Below are positions 1 to 64,000 of a stretch of 64,000 nt of DNA, one piece after another (the stretch's first letter is position 1; the number at the start of each line of letters is the position of its first letter). Location: contig JAQTPC010000003.1 in the NCBI GenBank assembly GCA_028713005.1, positions 13,022 through 77,021 of the forward strand, written 5' to 3'. The notes beneath the pieces are model-generated. The model was given only the letters and a program-made list of their open reading frames with translations, was not told the DNA's origin and made no database searches. Origin of the DNA: Minisyncoccota bacterium (GTDB lineage Bacteria; Patescibacteriota; Minisyncoccia; Phycocordibacterales; PALSA-1337). Both the position numbers and the translations under genes were made by a program.

Positions 1-330
1 AGTCGAGAGTATCTGGATATCCGTTGGTAGTATCACCAATGTTGGCATTGAAGTAACCTTGTTTGACGGTGAGGGTAGTAACTCCTGGTGTAGCTGTTGG
101 CCAGACTTTGGTACCTCCACCTACGGTTGCACTGTCCCAGAGGGAGAACTTGAAGTAGTAGGTAGTACCAGTACCACCAAGTGCATTACCACCTGTGTCA
201 GTGAGACGGCCTTGGTATGAGACTATACTAGGTGCTCCTGCTGCTTGAGTGAGTGGTGTGGCATATACAGAAAACACTAAAAAGAAGACAAGGAATATGC
301 CATATGCAAATGGTACCGGTGTATGTGTAC
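1..330 (-). CDS. Partial CDS running off the window start: secreted hypothetical protein with N-terminal signal peptide (MTHGTHTPVPFAYGIFLVFFLVFSVYATPLTQAAGAP...)
   Basis: ATG at 328-330 on minus strand, open frame to position 1; hydrophobic signal-like N-terminus; Thr/Gly-rich. Confidence 0.45.
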
Positions 331-397
331 CGTGGGTCATTTGGCCTTATTTTATCATGTATAGAGGTGTGCTAAAAGGAAAAGGTGGGGATTAGTT

Positions 398-1822
398 TTA
401 GTTGTGTGCGTTTTTCATCACGTACTCAATCAACTCTTCAATCATCACTCTCTCCTGCTTGCCATTATCACGATCACGGACAGTCACTCCTGTACCCTTC
501 TCGATAGTATCAAAGTCGACAGTGACACAGTAAGGTGTACCAATCTCATCTTGGCGGCGATAGCGCTTGCCGATATTTCCATTATCATCAAAGGTAACAT
601 TTGGAATAACTTTCTTGAGCATCTTGTAAACATCTTCTGCTTTTTCTACGAGTACCGGCTTATTTTTAAGTAGTGGAAAGACCGCTACACGGTATGGTGC
701 AACTGAAGGAGCGAGTTTCAAAAATACACGCTTCTCTGTGACGCTTCCTCCTTCTTTCTCCTTGCTTCCTTCTTCCGCTCCCATTTCATCTTCCTGATAC
801 GCATCCACGAGCACAGCTAACACCGTTCTATCCAAACCAAATGAAGGTTCGATACAGTGAGGTATAAATCTTTCCTTTGACTCTTCATCAAAATATGACA
901 GATCCACTTTACTGAACTCAGAATGTTGTTTAAGGTCATAGTCTGTACGATATGCAAGACCATACAGCTCTTTTTTACCAAAAGGAAAATCAAATTCGAA
1001 ATCAATTGTGCGCTTTGAATAGAATGCGCGGTCAGCTTCAGCAACTTCTAGTTCGTGCACTTTTTTCTGCGTCAAACCGATATCCTGCGTAAAAGCCAAT
1101 ACCTCAGTGCGGAAATGCTCAAAGGTCTTTTCCCAGTCTTTTGGATTGACGAAATACTCGATCTCCATCTGTTCAAACTCACGTGCACGGAAAAGAAAGT
1201 CGCGTGGCGCGATCTCATTACGAAATGCTTTGCCGATCTGGGCCATACCAAATGAAAGCTTTGGGTGGAAAGTGTCGAGGATATTTTTGAAATTAACAAA
1301 CATACCCTGTGCGGTCTCAGGACGAAGATATGAGATAGATGAACCGTCCTCGGTTGCACCAATGTTTGTCTTGAACATCATATTGAACTGACGCACAGGG
1401 CCGAGTGCATTGCCATCAGGACTCTTGAGACCCTTTTCTTTTATCTTGGCATCCATATCTGCAAGAGTCATACCCTTTACATCAACACCGGCATCTTCGA
1501 GGAGGTGGTCAGCACGAAAACGTCTTTTGGTCTTTATATCTTCAACGAGCGGGTCCGCAAAACCTGCCACGTGTCCACTCGCCTCCCACGTGCGCGGATT
1601 CATGAGGAGCGCTGCATCGACGCCATACATATCGTCACGATCATCAACAAAACGCTTCCACCAAATCTTCTTTATATTATTTTTGAGCGCTACACCGAGA
1701 GGTCCATAATCCCATGTACCAGCGAGACCACCATAGATCTCTGAACCCTGAAAGATAAAACCACGTCTCTTGCAGAGAGAAATGAGCGATTCCATTATGT
1801 TATTCTCGGCTATTTTATTCAT
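398..1822 (-). CDS. glyQS: Glycine--tRNA ligase (class II, dimeric GlyQS type)
   Basis: Full-length 474 aa; strong match to GlyRS N-terminal motif block (GSEIYGGLAGTWDYGPLG) and class II core. Confidence 0.9.
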   Translation of the reverse strand: MNKIAENNIMESLISLCKRRGFIFQGSEIYGGLAGTWDYGPLGVALKNNIKKIWWKRFVDDRDDMYGVDAALLMNPRTWEASGHVAGFADPLVEDIKTKRRFRADHLLEDAGVDVKGMTLADMDAKIKEKGLKSPDGNALGPVRQFNMMFKTNIGATEDGSSISYLRPETAQGMFVNFKNILDTFHPKLSFGMAQIGKAFRNEIAPRDFLFRAREFEQMEIEYFVNPKDWEKTFEHFRTEVLAFTQDIGLTQKKVHELEVAEADRAFYSKRTIDFEFDFPFGKKELYGLAYRTDYDLKQHSEFSKVDLSYFDEESKERFIPHCIEPSFGLDRTVLAVLVDAYQEDEMGAEEGSKEKEGGSVTEKRVFLKLAPSVAPYRVAVFPLLKNKPVLVEKAEDVYKMLKKVIPNVTFDDNGNIGKRYRRQDEIGTPYCVTVDFDTIEKGTGVTVRDRDNGKQERVMIEELIEYVMKNAHN

Positions 1823-1877
1823 ACGAACATTCTATACGAAAGGAGCCGAACTTGAAAGTCCGGCTTCTGGTGACCTA

Positions 1878-3821
1878 TTACTGAACGACAGTTTCGTCTC
1901 CCCCCTTATATGCTGGATCTGTACTAAAGCTTGAAGTCAGATAACCTTGCTCACTTGTTAGAGAAGACTGGGTATAATCATCGGTTGCAGTCAGAGTAGA
2001 CGGATTGACGAGAGTTGGTGCAGTAGAAACTTGAGTAATACTTGGTGTAAAGGCTATCTGGAATGCCACTTCACGACGCTTCGATGAATTTGCAGAGTAT
2101 GCACTGATCTGCCCTACATTCCACGTTATAGAACCAGTATTTTGATCATACGTCACACCTTCAGTTGATGGAGATACATTTCCAAGCCATGTCACGTATG
2201 GTGGCAAAGTTGCAGTGACTTGTGCACCACTGACCGAACTGGTCGTATTGCCGATAGACCACAAGACTGTGTAGGTTGTTTTTTGTTCTGCCTTTGGTGG
2301 TATTGGTCCCGTATTGGTAAATGCTCCAGTTGAGCGAACTACCCTGCCTGAAAGAGCGATGCTCGAAGCCACTTTTATTGTACGGCTTGCAGCTGAAGTT
2401 ATGCTACCAGAAGCACCTGATTCTTGAGTACGATCAGCTGACACGCTCGCTGACAGAGATACGTTCGGATTGACGACTTGATTACCTGATGAGTTCGATG
2501 TGTTTGTTGGTGTTATTGAGAATGAGATAGAACCACTTTCTCCTGCAGGGATAGATGCGAGCTCAGGATTTGTCTGTTGATTCCAGATGATCTGATTGCG
2601 CGCAGAATCAAAATAGCCAAGATCAGGCTGGATCTTTGTCTTATCGTACGCAGTACCAGAGAGATTGACTGCAATGACTGCATTTGAAACTGCCACTGAA
2701 AGATTGTTGAACCAGGTGATCGTTACGCGAGCTGGTGAACCAAAGTGCCCAACAAAATCTGTTGAAGATGTGTCATTATCAATGCCGAGCTGCAGACTAA
2801 CGAATGATTTTTCTATCGTGATATTTTGACTGACGAGCCCATATTGAGTGCCAATGACCGCACCATTTGCAGCACTTCGCGCACCGACAGCAAAGTGGAA
2901 TACGCGGGTATCAGAATTTTCACCTTGTAGCTTTCCATGAATGACGACTGAACGCTCAGCACCTGGTGGTATATCACCGATCTTCCATGTGGCATTATCA
3001 GACAGCGGTGGGATGTTCGCGGAGATAAAGCTATAACCAAATGGATACTGCCCTTTCAAGACAACACTCTTGAGTACGTCTTGAGAATTTGATTTGAGTT
3101 TTACTGTCATATCGAACTCTTGACCAGAAGCGATGCTGCTAAACGAAGAAGCAGTGAGAGTGATTGGTGACGAATTAATAAGCACTTCGTAACTTGCGAC
3201 TTTGGTGAAAAGAGCCGTGGAACCTTTTACCTTATATGTCAGCGTTGCAGTGATAGATTTTTGAGTATTCTCTTCCCCAAAGATGATTGCCGATACATTC
3301 GTCGAAGTTGAATAACCTGTTGGTATATCGCCGAGATATTGATCGAGCGACGTAAGTGTCTGTGTAGAATCATGTGCATCGGTCGCACCTGCCGGAAATG
3401 ACACATTCATATCTACCAGCTGAAGATCGATATTATTATTGTTGGTAACCTTGATACCAAAAGAAACTGGCTGACCACCCGGTATCGATACGGGACCAGT
3501 GATAGTGACATCGATATTATTTCCTGATATCAGATTTGAACCATTTAAAAAGAGATACAGACCGATACTAACTGCAATGATGCAGAATATGCCGGAGCCG
3601 ATGAGAAATTTAGTGAAAAATGACATTGAATGATCTTCGTATTGTGTATTGAGCTTTGGAGCTTCTTCTAGCGTTTTATCTGGTTCAGCCCATTCTGACT
3701 TTACCTCAGTATTCATATCTGAAAAACGAAGCTTGCGGCGCGTACGTACTTCTGGTGCACCGCGAGAGTACAGTGACTTCTTCAACTCTTCTATGCGATT
3801 TTGATCTTCTGAGGGAGGCAT
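1878..3821 (-). CDS. Membrane-anchored surface protein with repeated beta-sandwich (DUF11/CARDB-like) modules, Thr/Ser/Asn-rich
   Basis: 647 aa; ~65 aa cytoplasmic N-term, single TM (IGSGIFCIIAVSIGLYLFL), long low-complexity extracellular region. Confidence 0.55.
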   Translation of the reverse strand: MPPSEDQNRIEELKKSLYSRGAPEVRTRRKLRFSDMNTEVKSEWAEPDKTLEEAPKLNTQYEDHSMSFFTKFLIGSGIFCIIAVSIGLYLFLNGSNLISGNNIDVTITGPVSIPGGQPVSFGIKVTNNNNIDLQLVDMNVSFPAGATDAHDSTQTLTSLDQYLGDIPTGYSTSTNVSAIIFGEENTQKSITATLTYKVKGSTALFTKVASYEVLINSSPITLTASSFSSIASGQEFDMTVKLKSNSQDVLKSVVLKGQYPFGYSFISANIPPLSDNATWKIGDIPPGAERSVVIHGKLQGENSDTRVFHFAVGARSAANGAVIGTQYGLVSQNITIEKSFVSLQLGIDNDTSSTDFVGHFGSPARVTITWFNNLSVAVSNAVIAVNLSGTAYDKTKIQPDLGYFDSARNQIIWNQQTNPELASIPAGESGSISFSITPTNTSNSSGNQVVNPNVSLSASVSADRTQESGASGSITSAASRTIKVASSIALSGRVVRSTGAFTNTGPIPPKAEQKTTYTVLWSIGNTTSSVSGAQVTATLPPYVTWLGNVSPSTEGVTYDQNTGSITWNVGQISAYSANSSKRREVAFQIAFTPSITQVSTAPTLVNPSTLTATDDYTQSSLTSEQGYLTSSFSTDPAYKGGDETVVQ

Positions 3822-3850
3822 TTGTATTATTGTACCATTTATTTTTATCC

Positions 3851-4492
3851 TTACAGATGCGATTCACGGAGTGCCCTGTTGATATGCTGGTTCATGAGAG
3901 TTCGCTGTTGACCCAAAAGAGTCAGACGATCGAGGCTTATAGCATCGGATTCAATATCTTCCTTGAGTGCAGAAATACTTGCCACATAACCCAGACGGTG
4001 AAGGATACGCGTAACTATTAAGGATTCGAGGGTTTTGAATGCTTCACTTCCGAGGGTAGGCCATGAATTAATAAAATCAAATAACGAATCGAGTGCAATG
4101 AATAATTCTGGATGAGGTTCTTCTCCTTGTAGTAAACGATTAAGAAGCAATGCTATGCGCGCAATAAGTTCTTGATTTTGGTCTGCCAATTTCACCTCTT
4201 GTAGCTTGTCCCCTGTCTGCGCAAGCAGGCTTGTATCTTGCACCTTGAGTTCCTGCGCATTAGTTAGTCGCCAAAACTCTTTACCGCTGACAAATGAAAA
4301 AACGCCGAGAGAATAATCTTGAATAAAGGGGCGTAATTTTGATTTTTCGAAACGGATGCCTTGTGCCGTAGCACGGATGAGTCCGAGGTCTTTGGTAAAT
4401 ATAGATAGCAGCTTCCCTGCTTCACCAGATGGCCGTGAGCTTACGATAAATCCGGGAGTTGTGTGAATGGCGTACATAGGTAAATCAACCAA
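3851..4492 (-). CDS. recO: DNA repair protein RecO-like
   Basis: 213 aa; N-terminal OB-fold pattern (IVSSRPSGEAGKLLSIFTKDLGLIRATAQGIR) typical of RecO; no zinc finger. Confidence 0.65.
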   Translation of the reverse strand: MVDLPMYAIHTTPGFIVSSRPSGEAGKLLSIFTKDLGLIRATAQGIRFEKSKLRPFIQDYSLGVFSFVSGKEFWRLTNAQELKVQDTSLLAQTGDKLQEVKLADQNQELIARIALLLNRLLQGEEPHPELFIALDSLFDFINSWPTLGSEAFKTLESLIVTRILHRLGYVASISALKEDIESDAISLDRLTLLGQQRTLMNQHINRALRESHL

Positions 4493-4510
4493 TGATCAAT
4501 AGCGCAATGT

Positions 4511-7500
4511 TCAATTCAATCCGAGCACATCGCCAAAACTGATACTGGTCACATTCGTCAGCTTCTTCAATTCATCACTGTATTTTTCAACTATGGCACG
4601 CTCAGCTTCGGTAACTACCAATGAAGTTTTATCGCTGACTGACAAGCCCTTTTCTTTTCTCATATCTTGCACCTTACGGAGAAGTTCACGGAACTCACCT
4701 TCTGCTTTGAGCTCGGGGGTGATAACTGTATCTAACACTACAGTAAATGTAGGATCGTTTTGGTCGACACTGTTCTCCAATACTATCTCTTTTACATTGA
4801 GCTCATCCATAAGCACAACCTTGAGTTCATCCCAGCGAGGGATAGGATTATTTCTATGTTTGATAGTAAGTTTTTGCAGTGGCTGACGAACATTAACCTT
4901 GCCCTCAGTTCTCTTCATGAGACCGGCTGTAGTAAATGACTGAACAACCTTCATGCCTGACAAAACATCCTCATCTACTTTTCCTGCCTTTGGCCAACTT
5001 TCAAGATGTACACTCTCTAGTTCTCCGCCAACCTCTTGGTAAATATACTCTGCAAAGAAAGGTGTAAATGGTGCCATGACTTTTGCCAATGTAATAAGTA
5101 CATATTTTGTCGTCGCTAGAGCAGCTTCTTTGTCTGCCATATCATCACCCTTAAAACGATCACGCGAACGACGGAGATACCACTGTGAAAGATCTGCGAT
5201 AAATTCACGTATCTCACGCGTAGGTTCGAGGAAAACATAGTTATCCATATTACTCGTCACATTTTCGATCAATTGATTCAAGCGCGCCAAAATCCACTGG
5301 TCAATTATATTTTGAGATGTTCCTTGTGATTTTCCTATCTCCAGGCTCCTATCTCCAGACTCCCTGTTCTCATACGTCTTATAAAATGTCGTCACATTCG
5401 CAACCAAGTTAAATACTTTCTTCACAATCTCATCAACAGTTTTTTCTTCAAAGTTCTTTGACTCACCTGGCTGGTTGACCGAATACATCCAAAAACGCAA
5501 TGCATCAGCGCCGTACTTATCCATCATATTCCATGGATTGATGACATTGCCGAGCGACTTGGACATCTTTTTTCCTTCTCCATCGAGAATATGTCCGAGA
5601 CAGATCACATTTTTATACGCCTTACCTTTACCCATAAGAACGCCGATAGCATGTAATGTATAGAACCAGCCACGAGTCTGGTCAATCGCTTCTGAGATGA
5701 AGTCAGCAGGATAAGCAAGTTCCTGCTTCTTTGAAAACAGCTTTGCGATTACTCCTTTCTCCTTTCTTCCTGCTTCTTCTTTTCCGAATGGATAGTGATC
5801 TTGGGCAAACGGCATACCACCTGAATCAAACCAGACGTCCATGACTTCTTTTGCACGAACCATATTTCCACCGCATGAACATGAAAGCTTCACTTCATCG
5901 ATAAAGGGTTTATGGAGATCGAGCTCATATTCAGTATTGTGAGGGACAATCTTGAGATTCACTTCGCGAACACCTGCCTTTTCAATATAATTATTTTTTT
6001 CGTATTCAGCAGTCTGTTCCCTGTCCCAACCTTCCGCAGCAGCAATGAGCATCATAGCTGGACTGCCATGAGTAACGATTAAAATCTTTTTGCCAGAATA
6101 TTTTGATTCGACATCATATAAGAAATCACCAACACGCGTTTTCACATCTGCGTGATTTTCTCCACCTTTTGGCCGAGCAACAAAACGACTCTGGTTCAAT
6201 GGAAATACTTTTAACAATTGTTCGAGCGTCATACCATCCCATTCACCGAGCTCGATCTCTCTGATACGGTTGTCGGTTACTAGCTGATCATCAGTGAGAC
6301 CCAGTGCTTTTTGTACAATCTTTGCTGTCTCTTGAGTACGAATAAATGGCGAAGCAATGATGAGGTCGATACCGAGCTTCTTTATACCCTCAGCTGCACG
6401 CGCAACTTTATCTTTACCATGTTCGGTCAAATGGTTTTCAAGTGTTATATCACTATTCAGTATCTCTTTTACATTACATTCGGCTTCACCGTGGCGCATT
6501 ACGTGATATGTATTCTTTGATGACAGGGCGATATCATCGATAGAACCGACAACTTTTCTTTTGTTACAGGTATCACAATTCCACACTGGCAATGGTGTTC
6601 CCCAGTAACGTTCACGTGAGATAGCCCAGTCTTTGACATCTTTGAGCCATTCGCCAAAACGACCTTCCTTGATGTACTCAGGTTCCCAATGGATACCTTC
6701 ATTTTCTTTGAGTAATTTGTCGCGCAGATCAGACATGCGGATATACCACGAATCGCGGGCAAAATAGATGAGCGGAGTTTTACAACGCCAGCAATGAGGA
6801 TATGTATGCTTGATATTCTCCTGTGCAAAGAAAAGTCCTTTTTGTTTCAGATAATTAACAATATCAACATCGAGAGTTGGCTTACCATTTTCATCTTTTT
6901 CTTTGACGAATCTACCCTCGAGAAAAGCGGTGCCCTTTTTGAAGGTTCCATCATCGTTGACCAAGTGATATTTAGGTAGATTGTTCTTTGTGCCGAGCTC
7001 AAAGTCATCTTGACCGTACATTGGTGCAATGTGCACGATGCCAGTACCATCAGCGGTTGTGACAAAATCGCCGGCAAATACTTTGAAGGCATTTGAGATT
7101 TTATCTTTTTCTGCACCAGTGACAGCGTCTTTGAGATATGGAAAGAGTGGTTCGTAGGTGAGGCCAACGAGGTCAGAGCCTTTTACTGTTTCGATCATTT
7201 CATACGTAAGGTCTTTCAACGCTGACAATCTTTCTTTCGCCAAAATCACATAGGTAATTACTCCGTTGCCAATCGGCACGAGAGGATTCTCGCTTCCTTT
7301 TGCAGAGGCAAAACCGCGAGAACTCTCGTTGCCTCTGTCAACGGCTGACGTATCATTTAATTGGTTGACCTTAACTTTCACATACTCAATATCCTTCCCT
7401 ACAGCCAAAGCCACATTCCCCGGAAGCGTCCAGGGTGTCGTCGTCCACGCAAGTATATATGTCGCATCATCCGCAACTGTATCACCAATCTTTTGTCCTT

Positions 7501-8158
7501 TGGTAACTTTGAACTTCACATACAGCGACAAATCCTTCACCTCCTGATATCCCTGTGCCAATTCGTGTGAAGAAAGTCCAGTACCACAGCGTGGACACCA
7601 CGGAACTATCTTGTAATCCTTATAGAGTAAACCTTTCTCATCGACAGTCTTGATGATATTCCACACTGACTCTATATATTGCGGCTTATAGGTGATATAC
7701 GGATTTTTGAGATCAACCCAATATCCCATGCGGTTGGTGAAATCTTCCCATTCATGCACATAAGTCCAGACGCTGTCTTTACATTTTTGATTGAATGCAG
7801 CTATGCCATATGACTCGATTTCCTTCTTCGACTTGAGACCAAGCTCCTTTTCTACTTGGAGCTCAACGGGCAAACCGTGGGTATCCCATCCACCCTTTCT
7901 GCGTACATGAAAACCTTGCATCGTCTTGTAGCGAGGAATGGCATCCTTGAATGCCCGAGCTTCGAGATGATGTATACCGGGACGACCGTTGGCAGTTGGT
8001 GGACCTTCAAAGAATACGAACTCACCTTTTGGCGACTCTTTATCGAGAGACTTCTGAAAAACATCTTTCTCTTTCCAAAATGCCAAAACATTCTCCTCGC
8101 GAAGTGCGTGTGGAGATTTTGGTGATTGGTCTTTTTGGGTATTTGCTATTTCGGCCAT
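4511..8158 (-). CDS. ileS: Isoleucine--tRNA ligase carrying an inserted histidine-phosphatase (PGAM-like) domain
   Basis: 1215 aa; HIGH-type motif (PPTANGRPGIHH), CP1 editing motif (WTTTPWTLPGN), KMSKS (KMSKSLGNVI), D.WFDSG; extra ~200 aa RHGE...THG domain between the CDTC and CSCGG cysteine pairs. Confidence 0.9.
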   Translation of the reverse strand: MAEIANTQKDQSPKSPHALREENVLAFWKEKDVFQKSLDKESPKGEFVFFEGPPTANGRPGIHHLEARAFKDAIPRYKTMQGFHVRRKGGWDTHGLPVELQVEKELGLKSKKEIESYGIAAFNQKCKDSVWTYVHEWEDFTNRMGYWVDLKNPYITYKPQYIESVWNIIKTVDEKGLLYKDYKIVPWCPRCGTGLSSHELAQGYQEVKDLSLYVKFKVTKGQKIGDTVADDATYILAWTTTPWTLPGNVALAVGKDIEYVKVKVNQLNDTSAVDRGNESSRGFASAKGSENPLVPIGNGVITYVILAKERLSALKDLTYEMIETVKGSDLVGLTYEPLFPYLKDAVTGAEKDKISNAFKVFAGDFVTTADGTGIVHIAPMYGQDDFELGTKNNLPKYHLVNDDGTFKKGTAFLEGRFVKEKDENGKPTLDVDIVNYLKQKGLFFAQENIKHTYPHCWRCKTPLIYFARDSWYIRMSDLRDKLLKENEGIHWEPEYIKEGRFGEWLKDVKDWAISRERYWGTPLPVWNCDTCNKRKVVGSIDDIALSSKNTYHVMRHGEAECNVKEILNSDITLENHLTEHGKDKVARAAEGIKKLGIDLIIASPFIRTQETAKIVQKALGLTDDQLVTDNRIREIELGEWDGMTLEQLLKVFPLNQSRFVARPKGGENHADVKTRVGDFLYDVESKYSGKKILIVTHGSPAMMLIAAAEGWDREQTAEYEKNNYIEKAGVREVNLKIVPHNTEYELDLHKPFIDEVKLSCSCGGNMVRAKEVMDVWFDSGGMPFAQDHYPFGKEEAGRKEKGVIAKLFSKKQELAYPADFISEAIDQTRGWFYTLHAIGVLMGKGKAYKNVICLGHILDGEGKKMSKSLGNVINPWNMMDKYGADALRFWMYSVNQPGESKNFEEKTVDEIVKKVFNLVANVTTFYKTYENRESGDRSLEIGKSQGTSQNIIDQWILARLNQLIENVTSNMDNYVFLEPTREIREFIADLSQWYLRRSRDRFKGDDMADKEAALATTKYVLITLAKVMAPFTPFFAEYIYQEVGGELESVHLESWPKAGKVDEDVLSGMKVVQSFTTAGLMKRTEGKVNVRQPLQKLTIKHRNNPIPRWDELKVVLMDELNVKEIVLENSVDQNDPTFTVVLDTVITPELKAEGEFRELLRKVQDMRKEKGLSVSDKTSLVVTEAERAIVEKYSDELKKLTNVTSISFGDVLGLN
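5924..6540 (-). other. Histidine phosphatase / phosphoglycerate-mutase-family domain embedded in-frame within ileS (aa ~540-745)
   Basis: Catalytic RHGE motif (codons at 6488-6499), ASPFIRTQETA, second His motif LIVTHGSP; flanked by IleRS sequence on both sides. Confidence 0.75.
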
Positions 8159-8219
8159 GAAATTAATTTAATAGGGTTATTTTACCATAGGTCTGACCTC
8201 TCCGAGGTTGAACCTCTAA

Positions 8220-9983
8220 CTACATCCTCTTTGGAATTTTGATACCGAGGATATGAAGACCTTCACTCATTGCTTCAGCAAAACTTTTTGTTAAAAGCAC
8301 ACGATATGGAGACAATGGTTCATTCACATCAACGATTGTATTGCTTGCATAGAAACTATTGAAAGCACTTGCAAGGTTGATGAGATAGTTTGCAATGAGT
8401 TGTGGTGCATATTCACCTGAAGCGCGCTCGACTATATCTGGGAATCTTACAATGAGTTTTTCGAGCAGGCCGACTTTCTCTGGCAAAACCACTTTTGATA
8501 GATTGATCAACGTACGAATCTCCCCTTCTTTACCGAGATCCAATTCACCTTTTGCTTTTTCAATGATTGAATTCGCACGGACAACAGAATACTGGAGATA
8601 TGGACCAGAGTCACCTTCAAATGAGATGGACTTGGCTGAATCAAAGATAACATCACTACCGACTGCCTGACGAAGGATGGTGTACTTGATGGCAGCGATA
8701 GCGATCATATCTGATAGTTCTTCCACTTCTTCTGGTGTGAACTTACGGTCAGCGATTCTTTCAATAACAAGCTTTTTCATATCATCGATGAGTGTCTCAG
8801 CAGTGATGACATTGCCCGTACGTGAAGACATCTTGCCGGATGCAAAACGCAACATACCGTGTCCAATATGCTTTGTTTTCTTGCCTACATTTTCATCGAT
8901 AAGCGTGAGCGCCTTGGCGATGACCTTGAAATATTCATTTTGCTCACTTGCTGTAACAACGATCGATGTATCAGTTTCAGGATATTTTTTGAACTTAGTA
9001 ACATTTAACCCCATCTCTTTTGCTTCATACGTTGGTAGGCCATGGGAGTTGATGAATACGCGGGTATGAAGACCATGATCCTCCCCTTTGAATACAACTG
9101 CACCGTCGCTTTCAGTAAACACATTTTTTTTTAAAAATTCCTTGACGATATCGAGACCAGCTGGAGCCATCTCGCTCTCATATATATATCCATCAAAATG
9201 CGTGCCGAGACGCTTGTACAACAATTCAAAATGCTCCAAGCTCCAATTCCTTCCCTTTTCATAGAGAGCATTTATGGCAGGACTCGACTTTTCGTAGAGG
9301 ATCTTGTTCAAAGAATCAATATCATCTTTTACAGTGATACCTGCACCGCTCAATTCATCTGACTCATACATGCGTGTACCTTCAACATACATCTTGCCGA
9401 GGAATGCAGTTTTTTCTTGGATCGGTGCTGAGTCACTAGGTATTTCACTTTCATGACGTTTCATCGCCCAGATAGACTTTGCGATATGGAGGCCAATATC
9501 TGACGGGTAACAAAGACGAGTAACCTTTGCACCTCCAGACTCAATCAAACGTGAAAGCGATTCACCAATTGCATTAGCCATGAGATGCCCGATATGAAAT
9601 GCCTTGAAAATATTTGGGTCAGTGTATTCAATGAGAATATTTTTGCGTTTTATGTTTCCTTCTAACTTCTCACTTCCAACCCCCAACTTCTCTTTTATGA
9701 TCTGCTCCGCAAATACACTATCTTTCACTTTGAAGTTAATAAACCCAGGACCAGCCACACTGACAGAATCAATGCTTTCTGGCATATCTTTTTTGAATTC
9801 TTCAATGATCTTGTCAGCAAGTGCCTTTGGTGCCATCTTGAGCACCTTTGCATGGGCCATTGCGATATTTGTCGAATAATCACCGTGTTCTGGATTTTCT
9901 GGATACTCCAAAACCACAGAATCAACCTCAATTCCGAGACTTTGAGCGGTTTTTATGAGATGGCTTATAAGCTTTGATTTCAT
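8220..9983 (-). CDS. argS: Arginine--tRNA ligase
   Basis: 587 aa; ArgRS N-terminal domain, HIGH-region (FHIGHL), C-terminal anticodon-binding domain ending ...KIPKRM. Confidence 0.9.
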   Translation of the reverse strand: MKSKLISHLIKTAQSLGIEVDSVVLEYPENPEHGDYSTNIAMAHAKVLKMAPKALADKIIEEFKKDMPESIDSVSVAGPGFINFKVKDSVFAEQIIKEKLGVGSEKLEGNIKRKNILIEYTDPNIFKAFHIGHLMANAIGESLSRLIESGGAKVTRLCYPSDIGLHIAKSIWAMKRHESEIPSDSAPIQEKTAFLGKMYVEGTRMYESDELSGAGITVKDDIDSLNKILYEKSSPAINALYEKGRNWSLEHFELLYKRLGTHFDGYIYESEMAPAGLDIVKEFLKKNVFTESDGAVVFKGEDHGLHTRVFINSHGLPTYEAKEMGLNVTKFKKYPETDTSIVVTASEQNEYFKVIAKALTLIDENVGKKTKHIGHGMLRFASGKMSSRTGNVITAETLIDDMKKLVIERIADRKFTPEEVEELSDMIAIAAIKYTILRQAVGSDVIFDSAKSISFEGDSGPYLQYSVVRANSIIEKAKGELDLGKEGEIRTLINLSKVVLPEKVGLLEKLIVRFPDIVERASGEYAPQLIANYLINLASAFNSFYASNTIVDVNEPLSPYRVLLTKSFAEAMSEGLHILGIKIPKRM

Positions 9984-10023
9984 AAGGATATTGTAGCAGA
10001 AAACCCCATATCTGCACGAATAT

Positions 10024-10052
10024 TTGACAAAGAAAGTAAAGTCGGTTACACT
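10024..10052 (+). promoter_or_regulatory. Sigma70-like promoter (TTGACA-17-TACACT) driving the orphan ncRNA
   Basis: TTGACA at 10024-10029, 17-nt spacer, TACACT at 10047-10052. Confidence 0.5.
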
Positions 10053-10058
10053 ACTATT

Positions 10059-10326
10059 GGTTAAGTTGACCCTCGGGGATTGAGTTCTTACCCCTCGGAG
10101 ACGCGACGAATCGCTCCTTAAAACATCCTATTCGATACGATTGCACCGCAATCGGTTCCTCCTTCGACAATGTGAGGGTCCTTGCCTCCACCGCCCAACG
10201 GAAGGGCGTCGTCATCATTGCATGGATGTAAATACTTGTCCCTTTGTGTCGCTGGCTTTCTCCTTGCCAGACACAAAGGGACACCGCCCGCTTTAGTGCC
10301 ATCTCTTTTGAGAGGCACTTTTTTAT
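10059..10326 (+). ncRNA. Structured non-coding RNA of unknown class (~268 nt) with its own promoter and intrinsic terminator, antisense to flanking genes
   Basis: No plausible CDS; perfect 13-bp hairpin gtccctttgtgtc/gacacaaagggac (10238-10283), several shorter hairpins, terminator at 3' end; conserved motifs of RNase P, SRP, tmRNA or 6S could not be recognised by eye. Confidence 0.4.
10296..10326 (+). terminator. Intrinsic terminator (gtgcc-a-tctc tttt gaga-g-ggcac + T6)
   Basis: 9-bp GC-rich stem with one mismatch followed by TTTTTTATTT. Confidence 0.6.
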
Positions 10327-10353
10327 TTACTTGAAATACACCCTCTACGCAAT

Positions 10354-11625
10354 CTATTTTTTGCCAGTATGAGCTGTTGCACCACTCACCTTTCGAAGCG
10401 TCTCGTCGATTTTTTTAGCGATCATTTTAAAATCTTTCTCTTTTCTTCCCCGAGTAGTCTCTGCTGCTGTGCCAATACGAATACCCGATGGGTCTGCAGG
10501 CGGACGAACATCAAATGGAATAGCATTTTTATTTACGATGATACCTGATTTTTCGAGAGCATCGCTTGCATCTTTTCCTGAAACACCACCTGCTCCCTTT
10601 TCATTCTTCTTGCCATCATTCCATGTATCGATGAGGATAAGGTGCGAGTCGGTGCCTCCGGAGATGAGTCTCCATCCACGAGCATGAAGCTCCGTGGCGA
10701 GAACAGTCGCATTCTTTACTACTTGATCAGCGTATTTTTTAAAGTTTAGACTTGAAGCTTCCTTGAGAGCAACTGCAACTGCGGCGATCTGGTTCTCATG
10801 TGGACCACCCTGAAGACCTGGGAATACTGCACGATCAATCTTTTTATCGAGCTCGCGAGCATCGCGCTTTACAAAAATGAGAGCTGAGCGTGGACCACGA
10901 AGTGTCTTGTGTGTAGTCGTTGTGACGATGTCTGCATACGGAAATGGCGCTGGATAAGCTCCACCAGCAACGAGACCGGCGATATGTGACATATCAACCA
11001 TAAGGAGTGCCTCAGCTGCATCAGCGATCTCGCGCATCATAGCCCAGTCGATACGACGTGGGTATGCAGTAAATCCAGCCACGATAATGGCGGGCTTTTC
11101 TTTGATGGCCAACTCACGAAGTAGATCGTAATTGATCATCTCAGTGGTCGCATCCAGACCATATGGCACTTGTATCCAAAATTTACCAGTCGCTGAAACT
11201 TTGTGTCCGTGAGTGAGGTGACCTCCATGATCGAGAGACATACCCATGATCTTTGAAGGAACGAGGACCTCAGCATTGTCTGCACCAGGCAAAACTATCT
11301 TCTTTGGAGGAATGAGTGCTGTATAGACAGCTAGATTTGCAGGTGAACCAGAGAGAGCTTGTACATTAACGTGCCACTCAGTTGGGTCGAGTTTAAAAAG
11401 CTTGAGGGCGCGCTCGATACAGACAGATTCGATCTTATCAACTATTTCATTGCCACCATAGTAACGTTTGCCAGGGTACCCTTCTGCATATTTATTAGTC
11501 AGTTCTGAACCCAATGCTTCGAGCACGTCTTTTGAAACGTAGTTCTCTGAGGCGATGAGATTGACAACTTTCTTTTGACGTTTTTTTTCTGTCTCTATGA
11601 GTTTTTTTATTTGAGTGTCTTTCAT
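10354..11625 (-). CDS. glyA: Serine hydroxymethyltransferase
   Basis: 423 aa; SHMT hallmark N-terminus (ASENYVSKDVLEALGSELTNKYAEGYPGKRYYGG), PLP-lysine region. Confidence 0.95.
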   Translation of the reverse strand: MKDTQIKKLIETEKKRQKKVVNLIASENYVSKDVLEALGSELTNKYAEGYPGKRYYGGNEIVDKIESVCIERALKLFKLDPTEWHVNVQALSGSPANLAVYTALIPPKKIVLPGADNAEVLVPSKIMGMSLDHGGHLTHGHKVSATGKFWIQVPYGLDATTEMINYDLLRELAIKEKPAIIVAGFTAYPRRIDWAMMREIADAAEALLMVDMSHIAGLVAGGAYPAPFPYADIVTTTTHKTLRGPRSALIFVKRDARELDKKIDRAVFPGLQGGPHENQIAAVAVALKEASSLNFKKYADQVVKNATVLATELHARGWRLISGGTDSHLILIDTWNDGKKNEKGAGGVSGKDASDALEKSGIIVNKNAIPFDVRPPADPSGIRIGTAAETTRGRKEKDFKMIAKKIDETLRKVSGATAHTGKK

Positions 11626-11710
11626 GCATAGAATATACCATGCAGATATATGAAAAAGAAAATGGAGACAGGTACAAGATTATATGTTGAAAAATTAACA
11701 CCCGTACACA

Positions 11711-11751
11711 GCTAATAAAAAGGTCCGGCGCGCTGTTTTTCGCGTCGGACC
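11711..11751 (-). terminator. Intrinsic terminator on minus strand (11-bp stem ggtccgGcgcg/cgcgTcggacc + U-tract) downstream of tmk and upstream of glyA
   Basis: GC-rich hairpin followed (minus strand) by TTTTTATTAG. Confidence 0.6.
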
Positions 11752-11804
11752 TAGGGGCCCACATTCATCGGAGGAACGACTGCAGTGGGAAATTAATAGA
11801 ACTT

Positions 11805-11833
11805 GTACTCTAAAAGTATACGCCTCTTATTGC
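11805..11833 (-). promoter_or_regulatory. Sigma70-like promoter on minus strand (TTGACA-17-TATACT) located between tmk stop and the terminator
   Basis: rc of 11828-11833 = TTGACA; rc of 11805-11810 = TATACT; 17-nt spacer. Confidence 0.45.
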
Positions 11834-11859
11834 TATATGTCAATACCATATTTCTTACC

Positions 11860-12501
11860 CTATTTAATACCCAACTGTTGCCTCATTTGAATGAGAAAAT
11901 CTTTCTTCACTGTTTCGAGAGGTCGGTTAGCATCGATGATGATACATGGTGTGCCGAGAGCTTTTACTTTCTCAAAGAATTTCAAATAGCCTTTGCGAAC
12001 ATTCTGATGAAAAGTGATTTCTCTATCATCGAAGTGGTCGTACCCAATATCAAAAGACTGATTGCGTCCATGCGCTCGTTTCAATCCTTCTTCAGGATCA
12101 ACATCAACAAAGACATATATATCCGGAGTGACCATGAGCTTACTCCTCATGCTCCAAAAGAGATCTTCGAGGAGGCTCGACTGGCTTGATATCTGATATG
12201 CATATGATGAGGCGTCAAAACGATCAGCGATAACCGGCACCCCTTTCTTGAGGCTTGGAATGATAACATTTGCCACATTGTCGAAACGCGCCGCGAACAT
12301 GAGGCAGAGAGTCGTTTCTGGTGGTGCATCTTTGGCCAGAGGATTTTTGATGGCTGCTGTACGGATGAGCTCAGCGTAGGGCGAACCACCTGGCTCACGA
12401 GTCGTCATGATCAGATCACCCAAGCTTTCTTTGAGTATACGGATAAGGGTAGATTTTCCTGAACCTTCCCCTCCCTCTATGACGATAAATTGTGGTTTCA
12501 T
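11860..12501 (-). CDS. tmk: Thymidylate kinase (dTMP kinase)
   Basis: 213 aa; P-loop FIVIEGGEGSGKST, DRF/DR motif (IADRFDASSYAYQ). Confidence 0.9.
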   Translation of the reverse strand: MKPQFIVIEGGEGSGKSTLIRILKESLGDLIMTTREPGGSPYAELIRTAAIKNPLAKDAPPETTLCLMFAARFDNVANVIIPSLKKGVPVIADRFDASSYAYQISSQSSLLEDLFWSMRSKLMVTPDIYVFVDVDPEEGLKRAHGRNQSFDIGYDHFDDREITFHQNVRKGYLKFFEKVKALGTPCIIIDANRPLETVKKDFLIQMRQQLGIK

Positions 12502-12516
12502 TTCTGTATTTAAAAA

Positions 12517-12939
12517 TTATTTTCCCGTACTACCAAACCCCTTCTCACCTCTCGTACTATCACTTAATTCATCAACCTCAATCACATCCGGCACTTCGAC
12601 TTTCTGAATGAGCATCTGTGACACTTTGTGACCTGCTTCAAAAATATATTCGACATCACTGAGATTGATCATGCCAATCAACACTTCACCTCTATAGCCA
12701 GCATCAATCACTCCCCCGAGAAGTTTGATGCTGTGCTTGATAGCTATGCCGCTCTTGTCCCAAAAGAGTCCGACACATCCATGTGGAATCTCCATCGCTA
12801 TACCTGTTTTGATAGCGGCATGCTCGCCGGGCTTTATGACAGTTTTTTCCAGGACAAAAAAATCCATGCCTGCATCGCCTGGATGAGCATACGCAGGTAT
12901 CTTGGCGTCTGGATGGAGTTTTTTAAACTTAATTTGCAT
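12517..12939 (-). CDS. dut: dUTP diphosphatase (dUTPase)
   Basis: 140 aa; dUTPase motifs AGMDF, GVIDAGYRGEV, RGEKGFGSTG. Confidence 0.9.
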   Translation of the reverse strand: MQIKFKKLHPDAKIPAYAHPGDAGMDFFVLEKTVIKPGEHAAIKTGIAMEIPHGCVGLFWDKSGIAIKHSIKLLGGVIDAGYRGEVLIGMINLSDVEYIFEAGHKVSQMLIQKVEVPDVIEVDELSDSTRGEKGFGSTGK

Positions 12940-12954
12940 AAAATTTGACGCGCA

Positions 12955-13428
12955 TTATCTCTTGAACTGTTCTGTAGCCCCTTCAACCAAGTATACATCC
13001 TTGATGCCTGCCGCAATCATAGCGTCCCAACACGGCTTGCAACACCACCAATGACCCCAGTGATACAGATCAGCTCCCGTTATGTCGCCATACTTTTTTT
13101 GGGCGTCTTTTATCGCTTGCGGCTCAGCGTGCATATGAGATGAGGCACACCCAGGACATAGATAATATTTGGTGCCCGATTTTATATGAAATAATTTTCT
13201 GATACAAAATTTATTATGTAAGTTATGCATCCATTGCTTCCTCAGAAGGGACTGATTCGCCCCTACCCCGAGTATTTTTCCGTCTTTCACGATCACCGCG
13301 CCAGTTGGTTGCTTACTGTCTGTCGAATATTGGAACGTGATCTTCTTCGTCTCTGCCATGAAAGGATTCTCAATAGGCACATATATGAATTTTCTCCCTT
13401 CGGGGAGATATGGGTAGTGTTCATTCAT
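12955..13428 (-). CDS. Deoxycytidylate (dCMP) deaminase, CMP/dCMP-deaminase zinc-binding family
   Basis: 157 aa; HMHAE...PC..C zinc-binding motif (HMHAEPQAI, CKPCWDAM). Confidence 0.8.
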   Translation of the reverse strand: MNEHYPYLPEGRKFIYVPIENPFMAETKKITFQYSTDSKQPTGAVIVKDGKILGVGANQSLLRKQWMHNLHNKFCIRKLFHIKSGTKYYLCPGCASSHMHAEPQAIKDAQKKYGDITGADLYHWGHWWCCKPCWDAMIAAGIKDVYLVEGATEQFKR

Positions 13429-13455
13429 CTCTCGATTATATATAATAAAACCATT

Positions 13456-14316
13456 ATGACCAAATTCGATGAAATATATCAGGACATGGTGCGAAAGATA
13501 ATGCTAGAGGGCATAGATGAGATCAACAAGAGCAAACAAGCTGGCAGTGAAAGAGCGACCTATATTACTCGAGCGATTCCTGGTATGCACTTTACCACTG
13601 ATATTGAAAAAGATGGCTTCCCTCTCCTCACTCTCAGGAAAATCCCCGTAAAGGCACCTGTAGCCGAACAGGCATGGTTCATCATGGGGTCGAGAAAGCC
13701 AGAAGATTTTCTCCGCGAATACACAAAGATCTGGGATGCATTCACTAACCCTGGCGACGTCGTCACCGTTGCGTATGGATATCGCTGGCGCAAGCACTTT
13801 GGTCGTGATCAACTCAAACTCCTCATCGACCTTCTCCGAGCCGAGCCTGGTTCACGTCATGGGGTTGTCGTCACGTGGGATCCTGCCCAAGACGGACTAT
13901 CTCTCCAAAAGAAAAAGAATGTTCCTTGCCCCTATACATTCACGGTAAATATTATTGGCGGTCGTTTGCATCTCCATAATATTGTACGTTCAAATGATGT
14001 TATCCTCGGTGTTCCATTCGATGTATTTGGTTTTGCACTTCTCCAATGCCTTCTCGCTCAAGAGCTTGGTGTTCGACCAGGAATATATAGCCACTCTATA
14101 TCAAATGCTCATATATATGACACTCATTTTGAAGCTGCAAAAACTCTGATGGAGAGAAAAAATGAACATCAAAAGATCATCCTTGAGTTACCACAAAATT
14201 CGTTCAAAGAGATAGAAAATAGAAATCGTGGAGTTGTTGATGCAATCATTGAAAATATTGACAAGCAGTATCACCCATCAGAAGCCATTACGGGCATCAA
14301 AATCGTCGCCTACTAA
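13456..14316 (+). CDS. thyA: Thymidylate synthase ThyA-family protein (nucleophile motif PCP instead of canonical PCH)
   Basis: 287 aa from ATG 13456 (table ORF 13225 is an N-terminal over-extension); ThyA motif block VPCPYTFTVN...RSNDVILGVPFDVFGFALLQCLLAQ. Confidence 0.75.
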   Translation: MTKFDEIYQDMVRKIMLEGIDEINKSKQAGSERATYITRAIPGMHFTTDIEKDGFPLLTLRKIPVKAPVAEQAWFIMGSRKPEDFLREYTKIWDAFTNPGDVVTVAYGYRWRKHFGRDQLKLLIDLLRAEPGSRHGVVVTWDPAQDGLSLQKKKNVPCPYTFTVNIIGGRLHLHNIVRSNDVILGVPFDVFGFALLQCLLAQELGVRPGIYSHSISNAHIYDTHFEAAKTLMERKNEHQKIILELPQNSFKEIENRNRGVVDAIIENIDKQYHPSEAITGIKIVAY

Positions 14317-14364
14317 TTCGTCTCCGATTATCTTATAATTCAGAGATACTTTTAACTTACCTTC

Positions 14365-14997
14365 ATGTCCATCATCACCAAAAAAGATATCATCGACCGC
14401 ATCCGCTCTGGCTCTCTCGCCTTCAAGCCGAACCTCGACCAATTCCAGCTCCAAGAGCACTCAGCTGACTTACGCCTCGGTTTTACCTTCATGATCCCCA
14501 AGATGTGGCATATGACGCCCGGTGGACGCGAATCGCTCGATATCACCCATTTCGACAAGCGTAATCACGAGTATTTTGAAGTCGTCGAGCTCGAGCAAGG
14601 TCAACATTTTGACCTCTTACCACAGGAGTACATCCTCGTCTCAACGCTCGAAGCGATCAAGATGCCTCGTGACCTCATGGGTATCCTCTATCCTCGCTCA
14701 TCAACTAACCGCAAAGGACTTTCGCTCGACCTCACCGGTATCATCGATGCAGGCTATGATGGCCAACTCATCCTCCCTATCCGCAATAATACTCGTTCAC
14801 AAGCGATCAGACTCTTCCCTGGTGAACGTCTCTGTCAGGTCGTCTTTGAAGAACTCAAAACAGAAGTAGAACCACGTCAGAGCAAGTATCATCAAAAAGA
14901 CATCATTGAAGGAGTGCAGATGGAGAAGAAGGATGAAGTTGATCTCCTCACCAAAGGCGATATTAAAACGCTTAAGGAAAAGTACAAAGTAGAATAA
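14365..14997 (+). CDS. dcd: dCTP deaminase
   Basis: 210 aa; Dcd N-terminus (DIIDRIRSGSLAFKP), dUTPase-like fold motif GIIDAGYDGQLILPI. Confidence 0.8.
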   Translation: MSIITKKDIIDRIRSGSLAFKPNLDQFQLQEHSADLRLGFTFMIPKMWHMTPGGRESLDITHFDKRNHEYFEVVELEQGQHFDLLPQEYILVSTLEAIKMPRDLMGILYPRSSTNRKGLSLDLTGIIDAGYDGQLILPIRNNTRSQAIRLFPGERLCQVVFEELKTEVEPRQSKYHQKDIIEGVQMEKKDEVDLLTKGDIKTLKEKYKVE

Positions 14998-15008
14998 TTT
15001 TAAATACA

Positions 15009-15530
15009 ATGAAGACTTTCATCATCGCCGCAATGACCGCAGATGGGTATATCGCAAAAGATGCTCAGCATTCCCCTTTCAACTGGACGAGTAAGGCTGA
15101 TAAAAAACGCTTCATCGAAACAACAAAAAAGGCTGGCGTCATCGTCGTCGGTTCGAGCACCTATAAGACGTTTCCTGGAGCTCTCAAAGAGCGCCTCAAT
15201 ATCGTCTACAGTCGCTCACAGAGCTTTGATGGAGCAGAAACGACCCAAGATGAGCCTGCTGAGCTATTGAAGAAACTCGAAGCTCGTGGCTTCAAAGAAG
15301 TAGCTATTTGTGGGGGCGAAGCCATCTACACGATGTTTATGAAGGCCAAGGTCGTTGATCGCCTCTATCTCACGGTTGAACCAATCATTTTTGGTAAAGG
15401 GGTAAAACTTTTTAATGATGATATGCTCTTTCATCTCAAGCTGGTAAGTTCTGCAGAATCTAGTAGTGGCGCCCTCCTGCTCGAGTATACGGTGGACTAT
15501 TCGGGGAATCCTAAAACTCAGACCCACTAA
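15009..15530 (+). CDS. Dihydrofolate reductase family protein (RibD C-terminal / DHFR-like)
   Basis: 173 aa; MKTFIIAAMTADGYIA...VIVVGSSTYKTF pattern of bacterial DHFR-like reductases. Confidence 0.7.
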   Translation: MKTFIIAAMTADGYIAKDAQHSPFNWTSKADKKRFIETTKKAGVIVVGSSTYKTFPGALKERLNIVYSRSQSFDGAETTQDEPAELLKKLEARGFKEVAICGGEAIYTMFMKAKVVDRLYLTVEPIIFGKGVKLFNDDMLFHLKLVSSAESSSGALLLEYTVDYSGNPKTQTH

Positions 15531-15555
15531 AAAATCGAAGTATTAATTATACATA

Positions 15556-15590
15556 ATAAAAAACACCGACTTTCGCCGGTGTTTTTTATT
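15556..15590. terminator. Bidirectional intrinsic terminator between DHFR (+) and rplK (-)
   Basis: Hairpin acaccg...cggtgt flanked by A-tract upstream and T-tract downstream. Confidence 0.6.
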
Positions 15591-15599
15591 TCTAAAAAT

Positions 15600-16022
15600 T
15601 TATTTTACATCCACACCCATCTGACGTGCTGTACCAGCAACTGTCTTCATAGCAGCTTCGATACTACCTGCACTGAGGTCTGGCATTTTCTTTTCTGCGA
15701 TTTCCTTAACCTGAGCCTTGGTGAGTGTACCAATCTTTGCAGTATTTGGCTTACCTGAACCCTTCTCTTTCTTGAGAGCCTTCAAGATGAGACTTGAAGT
15801 AGGAGGAGTCTTGAGGACGAAATCGTAGGTACGATCTTCGTACACAGTGATGACAACTGGGATCATGTCGCCAATCATACCTTTTGTAGCATCGTTGAAC
15901 TTCTTTGTGAAATCACCAATGTTAACACCGGCCTGACCGAGAGTAGGACCGAGTGGTGGAGCTGGGGTTGCTTTACCAGCAGGAGCGATAACCTTTACTT
16001 TCTTTACAATTTTTTTAGCCAT
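15600..16022 (-). CDS. rplK: 50S ribosomal protein L11
   Basis: 140 aa; conserved L11 N-terminus ([26 protein letters not shown]). Confidence 0.95.
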
Positions 16023-16052
16023 AATCTTTATTTAGTGTATGTGGATAGTATA

Positions 16053-16598
16053 TTAAACCTTCTTAACTTGCAAGAAGTCGAGCTCGACAGGCGTCTCACG
16101 ACCGAACATCGATACGAGCACTTTGATCTTGCCGCGTTGCGTATCAACCTCAGCCACTTTGCCTTCAAAGTCCTTGAAAGGACCATCTGACACCTTGACC
16201 AAGTCGCCGATCGAGAGGTCGATCGTGTGCTCAGTGTCTGACGAAGACATGCGACTAAAGAGTGAAGCTACTTCCTTTGGGTCGAGAGGAACTGGGTTGA
16301 CTCCTGAACCAACGAAACCAGTCACGCGAGGAGTGTTACGAACGACATACCATGAATCATCGTTAACGATCATCTCAACAAGGACATATCCAGGATAGAT
16401 CTTTTCCTCTTCTTCAACGCGCTTATTTGCCTTAACTTTGATCTTCTTTTCAGTTGGAACAATCACGGCAAAAATCTTGTCCTCCATACCGAGAGACTCG
16501 ATGCGCTGCTTCAAGTTGCGGGCAACTGCGTTTTCATAGCCTGCGTACGTATGTATCGCATACCATGCTCGTTCCCCTGTTGTAAGTTGTTTCGACAT
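16053..16598 (-). CDS. nusG: Transcription termination/antitermination factor NusG
   Basis: 181 aa; NGN domain start (WYAIHTYAGYEN) and KOW motif (GDLVKVSDGPFKDFEGKV). Confidence 0.9.
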   Translation of the reverse strand: MSKQLTTGERAWYAIHTYAGYENAVARNLKQRIESLGMEDKIFAVIVPTEKKIKVKANKRVEEEEKIYPGYVLVEMIVNDDSWYVVRNTPRVTGFVGSGVNPVPLDPKEVASLFSRMSSSDTEHTIDLSIGDLVKVSDGPFKDFEGKVAEVDTQRGKIKVLVSMFGRETPVELDFLQVKKV

Positions 16599-16641
16599 AA
16601 GTTAAATAAAATTAAAAGTTAAAAATAAAAAGGCAAAAGTA

Positions 16642-16818
16642 TTAGAACAAGAGTGTGAGGAGCTTTGAGAAGACAAAATCACCGACACCAAGAATAAGAG
16701 CTGTGATAGCTGAGACCGCAATGACAAGAGCGGTGAATCGGAGTGTTTGCGCACGACTCGGCCACGTAACATGAGTCAATTCGGTACGGGTTTGTTTGAT
16801 GTATTCGGTGATTTTCAT
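16642..16818 (-). CDS. secE: Preprotein translocase subunit SecE (start trimmed to MKITEY)
   Basis: Single C-terminal TM and conserved secE-nusG-rplK synteny; table ORF over-extended at N-terminus. Confidence 0.75.
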   Translation of the reverse strand: MKITEYIKQTRTELTHVTWPSRAQTLRFTALVIAVSAITALILGVGDFVFSKLLTLLF

Positions 16819-16956
16819 ATCTTTGTGTATATAGATTCTATATCTTCTACTAAAAAACCCCTCGGGGGGATTACTTGTACACAATATACCTTTTAAGGGT
16901 CTAAGTCAAGCTACTCTTCCTTGTCATGAATAGGGTTGAATGCCACCCAAATACCA

Positions 16957-16986
16957 TTGACAAATATAGATAAAGTGGTATATAAT
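16957..16986 (+). promoter_or_regulatory. Sigma70-like promoter (TTGACA-18-TATAAT) for the 17016 gene
   Basis: TTGACA 16957-16962, TATAAT 16981-16986; SD AAGGAG 17004-17009; GTG start 17016. Confidence 0.55.
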
Positions 16987-17015
16987 TCGGACCAAACCAA
17001 CCAAAGGAGTTCCTT

Positions 17016-18059
17016 GTGAATAAAAAACTAACCAAAAAAGCTAAGCCTGCTGGCAAAAAAGCAGTTAAGGCAGTTAAGTCGAAGAAAGTGGTTATTCGCG
17101 TAGCAAAAGCCCCAAAAGCTAATCGTGCGCGTGTAATCAAAAAAACTGCCCCGACCAAGAAAGTGGCTACCCGTGGACAGCGAGTGCGGACAATAAGGCT
17201 CACTCGCGTGCACGTGGCTCAAACAGCTAATTCCCCCGGGGGAGAAGTGTTCATTGCTGAAGAGTTCATCCGTCCAACAGCACCGAGTGGTGAAAATGGA
17301 CATCGCACAGAACCTGTGCACGAAAATGGGAACGTGGTCACTTCACCACAAATTGAAGTGATACCGGAACCTGTTGTTGAAGCCGTGAGCACTGAAAGCC
17401 TGCCCCTGATCGTTGAACCAAAGATGGGCACGAGCCAGGTCGAGGTAATTTACCGCAACAATATCCGTTTTGAGCATTACATACCCGAAGAAAAAAAGTT
17501 CAAATACCCCCTGGTCATACAACCAGAGCGGTCTCCGGGTGATTGGCTGTTCAAAGAATTCTGCACGAAACTCATGGAGCACGGACACGAGTGCTATGTT
17601 TCCACCGTGCGCGAACACATAAACAACATCAGGGTTCATGATTCATCTGGGATGATTCCAGACAGCTACGACGAAGATCTTGGCAAATTTGTCAGATCGC
17701 TCGACACACCAGTAGTGCTCATCGGTTTCGCCGGTGGAAGCACTACGGCGAACAGGATCGCGCATAGCAACAAGTCGAACATAGCAGGATATGTTTCGCT
17801 CATGGGTAACCTGATTGACTGGTCTCGTGACAGACTTATACACCCGCTACCCTGTCGTAGTCTGACACTTGCACAGCGTAATGGCCTAACACCTCGCTGG
17901 ATCCACAAATGGATCTGTAGTCGGCTTGGGTTTAGTGATCTCATACTTATTCGTGACAATCGAGGGTTCATTCGTGAACGTGGTCGAGTTCGTCGCCTGG
18001 TCAGTGTGCTCTTGGACTGGCTCGATCAAAATGCGTCGTATTTAAAACCGAAATCGTAA
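17016..18059 (+). CDS. Hypothetical protein: histone H1-like Lys/Ala-rich N-terminus plus C-terminal alpha/beta-hydrolase-like domain; GC-rich relative to neighbours
   Basis: 347 aa, GTG start with good SD; N-term KKAKPAGKKAVKAVKSKK repeats; own promoter and terminator; visibly higher GC. Confidence 0.6.
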   Translation: MNKKLTKKAKPAGKKAVKAVKSKKVVIRVAKAPKANRARVIKKTAPTKKVATRGQRVRTIRLTRVHVAQTANSPGGEVFIAEEFIRPTAPSGENGHRTEPVHENGNVVTSPQIEVIPEPVVEAVSTESLPLIVEPKMGTSQVEVIYRNNIRFEHYIPEEKKFKYPLVIQPERSPGDWLFKEFCTKLMEHGHECYVSTVREHINNIRVHDSSGMIPDSYDEDLGKFVRSLDTPVVLIGFAGGSTTANRIAHSNKSNIAGYVSLMGNLIDWSRDRLIHPLPCRSLTLAQRNGLTPRWIHKWICSRLGFSDLILIRDNRGFIRERGRVRRLVSVLLDWLDQNASYLKPKS

Positions 18060-18060
18060 C

Positions 18061-18103
18061 AAACAAAAACAGCCGGAGATTACTCCCCGGCTGTTCTTTT
18101 TTT
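18061..18103. terminator. Bidirectional intrinsic terminator between convergent genes (17016-18059 + and 18114-18914 -)
   Basis: Stem cagccgg/ccggctg with A-tract before and T9 after. Confidence 0.65.
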
Positions 18104-18113
18104 ACCAAAATAC

Positions 18114-18914
18114 TTACTGTATTTCGTACGTGACTGAAACTGAACTTGTAACCTTTTGCTGACCAGCAGGAATCTCTGGAGCAGCAGACGTTTTTGCATT
18201 GAAGGCATCGCCACCCATACCATACAACATTGGGCGCGCATAACCACCATCTTCTGAGAAGTTTATGATGCGCACAAGACGAACACCGAGTTGTTGTGCC
18301 AAAACATCAGCCTTTAACTTTGCATCAGCAATGGCCTTTGCACGAGCTTCTGCCTGGATAGTGTCTGGCTTATCAACTGCAAAACTAAGACCATTGATAT
18401 TTTCAACCTGTAGAGATCCGATAGAAGCAAAGAGTGCCCCCGCCTTGTCGAGATTACGAACCTTGACCGTTATCGTCTGGCTCACATCATATCCTGTTAG
18501 GACTGATTTACCGCCTGGACAATACGAAACTGTTCCATCCACTTTTGCAGCAGGACAGATAGCATTTTGGTACTCGTAGTGCGGATTGATAGAATAATTT
18601 GTAGTTTGGATATCCTTATCTGCTACCCCGCCATCACGAACTGCCTTAAGTGCAGCATTAATCTTTTCCGTAGCTTTTGACTGTGCTTCTGAAACTGTTT
18701 TTGAAGTTTGAGAAACACTAAATGAAAATGTCGCTACATCAGGAACAGCGTATGCATCGCCACTACCAGTGACCGAGATCGTATTTGTCGCCGGAACACC
18801 TGAACCAATATATGCGATAGATTTGAGCTGACCAACGGCGAGTGCGATCAAATATATACTGAGTACCGTTCCTGCAAGGATACCAACTTGCCATGCTCTT
18901 TTTTGTAGATTCAT
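18114..18914 (-). CDS. SIMPL/DUF541-family periplasmic protein (26 kDa periplasmic immunogenic protein-like)
   Basis: 266 aa; N-terminal TM/signal and DUF541-like architecture. Confidence 0.5.
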   Translation of the reverse strand: MNLQKRAWQVGILAGTVLSIYLIALAVGQLKSIAYIGSGVPATNTISVTGSGDAYAVPDVATFSFSVSQTSKTVSEAQSKATEKINAALKAVRDGGVADKDIQTTNYSINPHYEYQNAICPAAKVDGTVSYCPGGKSVLTGYDVSQTITVKVRNLDKAGALFASIGSLQVENINGLSFAVDKPDTIQAEARAKAIADAKLKADVLAQQLGVRLVRIINFSEDGGYARPMLYGMGGDAFNAKTSAAPEIPAGQQKVTSSVSVTYEIQ

Positions 18915-18983
18915 AGTATGAATATAAATTAAATGTATAAAATAACCCTAAACTAACGCGTTTATCAATAGTAACATATCTCG

Positions 18984-19844
18984 TTATTTGCAGGCATCAA
19001 GAAGATTCTCAAAAAGGCCGAGAACTGTCATCGGCCCAACGCCACCGGGTACAGGTGTGATAGCACCAGTTGAACCGATAACCTTTGACACCTTATCAAA
19101 ATCAACATCACCGACGAGCTTGGTCTTTGTATCCAGACCAACTTCACCTTCTCGAGTAATGCCGACATCAACGATCACCTGTCCGGAACGAACATGTTCT
19201 GTAGATATTAAACGCGGTTTTCCAACCGCTACGATGATGACGTTTGCGGAGCTCGTTTCTTTCATAAGATCAATTGTCTTGCTGTGAGCCACAGTAACTA
19301 CCGCCCTATAACGAGCAAAGACCTGGGCCACAGGCGTTCCCACCAGCGCTGATCTTCCAACAACAGTTACTTTTTTATTATTAATATCGATGTTGTAATA
19401 CGACAGTAATTCTCTAATACCCCTCGCTGTGGCAGGGACGATGGCATCTGGTCTTCCCTCGCGCAAACACTGCATATTAAAAGCCGTCTGGCCATCGATA
19501 TCCTTATGTGGATCAATAGTATTTATGACTACATCGCGATCAATATGAGCAGGCAATGGCAATTGTACTATCACTCCTTTGATTAATTTATTTTCATTAC
19601 ATTTCTTAATTTCAATAACAATATCCTCTTGCGAAGCATTTTCTGGTAAATAAATATGATGCGCTACGACGCCTACTTTTTGCGCAAACGAAATCTTCGC
19701 TTTTATATACGCTGCCGAATCAGGCCGATCCCCAACTTGGATGATGGCGAGCTCTGGTGTAGGTGTGATCTCGCTGAACTTTTTAATCAATTCAACAAGA
19801 CGACTATCGCGGACAGTATTTCCTGAGAGGATTCGTGGTGACAT
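18984..19844 (-). CDS. folD: Bifunctional methylenetetrahydrofolate dehydrogenase/cyclohydrolase
   Basis: 286 aa; FolD motifs (LAIIQVGDRPDSAAYIKAKI, VVGRSALVGTPVA). Confidence 0.9.
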   Translation of the reverse strand: MSPRILSGNTVRDSRLVELIKKFSEITPTPELAIIQVGDRPDSAAYIKAKISFAQKVGVVAHHIYLPENASQEDIVIEIKKCNENKLIKGVIVQLPLPAHIDRDVVINTIDPHKDIDGQTAFNMQCLREGRPDAIVPATARGIRELLSYYNIDINNKKVTVVGRSALVGTPVAQVFARYRAVVTVAHSKTIDLMKETSSANVIIVAVGKPRLISTEHVRSGQVIVDVGITREGEVGLDTKTKLVGDVDFDKVSKVIGSTGAITPVPGGVGPMTVLGLFENLLDACK

Positions 19845-19956
19845 ATGCTTACAGTAGCAGATATCGGGTGAATTTCAATGCTTTACTTTTTACCACGTCG
19901 AGGAGTATGCTAGATGTAGAGCAAACTAAAACCTTAACAAAAGAAAGGAGGATTGT

Positions 19957-20508
19957 ATGAAACCTATGCGTGTTGAAGGCGACTATAGTCGCATCCTTAA
20001 GCCTGAAGATCGGCCTTATGGGCACTTATTTGTCCGCAGTAATGATGCTGCGAGAAAAAATCCTACATACTGGGGTGAGTTCAAATTTAAGACGAACAGG
20101 GCTTCAGTTTCATTCTGTTACATCATCCACAACCTGAACAACGAAGACAGGAGTTATGGATTATCACTTTTTAACGACCGCGAGTTTGAGTGGTGTTTTC
20201 TCACCACTGACATCTCGTTTTTTGACCGCAACTCTCGATTTATCAATAATGAAAACGCTCATGTCATCGGTATGGGCATCGGCGAATTTCCTGAAAAAAT
20301 GCTCAACATCATTCATGCCATGATCGACAGTAAACTGTTGCTCATAATGCCGACGATGCGCAAAAAAGAACGCTCTGAATTCTTTTCGACGATACACCAA
20401 TACGGCTACGTGTTTGGTATCGAAAAAAAAGATATTGAAGAGTTCGAAGAGGAGAACAGTGCTTCGCTCAAAGAATTTATTGCACAAATGAGCCTGCTCC
20501 TTGGTTAA
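19957..20508 (+). CDS. Hypothetical protein
   Basis: 183 aa; SD AAAGGAGG 8 nt upstream; followed by strong terminator; no recognisable motif. Confidence 0.5.
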   Translation: MKPMRVEGDYSRILKPEDRPYGHLFVRSNDAARKNPTYWGEFKFKTNRASVSFCYIIHNLNNEDRSYGLSLFNDREFEWCFLTTDISFFDRNSRFINNENAHVIGMGIGEFPEKMLNIIHAMIDSKLLLIMPTMRKKERSEFFSTIHQYGYVFGIEKKDIEEFEEENSASLKEFIAQMSLLLG

Positions 20509-20515
20509 ACACACA

Positions 20516-20545
20516 TGCGCACCACTGTATTGGTGCGCTTTTTAT
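20516..20545 (+). terminator. Intrinsic terminator (gcgcacca ctgtat tggtgcgc + T5)
   Basis: 8-bp GC stem then TTTTTATTATT. Confidence 0.65.
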
Positions 20546-20563
20546 TATTCCAAAAAAATGTTT

Positions 20564-21481
20564 TTATTTCCCCGACCAACGCGCAAAGATACCACACGGC
20601 AAAAGTCTTCCTTCACTCATTGAACCTTTTGCTTCTTCGAGAGCAAGCTCACCCACTTCGATGTCACCACCGAACTTATCTTTGAGTGATAGTAAATTAT
20701 TTTTATAGGCAATAGCAGAATATCCTGCAGAATAACCATTTACTAAAAAGAACAGCGGTTTATCTGCCAAAATCTCAGTACACGACTCAATGAGATCCAT
20801 AAAATCATCCTCGATCTTCCATACTTCATTTTCAGCACCATGACCAAAGGCAGGCGGATCCATGATGATACCGTGATATTTTCTACCTCTCTTGATCTCT
20901 CGCTTCACAAAAGCGCGCACATCATCGAGTATCCAACGAATGGGTTTATCCTTGAGACCAGAAAGTTCAGCATTGTCGCGTGCCCAACCTATGGCAACTT
21001 TTGAACCATCAACATGTACTACTTTTGCTCCAGCCTGTGCACATGCAATAGTAGCTCCACCGGTATACGCGAACAGATTGAGAATTTCGATCTCCCCTTC
21101 TCCCTTTTTTATCTGCTCCCTCATCCAATTCCAGTTTGGTGCTTGTTCAGGAAATATACCGACATGCTTGAATGCTGTTGGCTTTATGTAAAACTTCAGG
21201 TCAGCAAACGAAATACCCCAGCGCTCTGGCACAGTCTTTTTCAAATTCCAATCTCCACGTTCGCCCTTTTCGCGATTTTGTACATCAGTACCGAAAGACC
21301 CATCGGCCTTTTTCCAATCAGCGGGAGATAGTCTCTTTTTCCATAGTGCTTGTGGATCAGGGCGCGACAAAACTACCGTACCAAAACGTTCAAGTTTCTC
21401 CCCTTCACCTGAATCGAGGAGCTCATAATCAGCTGATGGCTTTGTAGTAAGGATGGATGAATTGTTCATATATTCGAACAC
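20564..21481 (-). CDS. Class I SAM-dependent rRNA methyltransferase (RlmI/RlmK-like)
   Basis: 305 aa; SAM-binding LFAYTGGATIACAQAGAKVVHVD and IIMDPPAFG motifs. Confidence 0.7.
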   Translation of the reverse strand: MFEYMNNSSILTTKPSADYELLDSGEGEKLERFGTVVLSRPDPQALWKKRLSPADWKKADGSFGTDVQNREKGERGDWNLKKTVPERWGISFADLKFYIKPTAFKHVGIFPEQAPNWNWMREQIKKGEGEIEILNLFAYTGGATIACAQAGAKVVHVDGSKVAIGWARDNAELSGLKDKPIRWILDDVRAFVKREIKRGRKYHGIIMDPPAFGHGAENEVWKIEDDFMDLIESCTEILADKPLFFLVNGYSAGYSAIAYKNNLLSLKDKFGGDIEVGELALEEAKGSMSEGRLLPCGIFARWSGK

Positions 21482-21490
21482 TGCAGGTTA

Positions 21491-21949
21491 CTATACGCGA
21501 TATTTTTTCAATACAGTCACTGCACTTCCAAAGAGTACCGTAGAGATTGCGGCCGAACCAAGACAGTAGAGACAATATGAATGAATCAAGAACGCCTGAG
21601 CATACAGAAACCACATCGACATAATAAAACCAAAAACAGTAAACAGTAAGACTCCACGAAGAGATGGCTCATGCTTACCTTCGATATGGGCAAATAAGCC
21701 GATTGAGATGATCAGATAGTAGATAGCACCTAAAAGAGCGACTGGAATACCAAGAATCGATGAGTAGTCACTGGTTAGGACAGTTTCACACCCTGCAGTC
21801 GTACAAGGAGGAATACGATTTTGATAGTGTTCAATCGTCAAAAATGATGCATCGGTAAAGCCGAGTAAGGCAATGACGAATAAGACGACTACAATTTTAT
21901 TTGGAACTGCCTGAAGCGGCCGCTTCAATAAGTGATTTAAATGCTTCAT
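21491..21949 (-). CDS. Vitamin K epoxide reductase (VKOR) family protein
   Basis: 152 aa; 4-TM, loop Cys pair (CTTAGC) and active-site CLYC (CXXC). Confidence 0.65.
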   Translation of the reverse strand: MKHLNHLLKRPLQAVPNKIVVVLFVIALLGFTDASFLTIEHYQNRIPPCTTAGCETVLTSDYSSILGIPVALLGAIYYLIISIGLFAHIEGKHEPSLRGVLLFTVFGFIMSMWFLYAQAFLIHSYCLYCLGSAAISTVLFGSAVTVLKKYRV

Positions 21950-22547
21950 AACTTTGTGGGTTAGCGATCACCTTTCCATTAACGATGAATGTTGGAGTTG
22001 AATTAATACCAATCTTTCGTGACTCATCCGCATCTGCATTAACAGCATCCTTTACGGCTGTGCTATCGAGGTCAGCTTTAAATTTGACCATGTCGAGACC
22101 GATCTTTTGTGCGTATGTATTCATGATAGCATGAGCATCTGGCACATCACTCCACTCAGCTTGGTTACTATACAGCAAGTCATACATCTCCCAGAATTTA
22201 CCCTGAAGTGACGCTGCTTCAGCTGCTTGGGCTGTGATGAGCGCATTTGCATGCTGTGGTAATGGGAAATGACGGAAAACGAGACTGAGTGTCGTTGACG
22301 CCTCCTGCGTCAACCGCTTTACGAGTGAATAATATGCTCCACATGCAGGACACTGGAAATCACCGTACTCAATCAAGGTGACAGATGCGTTCTTTGGCCC
22401 AAGGACATGGTCCGCAGATGTGACAGGTCCAGCAACTATTGGTCCTGAGCCAGGCGCAGGCTTATTCATAGCCACAACAAGTCCCCAGAAAATAAGTCCC
22501 AGAATGATAATAAAACACACCCAAAAAATAATACGTTTAATGTTCAT
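21897..22547 (-). CDS. DsbA-like thioredoxin-fold protein, membrane-anchored
   Basis: 216 aa; N-terminal TM, thioredoxin active site DFQCPACGAY; 3' end overlaps VKOR start by 53 nt. Confidence 0.75.
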   Translation of the reverse strand: MNIKRIIFWVCFIIILGLIFWGLVVAMNKPAPGSGPIVAGPVTSADHVLGPKNASVTLIEYGDFQCPACGAYYSLVKRLTQEASTTLSLVFRHFPLPQHANALITAQAAEAASLQGKFWEMYDLLYSNQAEWSDVPDAHAIMNTYAQKIGLDMVKFKADLDSTAVKDAVNADADESRKIGINSTPTFIVNGKVIANPQSYEAFKSLIEAAASGSSK

Positions 22548-22601
22548 AGGAGTTGATTATAGCCGAATTTTCCCTCCAAGGGTAGACCTCGGGAAGTGAA
22601 C

Positions 22602-23642
22602 CTATATAATCAGCATCGCGTCTCCAAATGAATAAAACCTAAACTTCTCTTTGATAGCTCGCTCATAGAGATCCCTCCAACTTACCTGCGCACCTTTTGC
22701 TTGTAGAAAGGCATCAACAAGCATGATGAGTGACGTATTTGGTAAATGAAAATTGGTAATAATTGCATCAACAATCTTAAAATCATAGGGTGGTGTAATC
22801 ATGAGCGTTGTCTCACCGGTATACCCTTCTCCTTTGAGAATAGAATCCGCAGTCGCTTCGAGTGTACGTGTAGCAGTTGTACCCGAAGATACGATTATTT
22901 TACCTTCATTTTTTGCTTCCAAAATACGCATTGCTGATTCAGAGCTCACTTGTATTGGTTCTGAATGTAATGACTTTGCCTGGATACTCTCTGGTGTGAG
23001 TGATGCAAATGTTCCTCTACCAACATGCAGTGTTACCGTCGCTCGATCAACACCCTTTTCTATGAGTGACCTCAAAACCTGTTCGGTAAAATGAAGTGAG
23101 GCGGTTGGAGCGGCGACAGATGCTGGTTTTGAGGCAAATACTGTCTGATATTTTGTACGAGCCTCTTCTTCATTGAGACTCGTGTGTATATATGGTGGGA
23201 GCGGTGTACGTCCGTGTGATTTACAGAGCTTTTCAAATTCTTCAACCGATATGCGCAGTCTGAAAGAAAATTCTTCATTGTGCTGATCGACAACTTCGAG
23301 GATGGCATGATGATTGAAATACAACTGATCTCTCACCGTGAGCTTACGGTCAGGCAGACCTTTGATGACACCTTGCCTGTCCCATTCATTAACCAAAAAT
23401 AGTATACGAACTGTTCCACCCGTGAGTTTCATCAGTTCGAGGCGCGCCGGCACCACCTGTGTATCATTGAAAACCATCAATGCCTTTGACGGGATATAAC
23501 GAGCGAGGTGTGCAAACGTATCCAAGACAATCTCATTTGTCTTTGTACTATATATGAGCAGTCGCGCTGAATCGCGTGGCTCAGCAGGCGTATGGGCAAT
23601 GAGTCCCTCAGGTAAATGATAGTTATAGTCAGATGGCTTCAT
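22602..23642 (-). CDS. queA: S-adenosylmethionine:tRNA ribosyltransferase-isomerase
   Basis: 346 aa; QueA N-terminus (SDYNYHLPEGLIAHTPAEPRDSARLL). Confidence 0.9.
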   Translation of the reverse strand: MKPSDYNYHLPEGLIAHTPAEPRDSARLLIYSTKTNEIVLDTFAHLARYIPSKALMVFNDTQVVPARLELMKLTGGTVRILFLVNEWDRQGVIKGLPDRKLTVRDQLYFNHHAILEVVDQHNEEFSFRLRISVEEFEKLCKSHGRTPLPPYIHTSLNEEEARTKYQTVFASKPASVAAPTASLHFTEQVLRSLIEKGVDRATVTLHVGRGTFASLTPESIQAKSLHSEPIQVSSESAMRILEAKNEGKIIVSSGTTATRTLEATADSILKGEGYTGETTLMITPPYDFKIVDAIITNFHLPNTSLIMLVDAFLQAKGAQVSWRDLYERAIKEKFRFYSFGDAMLII

Positions 23643-23667
23643 GGTTTATATTGCGATTATCATATCA

Positions 23668-24117
23668 TCAATGATGATACTTTTCTCCTCGAATGATAGT
23701 GAAGGCTCTATAGAGCTGTTCTATGAGGACAAGACGGACGAGTTGATGTGGAAACGTTAGTTTTGAGAGAGCCAGGGTCAGACGCGCACGTGAACGAACT
23801 TCATCATTGAGACCATATGCCCCACCAATGATAAAAATGAGCGTTCTAACACTTTCATTCATACGTGCCTGAATAACATCAGCAAAAGCTTGTGACGTAT
23901 ACTCCTTCCCTATTTCATCAAGAGCAACAACGTATGTCCCTGCTCCTTCTTTTTCTATAACATCAATAAGCTTTTTATTATCTTCTTGCGCGGAACTTCC
24001 CGGAATATACTTCCATTCACAAGCAGAATAATGCGATACACGTTCTGTGTATTCACGAACGATTTCATATCCGGAAAAATCTTTTTCTTTACCAATAGCT
24101 AGAATGATGATTTTCAT
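23668..24117 (-). CDS. rlmH: 23S rRNA (pseudouridine1915-N3)-methyltransferase RlmH (SPOUT)
   Basis: 149 aa; RlmH-size SPOUT protein with conserved C-terminal IEQLYRAF motif. Confidence 0.8.
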   Translation of the reverse strand: MKIIILAIGKEKDFSGYEIVREYTERVSHYSACEWKYIPGSSAQEDNKKLIDVIEKEGAGTYVVALDEIGKEYTSQAFADVIQARMNESVRTLIFIIGGAYGLNDEVRSRARLTLALSKLTFPHQLVRLVLIEQLYRAFTIIRGEKYHH

Positions 24118-24120
24118 ACA

Positions 24121-24675
24121 TTAAAGGGATGTACCGAACCACACTATAAGATATATGCCGAGAATATTGCCAATAAATGAAATTGGAATAAGCATAAGTG
24201 TACGCGTCTTTGAAAAACCAAGTAGCGTGATGCCGAATTCATCTGGCAAAGGTGAAGCGATGATCAGTGCCCCGAGTACTGGTGATATCCATTTGAAAAA
24301 ACCAACATGAAATGAACGGAGTACGTGCTTCGTAAAACCTGATCCCAATGAATTGATCAGATCATTTGAAAAACGATCGCGAATAAAATAAAAGAGGATC
24401 AAATCACCGCACACTGCACCAAGCGCTCCCCAAAGAGCCACCACGTGACTAGGTGCATGAGCAGCGATATTCCCCAGAGCAACAGATGCAGGGGCAATAG
24501 TGAACACAGATGTAAAGAACATACCCGCAACAAAACTAGCTACTTCATCACTACCAAAAAGAGCTACGAGGTGTCCAATAATACCGAGATTCGATAATAT
24601 AAGCGCAATAACTGCACCGATAACAACAAAGATAATGTCTTTTACAAGCTCATTGCGAGCGACTTTTTTGCGCAT
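24121..24675 (-). CDS. Hypothetical multi-pass membrane protein
   Basis: 184 aa, 4-5 predicted TM helices. Confidence 0.45.
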   Translation of the reverse strand: MRKKVARNELVKDIIFVVIGAVIALILSNLGIIGHLVALFGSDEVASFVAGMFFTSVFTIAPASVALGNIAAHAPSHVVALWGALGAVCGDLILFYFIRDRFSNDLINSLGSGFTKHVLRSFHVGFFKWISPVLGALIIASPLPDEFGITLLGFSKTRTLMLIPISFIGNILGIYLIVWFGTSL

Positions 24676-24692
24676 GGGTTGATTATATCACC

Positions 24693-24998
24693 TTACTTTG
24701 TTTCTTTGTCTTTGAAAAATATGCGCACAGTAACAAAGATAACAATTGCGATAATGATGAAATTTATCAGCTGAGCGATAAACGATCCATATGTTATGTG
24801 TATAGCACCAATATTGAGCACTGCCCCTCTCCATGAACCCGAAACACTCAAAACGGGCCCGAGCATAGGCATAAAGATATCGTTTACAAGTGAATTTACA
24901 AGACCGGTAGCTGCGGTACCCATGACGAATGCGATGGCGAGTGATATGACTTTATATTCCTTGAGGAATTGTGCGAACTCTTTTGCAAATGTTTTCAT
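24693..24998 (-). CDS. mscL: Large-conductance mechanosensitive channel
   Basis: 101 aa; MscL N-terminus FKEYKVISLAIAFVMGTAATGLVNSLVNDIFMP and second TM. Confidence 0.85.
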   Translation of the reverse strand: MKTFAKEFAQFLKEYKVISLAIAFVMGTAATGLVNSLVNDIFMPMLGPVLSVSGSWRGAVLNIGAIHITYGSFIAQLINFIIIAIVIFVTVRIFFKDKETK

Positions 24999-25038
24999 AA
25001 TGGTACCAGTATATGCTATTGATGTTATAATTCAAGAC

Positions 25039-25779
25039 ATGAAAAAACTTAGTCTATTCGAAGCATCTATCATTGGTTTTTTGAGTGGTGTCGTTATCGC
25101 AACCTATTTAATATTTATTACGAGCACGAGTGGTTTTATTGGTAATATCCTTGGATTGATATCGCTCCGTCCACTTCTAGATAAAATCCACTTACCTGAT
25201 AGCCAATTGCTAATTGGGTCATTCATATTTTTTGTACTGGTATACACACTTTATGGGGCACTCATTGGCCTACTCATCCATATCACTAATAAGACAAAAA
25301 TTATCTTATCCCTGCTTGCGGTAGTTATTATTGGAGGCGGTACAGAGCAGATAACTGGAATGATGAGCCACACACCAATTTCAAACGAGATTTATCCTCA
25401 AACTGCTGCAGTCATCAAATCATTTTCAAATGTAACAAAACAGTATTTTGGGACTGAAGCAACTGGGGATCTAAATGCCGATAGACGTGAAGATGTAGCA
25501 TTTTTGATTCATCGTAATGACTCTGACAGGGGCACATTGTATTATCTGGCCGCTGCATTAGATAATGAAAATGGTAAATCTGGTACCAACCTTCTCTTTT
25601 TGGGCAATAACGTATTTCCGACACACATAGCCATAGCAAGTAGTACTATTATTGTCGACTACGCACAATCAAAGAATTCTACAAGTACAAAACAGTTTTA
25701 TGCTCGACTGATAAATGACGCTCTCACGGAAGCACACTCAGCCACTACTCCAACTGCAACGACTACTGATTCTATATAA
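25039..25779 (+). CDS. Hypothetical membrane protein (start trimmed to ATG 25039; upstream part of table ORF overlaps mscL)
   Basis: 246 aa; several TM helices. Confidence 0.45.
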   Translation: MKKLSLFEASIIGFLSGVVIATYLIFITSTSGFIGNILGLISLRPLLDKIHLPDSQLLIGSFIFFVLVYTLYGALIGLLIHITNKTKIILSLLAVVIIGGGTEQITGMMSHTPISNEIYPQTAAVIKSFSNVTKQYFGTEATGDLNADRREDVAFLIHRNDSDRGTLYYLAAALDNENGKSGTNLLFLGNNVFPTHIAIASSTIIVDYAQSKNSTSTKQFYARLINDALTEAHSATTPTATTTDSI

Positions 25780-27595
25780 TTTTCTTTAGTTTCTTTTCTA
25801 TAAACTCATCGATTACATCAATATTTAATTGAAGCTCTTTAAAGATTTTCTCTTCTTTTTTATTGAGTTCACGATCTTCTTTTGCTTTTTCTAATTTTTT
25901 AAGCTGATTACCAAGCTCGTCCTTATAGAGAGATAATGCTTTGTGAATATCATTTACTGTTCCCTGTGTCTCTTTGCGTAATCTTTTTTTGAGGCCAAAG
26001 AACTTGTGCCAACCAAGATACAACATGAGTATGAGACCAATAATGAGTAATGTAGCCGGAATAAGGAATGAAAGTCCATAGATAGCTTGCTTACTGGTAC
26101 GCACAATCAAACCATCTTTAATAAAGACAACCGCCTCATTTGAAATAGGACTTTTTACATCAGTTGCAAACTGGAGCTGAGCTGAAATGCGTGTCTGACC
26201 GACAGTATTCAGTGAATCTGTAGTGACTGAAAGTGACCCATGAGCATCTGTTGTTGTCGTATAACTCTTTTTAGTTCCGTCGCCTGACTGAACGAATATC
26301 TGCATTGGCGTATTTGCATAGCGAGTATCAACAAAGACTGTAACAGCTTCTCCCCTTTGTATCTCTTGGGCAGAAACATGAACCACAGGAACTGCGATTG
26401 ACTGACTGACGAAAGAGGCTTTTGACTCTGTATGGTTGCCAGCTTTATCGTAAGCGACAACTGACAATGTATGGTTACCAGGGTTTTGTATAGGTAGAGT
26501 ATATGCACCATTTACCAACGCATCACTATCAATCCTAATGACCGATCCGGCATCAATCTTGATAAGATGATACTCAATTCCAGACAATGTATCACGCGCA
26601 TTCAACATAACCTCATTTTTCAGACACTCATCGCCAATATGCGCGCCAGCAACGTCTGCCGATGCAATGTTCGCTCCACACTCACCCAAAAAACTAACTG
26701 CAAGTGTTTCTGGTGGAGTTGAGTCGACCTGAATCTTATAATGTGTTATCGGTCCCCAACCAAGACTATTCATGTATCTTACGTGGAAATACATAATGCC
26801 ATCTGACAAATTATTTACTGTACGTTGAGAAACTGAACTATCGTAGGTGACAGTTGGTACATCGGATTTATTTTTACTCAAGAGAGTTTGAACTGATGTA
26901 ACACCCTCAGGTACCGACCAGCTAAATGTCGCCGTTGTACCGGAATACCACGCATTCTGATCCGGATGGGTCGAAGATGTCACGGCTGGTTTTGCTGGAA
27001 CAGAATCAACTAACGAATGAACTGTTGAAATATCTGTCTGAGCGGCCGCACTTACTTGTACTGATACTGGTTGTTGAGCAGTTAACACATTTGTTCCCAG
27101 ACCATCATTGGCACGAACTGCTGCATCAGCAATGAGCACAGATGCTGTGCCAGCTTTTTTTGCTTTGAACACAACCGAGATGATTTCTCCACTTTGTCCG
27201 ATGTATCCAGGATTCGGCAGACCTCCATTAAATGTGATTGTACCTTTCGAATTTGAGAATTGAGGCTCTTCCACCCATAATGAAAAAATTGAAGCACTTT
27301 TATTCACTGATAATACCTCGAGCACATCTGAAGGAAACTGAATGACTCCATCGGCACTATTAACTGCCACACCTGCCGTTGAAACCAGCGCTTTGATCGA
27401 GATGATATTTCCAACTGAGACTTTTGGGTTTACTGGCGAAAAATACAATACAGCTGCCTGCGCTGAAGATGAGACAGATCCAAAAGTACCCCATAGTACC
27501 ACAAGGAAAAAAATCTTCTTTAACAAGGTTTTATTACGCGCTGACTTAGACATTGAGTTTATTCTTTTTCCACTTTTTATACATAAAGCGCACAA
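25772..27595 (-). CDS. Membrane-anchored surface protein with N-terminal cohesin-like domain and C-terminal TM plus coiled-coil tail
   Basis: 607 aa; signal peptide; N-domain paralogous to that of 27546-28442 (VSVG...ADG...EF.L...L...GG.P..G......I..V.F.AKKAG); TM near C-terminus. Confidence 0.55.
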   Translation of the reverse strand: MCALCIKSGKRINSMSKSARNKTLLKKIFFLVVLWGTFGSVSSSAQAAVLYFSPVNPKVSVGNIISIKALVSTAGVAVNSADGVIQFPSDVLEVLSVNKSASIFSLWVEEPQFSNSKGTITFNGGLPNPGYIGQSGEIISVVFKAKKAGTASVLIADAAVRANDGLGTNVLTAQQPVSVQVSAAAQTDISTVHSLVDSVPAKPAVTSSTHPDQNAWYSGTTATFSWSVPEGVTSVQTLLSKNKSDVPTVTYDSSVSQRTVNNLSDGIMYFHVRYMNSLGWGPITHYKIQVDSTPPETLAVSFLGECGANIASADVAGAHIGDECLKNEVMLNARDTLSGIEYHLIKIDAGSVIRIDSDALVNGAYTLPIQNPGNHTLSVVAYDKAGNHTESKASFVSQSIAVPVVHVSAQEIQRGEAVTVFVDTRYANTPMQIFVQSGDGTKKSYTTTTDAHGSLSVTTDSLNTVGQTRISAQLQFATDVKSPISNEAVVFIKDGLIVRTSKQAIYGLSFLIPATLLIIGLILMLYLGWHKFFGLKKRLRKETQGTVNDIHKALSLYKDELGNQLKKLEKAKEDRELNKKEEKIFKELQLNIDVIDEFIEKKLKKII

Positions 27596-28442
27596 TCAAT
27601 ACCACGAGAACAATAATTATGATACCCAACCAGTTAACACCTCTCGACTGGCTTTGATGCAGAGCAATTTTCTTATTTCCTGCTTTATCATATGCAGTCA
27701 CTTGTAACCGTACACTATCACTTTGATCTTTGAGTACGTATGTACTGCCACTACGCACTGCTACCCCACCATTTTCAGACACATCGTAATAATCAATGCC
27801 AGACTGGTTATCGATTGCACTGAAGAAAGCGAATTTTTTACCATCAAATAAAGTTGGTTCCTGACCAAGAACAATCACGAAATCTTCTGGAGGAACAGTA
27901 TCGGCCGTCACAACTCCTGACCAATCATTTTGGATAGCTGTACCCTGCAGTTTTGGTGTTACGGTGATTGTTATGTTTTTAAACTGAACAGGAAGCTTGG
28001 TACCTTTACCATCATTGGCAAATACTGAAATATTCTGAGGATTAATAGTCACAACACCTGCTTTCTTTGCTTCAACAATAATCTTAAATATCGTAGCCCC
28101 TTCTATACTAAAACCACCTGGAACACCACCAACAAATGAAATGGTTTTCAGATCTTTCGAAAGTGATGGCGTACGAGGCCATAGACCAAATGCCGAGTTG
28201 GCCAGACTAAACTCTTGAACAGCAAGATTAAGTGATGACGACTTGAGTGTCACTTCACCATCAACGGTATTCAACACTGATCCGTCTGCATTTATTTTGA
28301 CTGTAACTACCGCCGTATCTCCAACTGAAACAGTACTTCGTGATGCCTCAAGATATACCGTTGCCGCAAATGCATGTAAAGGTACAATCACAAAAACAAC
28401 TGCGATGGCTATTGGGGCGATTATGTTGATGATTTTTTTCAT
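27546..28442 (-). CDS. Membrane-anchored protein with cohesin-like domain
   Basis: 298 aa; signal peptide, cohesin-like beta-sandwich pattern, C-terminal TM and basic tail (KKWKKNKLNV). Confidence 0.55.
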   Translation of the reverse strand: MKKIINIIAPIAIAVVFVIVPLHAFAATVYLEASRSTVSVGDTAVVTVKINADGSVLNTVDGEVTLKSSSLNLAVQEFSLANSAFGLWPRTPSLSKDLKTISFVGGVPGGFSIEGATIFKIIVEAKKAGVVTINPQNISVFANDGKGTKLPVQFKNITITVTPKLQGTAIQNDWSGVVTADTVPPEDFVIVLGQEPTLFDGKKFAFFSAIDNQSGIDYYDVSENGGVAVRSGSTYVLKDQSDSVRLQVTAYDKAGNKKIALHQSQSRGVNWLGIIIIVLVVLIVRFMYKKWKKNKLNV

Positions 28443-28460
28443 ACTATGCTGTGTTAATTA

Positions 28461-31400
28461 TTATTTCTTGCCTAAGTAATATAAGAATATCGAGAAATCC
28501 ACCGAATCCACCTTACCGTCCCCGTTCATGTCGACATACTTATTTTTAAACGGTGGTTTTGATTTCCAATAATACAGAAGGATAGAGAAATCAATCGAAC
28601 TCGGTTTACCGTCACAATTAAAGTCTCCCTTTACACATACTCCTGTCGGAGTTGGTGCGGGACTCGATGGAGCTCCCCCACTTGATCCTCCTCCTGAACT
28701 ACCTCCACCGGTACTACCCGACTCTGCAGTAGCAGTGAATGAACGAGAAGCGACTGAACTATCAGTGCCGAAGTATCCAACCACTTTAAAATAATAATTT
28801 CCTGGATTTGGAACCGTTGCCGTTAGTGTCGTATTAAAATCTTCACCGGGATTTATGTATTTTGCTGCAACTCCATTAAAGACATCATCCCCCCCTCCAC
28901 ATGCATTATTACTATTCGATACAACACACCATTCGTACTGATATTCATTTCCTGTGAGACCTTCATTGGTGAGAGTCACGTTCGCTGAGATACTTGGTAC
29001 GGTGGTATCAGTCATTGAATTTACTATGACCTGAAGTGGTGTAGTGACAACCGTCCAATAATCATTGGCACCGACTGTTTTTCCGCTTTCAACGTTTGCC
29101 GAGAATGTCGTTTCCCATGTTCCTGCAGCGGCATTTGAAGCAGTTGTATATGAATATGTATATGTACCAACTGAGACGCGTGTCATAGCGACATTATTTA
29201 CCACTATATTTCTACTTGGATCATAAATCGTGACAGTTGGCGGATTGAGGGAATCAGTTAAGGTGCCGTCGAATACTGTATGTACCGTTGCAAGATAATT
29301 TCCTCCTGCTACCACTGAACCAAAATCAGAAACTGTTGTTGACCACGATGCAGCCGTTGATGAAGTAAGTGTTCTGACTGTCGCATTCCAGATATCTGCA
29401 GTCAAAGTGCCAAATGAAGTAAGTGTTCGTGTGCTATATGACCAAATCGTTGCGGGTAGTGATATTATCGTTGACGCTAAACTGCTTGAGGCATTGTTTG
29501 TATTTGTATTAATCGAAGTGATTGCATTTGATACTTGAGAGTTTGTATTTGCATTCACACCAACATTCCCTGTTGTTATAACAGCAGCAAGTGAGGTTGA
29601 AGCGTTGAGAACTGTTGCGTTCGTACTACTGTTAATCGCAGTTTGCGTATTAGCGATACTACCTGCTGTTGAAGCAGTACCCGCAGCGATATTTGCGGCG
29701 AGAGTAGTCGACGCACTGACAACGTCAGCAGCTGTAGCTAGACTGCCAGTATCGAGAGTTCCATCTGAGAGACGGCGTGTAGCGTATGTCCAGACATCGG
29801 CTGCAGTGAGCGACCCTCCTCCACTGGTGAGTGTTCGAGTACCGTTATTCCAGACGTCTGCTGCCAATGTACCAAATGTAGTCAATGAACGAGAAGCTGA
29901 TGACCAGACCGCAGTGGCAATTGTTGATGCTAATGATGTTGAAGCAGTGAGAACTGTAGCGTTCGTATTAGTATTGATTGTTGAAATTGCTGAAGATATC
30001 TGACTATTTGTATTCGCATTCACATCAGTTGTAACTTTGGTGATCGAAGTACCGAGTGACGTAGAGGCGCTCAGCACATTTGAGTTCGTTGTTGTTAGAT
30101 TTGTTCCAACGGTAGCCAGTGTTGTACCAATCGAACTCGACGCACTACTCAACTGACTACTAAGCGCAGCAATATCTGACCAAACGATCGTATCAGTCTT
30201 TGTCTTCACGCCGGTGACATCAGACCAGTTGATGGTATCTGTTTTAGTCTTGATTCCAGTAACATCCGCCCACGCAATCGTATCTGTTTTAGCCTTAATT
30301 TGTCCTGATGAAGTAACAAGTCCCGTTACGTCACTCCATGCAATTGAATCAGTCTTTGTTTTGATTGCAGAAATGTTTCCAGTACCAATCTCGGTAATGA
30401 GAGTAGCTACATTGTTTTTAACCGTCGTTACGTCTGTCCAATCAATCGTATCTGACTTTGCTTTAACTGCGAGCACAAGTGCTGACAATGTTGATGAAGC
30501 ACTATTGGTATTTGCATTAATCGAAGAAACAGCAGATGTCACATCAGACTGAACTGCAAGTGAACCAGAACTTAGAGTAGCGCCAGTGAGGGTTCTGGTT
30601 GCACTACCCCAGACATCTGATGCAAGTGTTCCAAAGGTGGTGAGTGATCGTGTACCAGCTGACCACACGGCTGTTGCAACGTCAGACGTCAAAGTTCCGA
30701 AACTGGTAAGTGTTCGTCCAGTAAAATTCCAGATAAGTGATGGTAGCGATGCTGCGAGTGACGTCGAAGCATTTAGGATGGAGCTATTTGTATTTGCATT
30801 CACGCCAGCATTACCTGTGGTAATCGCAGCGGCCAATGAAGTACTCGCAGAAAGAACTGAAGAGTTTGTATTATTGTTAATCACTGTCTGTGCTCCAGTG
30901 ATATTACCTGCAGTAGCAGCAGTGCCCGCACTAACAGCCGAAGCAATCGAACTCGACGCACTGCTCAACTGACTACTGAGTGCAGCAATATCAGTCCAGG
31001 TGATCGTATCAGTCTTGGTCTTGATACCTGTCACGTTAGTCCAATCGATGGTATCTGTCTTGGTTTTGATGCCTGTCACATCAGCCCATGCGATGGTGTC
31101 TGTCTTTGCTTTGATGAGGCCGTTTGAGGTGACGAGACCGGTGACGTCAGACCAGATGATACTGTCTGTCTTTGTTTTAATAGCTGAAATGTTTCCTGTA
31201 CCGATTTCCGTAATGAGGGTAGCTACGTTGTTTTTGACGGTGGTGACATCAGACCAGTTGATTGAGTCTGTTTGTGTTTTGATGGCAAGTACTACCCCAC
31301 CCAAACTGGTTGAGGCAATGTTTGTGTTGCTGTTGATGGCAGTGATAGCTGCGGCGACTTGGACGTTCGTGTTGCTGTTGATACCTGCAATTGAGGTGCC

Positions 31401-32624
31401 GAGAGATGTTGATGCACTGACAACATCAGCAGCAGTAGCTAGACTGCCAGTATCGAGAGTTCCATCTGAAAGACGACGTGTACCATATGTCCATACATCA
31501 GCTGCGGTAAGTGTACCCCCTCCTGAAGTGAGTGTACGGGTGCCATTGTTCCAGATATCAGCCGCTAATGTGCCGAATGTAGTCAATGAACGAGAAGCGG
31601 AAGACCATACTGCAGAAGCAATTGTCGATGCAAGTGACGTTGAGGCATTTAAGACAGTAGCATTTGTATTTGCATTCACACCAGCATTCCCCGCTGTAAC
31701 TGCAGCTGCTAATGAAGTACTCGCAGAAAGTACTGCTGAGTTAGTGTTGCTATTGATTGCAGATTGAGCAGCACTAATATTTCCTGCTGTTGAAACAGTA
31801 CCCGCAGTAATACTTGTAGCAAGAGAAGATGAAGCGTTCGTTACATCAGATTGCGTAGCAAGCGATCCTGATGACAATGTGGCATCAGTTAAGTTACGAG
31901 TACCGTATGTCCATACGTCGGCTGCTGTAAGAGACCCTCCCCCTGAAGTGAGCGTGCGAGTACCATTTGCCCAAATATCAGCTACGAGTGTTCCAAAGGT
32001 GGTGAGTGATCGTGTTGGTGAAGCCCAGACAGCAGCTGGTAATGTTGAATAAAGCGAAGATGATGCGTTATTGATATCTTGCTGTGTAGCAAGTGATCCT
32101 GAAGTCAAACCTGCACCCGTCAGTGTTCGTGTTGAATTGTTCCAGACGTCTGCAACAAGTGTACCTACGGAGGTAAGTGTACGAGTGGCATTATTCCAAA
32201 CTGATGTAGCAAGAGTACTACTTGAAACAACTGTTGCACCGACTGAAAACGTTTTATCCATCTTCACCAAATCCCCTGTTGACACACTTCCACATGTCAT
32301 ACTCGCTGGCCATACACCTTCGGGACCAGAGGATGGTATCGAATAGCTATAGTGCGTCCAACCGTTTGCATCTGCTGTCATGGACGCGGCATTTACCAGT
32401 AATGTGCCACTCGGGTTATAAACAGACAAAACACAACCCGCGGTAGTCGTGGCCACAAAATTGTCATCATACACAAACTCACCGATAACTGCCGTATCCC
32501 CACTTGCATAACGTTCATATGCAGCGTGAACAACAAAAAAACCGTATCCTAATGCGAATGTAAGAAAAAACGCGAATAAAGATACTTTACCTAGCCTATT
32601 GGGTAGTAGTGTACGAACTGGCAT
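28461..32624 (-). CDS. Giant Thr/Ser/Ala-rich tandem-repeat surface protein with C-terminal type-I-like dockerin module
   Basis: 1387 aa; N-terminal TM/signal; ~280-430 aa units repeated about three times; C-terminal double Ca-binding dockerin repeats DFNCDGKPSSIDFSILLYY and DMNGDGKVDSVDFSIFLYY. Confidence 0.7.
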   Translation of the reverse strand: MPVRTLLPNRLGKVSLFAFFLTFALGYGFFVVHAAYERYASGDTAVIGEFVYDDNFVATTTAGCVLSVYNPSGTLLVNAASMTADANGWTHYSYSIPSSGPEGVWPASMTCGSVSTGDLVKMDKTFSVGATVVSSSTLATSVWNNATRTLTSVGTLVADVWNNSTRTLTGAGLTSGSLATQQDINNASSSLYSTLPAAVWASPTRSLTTFGTLVADIWANGTRTLTSGGGSLTAADVWTYGTRNLTDATLSSGSLATQSDVTNASSSLATSITAGTVSTAGNISAAQSAINSNTNSAVLSASTSLAAAVTAGNAGVNANTNATVLNASTSLASTIASAVWSSASRSLTTFGTLAADIWNNGTRTLTSGGGTLTAADVWTYGTRRLSDGTLDTGSLATAADVVSASTSLGTSIAGINSNTNVQVAAAITAINSNTNIASTSLGGVVLAIKTQTDSINWSDVTTVKNNVATLITEIGTGNISAIKTKTDSIIWSDVTGLVTSNGLIKAKTDTIAWADVTGIKTKTDTIDWTNVTGIKTKTDTITWTDIAALSSQLSSASSSIASAVSAGTAATAGNITGAQTVINNNTNSSVLSASTSLAAAITTGNAGVNANTNSSILNASTSLAASLPSLIWNFTGRTLTSFGTLTSDVATAVWSAGTRSLTTFGTLASDVWGSATRTLTGATLSSGSLAVQSDVTSAVSSINANTNSASSTLSALVLAVKAKSDTIDWTDVTTVKNNVATLITEIGTGNISAIKTKTDSIAWSDVTGLVTSSGQIKAKTDTIAWADVTGIKTKTDTINWSDVTGVKTKTDTIVWSDIAALSSQLSSASSSIGTTLATVGTNLTTTNSNVLSASTSLGTSITKVTTDVNANTNSQISSAISTINTNTNATVLTASTSLASTIATAVWSSASRSLTTFGTLAADVWNNGTRTLTSGGGSLTAADVWTYATRRLSDGTLDTGSLATAADVVSASTTLAANIAAGTASTAGSIANTQTAINSSTNATVLNASTSLAAVITTGNVGVNANTNSQVSNAITSINTNTNNASSSLASTIISLPATIWSYSTRTLTSFGTLTADIWNATVRTLTSSTAASWSTTVSDFGSVVAGGNYLATVHTVFDGTLTDSLNPPTVTIYDPSRNIVVNNVAMTRVSVGTYTYSYTTASNAAAGTWETTFSANVESGKTVGANDYWTVVTTPLQVIVNSMTDTTVPSISANVTLTNEGLTGNEYQYEWCVVSNSNNACGGGDDVFNGVAAKYINPGEDFNTTLTATVPNPGNYYFKVVGYFGTDSSVASRSFTATAESGSTGGGSSGGGSSGGAPSSPAPTPTGVCVKGDFNCDGKPSSIDFSILLYYWKSKPPFKNKYVDMNGDGKVDSVDFSIFLYYLGKK
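29450..31800 (-). repeat. Long in-frame tandem DNA repeats within the giant surface-protein gene
   Basis: Near-identical blocks encoding SASTSLAAA[IV]T[AT]GNAGVNANTN..., WSDVTGLVTS[NS]G[LQ]IKAKTDTIAWADVTGIKTKTDTI... recur at ~840-1300 nt spacing. Confidence 0.7.
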
Positions 32625-32647
32625 TTATTTATAGCAGAAAAGAACAA

Positions 32648-32821
32648 CCGGACTTACAAACATGAACTATGACTTCTTCTTTGTATCCTCAGTAGGATTT
32701 GTCTTGTCGCTAAAACCACCACGAATATGACGAATTGCATCTCCGATGCCGCGTGCAAGTTCAGGAATCTTCTTTGCACCAAAAAGAAGGACGATAATGA
32801 CTGCAATGATGATTATTTCCT
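32648..32821 (-). CDS. tatA: Twin-arginine translocase subunit TatA/E (57 aa; below ORF-table size cut-off)
   Basis: Own translation: MFDIGTKEIIIIAVIIVLLFGAKKIPELARGIGDAIRHIRGG... matches TatA TM plus amphipathic helix. Confidence 0.75.
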
Positions 32822-32832
32822 TTGTTCCAATA

Positions 32833-33552
32833 TCAAACATGTTTTTTAATATTACGATTTATAAAGATTGATCCTTCATATAGAAGTATCAAAGGTAGTG
32901 ACATTACCATCAATGATAAGCCATCAGTTGGTGGAAGTAAAGATACCAATATCACCACAATTACATAGGCGACACGGCGTTTTTCCTTTAAAAAGGTTAC
33001 GTCCATAGCACCTAAGCGCATGAGGATTGTAAGAACGAGTGGCATCTGGAAAATGAAGCCTAAAAGGAGTGCGGTCATGTATGTCTGAGAAACAAATAAG
33101 CCAATATCCCATATATTTTGTAAGCCGATACTCTGCCCAAATACTGAAAGCAAGCTAAACGAGTAATACAAAATGAAAAAAGCATATGCAAAACCCAACA
33201 TAAACAACAATACACTCACTGGCACATACATAAGGAGCTTTCGTTTTTCTTTTTGAGAAAGTGCCTTAGATGAAAAAGCGAAGAAATGATACAACAACAC
33301 AGGAATTGAAATAGAAAATGCACAAAAAAGACCGATGTCCATTGAAAGATTCGCGAGCTGAAATGGTGACGTTGCTGCAACAACAACATTATTCATTTTG
33401 AATATACGCAACAACAATCTCAGGATCGGACCAGAACATGAAAAGCCGACGAAAAACGTTACCGCAAAAATAATCGTAGTTTTATACAGGCGTATTCGTA
33501 TATCTTCGAGGTACGGAGTGAATTTCGAGACAAGTTCTTTGATACGTTCCAT
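32833..33552 (-). CDS. tatC: Twin-arginine translocase subunit TatC
   Basis: 239 aa; 6-TM TatC architecture, N-terminal MERIKELVSKFTPYLEDIRIRL. Confidence 0.85.
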   Translation of the reverse strand: MERIKELVSKFTPYLEDIRIRLYKTTIIFAVTFFVGFSCSGPILRLLLRIFKMNNVVVAATSPFQLANLSMDIGLFCAFSISIPVLLYHFFAFSSKALSQKEKRKLLMYVPVSVLLFMLGFAYAFFILYYSFSLLSVFGQSIGLQNIWDIGLFVSQTYMTALLLGFIFQMPLVLTILMRLGAMDVTFLKEKRRVAYVIVVILVSLLPPTDGLSLMVMSLPLILLYEGSIFINRNIKKHV

Positions 33553-33570
33553 GTGCTGAATAGTACACCA

Positions 33571-33756
33571 CTATTCGGACATAATGAAGATATTGCCACC
33601 TCCTCCACCAGTTATAAGCGGTGTTTCCATCAAGAGATACTGGGCACCACTAGATTCAACTAAAATATCAAGAGCGGGATTAGATATTCCCGTAGGCACT
33701 TCGAGGGTAAAGTCCTGCCCGTCCCCTTCTTGAAAATTAATGTCTGTTAACGCCAT
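33571..33756 (-). CDS. Small hypothetical protein, Gly-rich C-terminus (TGGGGGNIFIM)
   Basis: 61 aa ORF tightly packed between tatC and upstream gene; no motif recognised. Confidence 0.3.
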   Translation of the reverse strand: MALTDINFQEGDGQDFTLEVPTGISNPALDILVESSGAQYLLMETPLITGGGGGNIFIMSE

Positions 33757-33759
33757 ATA

Positions 33760-34587
33760 TTATAAACCTAGTTTTCTGCCGATTTGTTTCTTTGCAAATG
33801 CAATCACTGGATTTTTACTTGAAAGCGCCTGAACACCATCATTCAATATTTCTGGTGTTGTTGTTGATGCGTCAGTATTGATAACAGGAACAGTGCTTGA
33901 TGCGGTATCGATAACATCTTGTGTTGATGATGACACGACAGGGTCAACTATTACGTCAGGTGTCGTTGAACTGGTATCAGTATCGAGATCAGGAACATCA
34001 AGGGTCGTGGTTGCATTAGTTGATGTTGCAGTATCATTTGGAATATCAAATGCAGGTGTCGTTGTTGAAAATGGTGATGTTGAGGTAGAGACTGATGTAT
34101 CGACATTTGTTGCAGGAGTTGTGGTTGAAAAAGTACTTTGAGGAGTAGATGTGGCAGTGTTTGTATCGATAACATTCTCAGTTGGTGTAACCTGCTGAGG
34201 AACAACAACCTTTTGTTCTACAGGAACATCAACTTGATCTTTCCTCAACTCCCTCTTTCCAGGACCACCGCGTCTTTTTATAACTCTACCGACAAATTTT
34301 GCTGCAGGCTTTTTGCCATCCATCAACTTTCTATTATTAATCACTTCATCATGTGGCACATTCGCAAGAAGTGCGGCAACCTGATCTTCAGTTAATTCTT
34401 CTGTTTGACCATATATCGGACCACCAAATACAACATACTGTGCTTGATACATGCATGTCGGAATATTTGGGTCTGCGCCCTCAACATAACATTCGATGAG
34501 GTCGGTCTCATTGTAATCCCCTGTTGGTACAGCGGCACGAATCTTTGAATCATCCTTGAGTTGTTGATCTTGTTCGATGTGTATCAT
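33760..34587 (-). CDS. Hypothetical protein with Thr/Ser-rich C-terminal half
   Basis: 275 aa; low-complexity T/S/P region typical of O-glycosylated or surface linkers. Confidence 0.45.
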   Translation of the reverse strand: MIHIEQDQQLKDDSKIRAAVPTGDYNETDLIECYVEGADPNIPTCMYQAQYVVFGGPIYGQTEELTEDQVAALLANVPHDEVINNRKLMDGKKPAAKFVGRVIKRRGGPGKRELRKDQVDVPVEQKVVVPQQVTPTENVIDTNTATSTPQSTFSTTTPATNVDTSVSTSTSPFSTTTPAFDIPNDTATSTNATTTLDVPDLDTDTSSTTPDVIVDPVVSSSTQDVIDTASSTVPVINTDASTTTPEILNDGVQALSSKNPVIAFAKKQIGRKLGL

Positions 34588-34591
34588 GGGA

Positions 34592-36745
34592 TTAATTTTG
34601 TGTTAACAATGCACGAACTTTTATATTGTCACCGAGTGTTGTTGGTGTGTAACGAATATAGGTCGTCTCATTTGCCTTATCAGATGTATCGTACGCACCA
34701 TATGAACTACCGTCATTTGTTGATTTTGTCCACGTGCCAGATGCTGACGATGTAGTTGTATCATCGAGCAACAATCCTCCGGTAACCGCATTATAAAGAC
34801 GTATACGCATGGTTGGTACCGTACCACCAAAAGCAGTCGAGAATCTCCATGCGAAGTATTTACTTGCTGCACTCGATTGGGTCACTGATGGTTGGTAGTG
34901 GGAGTCAGTACCCAAATCTTCATAAATGACACCTGTAGCACAAATTCTTGCTGGCAGACCAAGTGTTCCAATCGTACGAAACTCTATCATCAACTGTATA
35001 CTTGTTGAACCATCAATTGAAGCTGTTCCTGTACTATCGAGCAATGTCCACGAGCCCGAATCATCCGTTATACCTGCGGTACGGTAATACATACGATATG
35101 GTTCTGTATTGAGACCAAGATTTTTACCTGTTGCACCACCAACAACCTGTACTTCTTGAGTGAAAAATTGAGTAAATTTTGAAACTTCTGGCGTAGATAT
35201 AGCTGGTAGAACTAGGCGCGAATCAGTGATTGATGCATATTCCCAATCAGCACTCAATGGCAAAGCATACAAGCGGTTTGTCGATGATGTTGTACCCATA
35301 GTTGCAACATAACAAAGCCCCCCTTCTGACCAGATCGAATACGCACCACCTGTCTGAGATGCAATCGGCGTTGATGTGGCATCAGCGTTTGAAAGATCAA
35401 GCTGAAACGTGTTAACTCCCCATATTCTATCAAGTTGACCCGCATCAGTACGAAACTGTGTTACGTAGTTACGTTGCGTAGCACCCGTGGCAATTATAAA
35501 TTTATCGATTGCCGCCGCAAATTCAATTGAACCCATAGCACCTGAAGCAGCAAATGTATTGACACCCCCTGGTGGAACTTCAGTCATGACATATCCTGAT
35601 GATAACCATGTTGTTGAACCGCTTGTAATATTTGATGTAAGCGCTGCATACACACGTGAAGCAGTCGTAAAATACAATGCTTCTTGACCAGAATATGGAC
35701 CGTGATTAGTAGTTGCCATACGTCCATTATTTAACTGTGTTGGAGCACCAGTGATAACACCACCTGAACCTGTCTTATACTGTATACCGTTTGCAGTATC
35801 TTTTCCGGCAGTGAGTGTAAGTGCGGCGCGTATGTTGTATTTGAACACAACTGGGTTTGCGAGTGTATCGAGCACGTACACCATATGTGAAGTCGGACTT
35901 GTTCGTGTCGACACAGCAAGACCGAAACTAACGGTGTTAGTAACTGTCGATGCATCGGCGAGCCAATAACATGCACGAATATTATCAACCGTTGTAGCAG
36001 CCGGGACTGTACCACCAACGTTTGAGAATGCATTGAAATTCAGTCCTTTGACTACATACAAACCACCGTTTGTTGCTGTGGCATTTGTCGTTGCCATAAT
36101 GCAACGCAAATCTTCTATGACATATGCGGTACCACCGGCAATTGTTCCGGCGGTAGTAGTAAGAGTAATTGAGGTATCAGAACCAATAGCAGATATTTCA
36201 TACCATGTCGTTATTTGTGTTGGATCTGTCGAACCAAAACCGATACGATTACCTACACAGACTTTATTTGTACTAAACAACGTACTTGTTCCCGACACAG
36301 CTGTACCAGAAACTGAAACTGTTCCAGTAATTTCCAAATCATATGCCATACGAAAACCACGAATGGTATACGCGGTGGCAGTCGGAAATGTGACTGTTAC
36401 AAAACCTTGCCAATTCCACACTGCACTCCTGCGATTAAATGTATATGCATTGATACGACGAGTTGCGGCTGCGGTAGAAAGGTCAGCAAGAAATATCCAG
36501 TCCAACTCCCCTGCTGCGTTGTTTTGCCACTGCATAGCCCACGGAAACTGAGAAGCAATGGTTGTTGTCTGCTCCATTGGACGAGCAACTGTTGTTGGAA
36601 CTGGGCCTGCATAACCCGCTTCACCTGAACCAGACTGTTGATATATCAAGTTTCCAAGACCAAGCTTGGTCGAATCATACGAATCAACACCATATCTATA
36701 TGTTGATTGTGAACCCAATCGTTGTATTACTGCTCGTGTTGCCAT
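34592..36745 (-). CDS. Large hypothetical Thr/Ser/Gly/Ala-rich protein (possible surface-layer or structural protein), no signal peptide
   Basis: 717 aa continuous ORF; beta-rich composition. Confidence 0.5.
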   Translation of the reverse strand: MATRAVIQRLGSQSTYRYGVDSYDSTKLGLGNLIYQQSGSGEAGYAGPVPTTVARPMEQTTTIASQFPWAMQWQNNAAGELDWIFLADLSTAAATRRINAYTFNRRSAVWNWQGFVTVTFPTATAYTIRGFRMAYDLEITGTVSVSGTAVSGTSTLFSTNKVCVGNRIGFGSTDPTQITTWYEISAIGSDTSITLTTTAGTIAGGTAYVIEDLRCIMATTNATATNGGLYVVKGLNFNAFSNVGGTVPAATTVDNIRACYWLADASTVTNTVSFGLAVSTRTSPTSHMVYVLDTLANPVVFKYNIRAALTLTAGKDTANGIQYKTGSGGVITGAPTQLNNGRMATTNHGPYSGQEALYFTTASRVYAALTSNITSGSTTWLSSGYVMTEVPPGGVNTFAASGAMGSIEFAAAIDKFIIATGATQRNYVTQFRTDAGQLDRIWGVNTFQLDLSNADATSTPIASQTGGAYSIWSEGGLCYVATMGTTSSTNRLYALPLSADWEYASITDSRLVLPAISTPEVSKFTQFFTQEVQVVGGATGKNLGLNTEPYRMYYRTAGITDDSGSWTLLDSTGTASIDGSTSIQLMIEFRTIGTLGLPARICATGVIYEDLGTDSHYQPSVTQSSAASKYFAWRFSTAFGGTVPTMRIRLYNAVTGGLLLDDTTTSSASGTWTKSTNDGSSYGAYDTSDKANETTYIRYTPTTLGDNIKVRALLTQN

Positions 36746-36754
36746 ATATGATGA

Positions 36755-37396
36755 TTAGACTTCCAAATAATCGATGTTAATTTGCACTGTAGTAGTACCC
36801 GATATAACACAGTATAACACCTCGTCGATACCACCCTCAATATAATTTGGGTGATTGTTTGCACCATACAGTCCACCAGCCTTTGGTGACACATATTTTT
36901 CATGATCTGTTCCTCCACTCGTAAATCTGAAGGATACTGATGCAGCATCTGCTGTCAACGAGAAACGTGAAGCGTACACACGAATCTTCTTTCCTGAAGC
37001 CGGAGTTCTTACAGTACCTGATGCGGAAAGTGAGATAGTGAGTTTTGTAACACCTTGACCTGCAATAAGAGACGAGAGCGTATCTTCAGTAGCAGGATTT
37101 ATGCGAGTATTACTTGAATTTTTGACACCCACAACACTTGAAGAAGGTGTACTACCCATCACCAAAGCCTCTGATTTCTTTGGGAGAATCTGCGATGCTA
37201 CAAGTCCGGCACCAGCAATGCCCAAGGCTTTGAGAAATACTCTTTTATTATCATCCGTGACTGCCGAAGCCTGATTTGTGTTATTTTTTGCAGAAGAAAA
37301 AGTGCCCTGTTTATGTTCAACAGACGTTTGCGTCTTTTCTATGGTTTCATTTTGAATGAATCGAAAAGAATGTTTGTTAGCAAGCATAAAAAGCAA
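36755..37396 (-). CDS. Hypothetical exported protein with twin-arginine-like (KR variant) signal: DNKRVFLKALGIAGAGLVASQILP
   Basis: 213 aa; S/T-K-R-x-F-L-K motif followed by h-region and SEA-type cleavage region; located in same minus-strand block as tatAC. Confidence 0.5.
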   Translation of the reverse strand: MLFMLANKHSFRFIQNETIEKTQTSVEHKQGTFSSAKNNTNQASAVTDDNKRVFLKALGIAGAGLVASQILPKKSEALVMGSTPSSSVVGVKNSSNTRINPATEDTLSSLIAGQGVTKLTISLSASGTVRTPASGKKIRVYASRFSLTADAASVSFRFTSGGTDHEKYVSPKAGGLYGANNHPNYIEGGIDEVLYCVISGTTTVQINIDYLEV

Positions 37397-37454
37397 TGGG
37401 TATTTGCTACAATTATCGTTTATTTACCTTGAGCGTGCAAGGTATAGCTCCCTA

Positions 37455-38327
37455 TTATGAACTTCTTAGTGACTTAAACTGGTTCTGGGCACATTTTTTG
37501 CAACAAAGAACCTTTCTCGAGGGACGGACTGAATCATCAGAATAATAATTTTCAGTTTGGGATTTACAAAATGCGCATGTTCCTACGACGATCTTATCTG
37601 GAGTCGGAACTACATCTGTCGTCATGCGGTTATCGAATACGAAGAGCGTTCCTTTGAAATTGCTACCCGGATACTCCTTCATATAGGTATGTATGCCATC
37701 CTTGAGTTGGTAGATATCGGTAAAGCCCTCCCTCTTGAGCAGACATGTGGCTTTCTCGCAGCGTATGCCGCCAGTGCAGACAGTCACCACTTTTTTATTT
37801 TTGAGCTTGGCGAGCTTTTTAATTTTATTCGGCAGGTCGCGAAAGTTCTTGAGCCCCGGATCGATAGTGCGCTCAAATTTTCCACTTGCTATCTCATAGT
37901 CATTACGTAGATCGAGAACGATAAAATCTTTATTTTCTTTGTACCATTTCTCGAGCTCTTTGGCTGGCAGTTGTGTAGCTGTCTCCCTCTTCACATTGAA
38001 CTTCCCTGCACCGAGAGTAACGATCTCATCACGTACTTTGACTGCGAGACGAGGAAAAGCAGAACCAGTACCAACACTTTCTTTGATAACAACTTTTTTG
38101 AATAGAGGATCACGTTTAAGAAAACGTTTATATTTATCTGTATTTTCTGTAGTTCCTTCGAAGGTAGCGTTGACCCCCTCTTCCCCAACGATCATGCGGC
38201 CCTTGAGACCAAGAGCTTGGCACTTGGTACGATGAAGTTCTGCGAACTTCACCGGGTTGCGGATACGCGTAAAGGTATAAAAAAGGAGGATGGTATATGC
38301 AGACTTAGTCATGACAGTAATATACAC
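37455..38327 (-). CDS. trhO: Rhodanese-domain tRNA U34 hydroxylase TrhO (YceA/UPF0176 family)
   Basis: 290 aa; rhodanese active-site CTGGIRCEK and C-terminal Cys cluster. Confidence 0.75.
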   Translation of the reverse strand: MYITVMTKSAYTILLFYTFTRIRNPVKFAELHRTKCQALGLKGRMIVGEEGVNATFEGTTENTDKYKRFLKRDPLFKKVVIKESVGTGSAFPRLAVKVRDEIVTLGAGKFNVKRETATQLPAKELEKWYKENKDFIVLDLRNDYEIASGKFERTIDPGLKNFRDLPNKIKKLAKLKNKKVVTVCTGGIRCEKATCLLKREGFTDIYQLKDGIHTYMKEYPGSNFKGTLFVFDNRMTTDVVPTPDKIVVGTCAFCKSQTENYYSDDSVRPSRKVLCCKKCAQNQFKSLRSS

Positions 38328-38344
38328 GGAATCACCCTTCTATA

Positions 38345-39154
38345 CTACATGCACTGATAGTAACGTGCGTAGTCACCATTTATCATACGTACCCATTTTG
38401 AACCATCCCAACGGTACTTATAGTTTTCTGGAGAACCCATACCATTTGTATGAGATGAACCATTTATATACTGGTGATTTGGAACTGCCTTACACCATTG
38501 TGTCGCTGATACATCATCATTAGCGGGAGCAAGTCCAGCGTCCCACATTGAACTATATATACGTGGATTGTAGTACGTCGAGTAATCAGGCTGAAGATCC
38601 CAACTGACAGACGCAAACTCTGCGAGTGGAATTAATGCCGGTGAGGGATTCTCGAGATTTACGGTGTAACTTGGTCCATCGACTTTTGTATTGCCGTACA
38701 TAACTCCAACGGTGAAGATGCCTGATCCGAGATATGGAACCAATACATCAATCTGATTTGGACTCAAAGAAACTGTTTGGGCTGTTTTAAAGAAATCTTG
38801 ACCAGTAACTGTTTTGATAAAGAAATACACGACTGTACCTGGAACAAAACCACTTCCCCGAACAGTGAGGGGCGTATTTTCTTTACTCAATCCTGTTGTT
38901 GAAGATATAGAGTCGACAGTCATGTGAGGTGCAGGAGCTGATTGTTGCTGTACTACGGCAGTTGGATACTGATACCCCTGATAATATCCCCTTTGTGCTT
39001 GTTGAGATGAAACATTCTGTGTTGTGATTGGAGTAGGCATGAGAAGCGCATTCTTTCTCACATTCTTTTGATGAACATAGATGAGAGGTAACAATACTGC
39101 CAATATGACACCTACCACACTAAAGAATATGATGACGGTGCGGTTTGGATTCAT
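38345..39154 (-). CDS. Hypothetical membrane-anchored extracellular protein
   Basis: 269 aa; N-terminal TM. Confidence 0.45.
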   Translation of the reverse strand: MNPNRTVIIFFSVVGVILAVLLPLIYVHQKNVRKNALLMPTPITTQNVSSQQAQRGYYQGYQYPTAVVQQQSAPAPHMTVDSISSTTGLSKENTPLTVRGSGFVPGTVVYFFIKTVTGQDFFKTAQTVSLSPNQIDVLVPYLGSGIFTVGVMYGNTKVDGPSYTVNLENPSPALIPLAEFASVSWDLQPDYSTYYNPRIYSSMWDAGLAPANDDVSATQWCKAVPNHQYINGSSHTNGMGSPENYKYRWDGSKWVRMINGDYARYYQCM

Positions 39155-39160
39155 GTGTTT

Positions 39161-39724
39161 TTAGAAAAGAAAAGCTGAAAAGAAGAAGTAGATACCAGCA
39201 AGAACAAGCAAAACTATGAGCGGGCCAGGTGAATTGACGTCCTTTTTGTGAAGAATTGGACTATTTTCACGATCGAGACAGGTGAGCACTATGAGGAATG
39301 AGCTGAAGGCAAGGATAGCTACTGAACCGAGTGACTTGTAGAGTACGCTATGATCACTAAATGCATCCCAGATGGTAAGTACGCCGAGGATAGCGAGAAT
39401 AGATAAAGAGATAATAAGAACAGTGAGAATGATCTGACGAATACTTCTGAAAGATGGGTCTGGTGCCTGTGGGACGGGGATCACTCCTTCTTGCTGATGA
39501 TTGAGGAATTTTCCTGCAACGATAATGATAATGGAAACGATAGCGAGCAAACCGAGTGTCTGAGTCGACTTCAAGATCACATCTCCACCAAATACGTTCC
39601 AAACACCGAGAACTGAGATACCTGTCAGGATAATAATAGCGCCAATAAAGATAAAGGCGGTTATGTTTTGAATGTTTTTCATATGGGTCAAGTATACCAA
39701 AATTTTAGTTAAAAAAATCCCCAC
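39161..39724 (-). CDS. Hypothetical integral membrane protein
   Basis: 187 aa; ~5 TM segments. Confidence 0.45.
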   Translation of the reverse strand: MGIFLTKILVYLTHMKNIQNITAFIFIGAIIILTGISVLGVWNVFGGDVILKSTQTLGLLAIVSIIIIVAGKFLNHQQEGVIPVPQAPDPSFRSIRQIILTVLIISLSILAILGVLTIWDAFSDHSVLYKSLGSVAILAFSSFLIVLTCLDRENSPILHKKDVNSPGPLIVLLVLAGIYFFFSAFLF

Positions 39725-39762
39725 ACATGGTGCGGGGATTAAATTGTCTGCACTAATTACTT

Positions 39763-40344
39763 TTACCTCCCGAAAATAAAAAGAGTGTCGGGTGGTAATG
39801 TTGGAACTACTTTAGAATACACGTCCCAACCAAGCAATGTCGGTTTACCGAGGAAGTGATCGAATCTAAACACTGTCTGCCTTTCCTGTTTTTTTTCAAG
39901 TGAGACAGAAACACTAACAGATGCAACAAAAAACGAAAGCTCTTCAGTCAGTTCGCCTGTTTGTATCATTAGTTGTGGTCCAGCCTCCAGAGGAAGCATT
40001 TTCAGACCAAACAAAGGAGTTTGTGCTGTCAAAAGGACTTCATGATACATCGGCCAGTTCATGTATTCTTTCTTAAATCCGAGCTCGCCTATTGGAATTG
40101 CCACAAGTTCAATCTCGGTCTCCACCGGACTGATCATAGCTGCAAACTCCTGACACTGAAGCACGGCACTTGCCCACTGCTCACATTCTTTACCTGATTT
40201 TTTGATAGCTGATTGAAAGTCATCAGCCGTTTTTAAACCTGTCCCCACTTTTATTTTATGAGGAATAAGATTTGCGTATGTTTTTTGTTTTTTCATTTTA
40301 TTCAATGATTTGAATTTCGTCCCTTTGGGGGAAGAAAACAACAA
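39763..40344 (-). CDS. Hypothetical protein
   Basis: 193 aa; no motif recognised. Confidence 0.45.
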   Translation of the reverse strand: MLFSSPKGTKFKSLNKMKKQKTYANLIPHKIKVGTGLKTADDFQSAIKKSGKECEQWASAVLQCQEFAAMISPVETEIELVAIPIGELGFKKEYMNWPMYHEVLLTAQTPLFGLKMLPLEAGPQLMIQTGELTEELSFFVASVSVSVSLEKKQERQTVFRFDHFLGKPTLLGWDVYSKVVPTLPPDTLFIFGR

Positions 40345-40514
40345 AAAATATCGCTACAGGCGATACATCTTCCAGGTTTCAAAGGGCTCTTATTTTATAT
40401 AATAACATGAAATATGGATAAAAGCAATAGTACAAAACTGTCGTGTTTATTTGAATAAATCTAATTTATGTGGTAATTTCCAACTAGAACAATAACAAAG
40501 AAAGGAGGCCTGCA

Positions 40515-40952
40515 ATGGTCTACACAACTAAATCTATCAAAAACCTATTCAATGGTGAGCCCTTTACGCTCGATGTTCCCCCTGAAAAGATGGCTCGCTT
40601 TGAAAAAGCGATGAAATACGCCGAGTCAGGTGGGCACATGTTCCATACCAAAGAAGCGTTCATCCGAATGTGGGAACTGTCACTCTTTCCGTCTTACCAG
40701 GAACTACTCAAAATCTGGTTTGACAATGGATACACCCCCGAGCTCATGGCACAAATCCTCAGAGATTTTGGGATCCCTAATGACTTTGCCCAAAAACTTC
40801 TCGAAGATGAAAGATTCATCGAAGGACTGAGGGGCTGGTTCGAAGGTATCACCTGCGACGGCGAGAGGGCATCAAGAACCCTAGGATGTGTCTATGACGC
40901 TATTGCCGGACACTTCTCAGTCAAGGAACATGCTTCGACGTGGATACACTAA
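40515..40952 (+). CDS. Hypothetical protein
   Basis: 145 aa; SD AAAGGAGG upstream; strong terminator downstream. Confidence 0.55.
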   Translation: MVYTTKSIKNLFNGEPFTLDVPPEKMARFEKAMKYAESGGHMFHTKEAFIRMWELSLFPSYQELLKIWFDNGYTPELMAQILRDFGIPNDFAQKLLEDERFIEGLRGWFEGITCDGERASRTLGCVYDAIAGHFSVKEHASTWIH

Positions 40953-40958
40953 ACGCAA

Positions 40959-41000
40959 CACCCGCAAAACCATTATTGGTCTTGCGGGTGTTTTTATTTT
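40959..41000 (+). terminator. Intrinsic terminator (acacccgcaa / ttgcgggtgt, 10-bp stem + T5)
   Basis: Perfect 10-bp stem, 14-nt loop, TTTTTATTTT. Confidence 0.65.
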
Positions 41001-41068
41001 GCTTCGTGGGTCACTGTCCGATGATTAACACAAATTGCCACGAAGCAGGTATTTTCTGAGTAAGAACA

Positions 41069-41581
41069 CTACTCTTCATCTGGCACAAAATACAGCGCCA
41101 CGGAATTCATACAGAACCTCTTGCCTGTTGGCTGTGGTCCATCGTCAAAGACGTGTCCGAGGTGAGAGCCGCAGGTATCAAGCACTTCTACCCTGTCATC
41201 GAGCAAGTTCGTCTCCTTACGAAGCACAAGTGCATCAGGCGATATGGGAGCCCAGAAACTCGGCCAACCAGTACCTGAATCATACTTCTGTTCTGACCTG
41301 AAAATCGGCTTATCACAACCAACGCTGTAATATGTTCCTTTTCGTTTCTCATGATTGAGCGCTCCCGTGAAAGGCTGCTCCGTTCCCGCCTCTCTTAGAA
41401 CGTGATACTGCTCAGGCGTTAGAATTTCCCTCCAGTGATCCATTGCAACGCTCCTATTTGAGATTTCTTTTTGTCTGACAGTTCTGTTGTGTATATACAA
41501 AAAACTACCGCCAACAAGCAAGAGTAAAAGGATTGTAACGAACGTTTTCTTATAAGCGAAACGCTGCTGAGAATGATCCAT
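41069..41581 (-). CDS. msrB: Peptide methionine-(R)-S-oxide reductase MsrB, membrane-anchored
   Basis: 170 aa; N-terminal TM; MsrB motifs GTGWPSF and HLGHVFDDGP, catalytic RFCMNS. Confidence 0.85.
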   Translation of the reverse strand: MDHSQQRFAYKKTFVTILLLLLVGGSFLYIHNRTVRQKEISNRSVAMDHWREILTPEQYHVLREAGTEQPFTGALNHEKRKGTYYSVGCDKPIFRSEQKYDSGTGWPSFWAPISPDALVLRKETNLLDDRVEVLDTCGSHLGHVFDDGPQPTGKRFCMNSVALYFVPDEE

Positions 41582-41589
41582 GATTATGA

Positions 41590-43374
41590 TTATCCAAACG
41601 TAAAGGTAAATGCGCTCAACCCGGCTTTTGGCACCACGATCTTAAGCGTATGCTTTCCATAATCTGTATCTTGAATAAGCGGATACAGCGTCTCGTCTTT
41701 GACATTTACTTTCTTTACGAAGGCGCCATCTTTATAGATTTCAATCTCGACGCCCTGTACTGATCCTGCAGTGATGTAAACATTCTTTGCCTCATAATTG
41801 AAAATGATACTTCCTGCGCTTTTACTTTCTGCATACTCAGTAGTCATGCTCCAGGTTCCTCCGAGATAAAGCATATTGGGCACTACCGTTGCAGGGATTG
41901 AAAGGGTTTGTTCACCTGCAAGCCTCGAAATGCCGTTCGCAAGGTATATATTTCGTGCTGAGCCAAAATACGTCTCAGGACTTTTGACTTTGCTTGAATC
42001 AACCGAAACAACATCAAGCGGCTTGCTTGTAGTTGTAGACACCTTGTCTTCCATGCCCATGCGAGCTGCGCGTTCTTTGAGAGCATTTTGAATGGCTTTT
42101 TCTGTTTCATCATACGACCCTTCACCGATATGGTCATAGACTATGTATCCGTCGATATCGACGAGATATTTACGTGGCCAAAACTGATTGCCAAGCGCAT
42201 TCCATGTTGAGTAATCATTATCAAGCACGACTGGATACTTGATACCAAATTTTTCCACGGCTGTTTCAACATTTGACTGCAACTTTTCAAAGGCGAATTC
42301 GGGAGTATGAAGTCCGACAACAACAAGTCCTTGATCCTTATATTTGGCATACCATTCGTTTACGTACGGCAGTGTTCTCTGGCAGTTGATGCAGCTATAC
42401 GTCCAGATATCGAGAAGCACCACCTTCCCTTTGAGCTCCGCAAGCGTGATCGGCTTTCCGTCTGTATTGATGTAACCGTCGATCGTGCTGAGTTCAGGAA
42501 CTTTTTTATACATCGACTGTTTTTGTTGCATGCTGAGATATATGCCTGAATCTTTTTCTACCACGCTTTGTTTTGAAGGCGCATCCTGCGTCGCAGCATT
42601 GTTTTGCAAAAGTTTCTGCTCGATTTGAGTAACATCAAAGAAACCTGACTCAAGAAGAAACAGCTGGGTTTTCTTGTCCAATCCGCCGATGATAGCGATA
42701 CCGACGATAAGGAAGATGATACCGAGGGTTTTTTTGAACCACCCCTTTGGATCAGCTACAACACCGAGCTTATCCATGATCTTTTGTCCAACAATCGATA
42801 CGATGAAGAGCGAGAGGCATAAGCCGATGGTATAGGCGAACAAGTAGGTAAGCCCGAGAAAAAAGTTGACCGGCAACACTGTTGCCAAGACAATGAAGTA
42901 TGTAGGGCTGCATGTCGAGAATACGGGACCAAGCGATGCGCCGATGATTACATCCCCCATTACATTTTTCTTCTGATACCCCTTACCCATCAACATATTT
43001 GATTTGGCACTGAGTCGTGCAAGAAACTTACTTTCCCAAAGAGAAGGAAAAAGAGTGACCAAACCAAAAAATATTATTATTCCCCCCGAAATCCACTTCC
43101 AAACATATTCGGGAATATCGATAAAGAGCGTGCTCGCCTTGAGAAGTAGGGTGAATAGAATAACTGAAATACCGAGCGAAAGAATAATTGTAAAGGCTTT
43201 TCTTTTATTAAATCCACTCGTTCCCTCACCTGAAAGTGTTCCACCTACGATTACGGGAAGAAGCGGCAAAATACAGGGCGCAAGCACGGTAAGAACACCC
43301 GCAACAAATGAGATGAAAAGGAGAAACATATTATTGTACTTGAGATACGATCGCAGAGAGTGTTGGGCTCGCAC
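41590..43374 (-). CDS. Thiol:disulfide interchange fusion protein (CcdA/DsbD-like TM domain + TlpA-like thioredoxin domain + C-terminal beta domain)
   Basis: 594 aa; N-terminal CcdA-type Cys (LAPCILPLLP), thioredoxin WTYSCINCQ (CXXC). Confidence 0.7.
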   Translation of the reverse strand: MRAQHSLRSYLKYNNMFLLFISFVAGVLTVLAPCILPLLPVIVGGTLSGEGTSGFNKRKAFTIILSLGISVILFTLLLKASTLFIDIPEYVWKWISGGIIIFFGLVTLFPSLWESKFLARLSAKSNMLMGKGYQKKNVMGDVIIGASLGPVFSTCSPTYFIVLATVLPVNFFLGLTYLFAYTIGLCLSLFIVSIVGQKIMDKLGVVADPKGWFKKTLGIIFLIVGIAIIGGLDKKTQLFLLESGFFDVTQIEQKLLQNNAATQDAPSKQSVVEKDSGIYLSMQQKQSMYKKVPELSTIDGYINTDGKPITLAELKGKVVLLDIWTYSCINCQRTLPYVNEWYAKYKDQGLVVVGLHTPEFAFEKLQSNVETAVEKFGIKYPVVLDNDYSTWNALGNQFWPRKYLVDIDGYIVYDHIGEGSYDETEKAIQNALKERAARMGMEDKVSTTTSKPLDVVSVDSSKVKSPETYFGSARNIYLANGISRLAGEQTLSIPATVVPNMLYLGGTWSMTTEYAESKSAGSIIFNYEAKNVYITAGSVQGVEIEIYKDGAFVKKVNVKDETLYPLIQDTDYGKHTLKIVVPKAGLSAFTFTFG

Positions 43375-43807
43375 TCCATTTTTTAATTAGGTTTCCATCT
43401 TTATCTACCTGCACAAAGGTATGCTGATACGTAACCCCATACTTTTGTTTGAGCGCGGTTGAATCATCATAATTCACATCGAGAATAGAGAGACTTGAGG
43501 GAATCTTCGAAAGGTTTACTTTGATATCAGCGTCAACTGCTCGACAGGTCGGACACCATCCTGCTCGGAAAAAGAGAACTACATCGTGAGTGCTTGATGC
43601 GAGCATCACCTTTTCTGGTGCGTATGCCTCGTATGAGCCGACCTTCATCATAGTGTCACTTTTCGTTGTATCGGCTTTCATCATGGTAGTATCCTCAACC
43701 TTATTCTGTATCATTGCATCATCCTTATTACTCATCGATACATATACCCCGATGATAATCACAACCACTCCTATGATCCCAAAAATAATTCCTGTAGTTT
43801 TTTTCAT
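43331..43807 (-). CDS. Membrane-anchored thioredoxin-family protein
   Basis: 158 aa; N-terminal TM; FRAGWCPTC active site. Confidence 0.7.
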   Translation of the reverse strand: MKKTTGIIFGIIGVVVIIIGVYVSMSNKDDAMIQNKVEDTTMMKADTTKSDTMMKVGSYEAYAPEKVMLASSTHDVVLFFRAGWCPTCRAVDADIKVNLSKIPSSLSILDVNYDDSTALKQKYGVTYQHTFVQVDKDGNLIKKWSASPTLSAIVSQVQ

Positions 43808-43846
43808 ATAATTATGCGATCTATTAATTTATATAATGTACTTATT

Positions 43847-43883
43847 ATATACAATACAAAATAGCATGTAAAGTCTACTTTAC
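43847..43883. terminator. AT-rich perfect 17-bp inverted repeat (aaaatagcatgtaaagt/actttacatgctatttt): bidirectional terminator and/or operator
   Basis: Perfect IR with 2-nt spacer, A/T tracts on both sides; shares the 9-mer ATGTAAAGT with the XRE-gene promoter region. Confidence 0.45.
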
Positions 43884-43918
43884 ATGCTATTTTGGCCTAC
43901 AGTTGAAAATTCTCACTA

Positions 43919-44293
43919 TTAAAGGTTTTTATCGCTCCAGATGCGGGTCCCAATCTTGGTCACCACCATCACAATGAGCGCCACTACTAGCCACTCATCG
44001 ACTGCATGAGAATAACCTTGAACCATAATGCCGAAAATAAGGATGGCTGATCCTGCAAGGAACGCATTGCGACCGGCGAGAGTCCGATGCTGATCGTCTC
44101 GTTCATCAATAGTTTTTTCTCTTAAGATAAAGCTAGCGAATACAGCAAAGAGAACGAGAATAGCCGCAAGCATACTCATCACCATCATATCTGGCATCCA
44201 AAAATGAAAAGGATTCAAAAGCAATATCGCTGTGACGATAAGGCCGAGGGTAACGATTGATTCGCCGATTATTTCTTTTAGATTATTTTTCAT
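43919..44293 (-). CDS. Small membrane protein downstream of XRE regulator (start trimmed to MKNNLKEII)
   Basis: ~124 aa, 3-4 TM; typical HTH + membrane-protein two-gene pair. Confidence 0.45.
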
Positions 44294-44495
44294 AGGTGAT
44301 TTTAAATATTTTATCAACAGACAGTTCAAAAAAACCAGCAATCTTAAGGGCGAGCAAGATTGATGGGGTGTAATTGCCCTTTTCAAGAGCAATGATGGTC
44401 TGACGGCTGACATTAACTTTCGCCGCCAAATCTTCTTGTGTTACACCGCTTTCTACGCGAAGCTTACTGACTTCATTTTTAATATATTCTCTCAT
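44283..44495 (-). CDS. XRE-family (Cro/CI-type) helix-turn-helix transcriptional regulator
   Basis: 70 aa; HTH motif [23 protein letters not shown]. Confidence 0.8.
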
Positions 44496-44584
44496 ATTTT
44501 TGTATCACTCGGATTATATAGTGCGACATAAAGAATGTAAAGTTATCTTTACTTATAGAAGTTTGGTTGCAATCTTATTTTATT

Positions 44585-44720
44585 GGGGTGGCTAGAGAGA
44601 ATCGAGTCCTACAGACTCAGTACAGGTTTCCCATTTTCTCAGAGCGAAGCTCTTCGAAAATATGGGAGAACCTTTTCGATTCTCTCACGCAAGCAAAATT
44701 GTTTGCTTGCTTAGCCACCC
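44585..44720 (-). ncRNA. tRNA-His-linked structured element A (tRNA-mimicking ends, ~136 nt) lying 3' of tRNA-His
   Basis: 20-nt direct repeat of tRNA-His 3' end (gggtggctagagagaatcga); termini reproduce acceptor strands (GGTGGCTA/TAGCCACC) and T-arm half (TCGATTCTCTC); internal hairpins incl. UUCG tetraloop; homologous to element at 56535-56680. Confidence 0.4.
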
Positions 44721-44758
44721 ACAAATGAAAAAGCCCGCATACGCGGGTTTTTCTCGTG

Positions 44759-44830
44759 GGTGGCTAGAGAGAATCGAACTCTCGATATCGGCTCCACAAA
44801 CCGAAGTTTTACCACTAAACTATAGCCACC
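44759..44830 (-). tRNA. tRNA-His (GTG) with encoded G-1
   Basis: Manual cloverleaf: G-1, acceptor GTGGCTA/TAGCCAC, D GTTT/AAAC, anticodon stem TCGGT/GCCGA loop TTGTGGA, T GAGAG-TTCGATT-CTCTC, discriminator C. Confidence 0.8.
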
Positions 44831-44857
44831 ATATTGCGAATCTATTCCCCGCCTCAA

Positions 44858-45415
44858 TTACTTATAACTTGGGGGTTGCTCAGTTATACCAGATTTATGG
44901 TTAGTAAGTCTAGCTAAAGCATAGAACAACGAAGAAAGTCGATTAAGGAATGCGAGCGTAGCAGGATCCAAAACGAACTCTCCCTTCTCTCCTCCAGCGA
45001 CCACACGACGCTCGGCTTTACGTGCAAGCGTGCGAGAAACATCAAACAACGCCGCAAGTTCAGTACCCCCTGAGATGAAAAATGTTTTTATGGGTGGTAA
45101 TTCTTTTTCAACCCAATCGATCCACTGCTCCATTTGAGTTACCTTACCCTGCCCTACCTTCATCTCTGCTCCAGCTACTTCTGCCTGGACAGTGAAAAGA
45201 TTGTTCTGAACCCAAAAGACAATATCAAATGGTTTTACTCCATCAACGGCCCAACCTGCTTCAACTGATTTCAATTTTGCTAGACCAAGAAATGCGCCAA
45301 GCTCATCGAGAGCACCGAGCGCTTCTGTCTGACAGGAACTTTTTGATTTACGTTCTCCTGGCTTGGATTTAAAATCCTTTGTCGTGCCAGCATCGCCTTT
45401 GCGGGTATAGAGCAT
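44858..45415 (-). CDS. PduO-type ATP:cob(I)alamin adenosyltransferase (MMAB family)
   Basis: 185 aa; N-terminus YTRKGDAGTT...E.LGALDEL typical of PduO/EutT-like adenosyltransferases. Confidence 0.7.
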   Translation of the reverse strand: MLYTRKGDAGTTKDFKSKPGERKSKSSCQTEALGALDELGAFLGLAKLKSVEAGWAVDGVKPFDIVFWVQNNLFTVQAEVAGAEMKVGQGKVTQMEQWIDWVEKELPPIKTFFISGGTELAALFDVSRTLARKAERRVVAGGEKGEFVLDPATLAFLNRLSSLFYALARLTNHKSGITEQPPSYK

Positions 45416-45422
45416 GGTTTAA

Positions 45423-46082
45423 TTATATTAAAGAAATATATTTCATCGGATCTGGAAACCTTTTCTTGTTTTGTTCAATCTTATTTGGAGAACCGTATCC
45501 ATCTAGATTTGCCCACGAATTATTTTGATTTAACTCATTGAAATACTCGGTTGAAATCGTTTGTACGTGTAGATGAGGAAACCAGTTGCCATTATAAGGA
45601 GCTTTTCCTACACTTGCAAAGATAGTATTTTTTTTAAGAAAATCTCCAACTTTACAACCAATTTCTCTGTCGAGATGTGCGTAGACGACATAAATGTCAC
45701 TTTCCATATTTCTTAATATAACTCGTGGGCCCCAGCCTCCCTGCTCAGGATAGTCATCATCGATTCGAACAACCTCAGCACTAAAATCTGTCGCCACTTT
45801 TGTGCCTGGTGGCACATTAAGATCTACACCAAGATGTATATATGCCCTATCCTTATCAAGATAGCTTCCATGCCAAAGGAAACTACGATCCTCCATCCAT
45901 CCACCATATGAAAAAACCACATCATATTTTTTATGAACATCGTCAACCATTTCTTGGCAAATTGCAGGATCAAGAAGAGGATGATCTGTACTTGGAAAAA
46001 TCTTACCCTTGATCCAATCAATTGCCTCTGCATTGAGATTTACGCATTTAGTATTTATATTTTTGAGTTCAGGAAAAATCAT
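45423..46082 (-). CDS. M23-family metalloendopeptidase (peptidoglycan DD-endopeptidase-like)
   Basis: 219 aa; HxxxD (HLGVD) and HLH zinc-ligand motifs. Confidence 0.7.
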   Translation of the reverse strand: MIFPELKNINTKCVNLNAEAIDWIKGKIFPSTDHPLLDPAICQEMVDDVHKKYDVVFSYGGWMEDRSFLWHGSYLDKDRAYIHLGVDLNVPPGTKVATDFSAEVVRIDDDYPEQGGWGPRVILRNMESDIYVVYAHLDREIGCKVGDFLKKNTIFASVGKAPYNGNWFPHLHVQTISTEYFNELNQNNSWANLDGYGSPNKIEQNKKRFPDPMKYISLI

Positions 46083-46151
46083 ACACTAATTATAACAGGC
46101 GCACAGGCGCCTTGTATCCCAAATTACCTATTGTAACTAAACTAAACAATG

Positions 46152-46235
46152 TGCGCGGGAGAAGACTCGAACTTCCATGCCCAAATGGGCGCTACCACCT
46201 CAAGGTAGTGCGTCTACCAATTTCGCCACCCGCGC
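46152..46235 (-). tRNA. tRNA-Leu (GAG), long variable arm
   Basis: Manual cloverleaf: acceptor GCGCGGG/CCCGCGC, anticodon stem CTACC/GGTAG loop TTGAGGT, variable arm CGCCCATTTGGGCAT, T-loop TTCGAGT. Confidence 0.85.
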
Positions 46236-46262
46236 GAATTTTGCACTGCAAAATTCGGATCG
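46236..46262 (-). promoter_or_regulatory. Palindrome (gaattttgca-c-tgcaaaattc) plus GATCCGAATT motif immediately upstream of tRNA-Leu
   Basis: 10-bp perfect IR abutting the tRNA 5' end; 15-mer cttt[ct]gatccgaatt is shared with the tRNA-Val upstream region. Confidence 0.4.
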
Positions 46263-46364
46263 AAAGACTTATTTTTTGGCAAAGCCCGGAAATAAGTTTT
46301 CGACCAGAACTTCTTTACTTACAAGGAACCTGCACACTATAGCTGAAACGAAGCTATTTATCAA

Positions 46365-46402
46365 TAAAAAAGAGGGTTATTGCACCCTCTGTGAAAAAAA
46401 AC
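46365..46402. terminator. Bidirectional intrinsic terminator (agagggt tattgc accctct flanked by A7/T8)
   Basis: 7-bp stem with A-tracts on both sides. Confidence 0.6.
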
Positions 46403-46415
46403 ATGAGTTACCCCA

Positions 46416-46646
46416 TCAACAAGAGTGAAAACCCAAACCAGGCAAATTACCCTCGCCTTGAAACAAATCTTGGAACTCTTCGTGTGGAAGAACGATAGGT
46501 TTTGACAACTCTTCTTGACGCATTGGTTCAATTGCAGCAATAAGTTCTTTGACGCCACCTAAGGCGCCGCAATCTTCAGGCGAGACGTCCGATCCGCAAC
46601 GATGCGCAAGTATACACTTGGCACATATTGGTGATGTAGCATTCAT
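46416..46646 (-). CDS. Small cysteine-rich hypothetical protein
   Basis: 76 aa; CAKC...C...C pattern; followed by terminator. Confidence 0.4.
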   Translation of the reverse strand: MNATSPICAKCILAHRCGSDVSPEDCGALGGVKELIAAIEPMRQEELSKPIVLPHEEFQDLFQGEGNLPGLGFHSC

Positions 46647-46692
46647 AGTTTTTAAATAACCGCAGGTTTAATGTAACTATAGACCTCCCCCA

Positions 46693-46728
46693 ATACAAAA
46701 ACAAGTCACCAAAGTGACTTGTTTTGAT
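46693..46728. terminator. Bidirectional terminator after rplS (acaagtcac caaa gtgacttgt)
   Basis: 9-bp perfect stem flanked by A/T tracts. Confidence 0.6.
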
Positions 46729-46741
46729 ATTGAAAGTGAGA

Positions 46742-47200
46742 CTATTTTGCTTCCGCAACAACCTCTTCTTTTTCTCCAACCTTTGTTCCCTTCTTGACGA
46801 CATCTGTGGCAATGACTTCATCTGGGTATTTGGTATCCATAACCTTACGCATCTTCTTGCGAATCTCCTTTGCAGCCTGTTCACGAACGAAGTAGAGCTT
46901 TGCACGGCGAACCTTTGAACGACGGACGAGCTCAATCTCATCGATCATTGGTGAGTAGAGTGGAAAAATACGCTCTACACCGATACCGTCGATAACCTTG
47001 CGAACAGTGAAAGTAGCACCTGACTCACTGCCGTGCTTGTGTGACAAAACGAGACCTTCAAAAGCCTGGAGACGGAACTTACCCTTTGTTTCCTCAATCT
47101 TCTGCCAGACGCGGACGAGATCACCAGCGTGAATGTCGAGATTCTTGCGCGCTTCTGCGTTGATTGGGGTAACTATCTTAGTTGTTGCCTTGATTGACAT
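46742..47200 (-). CDS. rplS: 50S ribosomal protein L19 with C-terminal extension
   Basis: 152 aa; L19 core GDLVRVWQKIEETKGKFRLQAFEGLVLSHKHG. Confidence 0.9.
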   Translation of the reverse strand: MSIKATTKIVTPINAEARKNLDIHAGDLVRVWQKIEETKGKFRLQAFEGLVLSHKHGSESGATFTVRKVIDGIGVERIFPLYSPMIDEIELVRRSKVRRAKLYFVREQAAKEIRKKMRKVMDTKYPDEVIATDVVKKGTKVGEKEEVVAEAK

Positions 47201-47254
47201 AGTGGAAAGAGCTTATCATATGGATAATAAATAATCAAGAATACAGCTCAATCT

Positions 47255-47285
47255 AAGACAGAAAAAGCCAGATCTGTCTGTCTGG
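47255..47285 (-). terminator. Intrinsic terminator (gccaga cagatc tggc + T5) after the 47298-47579 gene
   Basis: Hairpin followed by TTTTTCTGTC on minus strand. Confidence 0.5.
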
Positions 47286-47297
47286 CTTGAAACTAAA

Positions 47298-47579
47298 CTA
47301 GCGATACTCACCTTCCTTTGAATCCCATGGTGGCTCGGGATAATCAGGACGCTCCGTAAAAACAGCTTGGAGACGTAATCTCGGCCGACCCTCTGGAACA
47401 TCAAGAATATGCTTTTCTGCAGGTGGCTGCGCATGAGGAGGACAATGCTCAGTGATTTGAGTGCGGGTGCACGTAGAAAACTCCGGACATAGCTGACATA
47501 ATTTGGCGCTCATAGAATACCTTTCAATAAAACTACCAGACCTAACTATAACTCCACCAGACTGCACCGCAATGCCCAA
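47298..47579 (-). CDS. Small hypothetical Cys-rich protein
   Basis: 93 aa ORF with downstream terminator; CQLCPEFSTCT...HCPPH. Confidence 0.4.
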   Translation of the reverse strand: MGIAVQSGGVIVRSGSFIERYSMSAKLCQLCPEFSTCTRTQITEHCPPHAQPPAEKHILDVPEGRPRLRLQAVFTERPDYPEPPWDSKEGEYR

Positions 47580-47648
47580 CAGTGGATAAGAAAAAACACC
47601 AGTGAATGATCTGGCGCTTTTTCTGTTTACCGATTACTGTTTACTTCC

Positions 47649-49472
47649 CTACGCCACTACCCCATCCTTTCTACCCGCCTTTGATCTATCAGTCGGAGTC
47701 AAAAACTTCTTGCGGAGGCGCACATTGATAGGAGTAATTTCGAGATATTCATCACCACGCATAAGTTCCAAACCTCGTTCAATACTAAGCTCAAACGGAG
47801 GTACGAGCATGAGGGCCTCATCTTTACCGGATGAACGCATGTTCGACATAGCCTTACCCTTACATGGGTTCACGTCCATATCATCACCCTTTGAAGTATC
47901 GCCCACAACCATGCCTTCGTACACCTCAACAGCAGCGCCGATGAAGAGACGTCCACGATCCTGGAGATTCCAGAGAGAGAAGCCGAGAGACTTGCCTGAG
48001 ACCATAGAAGTCATTGAACCTGTTTCGCGCTTTTCGATCTCACCAGCATATGGTTTGAAATCGAGGAAACGACTTGCGAGGATACCCTCACCTTTTGTAT
48101 CGATAACAAACACGTTGCGATACCCGAGGAGACCACGTGTAGGAATCTCAAAGAGGATACGTGACTGACCTTCCTTTGTCTTCATGTCTGTCATGACGGC
48201 CTTGCGCTTGCCGAGCTTGTCGATGATAGCACCAGTGAACTCTTCAGGAATATCGATTGTGAGTTCTTCAAAAGGCTCTGACTTGATCATCTTGCCAGAC
48301 TCATCAGCGATATCTTTGACGATAACCTGTGGCTGAGAAACTTGCATTTCATATCCCTCGCGACGCATATTTTCGAGAAGCACGGCGATGTGGAGTTCAC
48401 CGCGACCGAACACTTTGAAATATTCATTTGCTGAAAAATCCACTTTGAGACCAACGTTGATCTCAAGCTCTTTTTCGAGACGCTCACGGATCTGACGACC
48501 TGTGACGAACTTACCTTCCCTACCTGCGAATGGTGAGTTGTTAACGAGGAAGTTGAGACTGATAGTAGGCTCATCGATCTTGATAGTTGGGAGAGCTTCT
48601 GTCGCTTCATTATCTACGAGAGTTTCCCCAATATAGATATCAGGCAAACCTGCAACAGTGACAATGTCACCTGCAAAAGCTTCTTTGACTTCAACGCGCT
48701 TTTTTCCTTCAAAAGTGAAAAGCTTTGTAATCTTTCCGGTAAATGTCTTTCCGTTGATATCTTTGACCCAGAGACTCTGTCCATCTTTGATAGAACCATC
48801 ATAAACACGACAAACACCGAGACGACCGAGGAAGTTGTCGTAACCGAGGTTAAATACCTGAGCCTTGAGTGGTAAGTTTGCCTGCTCAGCAGTATTTGCA
48901 GGAGCAACATGTGAAAGGATACAGTCGAGGAGCGGAGTGAGGTCTTTTGACTCATCAGCGAGACTCATCTTTGCAATACCCTGACGGCCGATAGCATAGA
49001 CAGTTGGAAAATCGATCTGAGCATCATGCGCACCGAGTTCGATGAAGAGTTCGAGGACTTGTTCATGGACGAGGTTTGGGTTTGCCGCTGGCTTGTCGAT
49101 CTTATTAATGATGACAATAGGTTTGAGACCGAGCTCGAGCGACTTCTTCAAAACAAAACGAGTCTGTGGCATAGGACCTTCCTGTGCATCAACAACAAGT
49201 AGAACTGTGTCGATAGAACGAAGAACGCGTTCAACCTCAGAACCGAAGTCGGCGTGACCAGGAGTGTCAACGATGTTGATCTTTGTGCCCTTGTAGATGA
49301 CTGAGGTATTCTTTGCGTAAATAGTGATACCGCGCTCTTGTTCGAGGGCGTTTGAGTCCATACTTCCCTCATCACCGTGACCACACTGAGTCATGATGGC
49401 ATCAGTAAGAGTAGTCTTACCGTGGTCCACGTGAGCGATGATAGCTATGTTACGTATTTCTTGCTTGTCCAT
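47649..49472 (-). CDS. typA: Translational GTPase TypA/BipA (start trimmed to MDKQEIRNIAIIAHVDHGKTT)
   Basis: 607 aa; GTP-binding AHVDHGKTT, DTPGH, NKID motifs; EF-G-like domains. Confidence 0.9.
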   Translation of the reverse strand: MDKQEIRNIAIIAHVDHGKTTLTDAIMTQCGHGDEGSMDSNALEQERGITIYAKNTSVIYKGTKINIVDTPGHADFGSEVERVLRSIDTVLLVVDAQEGPMPQTRFVLKKSLELGLKPIVIINKIDKPAANPNLVHEQVLELFIELGAHDAQIDFPTVYAIGRQGIAKMSLADESKDLTPLLDCILSHVAPANTAEQANLPLKAQVFNLGYDNFLGRLGVCRVYDGSIKDGQSLWVKDINGKTFTGKITKLFTFEGKKRVEVKEAFAGDIVTVAGLPDIYIGETLVDNEATEALPTIKIDEPTISLNFLVNNSPFAGREGKFVTGRQIRERLEKELEINVGLKVDFSANEYFKVFGRGELHIAVLLENMRREGYEMQVSQPQVIVKDIADESGKMIKSEPFEELTIDIPEEFTGAIIDKLGKRKAVMTDMKTKEGQSRILFEIPTRGLLGYRNVFVIDTKGEGILASRFLDFKPYAGEIEKRETGSMTSMVSGKSLGFSLWNLQDRGRLFIGAAVEVYEGMVVGDTSKGDDMDVNPCKGKAMSNMRSSGKDEALMLVPPFELSIERGLELMRGDEYLEITPINVRLRKKFLTPTDRSKAGRKDGVVA

Positions 49473-49536
49473 GTAATAAAATGAGGTTAATAAGGTTTTT
49501 GTAGTTGCACCGAAGTTGAGGGATAATTTAAACAAA

Positions 49537-49560
49537 AAAAATGACCGAAGTCAAGCAGTG
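49537..49560 (-). terminator. Short intrinsic terminator (tgac-UUCG-gtca + U8) between structured RNA and bipA
   Basis: 4-6 bp stem with UUCG tetraloop followed by TTTTTTTT on minus strand. Confidence 0.45.
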
Positions 49561-49745
49561 TCTTTATGACAACAAGAAAACCGCCAAGGAGACGGGATCT
49601 TGCAGTCGGAGTCACATGGACCCAACGTACCCCTTCTGCATCGAACGTTAGCCGTTCGAGCATTATCGCGGCCTAGACCTTTCGGTTGGCCAGTAACCCT
49701 GGGTATCTAATCCAGGATCCACCTTGGCGGCACATGTCACGAGTG
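49561..49745 (-). ncRNA. Structured RNA upstream of bipA (leader or independent sRNA) containing a 16S rRNA h24 790-loop mimic hairpin
   Basis: Long-range stem ccgccaagg/ccttggcgg plus ggatc/gatcc; internal GAAA tetraloop hairpin; cgaacg-gctaa-cgttcg hairpin; CCUGG-AUUAGAUAC-CCAGG hairpin identical in loop to the 16S 790 loop. Confidence 0.35.
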
Positions 49746-49805
49746 CATACAGTAATCTAGTTACACGAATGCTTTACGTAACTTCAAAATAAACAATACC
49801 ACCCC

Positions 49806-50051
49806 TTAGAAGAAAATAACATACGTCGACCACAGGATAGCGAGCATGAGAATAAATGGTATGAAGATATTCCTCAATGACTGCTTTGGTGATACTGATG
49901 CATGATCTTTGAACATGTAATAGATGAGAAATACTGTGACAACAGCGACGAAAATACCCCAGTTCCGATGTGGATACCATGCATATTTCACATCGATGAT
50001 ACCGAGCGCTGATATAATGAATGGAAGAAGCCTCCCAAATCGAGGAATCAT
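49806..50051 (-). CDS. Small hypothetical membrane protein
   Basis: 81 aa; 2-3 TM. Confidence 0.4.
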   Translation of the reverse strand: MIPRFGRLLPFIISALGIIDVKYAWYPHRNWGIFVAVVTVFLIYYMFKDHASVSPKQSLRNIFIPFILMLAILWSTYVIFF

Positions 50052-50088
50052 ATGCTTCTATTGTAACAAATCTACAGAAAAGGAGATA

Positions 50089-51006
50089 TTAAAATTGATC
50101 GGCAATACCCAATTCCTTACATGCATTCTTGAAGTCTTTTGGTAGAGGTGCCTCAACCTTCATCTTCTCCCCTTTTACGGTTGTAAACTCAATGGAACGA
50201 GCATGGAGTGCAGTACGTTCAAATCCAAGCATCATGGGGCGATTTGGTGCGTAGAGAGTGTCTCCTACGACTGGATGCTGTATCGCTGAAAAGTGCACAC
50301 GGATCTGGTGAGTACGTCCTGTACGAGGTTCTGCTTCCATGAGAGTGAATCGTTGCTTGCTCTCTGTGGCATCCATGTTTCTTCCTGATGATGCCGTGAG
50401 CTTCATAGGAACAACGACGGTGGCGAGCTTTGTCCAATACGTCTCAGCTTCGCGCTCTACTCCGCGACTGCCACGACTCGCTGAATATCGACGAAAATCT
50501 GAACCACTACGTCCAATCGGACGAGTGATAGTACCGAACTCTTCTTTGAGATCACCCCAGACGAATGCAACGTACTTCTTTTTCATTGTTCTATCTTGAA
50601 ACTGTTGTTTGAGATGCGCATGACCTTTTGCTGTCTTTGCAATGAGAAGCACGCCTGACGTTTCGCGGTCGAGACGATGGACAATACCGGGACGAATGAT
50701 CTCAGTTCCATCTGGAGTACGAGAAGGCTCCCCTACGTTCTTTGTTCGGGGAAACTCCTTTACTACCCAGTCAGTAATGAATGGCCCTGGTGCACGGCCG
50801 TCAGGATGTACCATAAGACCAGCAGGCTTGTCGATCGCCACAATGTCAACATCCTCATAGAGGATAGTGATCTTTGGGATCTTCATTGCTTTGCGGGGAG
50901 CGCTCTGTTGCGTCTTTTTTGATGACTTATTGCTCATATGATGAATATACGCTATTGTATCGGGTAAGGCAAAGTTCTGGTCAAAAATTTCTTTAGGCTT
51001 CGCCAA
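50089..51006 (-). CDS. RluA-family pseudouridine synthase (true start may be internal, e.g. MSNKSS at 50937)
   Basis: RluA catalytic motif HRLDRETSGVLLIAKT; no S4 domain. Confidence 0.8.
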   Translation of the reverse strand: MAKPKEIFDQNFALPDTIAYIHHMSNKSSKKTQQSAPRKAMKIPKITILYEDVDIVAIDKPAGLMVHPDGRAPGPFITDWVVKEFPRTKNVGEPSRTPDGTEIIRPGIVHRLDRETSGVLLIAKTAKGHAHLKQQFQDRTMKKKYVAFVWGDLKEEFGTITRPIGRSGSDFRRYSASRGSRGVEREAETYWTKLATVVVPMKLTASSGRNMDATESKQRFTLMEAEPRTGRTHQIRVHFSAIQHPVVGDTLYAPNRPMMLGFERTALHARSIEFTTVKGEKMKVEAPLPKDFKNACKELGIADQF

Positions 51007-51009
51007 AAG

Positions 51010-51086
51010 AAATCTTTTGATCCGAATTCCGTAAAATCGGAATTCGGGCGATTAGCTGTCTTGGTAGAAATGCAAAAGTATGTCAT
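51010..51086 (+). promoter_or_regulatory. tRNA-Val upstream region: GATCCGAATT motif, 10-bp palindrome ccgaattccg/cggaattcgg, and a degenerate copy of the first ~25 nt of tRNA-Val
   Basis: gggcgattagctgtcttggtaga (51047-51069) vs tRNA 5' gggcgattagctcagttggtaga; 15-mer cttttgatccgaatt shared with tRNA-Leu upstream. Confidence 0.4.
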
Positions 51087-51159
51087 GGGCGATTAGCTCA
51101 GTTGGTAGAGCAATCCATTTACACTGGAAAGGTCACAGGTTCGAGTCCTGTATCGCCCA
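51087..51159 (+). tRNA. tRNA-Val (TAC)
   Basis: Manual cloverleaf: acceptor GGGCGAT/ATCGCCC, D GCTC/GAGC, anticodon loop TTTACAC, T ACAGG-TTCGAGT-CCTGT. Confidence 0.85.
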
Positions 51160-51164
51160 CAGAA

Positions 51165-51197
51165 ACAAAAAACCACCGCTTGGTGGTTTTTTGTTTT
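51165..51197 (+). terminator. Intrinsic terminator after tRNA-Val (aaaaaaccacc gctt ggtggtttttt)
   Basis: GC stem extended by A/T pairs, T-tract. Confidence 0.6.
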
Positions 51198-51211
51198 ACT
51201 GTAACTCTCTA

Positions 51212-51436
51212 TTACATCTGTGCAGGAGTTGCAGGTGCTGATGTCTCACAATGCTTACAATCTTTCTTGTGTGTAACGACAAGATAGATCGCAGAGAGAC
51301 CTACGATAATATAGATAATCTTTGCGATCATCATACCTACAAGGTCAGCGACTCCCCAATCAAAGATACCGACGAGGAGCCAGTTCAAACCACCGATAAT
51401 AACGAGGATAAACGCAATAGCGTGTGCTACTTTCAT
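51212..51436 (-). CDS. DUF378-family small membrane protein
   Basis: 74 aa; GGLNWLLVGIF motif typical of DUF378. Confidence 0.55.
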   Translation of the reverse strand: MKVAHAIAFILVIIGGLNWLLVGIFDWGVADLVGMMIAKIIYIIVGLSAIYLVVTHKKDCKHCETSAPATPAQM

Positions 51437-51544
51437 ATTAGTGAATTATTAACTGATAATGACAATTTACCTGTATCAATTGTATCACAACACCACCTGA
51501 GCAAAAGTCAGATATACACATGATATCAACATATTATGCACAAC

Positions 51545-51610
51545 TTGGTCCTCCTGGTTGGAATCGAACCAACATCAACGGCTTAGAAGTCCGCTGTTCT
51601 ATCCATTGAA
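51545..51610 (-). tRNA. tRNA-Arg (TCT), encoded CCA; two non-canonical pairs
   Basis: Acceptor CCTCCCG/CAGGAGG (one C.A mismatch), D GTTC/GAAC, anticodon loop CTTCTAA, T GTTGG-TTCGATT-CCAAC, 3' ACCA. Confidence 0.6.
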
Positions 51611-51961
51611 CTACGGGAGGGAGGGATCTTTAGGGCCAACATAGCCTTTACCTAACATTACCCTCTCATTGGTACGAGCGTCAAATGTGGTGATGATACT
51701 TTTCAGTTTAACGACATCAAAATTTGCTGCAGCTGCTGATGCAGGAAGTATGCTTCCTTGAGAATTGAGCTCGGCTTGAGTCTCAACATAGACATACCCC
51801 CCAACCCCAATGAGTGCCCCCGCAATCAAACAAGTTGCCAGTATGATCAGTGCCCAATCCGCAAACGCATCATTACCGATAAGTGACGAATACTTTACAT
51901 ATCCTGCCTGCATCTTGGCAGGATTATTTTTCTTTTGTAAAAATGGAAATGGGTTTTTCAT
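51611..51961 (-). CDS. Hypothetical membrane protein (pilus-cluster associated)
   Basis: 116 aa; one TM; immediately downstream of pilO-like gene. Confidence 0.4.
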   Translation of the reverse strand: MKNPFPFLQKKNNPAKMQAGYVKYSSLIGNDAFADWALIILATCLIAGALIGVGGYVYVETQAELNSQGSILPASAAAANFDVVKLKSIITTFDARTNERVMLGKGYVGPKDPSLP

Positions 51962-51966
51962 AAATA

Positions 51967-52536
51967 TTATTGGGTAACAGCTGACGCTGCAGTTACGAGA
52001 ACTGCGGCTTGTAAATCAAGAGATATTGTCCACATAACCTGTTTTTTTTCATCTGGTGCACTGCTACTGAGACGCACGTGGCTTATTGAAGCGGCATACG
52101 GCATTTGTTCTGAGAGCGCCAATAGACGCATGACTGAACCCCACGTACCAGCTCCATCGATATGTGCACGAGCATGACCTATCGTTCCTGGCTCCGCATT
52201 GGTGAGTGGATCTGAGTCGATACCTGTAAGCGAGACTGTCGTACCTGACTGTGGGCCCAGTGATTCAAGGCTTGTAATAAAAGAAACTACATTATCAGAT
52301 GGAATAAAGAAGTTAGGGAGTTGCGCTCGATCAAATGCGCTATCTGAGGCTATGACTGACAATTTTTTTGCTTGTGTCTGGTCATTTTGTTCAGTGATGA
52401 CAATGTCGCGTGCAAGACCCGCTCGGTTTATAGAAACTGATGTTGCTTGATACATGTATCCATACAGTGCTGCCACCACGAGCGTGACCGCTATAGCAAA
52501 AATAAGTAATGGAATGTGACTGTGGGAATGTTTCAT
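51967..52536 (-). CDS. PilO-like type IV pilus assembly protein
   Basis: 189 aa; N-terminal TM then periplasmic domain; position after pilM/pilN-like genes. Confidence 0.4.
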   Translation of the reverse strand: MKHSHSHIPLLIFAIAVTLVVAALYGYMYQATSVSINRAGLARDIVITEQNDQTQAKKLSVIASDSAFDRAQLPNFFIPSDNVVSFITSLESLGPQSGTTVSLTGIDSDPLTNAEPGTIGHARAHIDGAGTWGSVMRLLALSEQMPYAASISHVRLSSSAPDEKKQVMWTISLDLQAAVLVTAASAVTQ

Positions 52537-53108
52537 CAGAGTGTTTCTGTTACTACGATTGAGAAGTTAATATTCGTATCTTTGGTGAGAGCCGATATTG
52601 GCAAATCAACTACAACTTTTTTTGCTACACCATTTAATCGACTCTTAAATGCGAGAAGATCGGCACGAGTTGGAGCAATACCAGACAAAGCAACTTTCAT
52701 TGTTGAAGGTGCAGTATATTCAAATGAAAGCGCTGTAAGCGTCACTGCGCCACGTACATTAACAATCGCTTCAATAGACTGAGAGAAGGGGCTCGGTTGC
52801 ACATATCCTGTGAGCGAAGCAACTAATGTTGCACTTTGTCCGAGCTGCTTTTGTGTTGCTGCAATAGATGTAGCGTCAACGCTCTTTTTGAAAGCGGCAA
52901 CTTGCTCGAGATGGACCTGTTCTGCTAAAACCGAATATATATATGCAGGAAAAAGAGATCCTACGCCAACAATAATTGCGATTGAGAGAAAGAAAAGAAA
53001 AACGATCAAGACTCTCAGACGATACTCTCGCTTTATCCCCTGTTGTTCTATGTATGGTAAGAAAGTATAACTCATAACATTATAATGCGAGGCCAGCAGC
53101 CGGCGCAT
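52536..53108 (-). CDS. PilN-like type IV pilus assembly protein
   Basis: 190 aa; N-terminal basic segment then TM then periplasmic coiled region; overlaps pilM-like gene 3' end. Confidence 0.45.
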   Translation of the reverse strand: MRRLLASHYNVMSYTFLPYIEQQGIKREYRLRVLIVFLFFLSIAIIVGVGSLFPAYIYSVLAEQVHLEQVAAFKKSVDATSIAATQKQLGQSATLVASLTGYVQPSPFSQSIEAIVNVRGAVTLTALSFEYTAPSTMKVALSGIAPTRADLLAFKSRLNGVAKKVVVDLPISALTKDTNINFSIVVTETL

Positions 53109-54036
53109 ACTCGAACGAATCTTCTTTTAAGATTGGTGGGACGTAATGATTCGTATTAAAAATACCACGCCACACATCGACCACTTCAACTGGTAACGGT
53201 TCAGCCAACTTGGTTCTGAGCATACCCGCCACTCGCTCAGCATCATGCCCTACTATAACCACCTTTTTTATTGGAGACCCCACGTGCTCATTTTTTGCGA
53301 ACCAGTACGTGTTGACGCGTGCAACTTCGGCCGCAAGCGTCTCAGTATATGATGCAGGATTAACTTCTTCAGACCCAACAGATATGGTCGAGGTAAATCC
53401 GACAGCATGCTGAGAAACAATATATATACCTGTTTTATGTTTCATTGTATGTACTACCAACACATCCTCTTCTTGGCTTGAAGACACTACACGTGCAATG
53501 GCACGCGGTATAGTCTCAAAAGAGACAGGGGTGATACCTGCCCCGCGGAACAATTCCATCATATGCTCGATATAAGTCCGTGGCACAGCTGAAACGCTCG
53601 CTTTCCATGATCTACTGTTTTCACCAGTCAAAATATCAAATGCGAACACTGCATCCGCAGCCGAAAGTGGAATATTTTCTTCAAGCTTGAACTCAATATT
53701 CTGACTAATAGTACGAAAATCGCCATAAGGTACCTCTGCCTCAAACAAATATGCCTTTTCTTCTGGTATAGAAACTTTTGCGTAGCTGATACCATGCTCT
53801 TTGACAAGTTCAGCCAAGATAGTAATGAGTTGGTTTTCATCTTTAACATCGCCACCTTCTATGACTCCCACAGGAAGCGGAACGTGCGCATATTTTGTAA
53901 TCAATCGCTCACCAACGGGTCTAGAATACTCGACAAAAGAGATAGCGTCGTCAGAGATATCGATACCAACATGTGGCATCAAGAGGAATTTTGGAGGAGG
54001 AAATAGTTTAAAGAAAAGCGATGAGTGCATCAGCAC
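53080..54036 (-). CDS. pilM: Type IV pilus assembly ATPase-fold protein PilM-like (actin-like)
   Basis: 318 aa; N-terminal HVGIDISDDAISFVEY (actin/Hsp70-fold phosphate-1 motif). Confidence 0.6.
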   Translation of the reverse strand: MLMHSSLFFKLFPPPKFLLMPHVGIDISDDAISFVEYSRPVGERLITKYAHVPLPVGVIEGGDVKDENQLITILAELVKEHGISYAKVSIPEEKAYLFEAEVPYGDFRTISQNIEFKLEENIPLSAADAVFAFDILTGENSRSWKASVSAVPRTYIEHMMELFRGAGITPVSFETIPRAIARVVSSSQEEDVLVVHTMKHKTGIYIVSQHAVGFTSTISVGSEEVNPASYTETLAAEVARVNTYWFAKNEHVGSPIKKVVIVGHDAERVAGMLRTKLAEPLPVEVVDVWRGIFNTNHYVPPILKEDSFEYAPAAGLAL

Positions 54037-54043
54037 TATTGTA

Positions 54044-54637
54044 TCATATTCTTTTTCTGAAAATCTCTCTCAATGTTGGTGTTGCTGATACGACAATGAT
54101 CACAATGACCATCGGTATGATATATCTATCTGGATTGGGGATAAGACTGCCAAATACATACCCTAGAAGAACCATTCCCCATGTCCACAGAAATGCACCG
54201 ATAATATTGAAAGTTAAAAAAACCTTATATGGCATCATGCCTACCCCGGCAACGATTGGAGCAAATGTTCTGATGATCGGTAGAAAACGAGCAAGTATTA
54301 TGGTTTTCTTGCCATGTTTTTCATAAAAATGCTGTGCGCGGGAAATATGTTCTTTATTAAATAAAACAGAATTTTCCTTAGTAAAAATTGCGGGGCCGAT
54401 TTTCTTTCCAAAAGCATACCCGACACTATCCCCTATCACTGCCGCCACGAAAGTACCGATAAGAAGCCATACGAGTGGAAGATGATGCTCCGAAGCCAAA
54501 AGACCTGCGGTGAACAACAATGAGTCACCAGGAAGAAAAAAACCAAAAAAAAGTCCAGTCTCAGCAAAAACAATACCGATGACACCAATAAGCCCTGCTA
54601 CTGCGATAAGTGTTTGGGGATTTAAAAATGAAAGCAT
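54044..54637 (-). CDS. DedA-family (SNARE-associated) membrane protein
   Basis: 197 aa; DedA motif GFFLPGDSLLFTAGLLAS. Confidence 0.8.
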   Translation of the reverse strand: MLSFLNPQTLIAVAGLIGVIGIVFAETGLFFGFFLPGDSLLFTAGLLASEHHLPLVWLLIGTFVAAVIGDSVGYAFGKKIGPAIFTKENSVLFNKEHISRAQHFYEKHGKKTIILARFLPIIRTFAPIVAGVGMMPYKVFLTFNIIGAFLWTWGMVLLGYVFGSLIPNPDRYIIPMVIVIIVVSATPTLREIFRKRI

Positions 54638-54660
54638 GGAGAGATTATAACACTCCTGCC

Positions 54661-55056
54661 CTATTTATTTTTATGACTGTCTAAATATGACTGAAGTATG
54701 AGAGCGGCGGCTGATGCGTCAGTATTTTGCGTCTTGCCTTGAAATCGTTCTGCTTGCTGACTTGTCATGAATTCAAGTTCAAGATGAACAGTGAGATTAT
54801 GTTTCTCTAATTCTTTTTTCAATTCCAAAACATCTGGCAAGATCTTATTTGCAACGCCTTTATAGTCACGCGACTCACCGACAATAACCTTCTGTACTGC
54901 ATTTGCCGTAGCAATTGAAATAATTGCATCTATAACGGATTGTTTTTTTGAAATGGAATTTTGTAAAACAGAATGAGGTAACGCAAATTGCGCATTGGGA
55001 TCAGAGATCGCTATACCAATGCGTTTAGTTCCGTAATCTATTCCAAGTATTCTCAT
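54661..55056 (-). CDS. ruvX: Holliday-junction resolvase-like RNase RuvX/YqgF
   Basis: 131 aa; N-terminus MRILGIDYGTKRIGIAISD. Confidence 0.85.
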   Translation of the reverse strand: MRILGIDYGTKRIGIAISDPNAQFALPHSVLQNSISKKQSVIDAIISIATANAVQKVIVGESRDYKGVANKILPDVLELKKELEKHNLTVHLELEFMTSQQAERFQGKTQNTDASAAALILQSYLDSHKNK

Positions 55057-55060
55057 TGTG

Positions 55061-55147
55061 CGGATGGGGTGAGATTCGAACTCACGGCCCCCTTGCGAGG
55101 GCGACGGTTTTCAAGACCGTTGCCTTAGACCGCTCAGCCACCCATCC
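55061..55147 (-). tRNA. tRNA-Ser (TGA), long variable arm
   Basis: Acceptor GGATGGG/CCCATCC, anticodon stem ACGGT/ACCGT loop CTTGAAA, variable arm CGCCCTCGCAAGGGGGCC, T GTGAG-TTCGAAT-CTCAC. Confidence 0.85.
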
Positions 55148-55247
55148 TTCGAACTGCGGTCCATGCATAATTGCACAAATTACTACAAAATTCAATCTAT
55201 TACTTTATTCACAACCATTCAACATATAAGAATGCTATAATTTCGAC

Positions 55248-55712
55248 ATGGCTACCGAAGCTCTCATCTCATGGCAAGCGCCCGCACATTTCTATGTTGA
55301 AAAGAAACCTGATTGGTATTGGGCAGTGGGTATCATCACTCTTTCTTTGGCAGCTGTGTGTGTTATTTTTGGTTCTATTATCCCAGGTATTTTCGTCGTT
55401 GTTGCAGCTGTAGCTCTCGTACTCCATGCATCACATCCACCAAAGTTAGTGCGCTATGAAATAAATGACCGCGGCATTGTCGCAGATAATACTCTCTACC
55501 CTTTTCTCACGCTTGAAGCTTTTTGGATTCCTCATGACGAAGTTCCTCATAAGCTTATATTGAAATCACACAAGCTAGTCATGCCTCTTTTGGTCATATA
55601 TATAGAAGAAGTCGATCCAGAAGAAGTTCGTGAGATTCTTTTGAAGTATATTGCTGAGACTGAACAACATGAACCGTTTTTGAAACACCTCTTAGAGGGA
55701 TTCGGCTTCTAA
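55248..55712 (+). CDS. Hypothetical membrane protein
   Basis: 154 aa; two TM helices near N-terminus. Confidence 0.45.
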   Translation: MATEALISWQAPAHFYVEKKPDWYWAVGIITLSLAAVCVIFGSIIPGIFVVVAAVALVLHASHPPKLVRYEINDRGIVADNTLYPFLTLEAFWIPHDEVPHKLILKSHKLVMPLLVIYIEEVDPEEVREILLKYIAETEQHEPFLKHLLEGFGF

Positions 55713-55713
55713 A

Positions 55714-56520
55714 CTATTGGAGAATAAAATCTCCAATTTTTGTTCTCTTAATGCTCAACGCGAGAGCATGTATACCGAGAGATTCACCAAGCTTTTCTGC
55801 AAGCGTTCTCATATAGGCACCTGAAGATGAATGAACTTTTAATTTAATTACCTGAAAATATTCCTGTGTTGTGCCCCCAGCTTTGATCACCTGTTTCCAT
55901 GAATCAACTATTTCTTCTTGCCTAAAATTACCTTTCACCTTCTGGATCCGCTCAATAATAATTTTCATCAATTCCTTTTTTGAAATTTCCTGCTGACCAA
56001 GAAAATCTATCGAATACACTTCAATCTCTTTTTTGGGCATCTCTATATCATCGAGACTGCCCGATTTTGCATGTTCAAATAGAGGTTTGCCGTTCACTGG
56101 TTTTGAAGAATACGCAGGATATTTTTCTGTGCGTTTACCGACAAGGTTATTTAGTTGTTTCTGAATTATTTCTTCTGATATTTTCTGTGTTTTTCTCTGA
56201 TTCTCAAATCTAACATCTAAAATCTGACCTCCTTGTATTATTTTCCCCAAAACATCCGCCGTATCACTCCCTATCCCGAGCAAGATTTCAACCTCATATT
56301 CTTTGTCGAGCCCTAGATACTGATCTTTCATTTTACATTCATCACCAATGAGGATAAGGAGTAGTCCTTCTGCCATTGGGTCGAGACGGCCGGCGTATGT
56401 CATTGGTACTGACGAATCTATCCCCTTTTCATGACGAAGATGCTCGAGAGCTTCGAGGGGGGTTTGACCTATTAATTTATTTACGAAGAAATATTTTGGC
56501 ACAAGGACATTCTGACACAC
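55714..56520 (-). CDS. truB: tRNA pseudouridine(55) synthase TruB
   Basis: 268 aa; catalytic Asp motif YAGRLDPMAEGLLLILIG. Confidence 0.8.
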   Translation of the reverse strand: MCQNVLVPKYFFVNKLIGQTPLEALEHLRHEKGIDSSVPMTYAGRLDPMAEGLLLILIGDECKMKDQYLGLDKEYEVEILLGIGSDTADVLGKIIQGGQILDVRFENQRKTQKISEEIIQKQLNNLVGKRTEKYPAYSSKPVNGKPLFEHAKSGSLDDIEMPKKEIEVYSIDFLGQQEISKKELMKIIIERIQKVKGNFRQEEIVDSWKQVIKAGGTTQEYFQVIKLKVHSSSGAYMRTLAEKLGESLGIHALALSIKRTKIGDFILQ

Positions 56521-56534
56521 TCTTTTGAATCGGT

Positions 56535-56680
56535 CACAGGAATCTCGCCTTACAGGAATCGAAGCTTACAGCTTCAGTACAGTCTTCGTGTGGTACTCGC
56601 TTCGCTCCGTGCCACATGCTCAGACTTTTCGATTCCTACACGTGAGATGCGCAGGCATCTCACTCGGGGTCACATAAAAT
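56535..56680 (-). ncRNA. tRNA-Arg-linked structured element B, homolog of element A, immediately 3' of tRNA-Arg(GCG)
   Basis: 22/30 identity to element A core (ggaatcgaaGCttacagCTtcagtacag); contains TTCGATTCCTAC identical to the tRNA-Arg T-arm 3' half in inverted orientation; terminal inverted repeat aggaatcgaa/ttcgattcct. Confidence 0.4.
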
Positions 56681-56697
56681 TCGCTACGCTCATTTTC

Positions 56698-56772
56698 TGG
56701 TGCCCCCGGTAGGAATCGAACCTACATTGCAAGATCCGCAATCTTGCGTCCTATCCATTGAACGACGAGGGC
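56698..56772 (-). tRNA. tRNA-Arg (GCG), encoded CCA
   Basis: Acceptor GCCCTCG/CGGGGGC, D GTTC/GGAC, anticodon stem CAAGA/TCTTG loop TTGCGGA, T GTAGG-TTCGATT-CCTAC. Confidence 0.75.
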
Positions 56773-56852
56773 AGTTGAAATACGATACCACACCTTCAGT
56801 AAAACACAAAAGAAAAACCGCTCAATGATTTCACTGAGCGGTTTTCTCGAAG

Positions 56853-57116
56853 CTAGGCAATCTTCGCGAGCGCCGCCATCACACGAGACTTGGTACGTGA
56901 TGAAGCGTTCACTTTGATATAACCAGTCTTAACTGCTTTATCGAGAGCCTGATAAATGACAGGAACAAGCTTTGCTGCTGCTACCTTATCCTTTGCGAGG
57001 ACAAGCTTGCGGAATGCTTTGACGTTCTTTTCAATATCTGACTTGCGGCGGAGATTGAAAACACGCTTCTTTTTTGAAGCACGGAGGGCCTTTTTAGCTG
57101 AAGATGTAATTGCCAT
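56853..57116 (-). CDS. rpsT: 30S ribosomal protein S20
   Basis: 87 aa; S20 N-terminus SSAKKALRASKKKRVFNLRRKS. Confidence 0.9.
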   Translation of the reverse strand: MAITSSAKKALRASKKKRVFNLRRKSDIEKNVKAFRKLVLAKDKVAAAKLVPVIYQALDKAVKTGYIKVNASSRTKSRVMAALAKIA

Positions 57117-57221
57117 ATGATTTAAATGTCCTTGAAAGGTAACATATCACTTAAAAAATGGCAAGAATCCTCGAGGTCTGACCTTGGAATCCAGGCTACA
57201 AAGGTCGGACCTTGCGATTTC

Positions 57222-57230
57222 TGATATAAT
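57222..57230 (+). promoter_or_regulatory. Extended -10 element (TGaTATAAT) 7 nt upstream of ruvA ATG, implying a leaderless or near-leaderless transcript
   Basis: ctgatataat at 57221-57230; ruvA ATG at 57237; no SD. Confidence 0.35.
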
Positions 57231-57236
57231 CAGGCC

Positions 57237-57815
57237 ATGATCGCTACCCTACGTGGACAAGTCACTGAACTCGGCAATCGTTATGCCATCATCGAAGTTG
57301 CCAATATCGGTTACAAAGTATTTTTGACTGATGATTCTATCCATTCATTGAAAGTGGGTACCGAAACATTCCTCTCTATATATAATGTCATTCGTGAAGA
57401 TGCCAATGACCTCTATGGCTTCGTATCACGAAAGGAGCGTGACTTCTTTGAGCTCCTCATCAGTATCTCCGGCATAGGCCCAAAGAGTGCTCTCAATATC
57501 ATGTCCCTCGTTTCAAGTGACACCCTTGTATCAGCCATCCGCAGTGGTTCAACTTCACATCTCGTAAAGGTTTCCGGCATAGGTAGAAAGACGGCTGAAA
57601 AGATTGTACTTGAACTCAAGGATAAGCTCGCTCCCTTTGCGGTTAGTCATGACAGTGAATACTCTGCTGAAATCTCAAGTGATATGGATGCTGTCGAGGC
57701 CCTCATGGCTCTTGGTTTTAGTGCTGACGAGAGTCGTGAAGCACTCAAAAAAATAGATAAGAGTATTTCGGCGACGGGTGCCAAGGTAAAGGCGGCGTTG
57801 AAGATGTTGAGTTAG
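57237..57815 (+). CDS. ruvA: Holliday junction DNA helicase RuvA
   Basis: 192 aa; RuvA N-terminal OB domain and helix-hairpin-helix GIGPKSALNI. Confidence 0.9.
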   Translation: MIATLRGQVTELGNRYAIIEVANIGYKVFLTDDSIHSLKVGTETFLSIYNVIREDANDLYGFVSRKERDFFELLISISGIGPKSALNIMSLVSSDTLVSAIRSGSTSHLVKVSGIGRKTAEKIVLELKDKLAPFAVSHDSEYSAEISSDMDAVEALMALGFSADESREALKKIDKSISATGAKVKAALKMLS

Positions 57816-57881
57816 CACTACGTATAATATTCAGATAAAAAATACCCCGAACGAGTAATATCGTTCGGGGTGATTAAAAAA

Positions 57882-58211
57882 CTATTTCCTCTTAAATGCA
57901 CCCTTAGTGCTTAAACTGCACGCCAGGTGGCCAGCATTTTCTGTTTTTTTCCAAAAACCTTGGAAACCAAGAAAACGTAGAATCGGGTGTGCAATTATCA
58001 TACCGAGCCCCGCTAGGATAATAAGTGCCAGCGCAACAATTAAAAACGGAATAATCAGTGCACTTCCCACGGCAAATATTACCGCGATAATTCCAATTAC
58101 AGCTACTATGCACAGGAATTTGAGAACAGGATTTTTAACTTCCTTTCCCCCAACCTCAACTGTGCTAACGCATTTTCTTTTCATATTACAATCTTTAATT
58201 TCCTTCGCCAA
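57882..58211 (-). CDS. Small hypothetical membrane protein
   Basis: 109 aa; 2 TM. Confidence 0.4.
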   Translation of the reverse strand: MAKEIKDCNMKRKCVSTVEVGGKEVKNPVLKFLCIVAVIGIIAVIFAVGSALIIPFLIVALALIILAGLGMIIAHPILRFLGFQGFWKKTENAGHLACSLSTKGAFKRK

Positions 58212-58353
58212 AATTTAGTGTAAATTCCAGCAGAGTCGCCTTTTCTAAGGGCATTGTTTATTTCAAACTTCAAAACTACTTGGTCGCATTATATCACAGT
58301 ATTTGTATAAAAGCAATATCCCATAAACCCCCGAAATAAGCCATACTATACCC

Positions 58354-59619
58354 ATGCTCGACTCATTCCTCGCCAAAACACGTAACTGGATACCAAAAGC
58401 TCTATTCCGCATCGCCAACCCGCTCTACCATCGTACACTCGCTTTCGTGGCAGCCTGCATATACCGCTTCCCTTCTCGTCACATCAAAGTCATCGGTATC
58501 ACCGGAACCAAAGGCAAAAGCTCAACAGTGGAAATACTCAATGCCATACTCGAAGAAGCTGGCTACAAGACCGCCCTCACGAACACTATCCGTTTCAAGA
58601 TCGGTGACATGTCATCTGATAACCTCTACAAGATGAGCATGCCCGGACGTTTCTTCATGCAAAAATTCCTCCGCAGTGCAGTCAAACATAAATGTGATTA
58701 TGCGATCCTCGAAATGACATCTCAAGGCGCAATCACCTACCGTCACCTCTTTATCGACATGGACGCATTCATTTTCACCAATATTTCTCCTGAGCACATA
58801 GAGGCCCACGGCTCATATGAACATTATCTCAATGCCAAAGTATCCATCGCTCGTCGTCTGGCAGTTTCAAAAAAGAAAAATCGTATCATGATCGCTAATG
58901 GCGATGATAAGGAAGTTGAGAAATTCCTTGAGTGTGACGCTGATCAAAAGATGCGCTTCCACATAACAGACGTTGCACCCTACACTATTAAAAAAGAAGG
59001 TATTGATTTTACTCTGACAAAGACACCAGTCACCTCTCAGCTCTCTGGCCTCTTTAATCTCTACAATATCCTCGCCGCTATCACTGCAGCGCAAAGCCAA
59101 GGCATTTCAAACGATATCATCATCCGCGCTATAGAAAAATTTAATGGCATAAAGGGTCGTGTTGAGCTCATCGATGCAGGACAAGATTTCAAAGTAGTCG
59201 TCGACTATGCCCATACGCCAGATTCGCTTGAAAAAGTGTATCAAGTTTTCCAATCGTCTCGTAATATATGTATTCTTGGTGGGACAGGTGGTGGACGTGA
59301 CACATGGAAGCGCGGAGAGATGGGGCACATCGCTGACGAATACTGTGATGAAGTTATTCTGACTGATGAAGATCCTTATGATGAAAATCCTGAAAATATT
59401 GTAAACGACGTAGCAAAAGGCATGACTCATGCGCCAACTATCATAATGGACCGTCGTATGGCTATCAGAGAAGGCATCAAACGTGCACAAACAGGCGACG
59501 TTGTCATCATCACTGGAAAAGGAACCGATCCGTATATCATGGGACCACAAGGAACAAAGACGCCGTGGAGTGATGCTCGTGTAGCAAAAGAAGAACTCGA
59601 GAAAAGACTTTCTAACTAG
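58354..59619 (+). CDS. Mur ligase family protein (MurE/MurF-like central and C-terminal domains; no N-terminal domain)
   Basis: 421 aa; ATP-binding GITGTKGKSST, FTNISPEHIEAHGS, C-terminal DYAHTPDSL...GGTGGGRD. Confidence 0.7.
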   Translation: MLDSFLAKTRNWIPKALFRIANPLYHRTLAFVAACIYRFPSRHIKVIGITGTKGKSSTVEILNAILEEAGYKTALTNTIRFKIGDMSSDNLYKMSMPGRFFMQKFLRSAVKHKCDYAILEMTSQGAITYRHLFIDMDAFIFTNISPEHIEAHGSYEHYLNAKVSIARRLAVSKKKNRIMIANGDDKEVEKFLECDADQKMRFHITDVAPYTIKKEGIDFTLTKTPVTSQLSGLFNLYNILAAITAAQSQGISNDIIIRAIEKFNGIKGRVELIDAGQDFKVVVDYAHTPDSLEKVYQVFQSSRNICILGGTGGGRDTWKRGEMGHIADEYCDEVILTDEDPYDENPENIVNDVAKGMTHAPTIIMDRRMAIREGIKRAQTGDVVIITGKGTDPYIMGPQGTKTPWSDARVAKEELEKRLSN

Positions 59620-59622
59620 CCA

Positions 59623-60927
59623 CTAGAAACTTATACCGTAATTAGTATTTAATATTTGCATTGTCCTTTGTCCGACAATGTTTGTTTCACCAGATATACT
59701 GTACTTTTTTTGAAATTGTTGAAGCGCTGTTTGGGTGCATGGACCGAGCTTCCCTGTACGCGGACAATCACTCAGATCACGTGCATAGGGCGGATACTCC
59801 CCGTCAACAAGGAGTGCTGACTGCAGAGCAAAGACATCTGTATTTTGAGTATTTTTTTCTGAAATAACACTCTTCCATGTATGTGGTAATGCAACCGTAT
59901 CATATGCCCGACTTACAGCCGCAGCATCAGGAGCACTAAAGAAATCTTCGAGACCGAGATATGTCTGAAATGCGAGGTCTTTGATGGCAAGATCGCGTGT
60001 GCCTGCATTCAAAAACTGTGGTTCGTAGATATATCCATACTCAATCAACATACTCGCCGCATCAGCGGTATCATGTGCACCGATTGCGATCAGATCGGGA
60101 TCTTCAACTATACCTGCAGATTCACCCGTCAAACTGCTCACGGGATTATACTTACTTAACCGTTTAAATATTGTTTCAGCGACAACTTTGCTTGTAGCAC
60201 TATTAGCATACTGACGTTCAGGGATATATATTGCAAAACCAGTATGATCGCCAGGAGTTCGACTACCATGACCTGGTGCATCATTGAAATGAATATGGAT
60301 AGTTATATCTACATCATTCTCATTTGCCCACTTTGTGATACCGTAAAGTCTATATGCTACATTACTTGGTGCCTTATTGTGGTATACGGTCTTTGTAGGA
60401 GGTACCACTGTGCCCGAAGATATACGGTGAGCAATATCCTGAGCTGAGCCGGCTTGCCAATCGATGATATTCTGCCAGTTATTCTTAAAATACTCAGCGA
60501 AAATCGGTGACCAATCGTTACCGTCTCGAGTAACAAAAACTTCATAATGGGTGTCCTTCTCAAGAAAACCGGCAAGGTCTTGCGCGAGTTCCACGGTCAT
60601 ATCACGCTCTTTGAGTGAACTGTATTCTGCCCCACCATAGTTTGGTTCATGTCCGGGTACAATCAAAATACGAACTTTATTATGGATACTTTTATCATTT
60701 ATAGATGCAACTTGAACTATGGGAGAGGTGTAGCGTGACTTTATGTCAGCGACAGTCTTTGGATTATGACTCAAAATAACAGCAGCGAGTTGTTCGGTCG
60801 CTTGGGAGAATATCTGTGCAACATAATCAACTTCCCCGCCAAAACGAGATGAGACGGCCGGGACGCCAAAGAGCATCAATGCCAAAATAGTGACAAGGTA
60901 GTACTTCACGTATGTATTATAACTCAT
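59623..60927 (-). CDS. N-acetylmuramoyl-L-alanine amidase (Amidase_3-like) with C-terminal peptidoglycan-binding (PG_binding_1) domain
   Basis: 434 aa; signal/TM N-terminus; ILIVPGHEPNYGGAEY amidase motif; C-terminal LQSALLVDGEYP...GKLGPCTQTALQQFQ. Confidence 0.7.
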   Translation of the reverse strand: MSYNTYVKYYLVTILALMLFGVPAVSSRFGGEVDYVAQIFSQATEQLAAVILSHNPKTVADIKSRYTSPIVQVASINDKSIHNKVRILIVPGHEPNYGGAEYSSLKERDMTVELAQDLAGFLEKDTHYEVFVTRDGNDWSPIFAEYFKNNWQNIIDWQAGSAQDIAHRISSGTVVPPTKTVYHNKAPSNVAYRLYGITKWANENDVDITIHIHFNDAPGHGSRTPGDHTGFAIYIPERQYANSATSKVVAETIFKRLSKYNPVSSLTGESAGIVEDPDLIAIGAHDTADAASMLIEYGYIYEPQFLNAGTRDLAIKDLAFQTYLGLEDFFSAPDAAAVSRAYDTVALPHTWKSVISEKNTQNTDVFALQSALLVDGEYPPYARDLSDCPRTGKLGPCTQTALQQFQKKYSISGETNIVGQRTMQILNTNYGISF

Positions 60928-60935
60928 TTTTGTTT

Positions 60936-60973
60936 CTGCGCAGGTCTACCCTTGCAAGGGTAGACCTGCGCAG
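60936..60973. promoter_or_regulatory. Perfect 38-bp palindrome (16-bp arms ctgcgcaggtctaccc / gggtagacctgcgcag around ttgcaa) between divergent amidase and fpg starts
   Basis: Read directly; 9 nt from amidase start codon and 23 nt from fpg start. Confidence 0.5.
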
Positions 60974-60995
60974 AGGTTTGGTTTACTATGCCCAT

Positions 60996-61937
60996 ATGCC
61001 CGAACTCCCCGAAGTGCAAACAACAGTCACCGGACTCAATCGGACCATTACCGGGCAAACCATCACTGATGTATGGACTGATTACAATAGCCCTTATTTC
61101 AAAGGATCTAATACCATTAAAGATCCAGTTTATTTTAAGCATTTCAAAAAAGAAATTCTTAATAAAAAAATTACCTCTGTCACCCGTCGGGCAAAAAATG
61201 TGCTTATACATCTCGATTCAGGAAAGACTATCCTCATTCACATGAAAATGACTGGACATATCATCATTGGACGATATGTATTTGATTCAAAAAAGAAAAA
61301 AGACTCATGGGTTCCTGCACCTGATGAACGAAAGGCTCTTCACGATCCATTCAATCGTTTTATCCATTTTGTCCTAACTTTTTCCAATGGAAAACAGATG
61401 GCTTTTTCTGATATGAGAAAATTTGCCAAAGTAACTTTGCTAGAAAATCACACTGAGCATTTGATAGACCTTGGCCCTGAACCATTGGAAGCTGGTTTCA
61501 CCTACTCTATTTTCAAATCTCAACTCAATAAAAAACCTACGGGAAAAATAAAAACTGTCTTGATGGATCAAACTGTTATCTCTGGTGTTGGAAATATCTA
61601 CAGTGATGAAGCTCTCTGGCGCGCTGGTATACATCCAGAAAAAAGAGTTCGCGATATTCCTGATCAATCACTCAAGATACTATACTCAGCAACTAAAGAT
61701 GTTCTCGAAAAAGGCATCGATTTTGGCGGGGACTCTATGTCTGACTATAGAAACATCGATGGGGAGCGTGGAAAATTTCAAGAACAGCACCAAGCCTATA
61801 GAAAAACTGGCAAGATTTGTGGCATTAAAATCAAAGCCATGCCTGGCGGCAGACAGGAAAAGACCTGTAAAGGAATTATTCAAAGAAAAGTCATTGGTGG
61901 CCGAAGTGCCCACTTCTGCCCTGTTCATCAGTTGTAG
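60996..61937 (+). CDS. mutM: Formamidopyrimidine-DNA glycosylase (start trimmed to MPELPEV)
   Basis: 313 aa; N-terminal PELPEVQT catalytic Pro2/Glu3, C-terminal zinc finger CxxC...CxxC (CKGIIQRKVIGGRSAHFCPVHQ). Confidence 0.85.
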   Translation: MPELPEVQTTVTGLNRTITGQTITDVWTDYNSPYFKGSNTIKDPVYFKHFKKEILNKKITSVTRRAKNVLIHLDSGKTILIHMKMTGHIIIGRYVFDSKKKKDSWVPAPDERKALHDPFNRFIHFVLTFSNGKQMAFSDMRKFAKVTLLENHTEHLIDLGPEPLEAGFTYSIFKSQLNKKPTGKIKTVLMDQTVISGVGNIYSDEALWRAGIHPEKRVRDIPDQSLKILYSATKDVLEKGIDFGGDSMSDYRNIDGERGKFQEQHQAYRKTGKICGIKIKAMPGGRQEKTCKGIIQRKVIGGRSAHFCPVHQL

Positions 61938-61964
61938 CTTTCCTCGAGGTTGAACCTTGAGGTA

Positions 61965-62474
61965 TTAGTCAGTATCGAGCAAACGATATAAAAATATTCC
62001 CGCCGACACTGAAACATTCAGAGACTCTTTTTGACCTCGGAGGGGTATCTCGGCGATAACATCAGCGAGCTCAAGAATTGGTTTTGATACTCCTTCGACT
62101 TCATTGCCAAGGATAATGACTACTTTATTTTTTGAAGAGGATGCGAGACTAATCTGTTTGTAGTCGAGCGATCGTGGTGATTGTTCGAGAGCCACGATCT
62201 TTGCACCAGCTTTCTTTAATTTGTTGAGGATGGAACCTCCCTCTTCTGCATGCTCCCAAGAAATGGTATTTTCTGCACCTAAAGCAACTTTTGCAAAATC
62301 ACTGCGCTTATTGCCAAAACGATCATGTGGCGTTGGAGTTGTACCAATGCAATATATCTTTGATATACCAAGTGTTTCGGCTGTTCTAAATATAGAACCG
62401 ACATTATGGACGCTACGGATATTATCAAGTAACAGATGAGCCTCTCGCCTTTTTTGCTTATTTTCTGTTATCAT
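61965..62474 (-). CDS. SpoU/TrmH-family RNA 2'-O-methyltransferase
   Basis: 169 aa; SPOUT motifs LLDNIRSVHNVGSIFRTAE, IILGNEVEGVS. Confidence 0.8.
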   Translation of the reverse strand: MITENKQKRREAHLLLDNIRSVHNVGSIFRTAETLGISKIYCIGTTPTPHDRFGNKRSDFAKVALGAENTISWEHAEEGGSILNKLKKAGAKIVALEQSPRSLDYKQISLASSSKNKVVIILGNEVEGVSKPILELADVIAEIPLRGQKESLNVSVSAGIFLYRLLDTD

Positions 62475-62879
62475 TACTCTACATTAACTGAATATAACAT
62501 TAACATCAATATGCTTTCTCTCTTTCCATCACTTCTCGCATACGAACAAGTTGGTCCAATGATCATCCGTCTCGTTCTCGGTATTACTCTTCTTTATTTT
62601 GGATATGAAAAATTGATCAAAAAGGGCACCAGCTCTGGTAGTAATGCAAAAGGTTACGGCGCAGTCGAAGTCATCATTGCCCTCTTCCTCATCATTGGTC
62701 TTTTCACACAACTTGCAGCGCTCTTGAATGCTATCATCCTCGTCATCAAACTTGGTTTCAAGGCACGCGACAAAGAACTCCTTTCGAATGGCATCAACTA
62801 CTACATTCTTCTTTTGGCTATGGCTATCGCGGTTATCTTCATGGGGCCAGGATTGCTCGCATACGATTTGCATGTGTAA
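62436..62879 (+). CDS. DoxX-family membrane protein
   Basis: 147 aa; 4 TM, DoxX-like N-terminus. Confidence 0.65.
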   Translation: MSLSPFLLIFCYHYSTLTEYNININMLSLFPSLLAYEQVGPMIIRLVLGITLLYFGYEKLIKKGTSSGSNAKGYGAVEVIIALFLIIGLFTQLAALLNAIILVIKLGFKARDKELLSNGINYYILLLAMAIAVIFMGPGLLAYDLHV

Positions 62880-63011
62880 GTAAAGCATAAGAACGAAACT
62901 TGATTTAAAGTTGATTTATAAGTATAGTTTTTACCACGCGCCCATATTTCCATATAGGCGCTGCGCTCAGGTCCACAGCCCGAGCGAGCTCGGTCTCCGG
63001 TCCCTTCGCTT

Positions 63012-63084
63012 GCGCCCATAGCTCAGTCGGTAGAGCAACTCCCTTTTAAGGAGTGGGTCGTTGGTTCGATTCCAACTGGGCGCA
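63012..63084 (+). tRNA. tRNA-Lys (TTT)
   Basis: Acceptor GCGCCCA/TGGGCGC, D GCTC/GAGC, anticodon stem ACTCC/GGAGT loop CTTTTAA, T GTTGG-TTCGATT-CCAAC. Confidence 0.85.
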
Positions 63085-63089
63085 CATAA

Positions 63090-63114
63090 GAAAATCCGCT
63101 TCGGCGGATTTTTG
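63090..63114 (+). terminator. Intrinsic terminator after tRNA-Lys (atccgc ttcg gcggat + T5)
   Basis: 6-bp stem, UUCG loop, TTTTT. Confidence 0.6.
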
Positions 63115-63325
63115 AATGAGCGGTCAAGCAATGCACCTTCGTGCATTGCGGGTTGGAATCGAACGGTGAGCGATGTCGAGTTCAGCAGGACGAGACCGTG
63201 AACCGGTGCCCAGGAGGAGTTTGCGGGTAGCAAACGACGACGAGGGCGATTCCAGTTTGATGTAGCACAATCAGCACATAAAGCTGTATAATATTTCCAA
63301 ACAAACTAGAACCTTTTAATAATAT

Positions 63326-63499
63326 TATGAATAGACCAAAATCGCTTTTGGAAGAGATGATTGCAGATGATCCTGAGCTGACAAACCTTTTCAGTAAGAC
63401 TCGTGAGCAGTTTCAAAAGGCTGCCGAGGAAGAAAGAAGGTTTTCGGGAGAAGCTGAGATAATCTCCCCAGAAGATCTTGCGGTGATTGTCAGGTAAGT
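63326..63499 (+). CDS. Small hypothetical protein (57 aa; own translation MNRPKSLLEEMIADDPELTNLFSKTREQFQKAAEEERRFSGEAEIISPEDLAVIVR)
   Basis: ORF below table cut-off; extended -10 TGTATAAT at 63281-63288 upstream; strong terminator 63505-63538 downstream; no SD. Confidence 0.3.
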
Positions 63500-63504
63500 T
63501 CCAC

Positions 63505-63538
63505 ATCACGCACAACCTTGGTTGTGCGTGATTTTTCA
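63505..63538 (+). terminator. Intrinsic terminator (atcacgcacaac cttg gttgtgcgtgat + T5)
   Basis: 12-bp perfect stem followed by TTTTT. Confidence 0.65.
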
Positions 63539-63624
63539 TACCCAGGAAACCCCGTGCGAAGCGAGAGCGCGGGGAGGAGGTCATTATTGGACACACAATT
63601 GATACCAAGTGCTATACTTATAGC

Positions 63625-63897
63625 ATGAGAACATATGTTTACTTTCTCCTCATCCTCGCTGGATGCATCGCCTTGGCTTACTACCATGACAAGTGGCTAC
63701 CGAGAGTGATTGATTTTACTTTTCACAGTAGCACACCGACAAAAAATATAGACGATTCAGGTCGTGCACTATACGAAAAATACAAATCAGCAACCTATAG
63801 CGAACCATTTGAAGAATGTTATGTTCATTGTGCAGAAGATGGTTTTGAAGCATTCAAGTTTTGTGCAGCCACAAATAAGTGTGCTGCTATAAAATAA
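63625..63897 (+). CDS. Small hypothetical secreted/membrane Cys-containing protein
   Basis: 90 aa; N-terminal hydrophobic segment; 4 Cys in C-terminal third. Confidence 0.4.
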   Translation: MRTYVYFLLILAGCIALAYYHDKWLPRVIDFTFHSSTPTKNIDDSGRALYEKYKSATYSEPFEECYVHCAEDGFEAFKFCAATNKCAAIK

Positions 63898-64000
63898 ATC
63901 GTTTGAATTAAAAATCCGGATCGCACTGGGTGCAATCCGGATATGAACTAAAACTATTTTAACGCGAGTGGAGCAACGGGTTCCCTGTCCGAGATGATAT

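Follow-up and report, generated by a model that had tools for sequence, protein, structure and literature searches.

The interval between an 81-aa membrane-protein gene and bipA in the 64,000 nt of DNA analysed here (the window) contains a conserved, covariation-supported structured RNA on one strand, one hairpin of which carries an exact copy of the 790 loop of 16S rRNA. This element appears to be a self-contained, lineage-restricted sRNA gene of ~210 nt on the minus strand, and it is a new RNA family of narrow distribution, supported by covariation and absent from Rfam. As the best explanation we tentatively propose that the RNA may act as a decoy for the 790 loop. A sequence-only reading of the same DNA had described the hairpin and interpreted it as part of a leader, or an independent sRNA, with a possible link to the ribosome-binding GTPase BipA; that observation is largely real and its interpretation is partly supported, in that the rRNA-mimic idea survives in a modified form, as a possible free-standing decoy that would not be specific to BipA.

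On the minus strand the genes run in the order RluA/RluD-type synthase, 81-aa gene, bipA, rplS. No Pfam family matches the 81-aa membrane protein, and the interval between its gene and bipA contains no credible ORF, as the sequence-only reading had stated; a 58-aa ORF at 49487-49663 was discarded, since it crosses a promoter and its frame is broken by indels among homologues. The cassette occupies the space between the stop codon of the 81-aa gene on one side and the terminator/promoter block of bipA on the other. Its structured part corresponds to positions 49733-49575 of the minus strand, ~155 nt, or ~210 nt with a 5' hairpin included. The originally proposed span, 49537-49745, thus covers the structured core but overshoots its 3' end and misses ~50 nt of conserved 5' hairpin together with promoter-like sequence (49801-49736). 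BipA relatives belong to Paceibacteria / "Taylorbacteria"-like MAGs (Patescibacteria). The features of the locus are as follows.

50089-51006, minus strand: RluA/RluD-type pseudouridine synthase gene (Pfam).
49806-50051, minus strand: gene for the 81-aa two-helix membrane protein, stop codon 49808-49806.
49571..49801, minus strand: whole sRNA cassette, comprising promoter-like motif, P0, five-helix core and U-tract.
49793..49801, minus strand: candidate extended -10 TGGTATTGT (TGn + TAnnGT), 6-7 nt ahead of the conserved 5' end of the RNA.
49736..49782, minus strand: P0, an imperfect 5' hairpin of ~47 nt, outer stem GUUACG...CGUGAC, tip GUAA/UUAC.
49720..49731, minus strand: P1 5' strand GCCGCCAAGGUG, closing stem, pairs with 49591-49580.
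49695..49719, minus strand: P2, an 8-bp hairpin with a 9-nt 790-like loop, contiguous with P1.
49670..49691, minus strand: P3, a GAAA-tetraloop hairpin with a small internal loop, GGCC-AA-CC GAAA GG-UCUA-GGCC.
49641..49659, minus strand: P4, a variable arm, window form UCGAACG-GCUAA-CGUUCGA.
49596..49632, minus strand: P5, a bipartite helix with a conserved asymmetric internal loop, GGGU/GAUC + GUUGGG/UCCGAC.
49571..49591, minus strand: P1 3' strand CUCCUUGGCGGU and U-rich tract UUUUCUUGUUG, a terminator-like site.
49554-49525, minus strand: predicted bipA promoter TTGACT-N18-TAAATT, not part of the RNA.
49472, minus strand: ATG of bipA/typA (Pfam).

The 209-nt span folds better than its shuffles (z = -2.84) into a structure with the closing stem, the 790-like hairpin, the GAAA hairpin and a cgaacg hairpin. 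Consensus folding of the five available cores with RNAalifold yields 43 pairs, distributed over P1 (12 bp), P2 (8 bp), P3, P4 and P5, with standard pairs in 94.3% of cells across the five copies and 11 pairs changed on both sides; none of 500 shuffles reaches these pairing and covariation values, and a control in which the 3' partners were slid gives 29-52% pairing. The statistical power of this covariation is modest, because the five sequences come from one narrow clade and are related by descent. Folded singly, each copy forms P1 to P3 and a hairpin for P4; where P5 is expected it also forms a helix, which agrees with the consensus in L081 and L090 alone. G-U pairs occupy 24 of 209 cells, and the covariance model scores L090 at 157 bits on the forward strand and 13.5 bits on the reverse, which together indicate that the transcribed strand is that of bipA.

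The individual helices differ in how they have changed. The 9-bp closing stem first noted (ccgccaagg/ccttggcgg) is real and extends to the 12 bp of P1 (49731-49720 with 49591-49580), paired in 98% of cells and with two pairs changed on both sides among the homologues (A-U/G-C, columns 6:162 and 9:159). Its supposed extension by ggatc/gatcc does not hold, as these segments pair in the window only, with 0 to 2 of 5 pairs in the four homologues; the bases concerned belong to the 790-like hairpin, whose stem they bring to 8 bp. Support is strongest for this hairpin, P2, on which P1 stacks directly: 5 of the 8 stem pairs have changed on both sides. The GAAA-tetraloop hairpin (49691-49670), located three nucleotides from the 790-like hairpin, is conserved and covaries as described, with an invariant A-CGAAAGGU and a covarying outer stem. 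The cgaacg/cgttcg hairpin is present in the window but not conserved, being the local form of the variable arm P4, which is a different hairpin in each homologue (4 pairs in the alifold consensus, 2 compensatory). Within P5, helices 6 and 7 are paired in 91-95% of cells, the GGGU/GAUC part is weak in the window, and GGUUAUG and ACUAUCAAACC are conserved across four homologues; a pseudoknot between the hairpin loop and P5 (GAUA with UAUC) was considered and dropped, the window having UGCA at the partner site. A local 5-bp hairpin, CCGUC/GGCGG (49595-49581), competes with P1 for the 3' strand, and the alignment shows the G/A changes of its CCRYC to be in step with the C/U of GGYGG. Upstream of the core, P0 is complete in four of the five copies and reduced to a mini-hairpin stub in L090; in the four full sequences RNAalifold predicts 17 pairs, of which one has changed in a compensatory way (from A-U to G-C in L081), alongside several changes between G-C and G-U.

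The 790 loop of 16S rRNA is universally conserved and is located at the ribosomal P site and subunit interface. The CCUGG-AUUAGAUAC-CCAGG hairpin reported to copy it is present in P2, where the 13-mer GGAUUAGAUACCC (49713-49701, minus strand) is identical to positions 785-797 of E. coli 16S rRNA (rrsH). This 13-mer occurs once in the window; when up to one mismatch is allowed, chance predicts 0.02 occurrences, and one is seen in 2 of 100 shuffles. The loop and its closing pair, G-AUUAGAUAC-C (49712-49702), correspond to 16S positions 786-796 and are invariant in all five copies, and the equivalent of the G785-C797 pair is kept in the window and L086. The geometry of P2, a 9-nt loop closed by G-C, is also that of helix 24 (h24). 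An rRNA motif is therefore copied in a like structural context, with 11 of 11 nucleotides invariant on a covarying stem in five homologues, and such an invariant 11-nt identity, with the same geometry and a drifting stem, is hard to ascribe to a chance origin. The similarity to rRNA is confined to this site: blastn-short against E. coli rrsH and rrlH recovers only 785-797, the rest being 7-10-mers (E >= 0.5) and one 14-nt, 93%-identical 23S match (also E >= 0.5), and neither the rest of h24 nor h45 nor h27 is copied in the element. Sequences able to pair with the loop as antisense targets are no more frequent than chance in the window, in its tRNAs or in E. coli rRNA. Thus the sequence-only reading was correct to foresee that the 13-mer might be the only similarity to 16S; the lack of conservation and covariation that it had named alongside is not what we find, as there are four further homologues and the closing stem covaries.

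Those homologues, L003, L081 (= L082), L086 and L090, are on related Paceibacteria contigs, and with the window they make five distinct copies, each located directly 3' of the 81-aa gene, at a single genomic position and in a single orientation. L003 is the one locus among 80 related bipA loci with a homologous element (nhmmer E = 5e-12), and the 13-mer GGATTAGATACCC is absent from all 80 of these loci, which are from species-representative genomes. L081 was obtained from contigs carrying relatives of the 81-aa protein, L086 and L090 from an exact-pattern scan of JGI metagenomes. A first metagenome pattern, requiring AGATTAG and ACCGAAAGGT, gave 0 matches and was too strict, missing even the window; the second gave 6 matches, two of which (L086, L090) are true homologues with shared context. 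L087-L089 are chance pattern matches, and L085 (10.7 bits) was rejected, its neighbouring ORF having WD40-like repeats on a contig that looks eukaryotic. A covariance model built from the five copies detects nothing further in 643 kb of related loci or in the rest of the window, and its application to the 80 bipA loci, the window and 10 further loci added no copy. The further contigs with an 81-aa gene that we examined hold no new element, a pattern scan of the JGI samples holding element-less relatives returns no copy, and blastn against phage and plasmid collections gives no match to the element; two IMG/VR pattern matches were both judged to be chance, in unrelated sequence. One contig, P0013, has a 311-nt gap that could hold a sixth copy.

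Absence of the element is common even among close relatives. In L001, L002 and L042, whose BipA proteins are 95-97% identical, direct comparison shows ~230 nt to be missing, and a conserved block, CTTGACT-N17-TTTAAATTATCCCTCAAC, comes almost straight after the stop codon of the 81-aa gene. The element is likewise absent from L083, L084, L091-L099, L103 and contigs P0017 and P0018. Of ~18 lineages sharing the 81-aa gene, ~12 are without it (about two thirds of the close relatives examined), and because so many close relatives are without it the element is probably dispensable. Element-bearing loci encode 81-aa proteins with 88% down to 41% identity to that of the window, and closer relatives (81%, 74% and 73% identity) have no element. 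Divergence of the element roughly tracks that of the 81-aa gene (41% to 88%), which favours vertical descent with losses, and the distribution fits an ancestral, dispensable gene subject to repeated loss. Between the 81-aa gene and the bipA promoter lies a hot spot whose cargo varies among relatives: L084 has four small genes, one of them for a SAM methyltransferase, L091 has two genes, L097-99 a 70-aa gene, and L090 a 191-aa gene. The sRNA cassette is itself accessory cargo of this hot spot, which accounts for its adjacency to bipA.

The element also appears to have its own transcription signals. The candidate extended -10 motif in the window has counterparts at a like offset in the four homologues (TGGTAGTGT, TGATATCGT, TGGTAACGT), with the TGnTAnnGT motif 6 nt before P1 in L090, the copy without P0; we infer that this is the element's own promoter. 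No -35 box was found for it, so that read-through from the rluD-like/81-aa operon, which would make this a 3'-UTR-derived RNA, is possible. At the other end, GGYGG followed by U4-U6 occurs in all five copies, and the element probably ends there, at its own P1 + U-tract terminator. An own promoter and an own terminator would place the element outside the bipA mRNA. A promoter scan of 49300-50200 returned a single promoter-like site, the predicted bipA promoter at 49554-49525, downstream of the element, and this promoter block and the start of the UTR are conserved in 17 loci of the clade, most without the element. Its -35 box is inside a short hairpin (49553-49542) that is followed by U8 (49541-49534). 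The UUCG hairpin and U8 originally assigned to the RNA (49553-49534) therefore exist but are outside it, overlapping the bipA -35 box. Element-less relatives have, at a like position, a hairpin with another stem sequence and a U-run, from which we take it to be a terminator that stops upstream transcription and is fused with the -35 box of bipA; the locus thus also shows a compact overlap of terminator and promoter at bipA. In L090 the next gene after the element is the 191-aa one, which has its own promoter (TTGACA/TATAAT), and the bipA promoter block stands beyond it. Taken together, the conserved bipA promoter 3' of the element, the gene order in L090 and the rarity of the association indicate that the link between BipA and the 790 loop is one of adjacency only, and we know of no documented contact between BipA and the 790 loop.

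This bears directly on the proposal that the region controls bipA in cis, as a riboswitch or attenuator leader acting by termination versus read-through. It draws on the position of the element, directly upstream of bipA on the same strand in 4 of 5 cases, on two mutually exclusive structures that share GGYGG before the U-tract (P1 and the covarying local 5-bp hairpin), and on BipA being a ribosome-binding GTPase. Yet the predicted bipA promoter and conserved UTR start, shared by all 17 loci (most of them element-less), would place the beginning of the transcript beyond the element, the element's own terminator is followed by a second hairpin and U8, L090 has a 191-aa gene and its promoter in between, 79 of 80 related bipA loci have no element, and no riboswitch in Rfam matches. 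Nor is there an obvious on/off logic in the alternative structures, since P1 and the local hairpin both put a helix before the U-tract. We regard the leader reading as very improbable; of the three readings first offered (riboswitch or attenuator leader, and independent sRNA), only the independent sRNA fits, and the rRNA-mimic site stands as an invariant loop on a changing stem in five of five copies, the pattern expected of a functional mimic, but not as a regulator of bipA. It is improbable too, though less markedly so, that the RNA is a component or remnant of a mobile or defence-type cassette, guide- or antitoxin-like, with a protein partner elsewhere or lost. Varied cargo at the site among relatives, presence/absence polymorphism of the element and a conserved scaffold with the variable arm P4 would all suit such an origin, but there is no flanking recombinase, reverse transcriptase, nuclease or repeat, genomic position and orientation are constant, divergence follows that of the 81-aa gene, and the phage, plasmid and IMG/VR collections hold nothing related.

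The exact 13-nt identity to 785-797 in the window might also suggest a pseudogenised or captured 16S fragment, or a piece of rRNA supplied in trans. This can scarcely be entertained: similarity to 16S and 23S stops at 786-796 (785-797 in the window) apart from chance 7-10-mers, from which it follows that the element is not an rRNA fragment, while its P2 stems differ where h24 would be near-identical in such close relatives, and most relatives lack the element altogether. A more substantial alternative, although on balance we find it somewhat unlikely, is that this is an independent sRNA, or a 3'-UTR-derived RNA of the 81-aa gene, unrelated to the ribosome, in which the loop identity reflects coincidence or structural convergence and the invariant loop serves a tertiary contact or binds another protein or RNA. 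That the rRNA similarity ends at the loop and closing pair agrees with this, as do other invariant unpaired stretches with no rRNA counterpart (e.g. ACCGAAAGGU and ACUAUCAA), the lack of a promoter with a -35 box, which leaves room for a 3'-UTR origin, and the lack of enriched antisense targets, a result that speaks only against base-pairing targets. Coincidence must, however, contend with the shared hairpin geometry and with nine loop bases all kept in five sequences with diverged stems; by our estimate the chance of a 9-nt loop and closing pair matching the given 11-mer is ~2e-7, and a match would be unlikely even allowing for tens of famous rRNA loops.

The best-documented binders of the 790 loop are the C-terminal domain of IF3 and KsgA/RsmA. 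IF3C contacts the loop and blocks bridge B2b, and a G791 mutation makes IF3 affinity 10-fold lower (PMC3130014). Loop 1 of KsgA contacts A790/G791, the enzyme being anchored by h24, the h27 GNRA loop and the h45 tetraloop, and it is reported not to methylate mini-RNA substrates (bioRxiv 10.1101/2021.09.15.460497). The identity of the loop, the existence of known readers of it and the nearby GNRA hairpin lead us to favour, by reasoning from sequence and literature, a decoy acting in trans. In this model the RNA would be transcribed from its own extended -10 promoter, P1 and P2 would form a rigid rod displaying the 790 loop at its tip beside the GNRA loop, and the RNA would act in trans by titrating a factor that recognises the 790 loop on the 30S platform, with IF3 (C-terminal domain) and KsgA/RsmA as candidate binders and the 50S partner of bridge B2b as an alternative. 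That the sRNA mimics the 30S platform so as to titrate IF3/KsgA or occupy the 50S side of B2b, and might thereby tune initiation, 30S maturation or subunit joining, is a speculative extension and rather doubtful as it stands. Against a decoy, the rRNA similarity amounts to 11-13 nt only, the element has no linked gene for a factor that binds the 790 loop, KsgA reportedly leaves mini-RNA substrates alone, and an isolated loop may bind weakly, as binding of IF3 to the 30S involves several helices; a tertiary contact within the RNA, or another partner, would explain the invariant loop equally well. If the decoy reading is right, it would represent a new way to regulate the translation machinery, a decoy for a reader of the 30S platform, and it is open to experiment, the RNA being short with a robust in silico fold and the candidate partners (IF3, KsgA, 50S) known. 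Even without a decoy role, a covariation-supported RNA family outside Rfam is new, and regulatory RNAs of the ultra-small Patescibacteria have, to our knowledge, been little studied.

Known RNA families offer no direct counterpart. The scan against Rfam 15 that had been proposed finds only 7 tRNAs in the whole window at the gathering threshold, and no rRNA gene; for 49400-49900 at E <= 10 it gives only a 12.6-bit suhB/mmgR match (gathering score 41), driven by the U-tract, and so no family in the region. By eye, SRP domain IV, the group II intron domain V, the hammerhead core, the 11-nt tetraloop receptor, retron msr/msd, Y RNA and integron attC were each set aside, their defining motifs or partner genes being absent. 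Compared with riboswitches and attenuators, the element has a multi-helix junction, a P1 3' strand that abuts the U-tract and an alternative local hairpin, but it is not situated between a promoter and an ORF, has no consistent downstream gene and matches none of them in Rfam.

Closer comparisons are with rRNA itself and with RNAs that imitate a ligand. Relative to 16S h24 (E. coli nt 783-799), the loop AUUAGAUAC and the G786-C796 pair are identical in five copies, whereas the stem is a continuous, freely covarying 8 bp in the element and a 4-bp upper stem with an internal loop in h24; the element is also not part of an rRNA and has no other rRNA similarity. rRNA-mimic operators are found in the S15, S8, L1, L10 and S6:S18 leaders and in ErmC autoregulation, where the mimic gives an rRNA-binding protein a site in the 5' UTR of its own mRNA, from which translation is controlled in cis. 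Like them, this non-ribosomal RNA copies a short conserved rRNA motif in another helical context; unlike them, it has its own terminator, is outside the bipA unit and has no linked gene for a binder, so that the decoy reading, if true, would describe an rRNA mimic whose target in trans is the translation machinery, and not a single mRNA controlled in cis. Decoy and sponge sRNAs are known in 6S RNA, which mimics open promoter DNA, and in CsrB/RsmZ, which are sponges of CsrA. The element differs from these in having a single mimic site, in matching none of their Rfam families, and in being dispensable and confined to one small clade, but like them it is a structured RNA that stands alone, ~200 nt in length, closed by a long stem, ending in a terminator and proposed to mimic a ligand.

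The intergenic site between the 81-aa membrane-protein gene and the predicted bipA promoter is a hypervariable insertion hot spot, whose cargo varies from relative to relative (L numbers denote related loci, each in its own coordinates):
L084:1960-4010, four small genes, one a class-I SAM methyltransferase
L091:3247-3749, a 92-aa and a 58-aa gene
L097:834-1146, a 70-aa gene, present in L097-99
L090:949-1768, the structured RNA element (sRNA), then a 191-aa gene

Two small features lie within the element as it occurs in the window:
49581-49595, minus strand, a local 5-bp hairpin, CCRYC/GGYGG, immediately 5' of the U-tract
49736-49747, minus strand, a three-codon mini-ORF, AUG CAC UCG UGA, within the 3' arm of the 5' hairpin P0

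The local hairpin recurs at equivalent sites in the other copies (L003, L081, L086, L090), and it and the long-range closing stem P1 are rivals for one 3' strand. The R of CCRYC, which is G in the window and A in the other copies, varies in step with both partners, which hints at two alternative 3'-end structures. The mini-ORF is probably incidental; it is kept in four elements, and in L086 a synonymous change (UCG to UCC) disrupts a P0 pair.

One further site carries both element loops, 790-like and GAAA, spaced more tightly than in the element:
L085:4989-5092, minus strand, AUGG-AUUAGAUAC-CCAG, then a UACC-GAAA-GGUA hairpin
Because it scores only 10.7 bits against the element's covariance model, we treated this match as chance. 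The contig itself looks eukaryotic, given the WD40-like repeats in the adjacent ORF.

Downstream of the variable cargo, the predicted bipA promoter overlaps a hairpin:
49525-49554, minus strand, TTGACT-N18-TAAATT, the -35 box within a short hairpin followed by U6-U8
This arrangement occurs in the window, L001, L002, L003, L042, L081-L084, L086, L090, L094-L099 and L103. Stem sequences vary among relatives (GGCG/CGCC, TCGC/GCGA, CGCT/AGCG, TGAC/GTCA), yet the promoter and UTR start ATTATCCCTCAAC are unchanged across loci, and hairpin, U-run and promoter together resemble a compact bifunctional terminator/promoter.

In some relatives the bipA 5' UTR proper contains a small hairpin, GCCUGAAAGGGC (GCCUAUAAAGGC in L094), then AUUUUAUU, located ~20-55 nt upstream of the start codon:
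L003:~2990-3015
L084:~4090-4115
L097:~1235-1260
L094:~3395-3420
A hairpin of this type is absent from the window; in the lineages having it, it could be a leader attenuator of bipA.

Follow-up and report, generated by a model that had tools for sequence, protein, structure and literature searches.

Genomic islands and cis-mobilisable elements that target the T-loop leave their tRNA gene intact, with its 3' segment directly repeated on both sides. They accrete serially at one tRNA, carry cargo in some copies and leave precise empty sites. The elements that we describe here, which lie behind tRNA genes of Patescibacteria, resemble them in all of these respects. However, our elements are only ~130-170 nt long, with no integrase within them or found nearby. 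They also differ in having an extra inverted copy of tRNA sequence and a covarying, strand-biased, RNA-like fold, in lacking symmetric double-stranded core sites, and in being absent from phage and plasmid collections (no match to the core in IMG/VR, the INPHARED phages or the PLSDB plasmids).

MITEs, the Rickettsia palindromic elements and REP/REPIN sequences offer another comparison, and like our elements they are small, non-coding, hairpin-forming, multi-copy, sporadic and decaying in place. Unlike in these families, no fixed sequence for transposase binding makes up the terminal inverted repeats found here, which are copied from or matched to each neighbouring tRNA. Only the 3' side of tRNA genes is targeted, in a single orientation. 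Within a genome the copies are old, sharing at most 81% identity, and no parent insertion sequence is known.

By analogy, the elements may also be likened to the EBS/IBS pairing of group II introns, the bridge RNA of IS110 and the omega-RNA of TnpB, in which a structured scaffold stands beside a variable, target-matching segment. In our elements the complementary arm appears to track target differences in a comparable way, with structure apparently kept on the transcribed strand. In contrast to the RNA-guided systems, no intron-encoded protein, DEDD recombinase or TnpB is found in or beside them, and the putative 'guide' of ~11-20 nt would be paired in cis with a target-identical segment. A TnpB omega-RNA with a flanking guide was rejected as a candidate: TnpB is missing, and the guide, which pairs in cis, would be directed at the element's own tRNA. 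The TnpB-like geometry, a scaffold followed by a 17-22-nt target-identical tail, is attractive in itself.

Resemblance to tRNA mimics (the tRNA-like domain of tmRNA, viral tRNA-like structures, mascRNA and YrlA) lies in the acceptor-like helix on a T-stem-like helix seen in intact copies, and in the position of the element close to, and co-oriented with, a tRNA gene. These mimics differ from our elements, where a ~80-nt three-way junction replaces the T-loop and both the D arm and the anticodon arm are missing. The helix is a copy of whichever tRNA adjoins, the acceptor helix is dispensable in most copies, and the Rfam tRNA and tmRNA models miss the element.

We analysed a stretch of 64,000 nt (the window), for which an initial annotation had reported a second copy, element B, of an element A found behind another tRNA. 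It placed B directly 3' of tRNA-Arg(GCG), and this position was correct. The strand and extent needed revision: B lies on the minus strand, at 56552-56697, and the last ~25 nt formerly assigned to it (56527-56551) are part of a fragment from another element family. The features of the three elements in the window are collected in Table 1.

Table 1. Positions of elements A, B and C, their parts and their neighbours in the window.
Feature	Position	Strand	Basis or remark
tRNA-Arg(GCG), host tRNA of element B	56698-56772	-	ARAGORN; Rfam tRNA model, 61.3 bits
Element B proper	56697 to 56552	-	downstream of tRNA-Arg(GCG) on the tRNA's strand
B left module: weak hairpin gaaaat-GAGCGTAGCGA-atttt, directly after tRNA CCA	56674-56697	-	sequence
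Acceptor-complement arm remnant gaccccg	56665-56671	-	sequence, family-wide acceptor-complement test, L104 comparison
P2 hairpin gtgagatg / CCTGCG loop / catctcac	56642-56663	-	fold; covariation
Inverted arm gtaggaatcga, 5' strand of helix P3	56629-56639	-	k-mer search
Junction J3/4, GAAAAG	56625-56630	-	invariant or nearly so in alignments
P4, long variable hairpin, 'tctgag...cgaaga' subtype	56582-56625	-	fold; base pairs covary
GCGAAGC mini-hairpin at P4 tip	56599-56605	-	motif count
Conserved CUGUACUGA: CUGUACU is J4/5, final GA opens P5	56574-56582	-	exact matches
P5 hairpin GAAGC-UGUAA-GCUUC	56561-56575	-	covariation; 99% paired
Direct arm gattcctgt, 3' strand of P3, partly decayed copy of tRNA nt 57-65	56552-56560	-	sequence
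Fragment ggcgagattcctgtgaccg of second element family, which ends ...CCTGTGACCG	56531-56549	-	alignments with L104
attc, perhaps left over from another displaced copy of tRNA nt 59-62	56527-56530	-	4-nt match, inferred only
truB start	56520		Pfam TruB_N, E = 1.1e-24
Element A, intact family member behind tRNA-His	44586-44721	-	MFE -62.2 kcal/mol, z = -7.8
tRNA-His	44758-44829		
Intrinsic-terminator-like hairpin and T-run, between tRNA-His and A	44734-44747	-	
Element C behind tRNA-Lys(UUU)	63126-63256	+	z = -4.75; covariance model 26.8 bits, E = 2.5e-5
Family 2 sequence, GAAAGACGGA...GTGACCGA			

Behind its tRNA, the element begins with a capping hairpin, often a terminator, followed by an inverted copy of the tRNA 3' end that hairpin P2 interrupts. 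The conserved module (GAAAAG, P4, CUGUACUGA and P5) follows, and after it tRNA nt ~55-76 are repeated in direct orientation. Pairing between the two arms, inverted and direct, gives a helix that reproduces the T-stem and acceptor duplex, and this helix closes a three-way junction.

In B, the left module stands where other copies have the terminator hairpin, and no terminator-like site was called in it. The acceptor-complement remnant has 6 of 7 positions complementary to cgggggc, the 3' strand of the acceptor, and there is no outer P1 helix because the partner of this arm in the direct arm has been lost. The inverted arm is the exact reverse complement of tRNA-Arg nt 55-65, that is, of the 3' part of the T-loop and the 3' strand of the T-stem. 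On the plus strand the arm reads TTCGATTCCTAC (56628-56639). The initial annotation had described one arm as identical to the T-loop plus 3' T-stem in inverted orientation, and the arms aggaatcgaa and ttcgattcct that it listed are present. The direct arm reads ttcgattcctgt on the minus strand (56552-56563) against ttcgattcctac in the tRNA, with only 10 of 12 positions identical, and the 3' strand of P5 overlaps the T-loop start of this direct copy. The remainder of the tRNA 3' copy is deleted in B's genome, and the orthologous locus L104 retains it in full (ttcctaccgggggcacca). A ~120-nt deletion relative to L104 fused B to the fragment of the second element family, the motif of which also occurs in L108 and other loci. 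To judge by its sequence, B is a worn, degenerate copy that has lost the outer helix and most of the direct repeat, and it is probably an inactive relic.

The likeness between A and B was beyond chance, as first proposed. The 27-nt pattern CTGTACTGANNCTGTARGNNTCGA occurs at exactly two sites in the window, 44599-44625 and 56556-56582, and none of 100 shuffled sequences contained any match. Scores under the covariance model were 109 bits for A and 101 bits for B. The 22 identities originally counted between the two cores were found again, over 29 aligned positions and not 30. At the sequence level, B is homologous to A. The conserved CUGUACUGA of Table 1 is exact in A and B, and at least 125 copies outside the window share it.

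Element A has a perfect 9-bp acceptor-like outer helix (gggtggcta/tagccaccc), then C-CCA, and a 20-nt exact repeat of the tRNA-His 3' end. Element C has the same chassis as A and B (a P2 hairpin, the inverted arm GTTGGAATCGAA and the decayed direct arm GATTCCAG), and its core of ~85 nt is unlike the core of A and B and constitutes family 2. Elements are present behind 3 of the 7 tRNA genes of the window, with a remnant behind a fourth. The trailer of tRNA-Leu contains truncated element remnants.

Outside the window, the shared core was found in at least 125 copies at no fewer than 117 loci, almost all of them in MAGs of Patescibacteria (CPR) and spread across many class-level lineages. The elements are non-coding, and no ORFs were found within them. 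The core sits 80-150 nt behind tRNAs, on the tRNA strand: in 92 of 127 listed cores, a tRNA of the same strand lies upstream at a distance of less than 400 nt, with 15 amino-acid identities represented, and in none of the 127 is a tRNA of the opposite strand the only one nearby. In 47 of these 92 copies, the element and the tRNA have an identical stretch of 14 nt or more that starts at TCGA (20 nt or more in 41 of 92), and in 26 of the 47 the identity ends no more than 1 nt from the tRNA end. The common type repeats tRNA nt ~55-76, and a mirror type (L008, L039, L085, L100) repeats nt 1-53. At least two different inner modules occur on one chassis. No description of the family was found in the searchable literature, and it is apparently undescribed.

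We compared the inverted arms with the real tRNAs across the family. Each arm matches its own copy's tRNA, the arm of B with 7 of 7 Watson-Crick pairs, and the arms track T-loop variants, a tRNA with TTCAA being faced by an arm with TTGAA. The proposal of a common core with termini fitted to the adjacent tRNA holds in more than 100 copies elsewhere. The left arm was also considered as a plain copy of the tRNA 5' strands. This was rejected because T-loop nt 54-60 appear in the arm as their reverse complement, a sequence absent from the tRNA 5' half.

The helices of the element are kept by compensatory change. In an independent 19-sequence MAFFT alignment, 90.9% of cells were paired vs 73.6% in shuffles, and among 124 model matches the values were 92.4% vs 66.4%, with 24 of 26 pairs changed on both sides. 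None of 500 shuffles reached the observed pairing in either alignment, and slid partners gave 30-50%. All eight pairs of P2 covary family-wide, and the L104 orthologue has a different, fully compensated P2 stem with an unchanged loop. The two variable pairs of P5 were canonical in 88/89 and 87/89 sequences vs ~40 in shuffles. Where the direct copy extends to the left of its T-loop, its bases covary with the 5' strand of P5 and not with the T-stem.

On the tRNA strand, G-U exceeded A-C (109 vs 42, p = 5e-8) in a structure-aligned count, the only clear one, counts from simple MFE folds being ambiguous as to strand. The sense fold was better in 57 copies and the antisense fold in 32, and GCGNAGC mini-hairpins were found 26 times in sense vs once in antisense orientation in family members. 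A hammerhead-like core was rejected, since on our reading of the fold the cyclic order of the GAAA/CUGA junction strands around the three helices is the mirror of the hammerhead and there is no Rfam ribozyme match. At the gathering score, only tRNAs matched Rfam models across the whole window. At E <=10 around A, B and C, only the flanking tRNAs matched, and the tRNA, tmRNA, ribozyme, HEARO and IS605-related models missed the element bodies. Far sub-threshold matches to unrelated sRNA families run from the tRNA-His terminator hairpin into the 5' half of A.

To compare orthologous sites, we used ~30 loci in which S20 is followed by tRNA-Arg(gcg). Besides the window copy (orthologue L104), only L126 has the element; in L152 it is present at a non-syntenic locus. 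L120 is an empty site, with tRNA-Arg, 3 nt and then the ATG of the same truB gene, and the inserts at the equivalent site measure ~170 nt in the window and ~310 nt in L104. L119 and L121 have an identical tRNA followed by unrelated DNA, and exact arms were found in only 2 of 85 tRNAs in a less biased sample. Element A and its counterpart in L083 have different P2 and P4 cassettes in a setting of ~99% identical upstream DNA and a 93% identical flanking protein, and the homology between the two loci stops at the 3' end of the element. Tandem units occur in L047, L052, L066, L079, L085 and L110. In L096, L028 and L102, cargo of 1-1.5 kb without a recombinase lies between repeated tRNA 3' ends; its ORFs encode a HAD hydrolase, a deaminase, a cyclase and an AAA-domain protein, others having no assignment.

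These observations indicate that the elements are gained and lost at orthologous sites, and that the element is an insertion, not a conserved trailer. The second alternative of the initial annotation, a conserved structured trailer, was right about a structured single strand on the tRNA strand, given the covariation and the excess of G-U over A-C. A trailer co-evolving with its tRNA as a processing signal or RNase P/Z decoy is not supported in the form proposed: most of the relatives with identical tRNA-Arg have no element. Against it stands as well a terminator-like hairpin with a T-run that separates 36 of 79 copies (~46%) from their tRNA.

Movement appears rare and inheritance mostly vertical-looking, because the best internal identity of within-genome copies is 0.51-0.81 and pairs at least 85% identical always involve the same tRNA in related genomes. 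A recent transposition burst was rejected on the same within-genome identities. Acceptor-stem differences were tried as a means to identify the element-borne repeat and abandoned: the U5-G68 wobble is uninformative because it is common to relatives without the element.

The strand-specific fold could alternatively belong to a non-coding RNA gene that is used by the host and co-transcribed with the tRNA, a reading that we consider possible though doubtful. Its closing helix would imitate the acceptor/T-stem minihelix and so form a natural 'tRNA scaffold' for a functional three-way-junction module. RNase P, 3' trimming and CCA-adding enzymes would excise and stabilise it, and it would spread by tRNA-gene duplication and occasional recombination, without a mobility system of its own. 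The strong covariation, the conserved unpaired junctions, the G-U excess and mini-hairpins of the sense strand, and the co-orientation of all copies that have a nearby tRNA are consistent with such a gene. So are the multiple inner modules on the same chassis, the fold retained in old copies (B, L152), and the perfect acceptor-like helix of A with its C-CCA. The tRNA-like closing helix may be usable by tRNA-processing enzymes. However, the terminator-like hairpin precedes the element in many copies, and no promoter was found in the gap between tRNA and element, nor does any fit there. The acceptor-like outer helix is paired at 7 of 7 positions in only 17 of 73 copies and is imperfect or missing in most. 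The absence of the element from relatives with an identical tRNA and its low prevalence in the less biased sample also argue against this reading, and arrays, cargo islands and truncated remnants are unexpected for an ordinary RNA gene.

We favour, with moderate confidence, the reading of B as a degenerate member of a large, Patescibacteria-specific family of small, non-coding, structured insertion elements on the 3' side of tRNAs. The initial annotation had suggested a mobile micro-element that carries a copy of the tRNA 3' sequence, and the sporadic occupancy of orthologous sites, the empty site, the arrays, the cargo islands bounded by repeated tRNA 3' ends, the cassette differences and the decayed and truncated copies speak for it. 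Entry would occur by site-specific recombination within the near-universal T-loop sequence. The incoming element would supply a spare tRNA 3' end and a terminator, and because of these the tRNA would stay intact, while the original 3' end would be displaced to become the downstream direct repeat. The mirror-image variant would supply tRNA nt 1-53 instead. Repeated entry would give tandem arrays and stacked islands, and recombination between repeats would give precise loss. The propagation machinery may recognise the fold, most simply that of a read-through transcript, and the tRNA-complementary arm may specify the target tRNA or be selected to match it. The elements would be non-autonomous, because they encode no protein.

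An insertion model leaves the match of the inverted arm to each new tRNA unexplained. Moreover, every repeat-bounded arrangement is formally ambiguous between a crossover in the T-loop and an insertion just outside the tRNA, and the one argument for the T-loop crossover is the split at nt 53/54. The intact folds of old copies with decayed outer repeats (B, L152) fit selection for an RNA function as well as mobility. We also put forward, quite tentatively and as a speculative extension, that the elements are a new class of protein-free insertion cassettes addressed by nucleic acid. A transcript or single strand would pick the tRNA gene via the complementary arm and direct insertion through a host or other trans-acting enzyme. 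The target would be reprogrammable by ~7-20 nt, and the chassis would deliver family 1 or family 2 RNA modules behind highly expressed tRNA genes.

Integrase-mediated islands could have left such elements as scars, the core being the attP-proximal end of larger T-loop-targeting elements whose integrase module has been deleted. T-loop integration with identity to the tRNA 3' end is reportedly a sublocation class of integrases, and the direct repeats of the tRNA 3' end, the serial accretion (L096, L102) and the cargo genes between repeats agree with this origin. We consider it unlikely. No integrase was found in the islands of the 117 listed loci or, by eye, in the ORF list of the window, and the viral, phage and plasmid collections gave no match to the core. 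Strand-biased, RNA-like covariation is unexpected for double-stranded protein-binding arm sites, and the double-stranded junction is without the symmetric core sites expected of a tyrosine integrase. In addition, the direct copy's bases to the left of its T-loop are paired within P5 and do not mirror the T-stem, and the tRNA-matched inverted arm would have no role.

Across the 117 listed loci, inspected mostly by eye with Pfam applied to the HTH cluster and the cargo, there was no recombinase-like ORF cluster. The clusters comprised housekeeping genes, a cca gene, whose presence synteny with tRNA-Pro and tRNA-Arg explains, and, in 6 loci at inconsistent positions, a family of HTH proteins. The elements of these loci contain no recombinase, transposase or reverse transcriptase, and none is regularly found beside them. 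Neither the loci nor the phage, plasmid and IMG/VR collections yielded an autonomous relative. In the window, the ORF list inspected by eye contained housekeeping-like genes and no recombinase, the Pfam scan being confined to the truB ORF.

B could also be a cis-regulatory leader that mimics the T-arm for the autoregulation of truB, the gene for tRNA pseudouridine-55 synthase. B does lie between tRNA-Arg and truB, with T-loop and T-stem sequence and with no terminator between the three. This is very improbable, as unrelated genes or a promoter come after A, C and more than 100 further copies, L120 has truB immediately behind the tRNA with no element between them, and there is no enrichment upstream of truB among the 117 listed loci. 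Furthermore, the T-loop sequence of B is not presented as a T stem-loop because it is paired in P3 and P5. A chance or low-complexity likeness of A and B around tRNA-like sequence, for which nothing speaks except the shared universal TTCGA motif, is refuted by the 27-nt pattern and its shuffles, by the model scores and by hundreds of covarying homologues.

Patescibacteria have tiny genomes with little spare DNA, and against this scarcity the elements behind three of the seven window tRNAs are notable. Should the fold be that of an RNA addressing tRNA genes by base pairing, the family would amount to an insertion system that is compact and can be retargeted naturally. Should it be that of a tRNA-scaffolded RNA, the family would be a new and abundant group of non-coding RNAs in an uncultivated superphylum. 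Either reading would explain many of the 'tRNA fragment' duplications and synteny breaks beside Patescibacteria tRNA genes, and programs that predict tRNAs and genomic islands should mask or annotate the family.

Element B, the element under study, forms the 3' flank of tRNA-Arg(GCG) and is read on the minus strand. Its likeness to element A, behind tRNA-His, is real, and the comparison of their cores, reported as 22 of 30 positions, holds with 22 identities in 29 aligned positions. Within the 64 kb of the window, a 27-nt pattern (CTGTACTGANNCTGTARGNNTCGA) is present at two places only, one in A and the other in B, and it appeared in 0/100 shuffles, indicating a likeness beyond chance. On the tRNA strand, the alignment of A and B spans the full length of both. 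The stems of hairpin P2 differ between them with complete compensation. P2 is followed by GUG, the inverted arm (the complement of the tRNA's T-stem and T-loop), GAAAAG, the long, variable hairpin P4, CUGUACUGA, the small hairpin P5 (gtc-UGUAG-gac in A, agc-UGUAA-gct in B), UCGAUUC and the T-stem 3' sequence. The ends of A are pristine: gggtggcta pairs with tagccaccc, reproducing the tRNA-His acceptor stem, and the final 20 nt are identical to the tRNA-His 3' end. B is a degenerate copy. Its inverted arm complements the tRNA without a mismatch, and its direct arm (the copy of the tRNA 3' end, ttcgattcctgt) matches at 10 of 12 positions and lacks the acceptor part.

Coordinates of features in the window and of gene families at related loci (L-numbers)
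Feature	Position	Strand	Remark
Element A	44586-44721	minus	behind tRNA-His(GUG)
tRNA-Leu(gag) trailer remnant, ~25 nt	46120-46150	minus	ttgtttagtttagttacaatagg; compared with L083 5375-5440
truB	55714-56520	minus	directly downstream of B
Tail of second element	56531-56549		ggCGAGAttCCTGTGACCG; alignment with L104
GCGAAGC / GCGTAGC mini-hairpins	56599-56605 and 56683-56689	minus	window copies
Inverted arm of B	56629-56639		gtaggaatcga
tRNA-Arg(GCG)	56698-56772	minus
Element C	63126-63256 (wider interval 63086-63260)	plus	behind tRNA-Lys(UUU)
HTH family	L011 5523-6131, L036 2502-3173, L027, L043, L074, L109
CCA-adding enzyme	L006, L016, L027, L064, L066, L074, L109

A scan of one genome per prokaryotic species found the core pattern at no fewer than 117 loci. 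Almost all matches listed are Patescibacteria/CPR MAGs (Saccharibacteria, Paceibacteria, Kaiser-, Taylor-, Vogel-, Campbell-, Zambryski- and Nomurabacteria). Among the 127 cores listed, 92 have a same-strand tRNA less than 400 nt upstream (median tRNA-to-core distance 123 nt; 15 amino-acid identities), and none has solely an opposite-strand tRNA nearby. From the core's TCGA, 47 of these 92 reproduce at least 14 nt of their own tRNA exactly, from T-loop position ~55 onward, and 41 at least 20 nt; for 26 of the 47, identity ends no more than 1 nt from the end of the tRNA. The 7 nt preceding TCGAAAAG form the complement of nt 59-65 in the copy's own tRNA, often at 7/7. Of 73 copies, 17 match the complement of the acceptor 3' strand at 7/7 and 18 at 6/7, compared with 0 and 10 when other tRNAs served as control. 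Where the T-loop has TTCAA in place of TTCGA, the arm reads TTGAA. Thus, the customisation of the termini to the adjacent tRNA around a common core, first noticed for A and B, is general to the family.

Rfam holds no family for the element, and nothing similar was found in IMG/VR, GenBank phages or PLSDB plasmids. A full-text literature search found no description; the closest paper reports group I introns in Patescibacteria tRNA anticodon loops and does not mention the elements. Three contigs with typical Patescibacteria-type elements (L024; L029, labelled Patiriisocius sp.; L031, labelled Acidimicrobiales) come from MAGs labelled Bacteroidota or Actinomycetota, and L029 and L031 are 95% identical internally. 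This most likely reflects binning contamination.

Element C consists of a terminator, a P2 hairpin (gcaatgcaCCTTCGtgcattgc), an inverted arm (GTTGGAATCGAA), a core of ~85 nt with two hairpins, and a decayed direct arm, and ends in GATTCCAg. Its core is unlike that of family 1, the type of A and B, and the family-1 model detects C (26.8 bits) via the chassis common to both types alone. Family 2 (GAAAGACGGA ... GTGACCGA, then tRNA nt 59-76), to which C belongs, lies behind many tRNAs in the retrieved loci, has no Rfam match and is a second widespread family. In all types, the tRNA 3' end and the acceptor-complement arm make up opposite sides of a long hairpin, so the inverted arm can pair with either the real tRNA 3' end or the downstream copy. 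The hairpin cap is an intrinsic terminator in 36 of 79 copies and in A, and a GNA mini-hairpin module in B.

We evaluated the fold in a MAFFT alignment of 19 copies, using four helices that we named: P2, P3 (inverted plus direct arm), the P4 base and P5. The fold is conserved: canonical pairing was 90.9%, compared with 73.6% in shuffles, and 18 pairs changed on both sides, which 0/500 shuffles reached; slid partners gave 30-49%. A covariance model built from this alignment found 124 matches in 100 sources, with 92.4% versus 66.4% canonical pairing and both-side changes in 24 of 26 pairs, in an alignment that leans towards structure because it was fitted to the model. The unpaired segments GAAAAG and CUGUACU and the UGUAA loop hardly vary.

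The tRNA strand gave 109 G-U pairs versus 42 A-C mismatches (p = 5e-8); counting more crudely, from folds of individual sequences, gave an ambiguous result. The more stable fold is sense in 57 copies and antisense in 32. The GCGNAGC mini-hairpin motif has 26 sense occurrences and a single antisense one, in element A (GCTTCGC). Such mini-hairpins (GCGAAGC/GCGTAGC) cap P4 and the module between tRNA and element; GNA triloops are unusually stable in single-stranded DNA. The G-U excess, fold stability and mini-hairpin bias therefore indicate a structure of a single strand with tRNA polarity. This strand is most simply a transcript, and sense single-stranded DNA could also carry the fold.

Presence at the tRNA-Arg site was assessed in 80 related metagenome loci, retrieved with the S20 gene directly upstream of tRNA-Arg as anchor. 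About 30 keep the order S20 then tRNA-Arg(gcg), and one of these bears an element, of family 2 (L126). The sole positional orthologue of the window's family-1 insert among the matches listed, L104, came from the genome scan and carries a family-2 element behind this insert. At the non-syntenic L152, the arm of a family-1 element is re-matched to its own T-stem. The site is empty in L120 (S20 85% identical), where the tRNA is followed by 3 nt and the ATG of truB, the gene beyond B in the window. In L119 (95%) and L121 (83%), the tRNA is identical and the downstream DNA unrelated. This less biased S20-anchored sample has exact arms in 2 of 85 tRNAs and 6 family-1 matches in 277 kb. With the element at only a few such loci, an empty site and identical tRNAs without it, the suggestion of a conserved processing signal is unsupported.

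Relatives without B (L121 at ~2900-3100, L142, L119) have other repeated pieces behind the same tRNA-Arg, namely T-arm-like fragments (GGTTCGAGCCAA) and a common hairpin block (gaccacgg...ccacgggctttttt), which may be another kind of insert at a tRNA-Arg hotspot. The truB enzyme modifies U55 in the tRNA T-loop; that its gene adjoins a T-arm-derived element is apparently coincidental, a matter of gene order.

Close relatives revealed turnover of cassettes. Between A and L083, the upstream DNA is ~99% and the flanking protein 93% identical, but the P2 and P4 cassettes differ at the same tRNA-His, and homology stops at the element 3' end. B and L104 match nearly perfectly in the tRNA and the end of S20, but show a wholesale compensated P2 swap. 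L104 has a complete direct copy (ttcctaccgggggcacca), then a terminator and the second element; the window lacks ~120 nt of this, joining B to the second element's tail. Behind tRNA-Leu(gag), the sequence retained in the window runs in L083 into a truncated family-1 core and 16 nt copied from the 3' end of tRNA-Leu; the still shorter window sequence is the decayed remnant of a fourth element. Copies within a genome are at most 81% identical, and highly similar pairs always share the same tRNA in related genomes. Movement is therefore rare, and the copies that one genome contains are old.

Tandem units of 135-172 nt were found at six loci (L047, L052, L066, L079, L085, L110). In L096, three more copies of the tRNA 3' end come after a single tRNA-Gln; they bound a mini-element, a 1.1-kb island (283-aa ORF, terminator and core) and a ~950-nt island without core; L028 and L102 have similar islands. 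The third L096 island (minus orientation, 3720-4000) begins with a strong promoter-like sequence, followed by ~250 nt of apparently structured non-coding sequence and an AAA-domain ORF. The cargo ORFs encode a HAD hydrolase, deaminase, cyclase, AAA-domain protein or unknown products, and none is a recombinase.

Four loci (L008, L039, L085, L100) showed a mirror-image arrangement: tRNA nt 1-53, the element, a tight palindrome of T-loop arms and a complete tRNA. The repeated tRNA part is nt ~55-76 in the common type and nt 1-53 in the mirror type, and together they partition the tRNA at the T-loop, which is the best argument for recombination inside it. The element would thus carry whichever tRNA part rebuilds the gene. 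We infer this crossover point, since the breakpoints of an insert bounded by repeats can, formally, always be placed elsewhere.

A family of ~220-aa proteins is encoded near elements in six loci, and in two cases immediately before the tRNA that bears the element. Its members have an HTH at the N-terminus (Pfam HTH_23/HTH_7) and share the conserved motif LYWxEG. The family may be a candidate endonuclease/recombinase or simply a gene common in CPR. A CCA-adding enzyme gene lies 0.1-4 kb from element-bearing tRNA-Pro(tgg) or tRNA-Arg(tcg), probably reflecting conserved gene order, not a functional link.

Taken together, the element is a sporadic, gained-and-lost, non-coding insertion 3' of tRNA genes, with a conserved sense-strand fold and tRNA-matched arms. 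To this extent the proposed mobile micro-element stands, while its route of entry and the role of its fold are inferred. It probably enters by recombination in the T-loop, bringing along a terminator and a second, spare 3' end of the tRNA, and is probably lost by recombination between repeats; the fold would serve as substrate or guide for a trans-acting activity. The element RNA may also have its own function, such as that of an RNA built on a tRNA scaffold and freed by RNase P and 3' processing. That the fold has persisted in old copies is consistent with this. This reading and the insertion reading are compatible, not exclusive. As insertions, the elements resemble tRNA-targeted integrative elements, but without the defining integrase and symmetric core sites, and miniature palindromic repeats, but without the defining fixed terminal repeats. 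To both, the family adds an RNA-like, tRNA-addressed fold, and it is worth follow-up.
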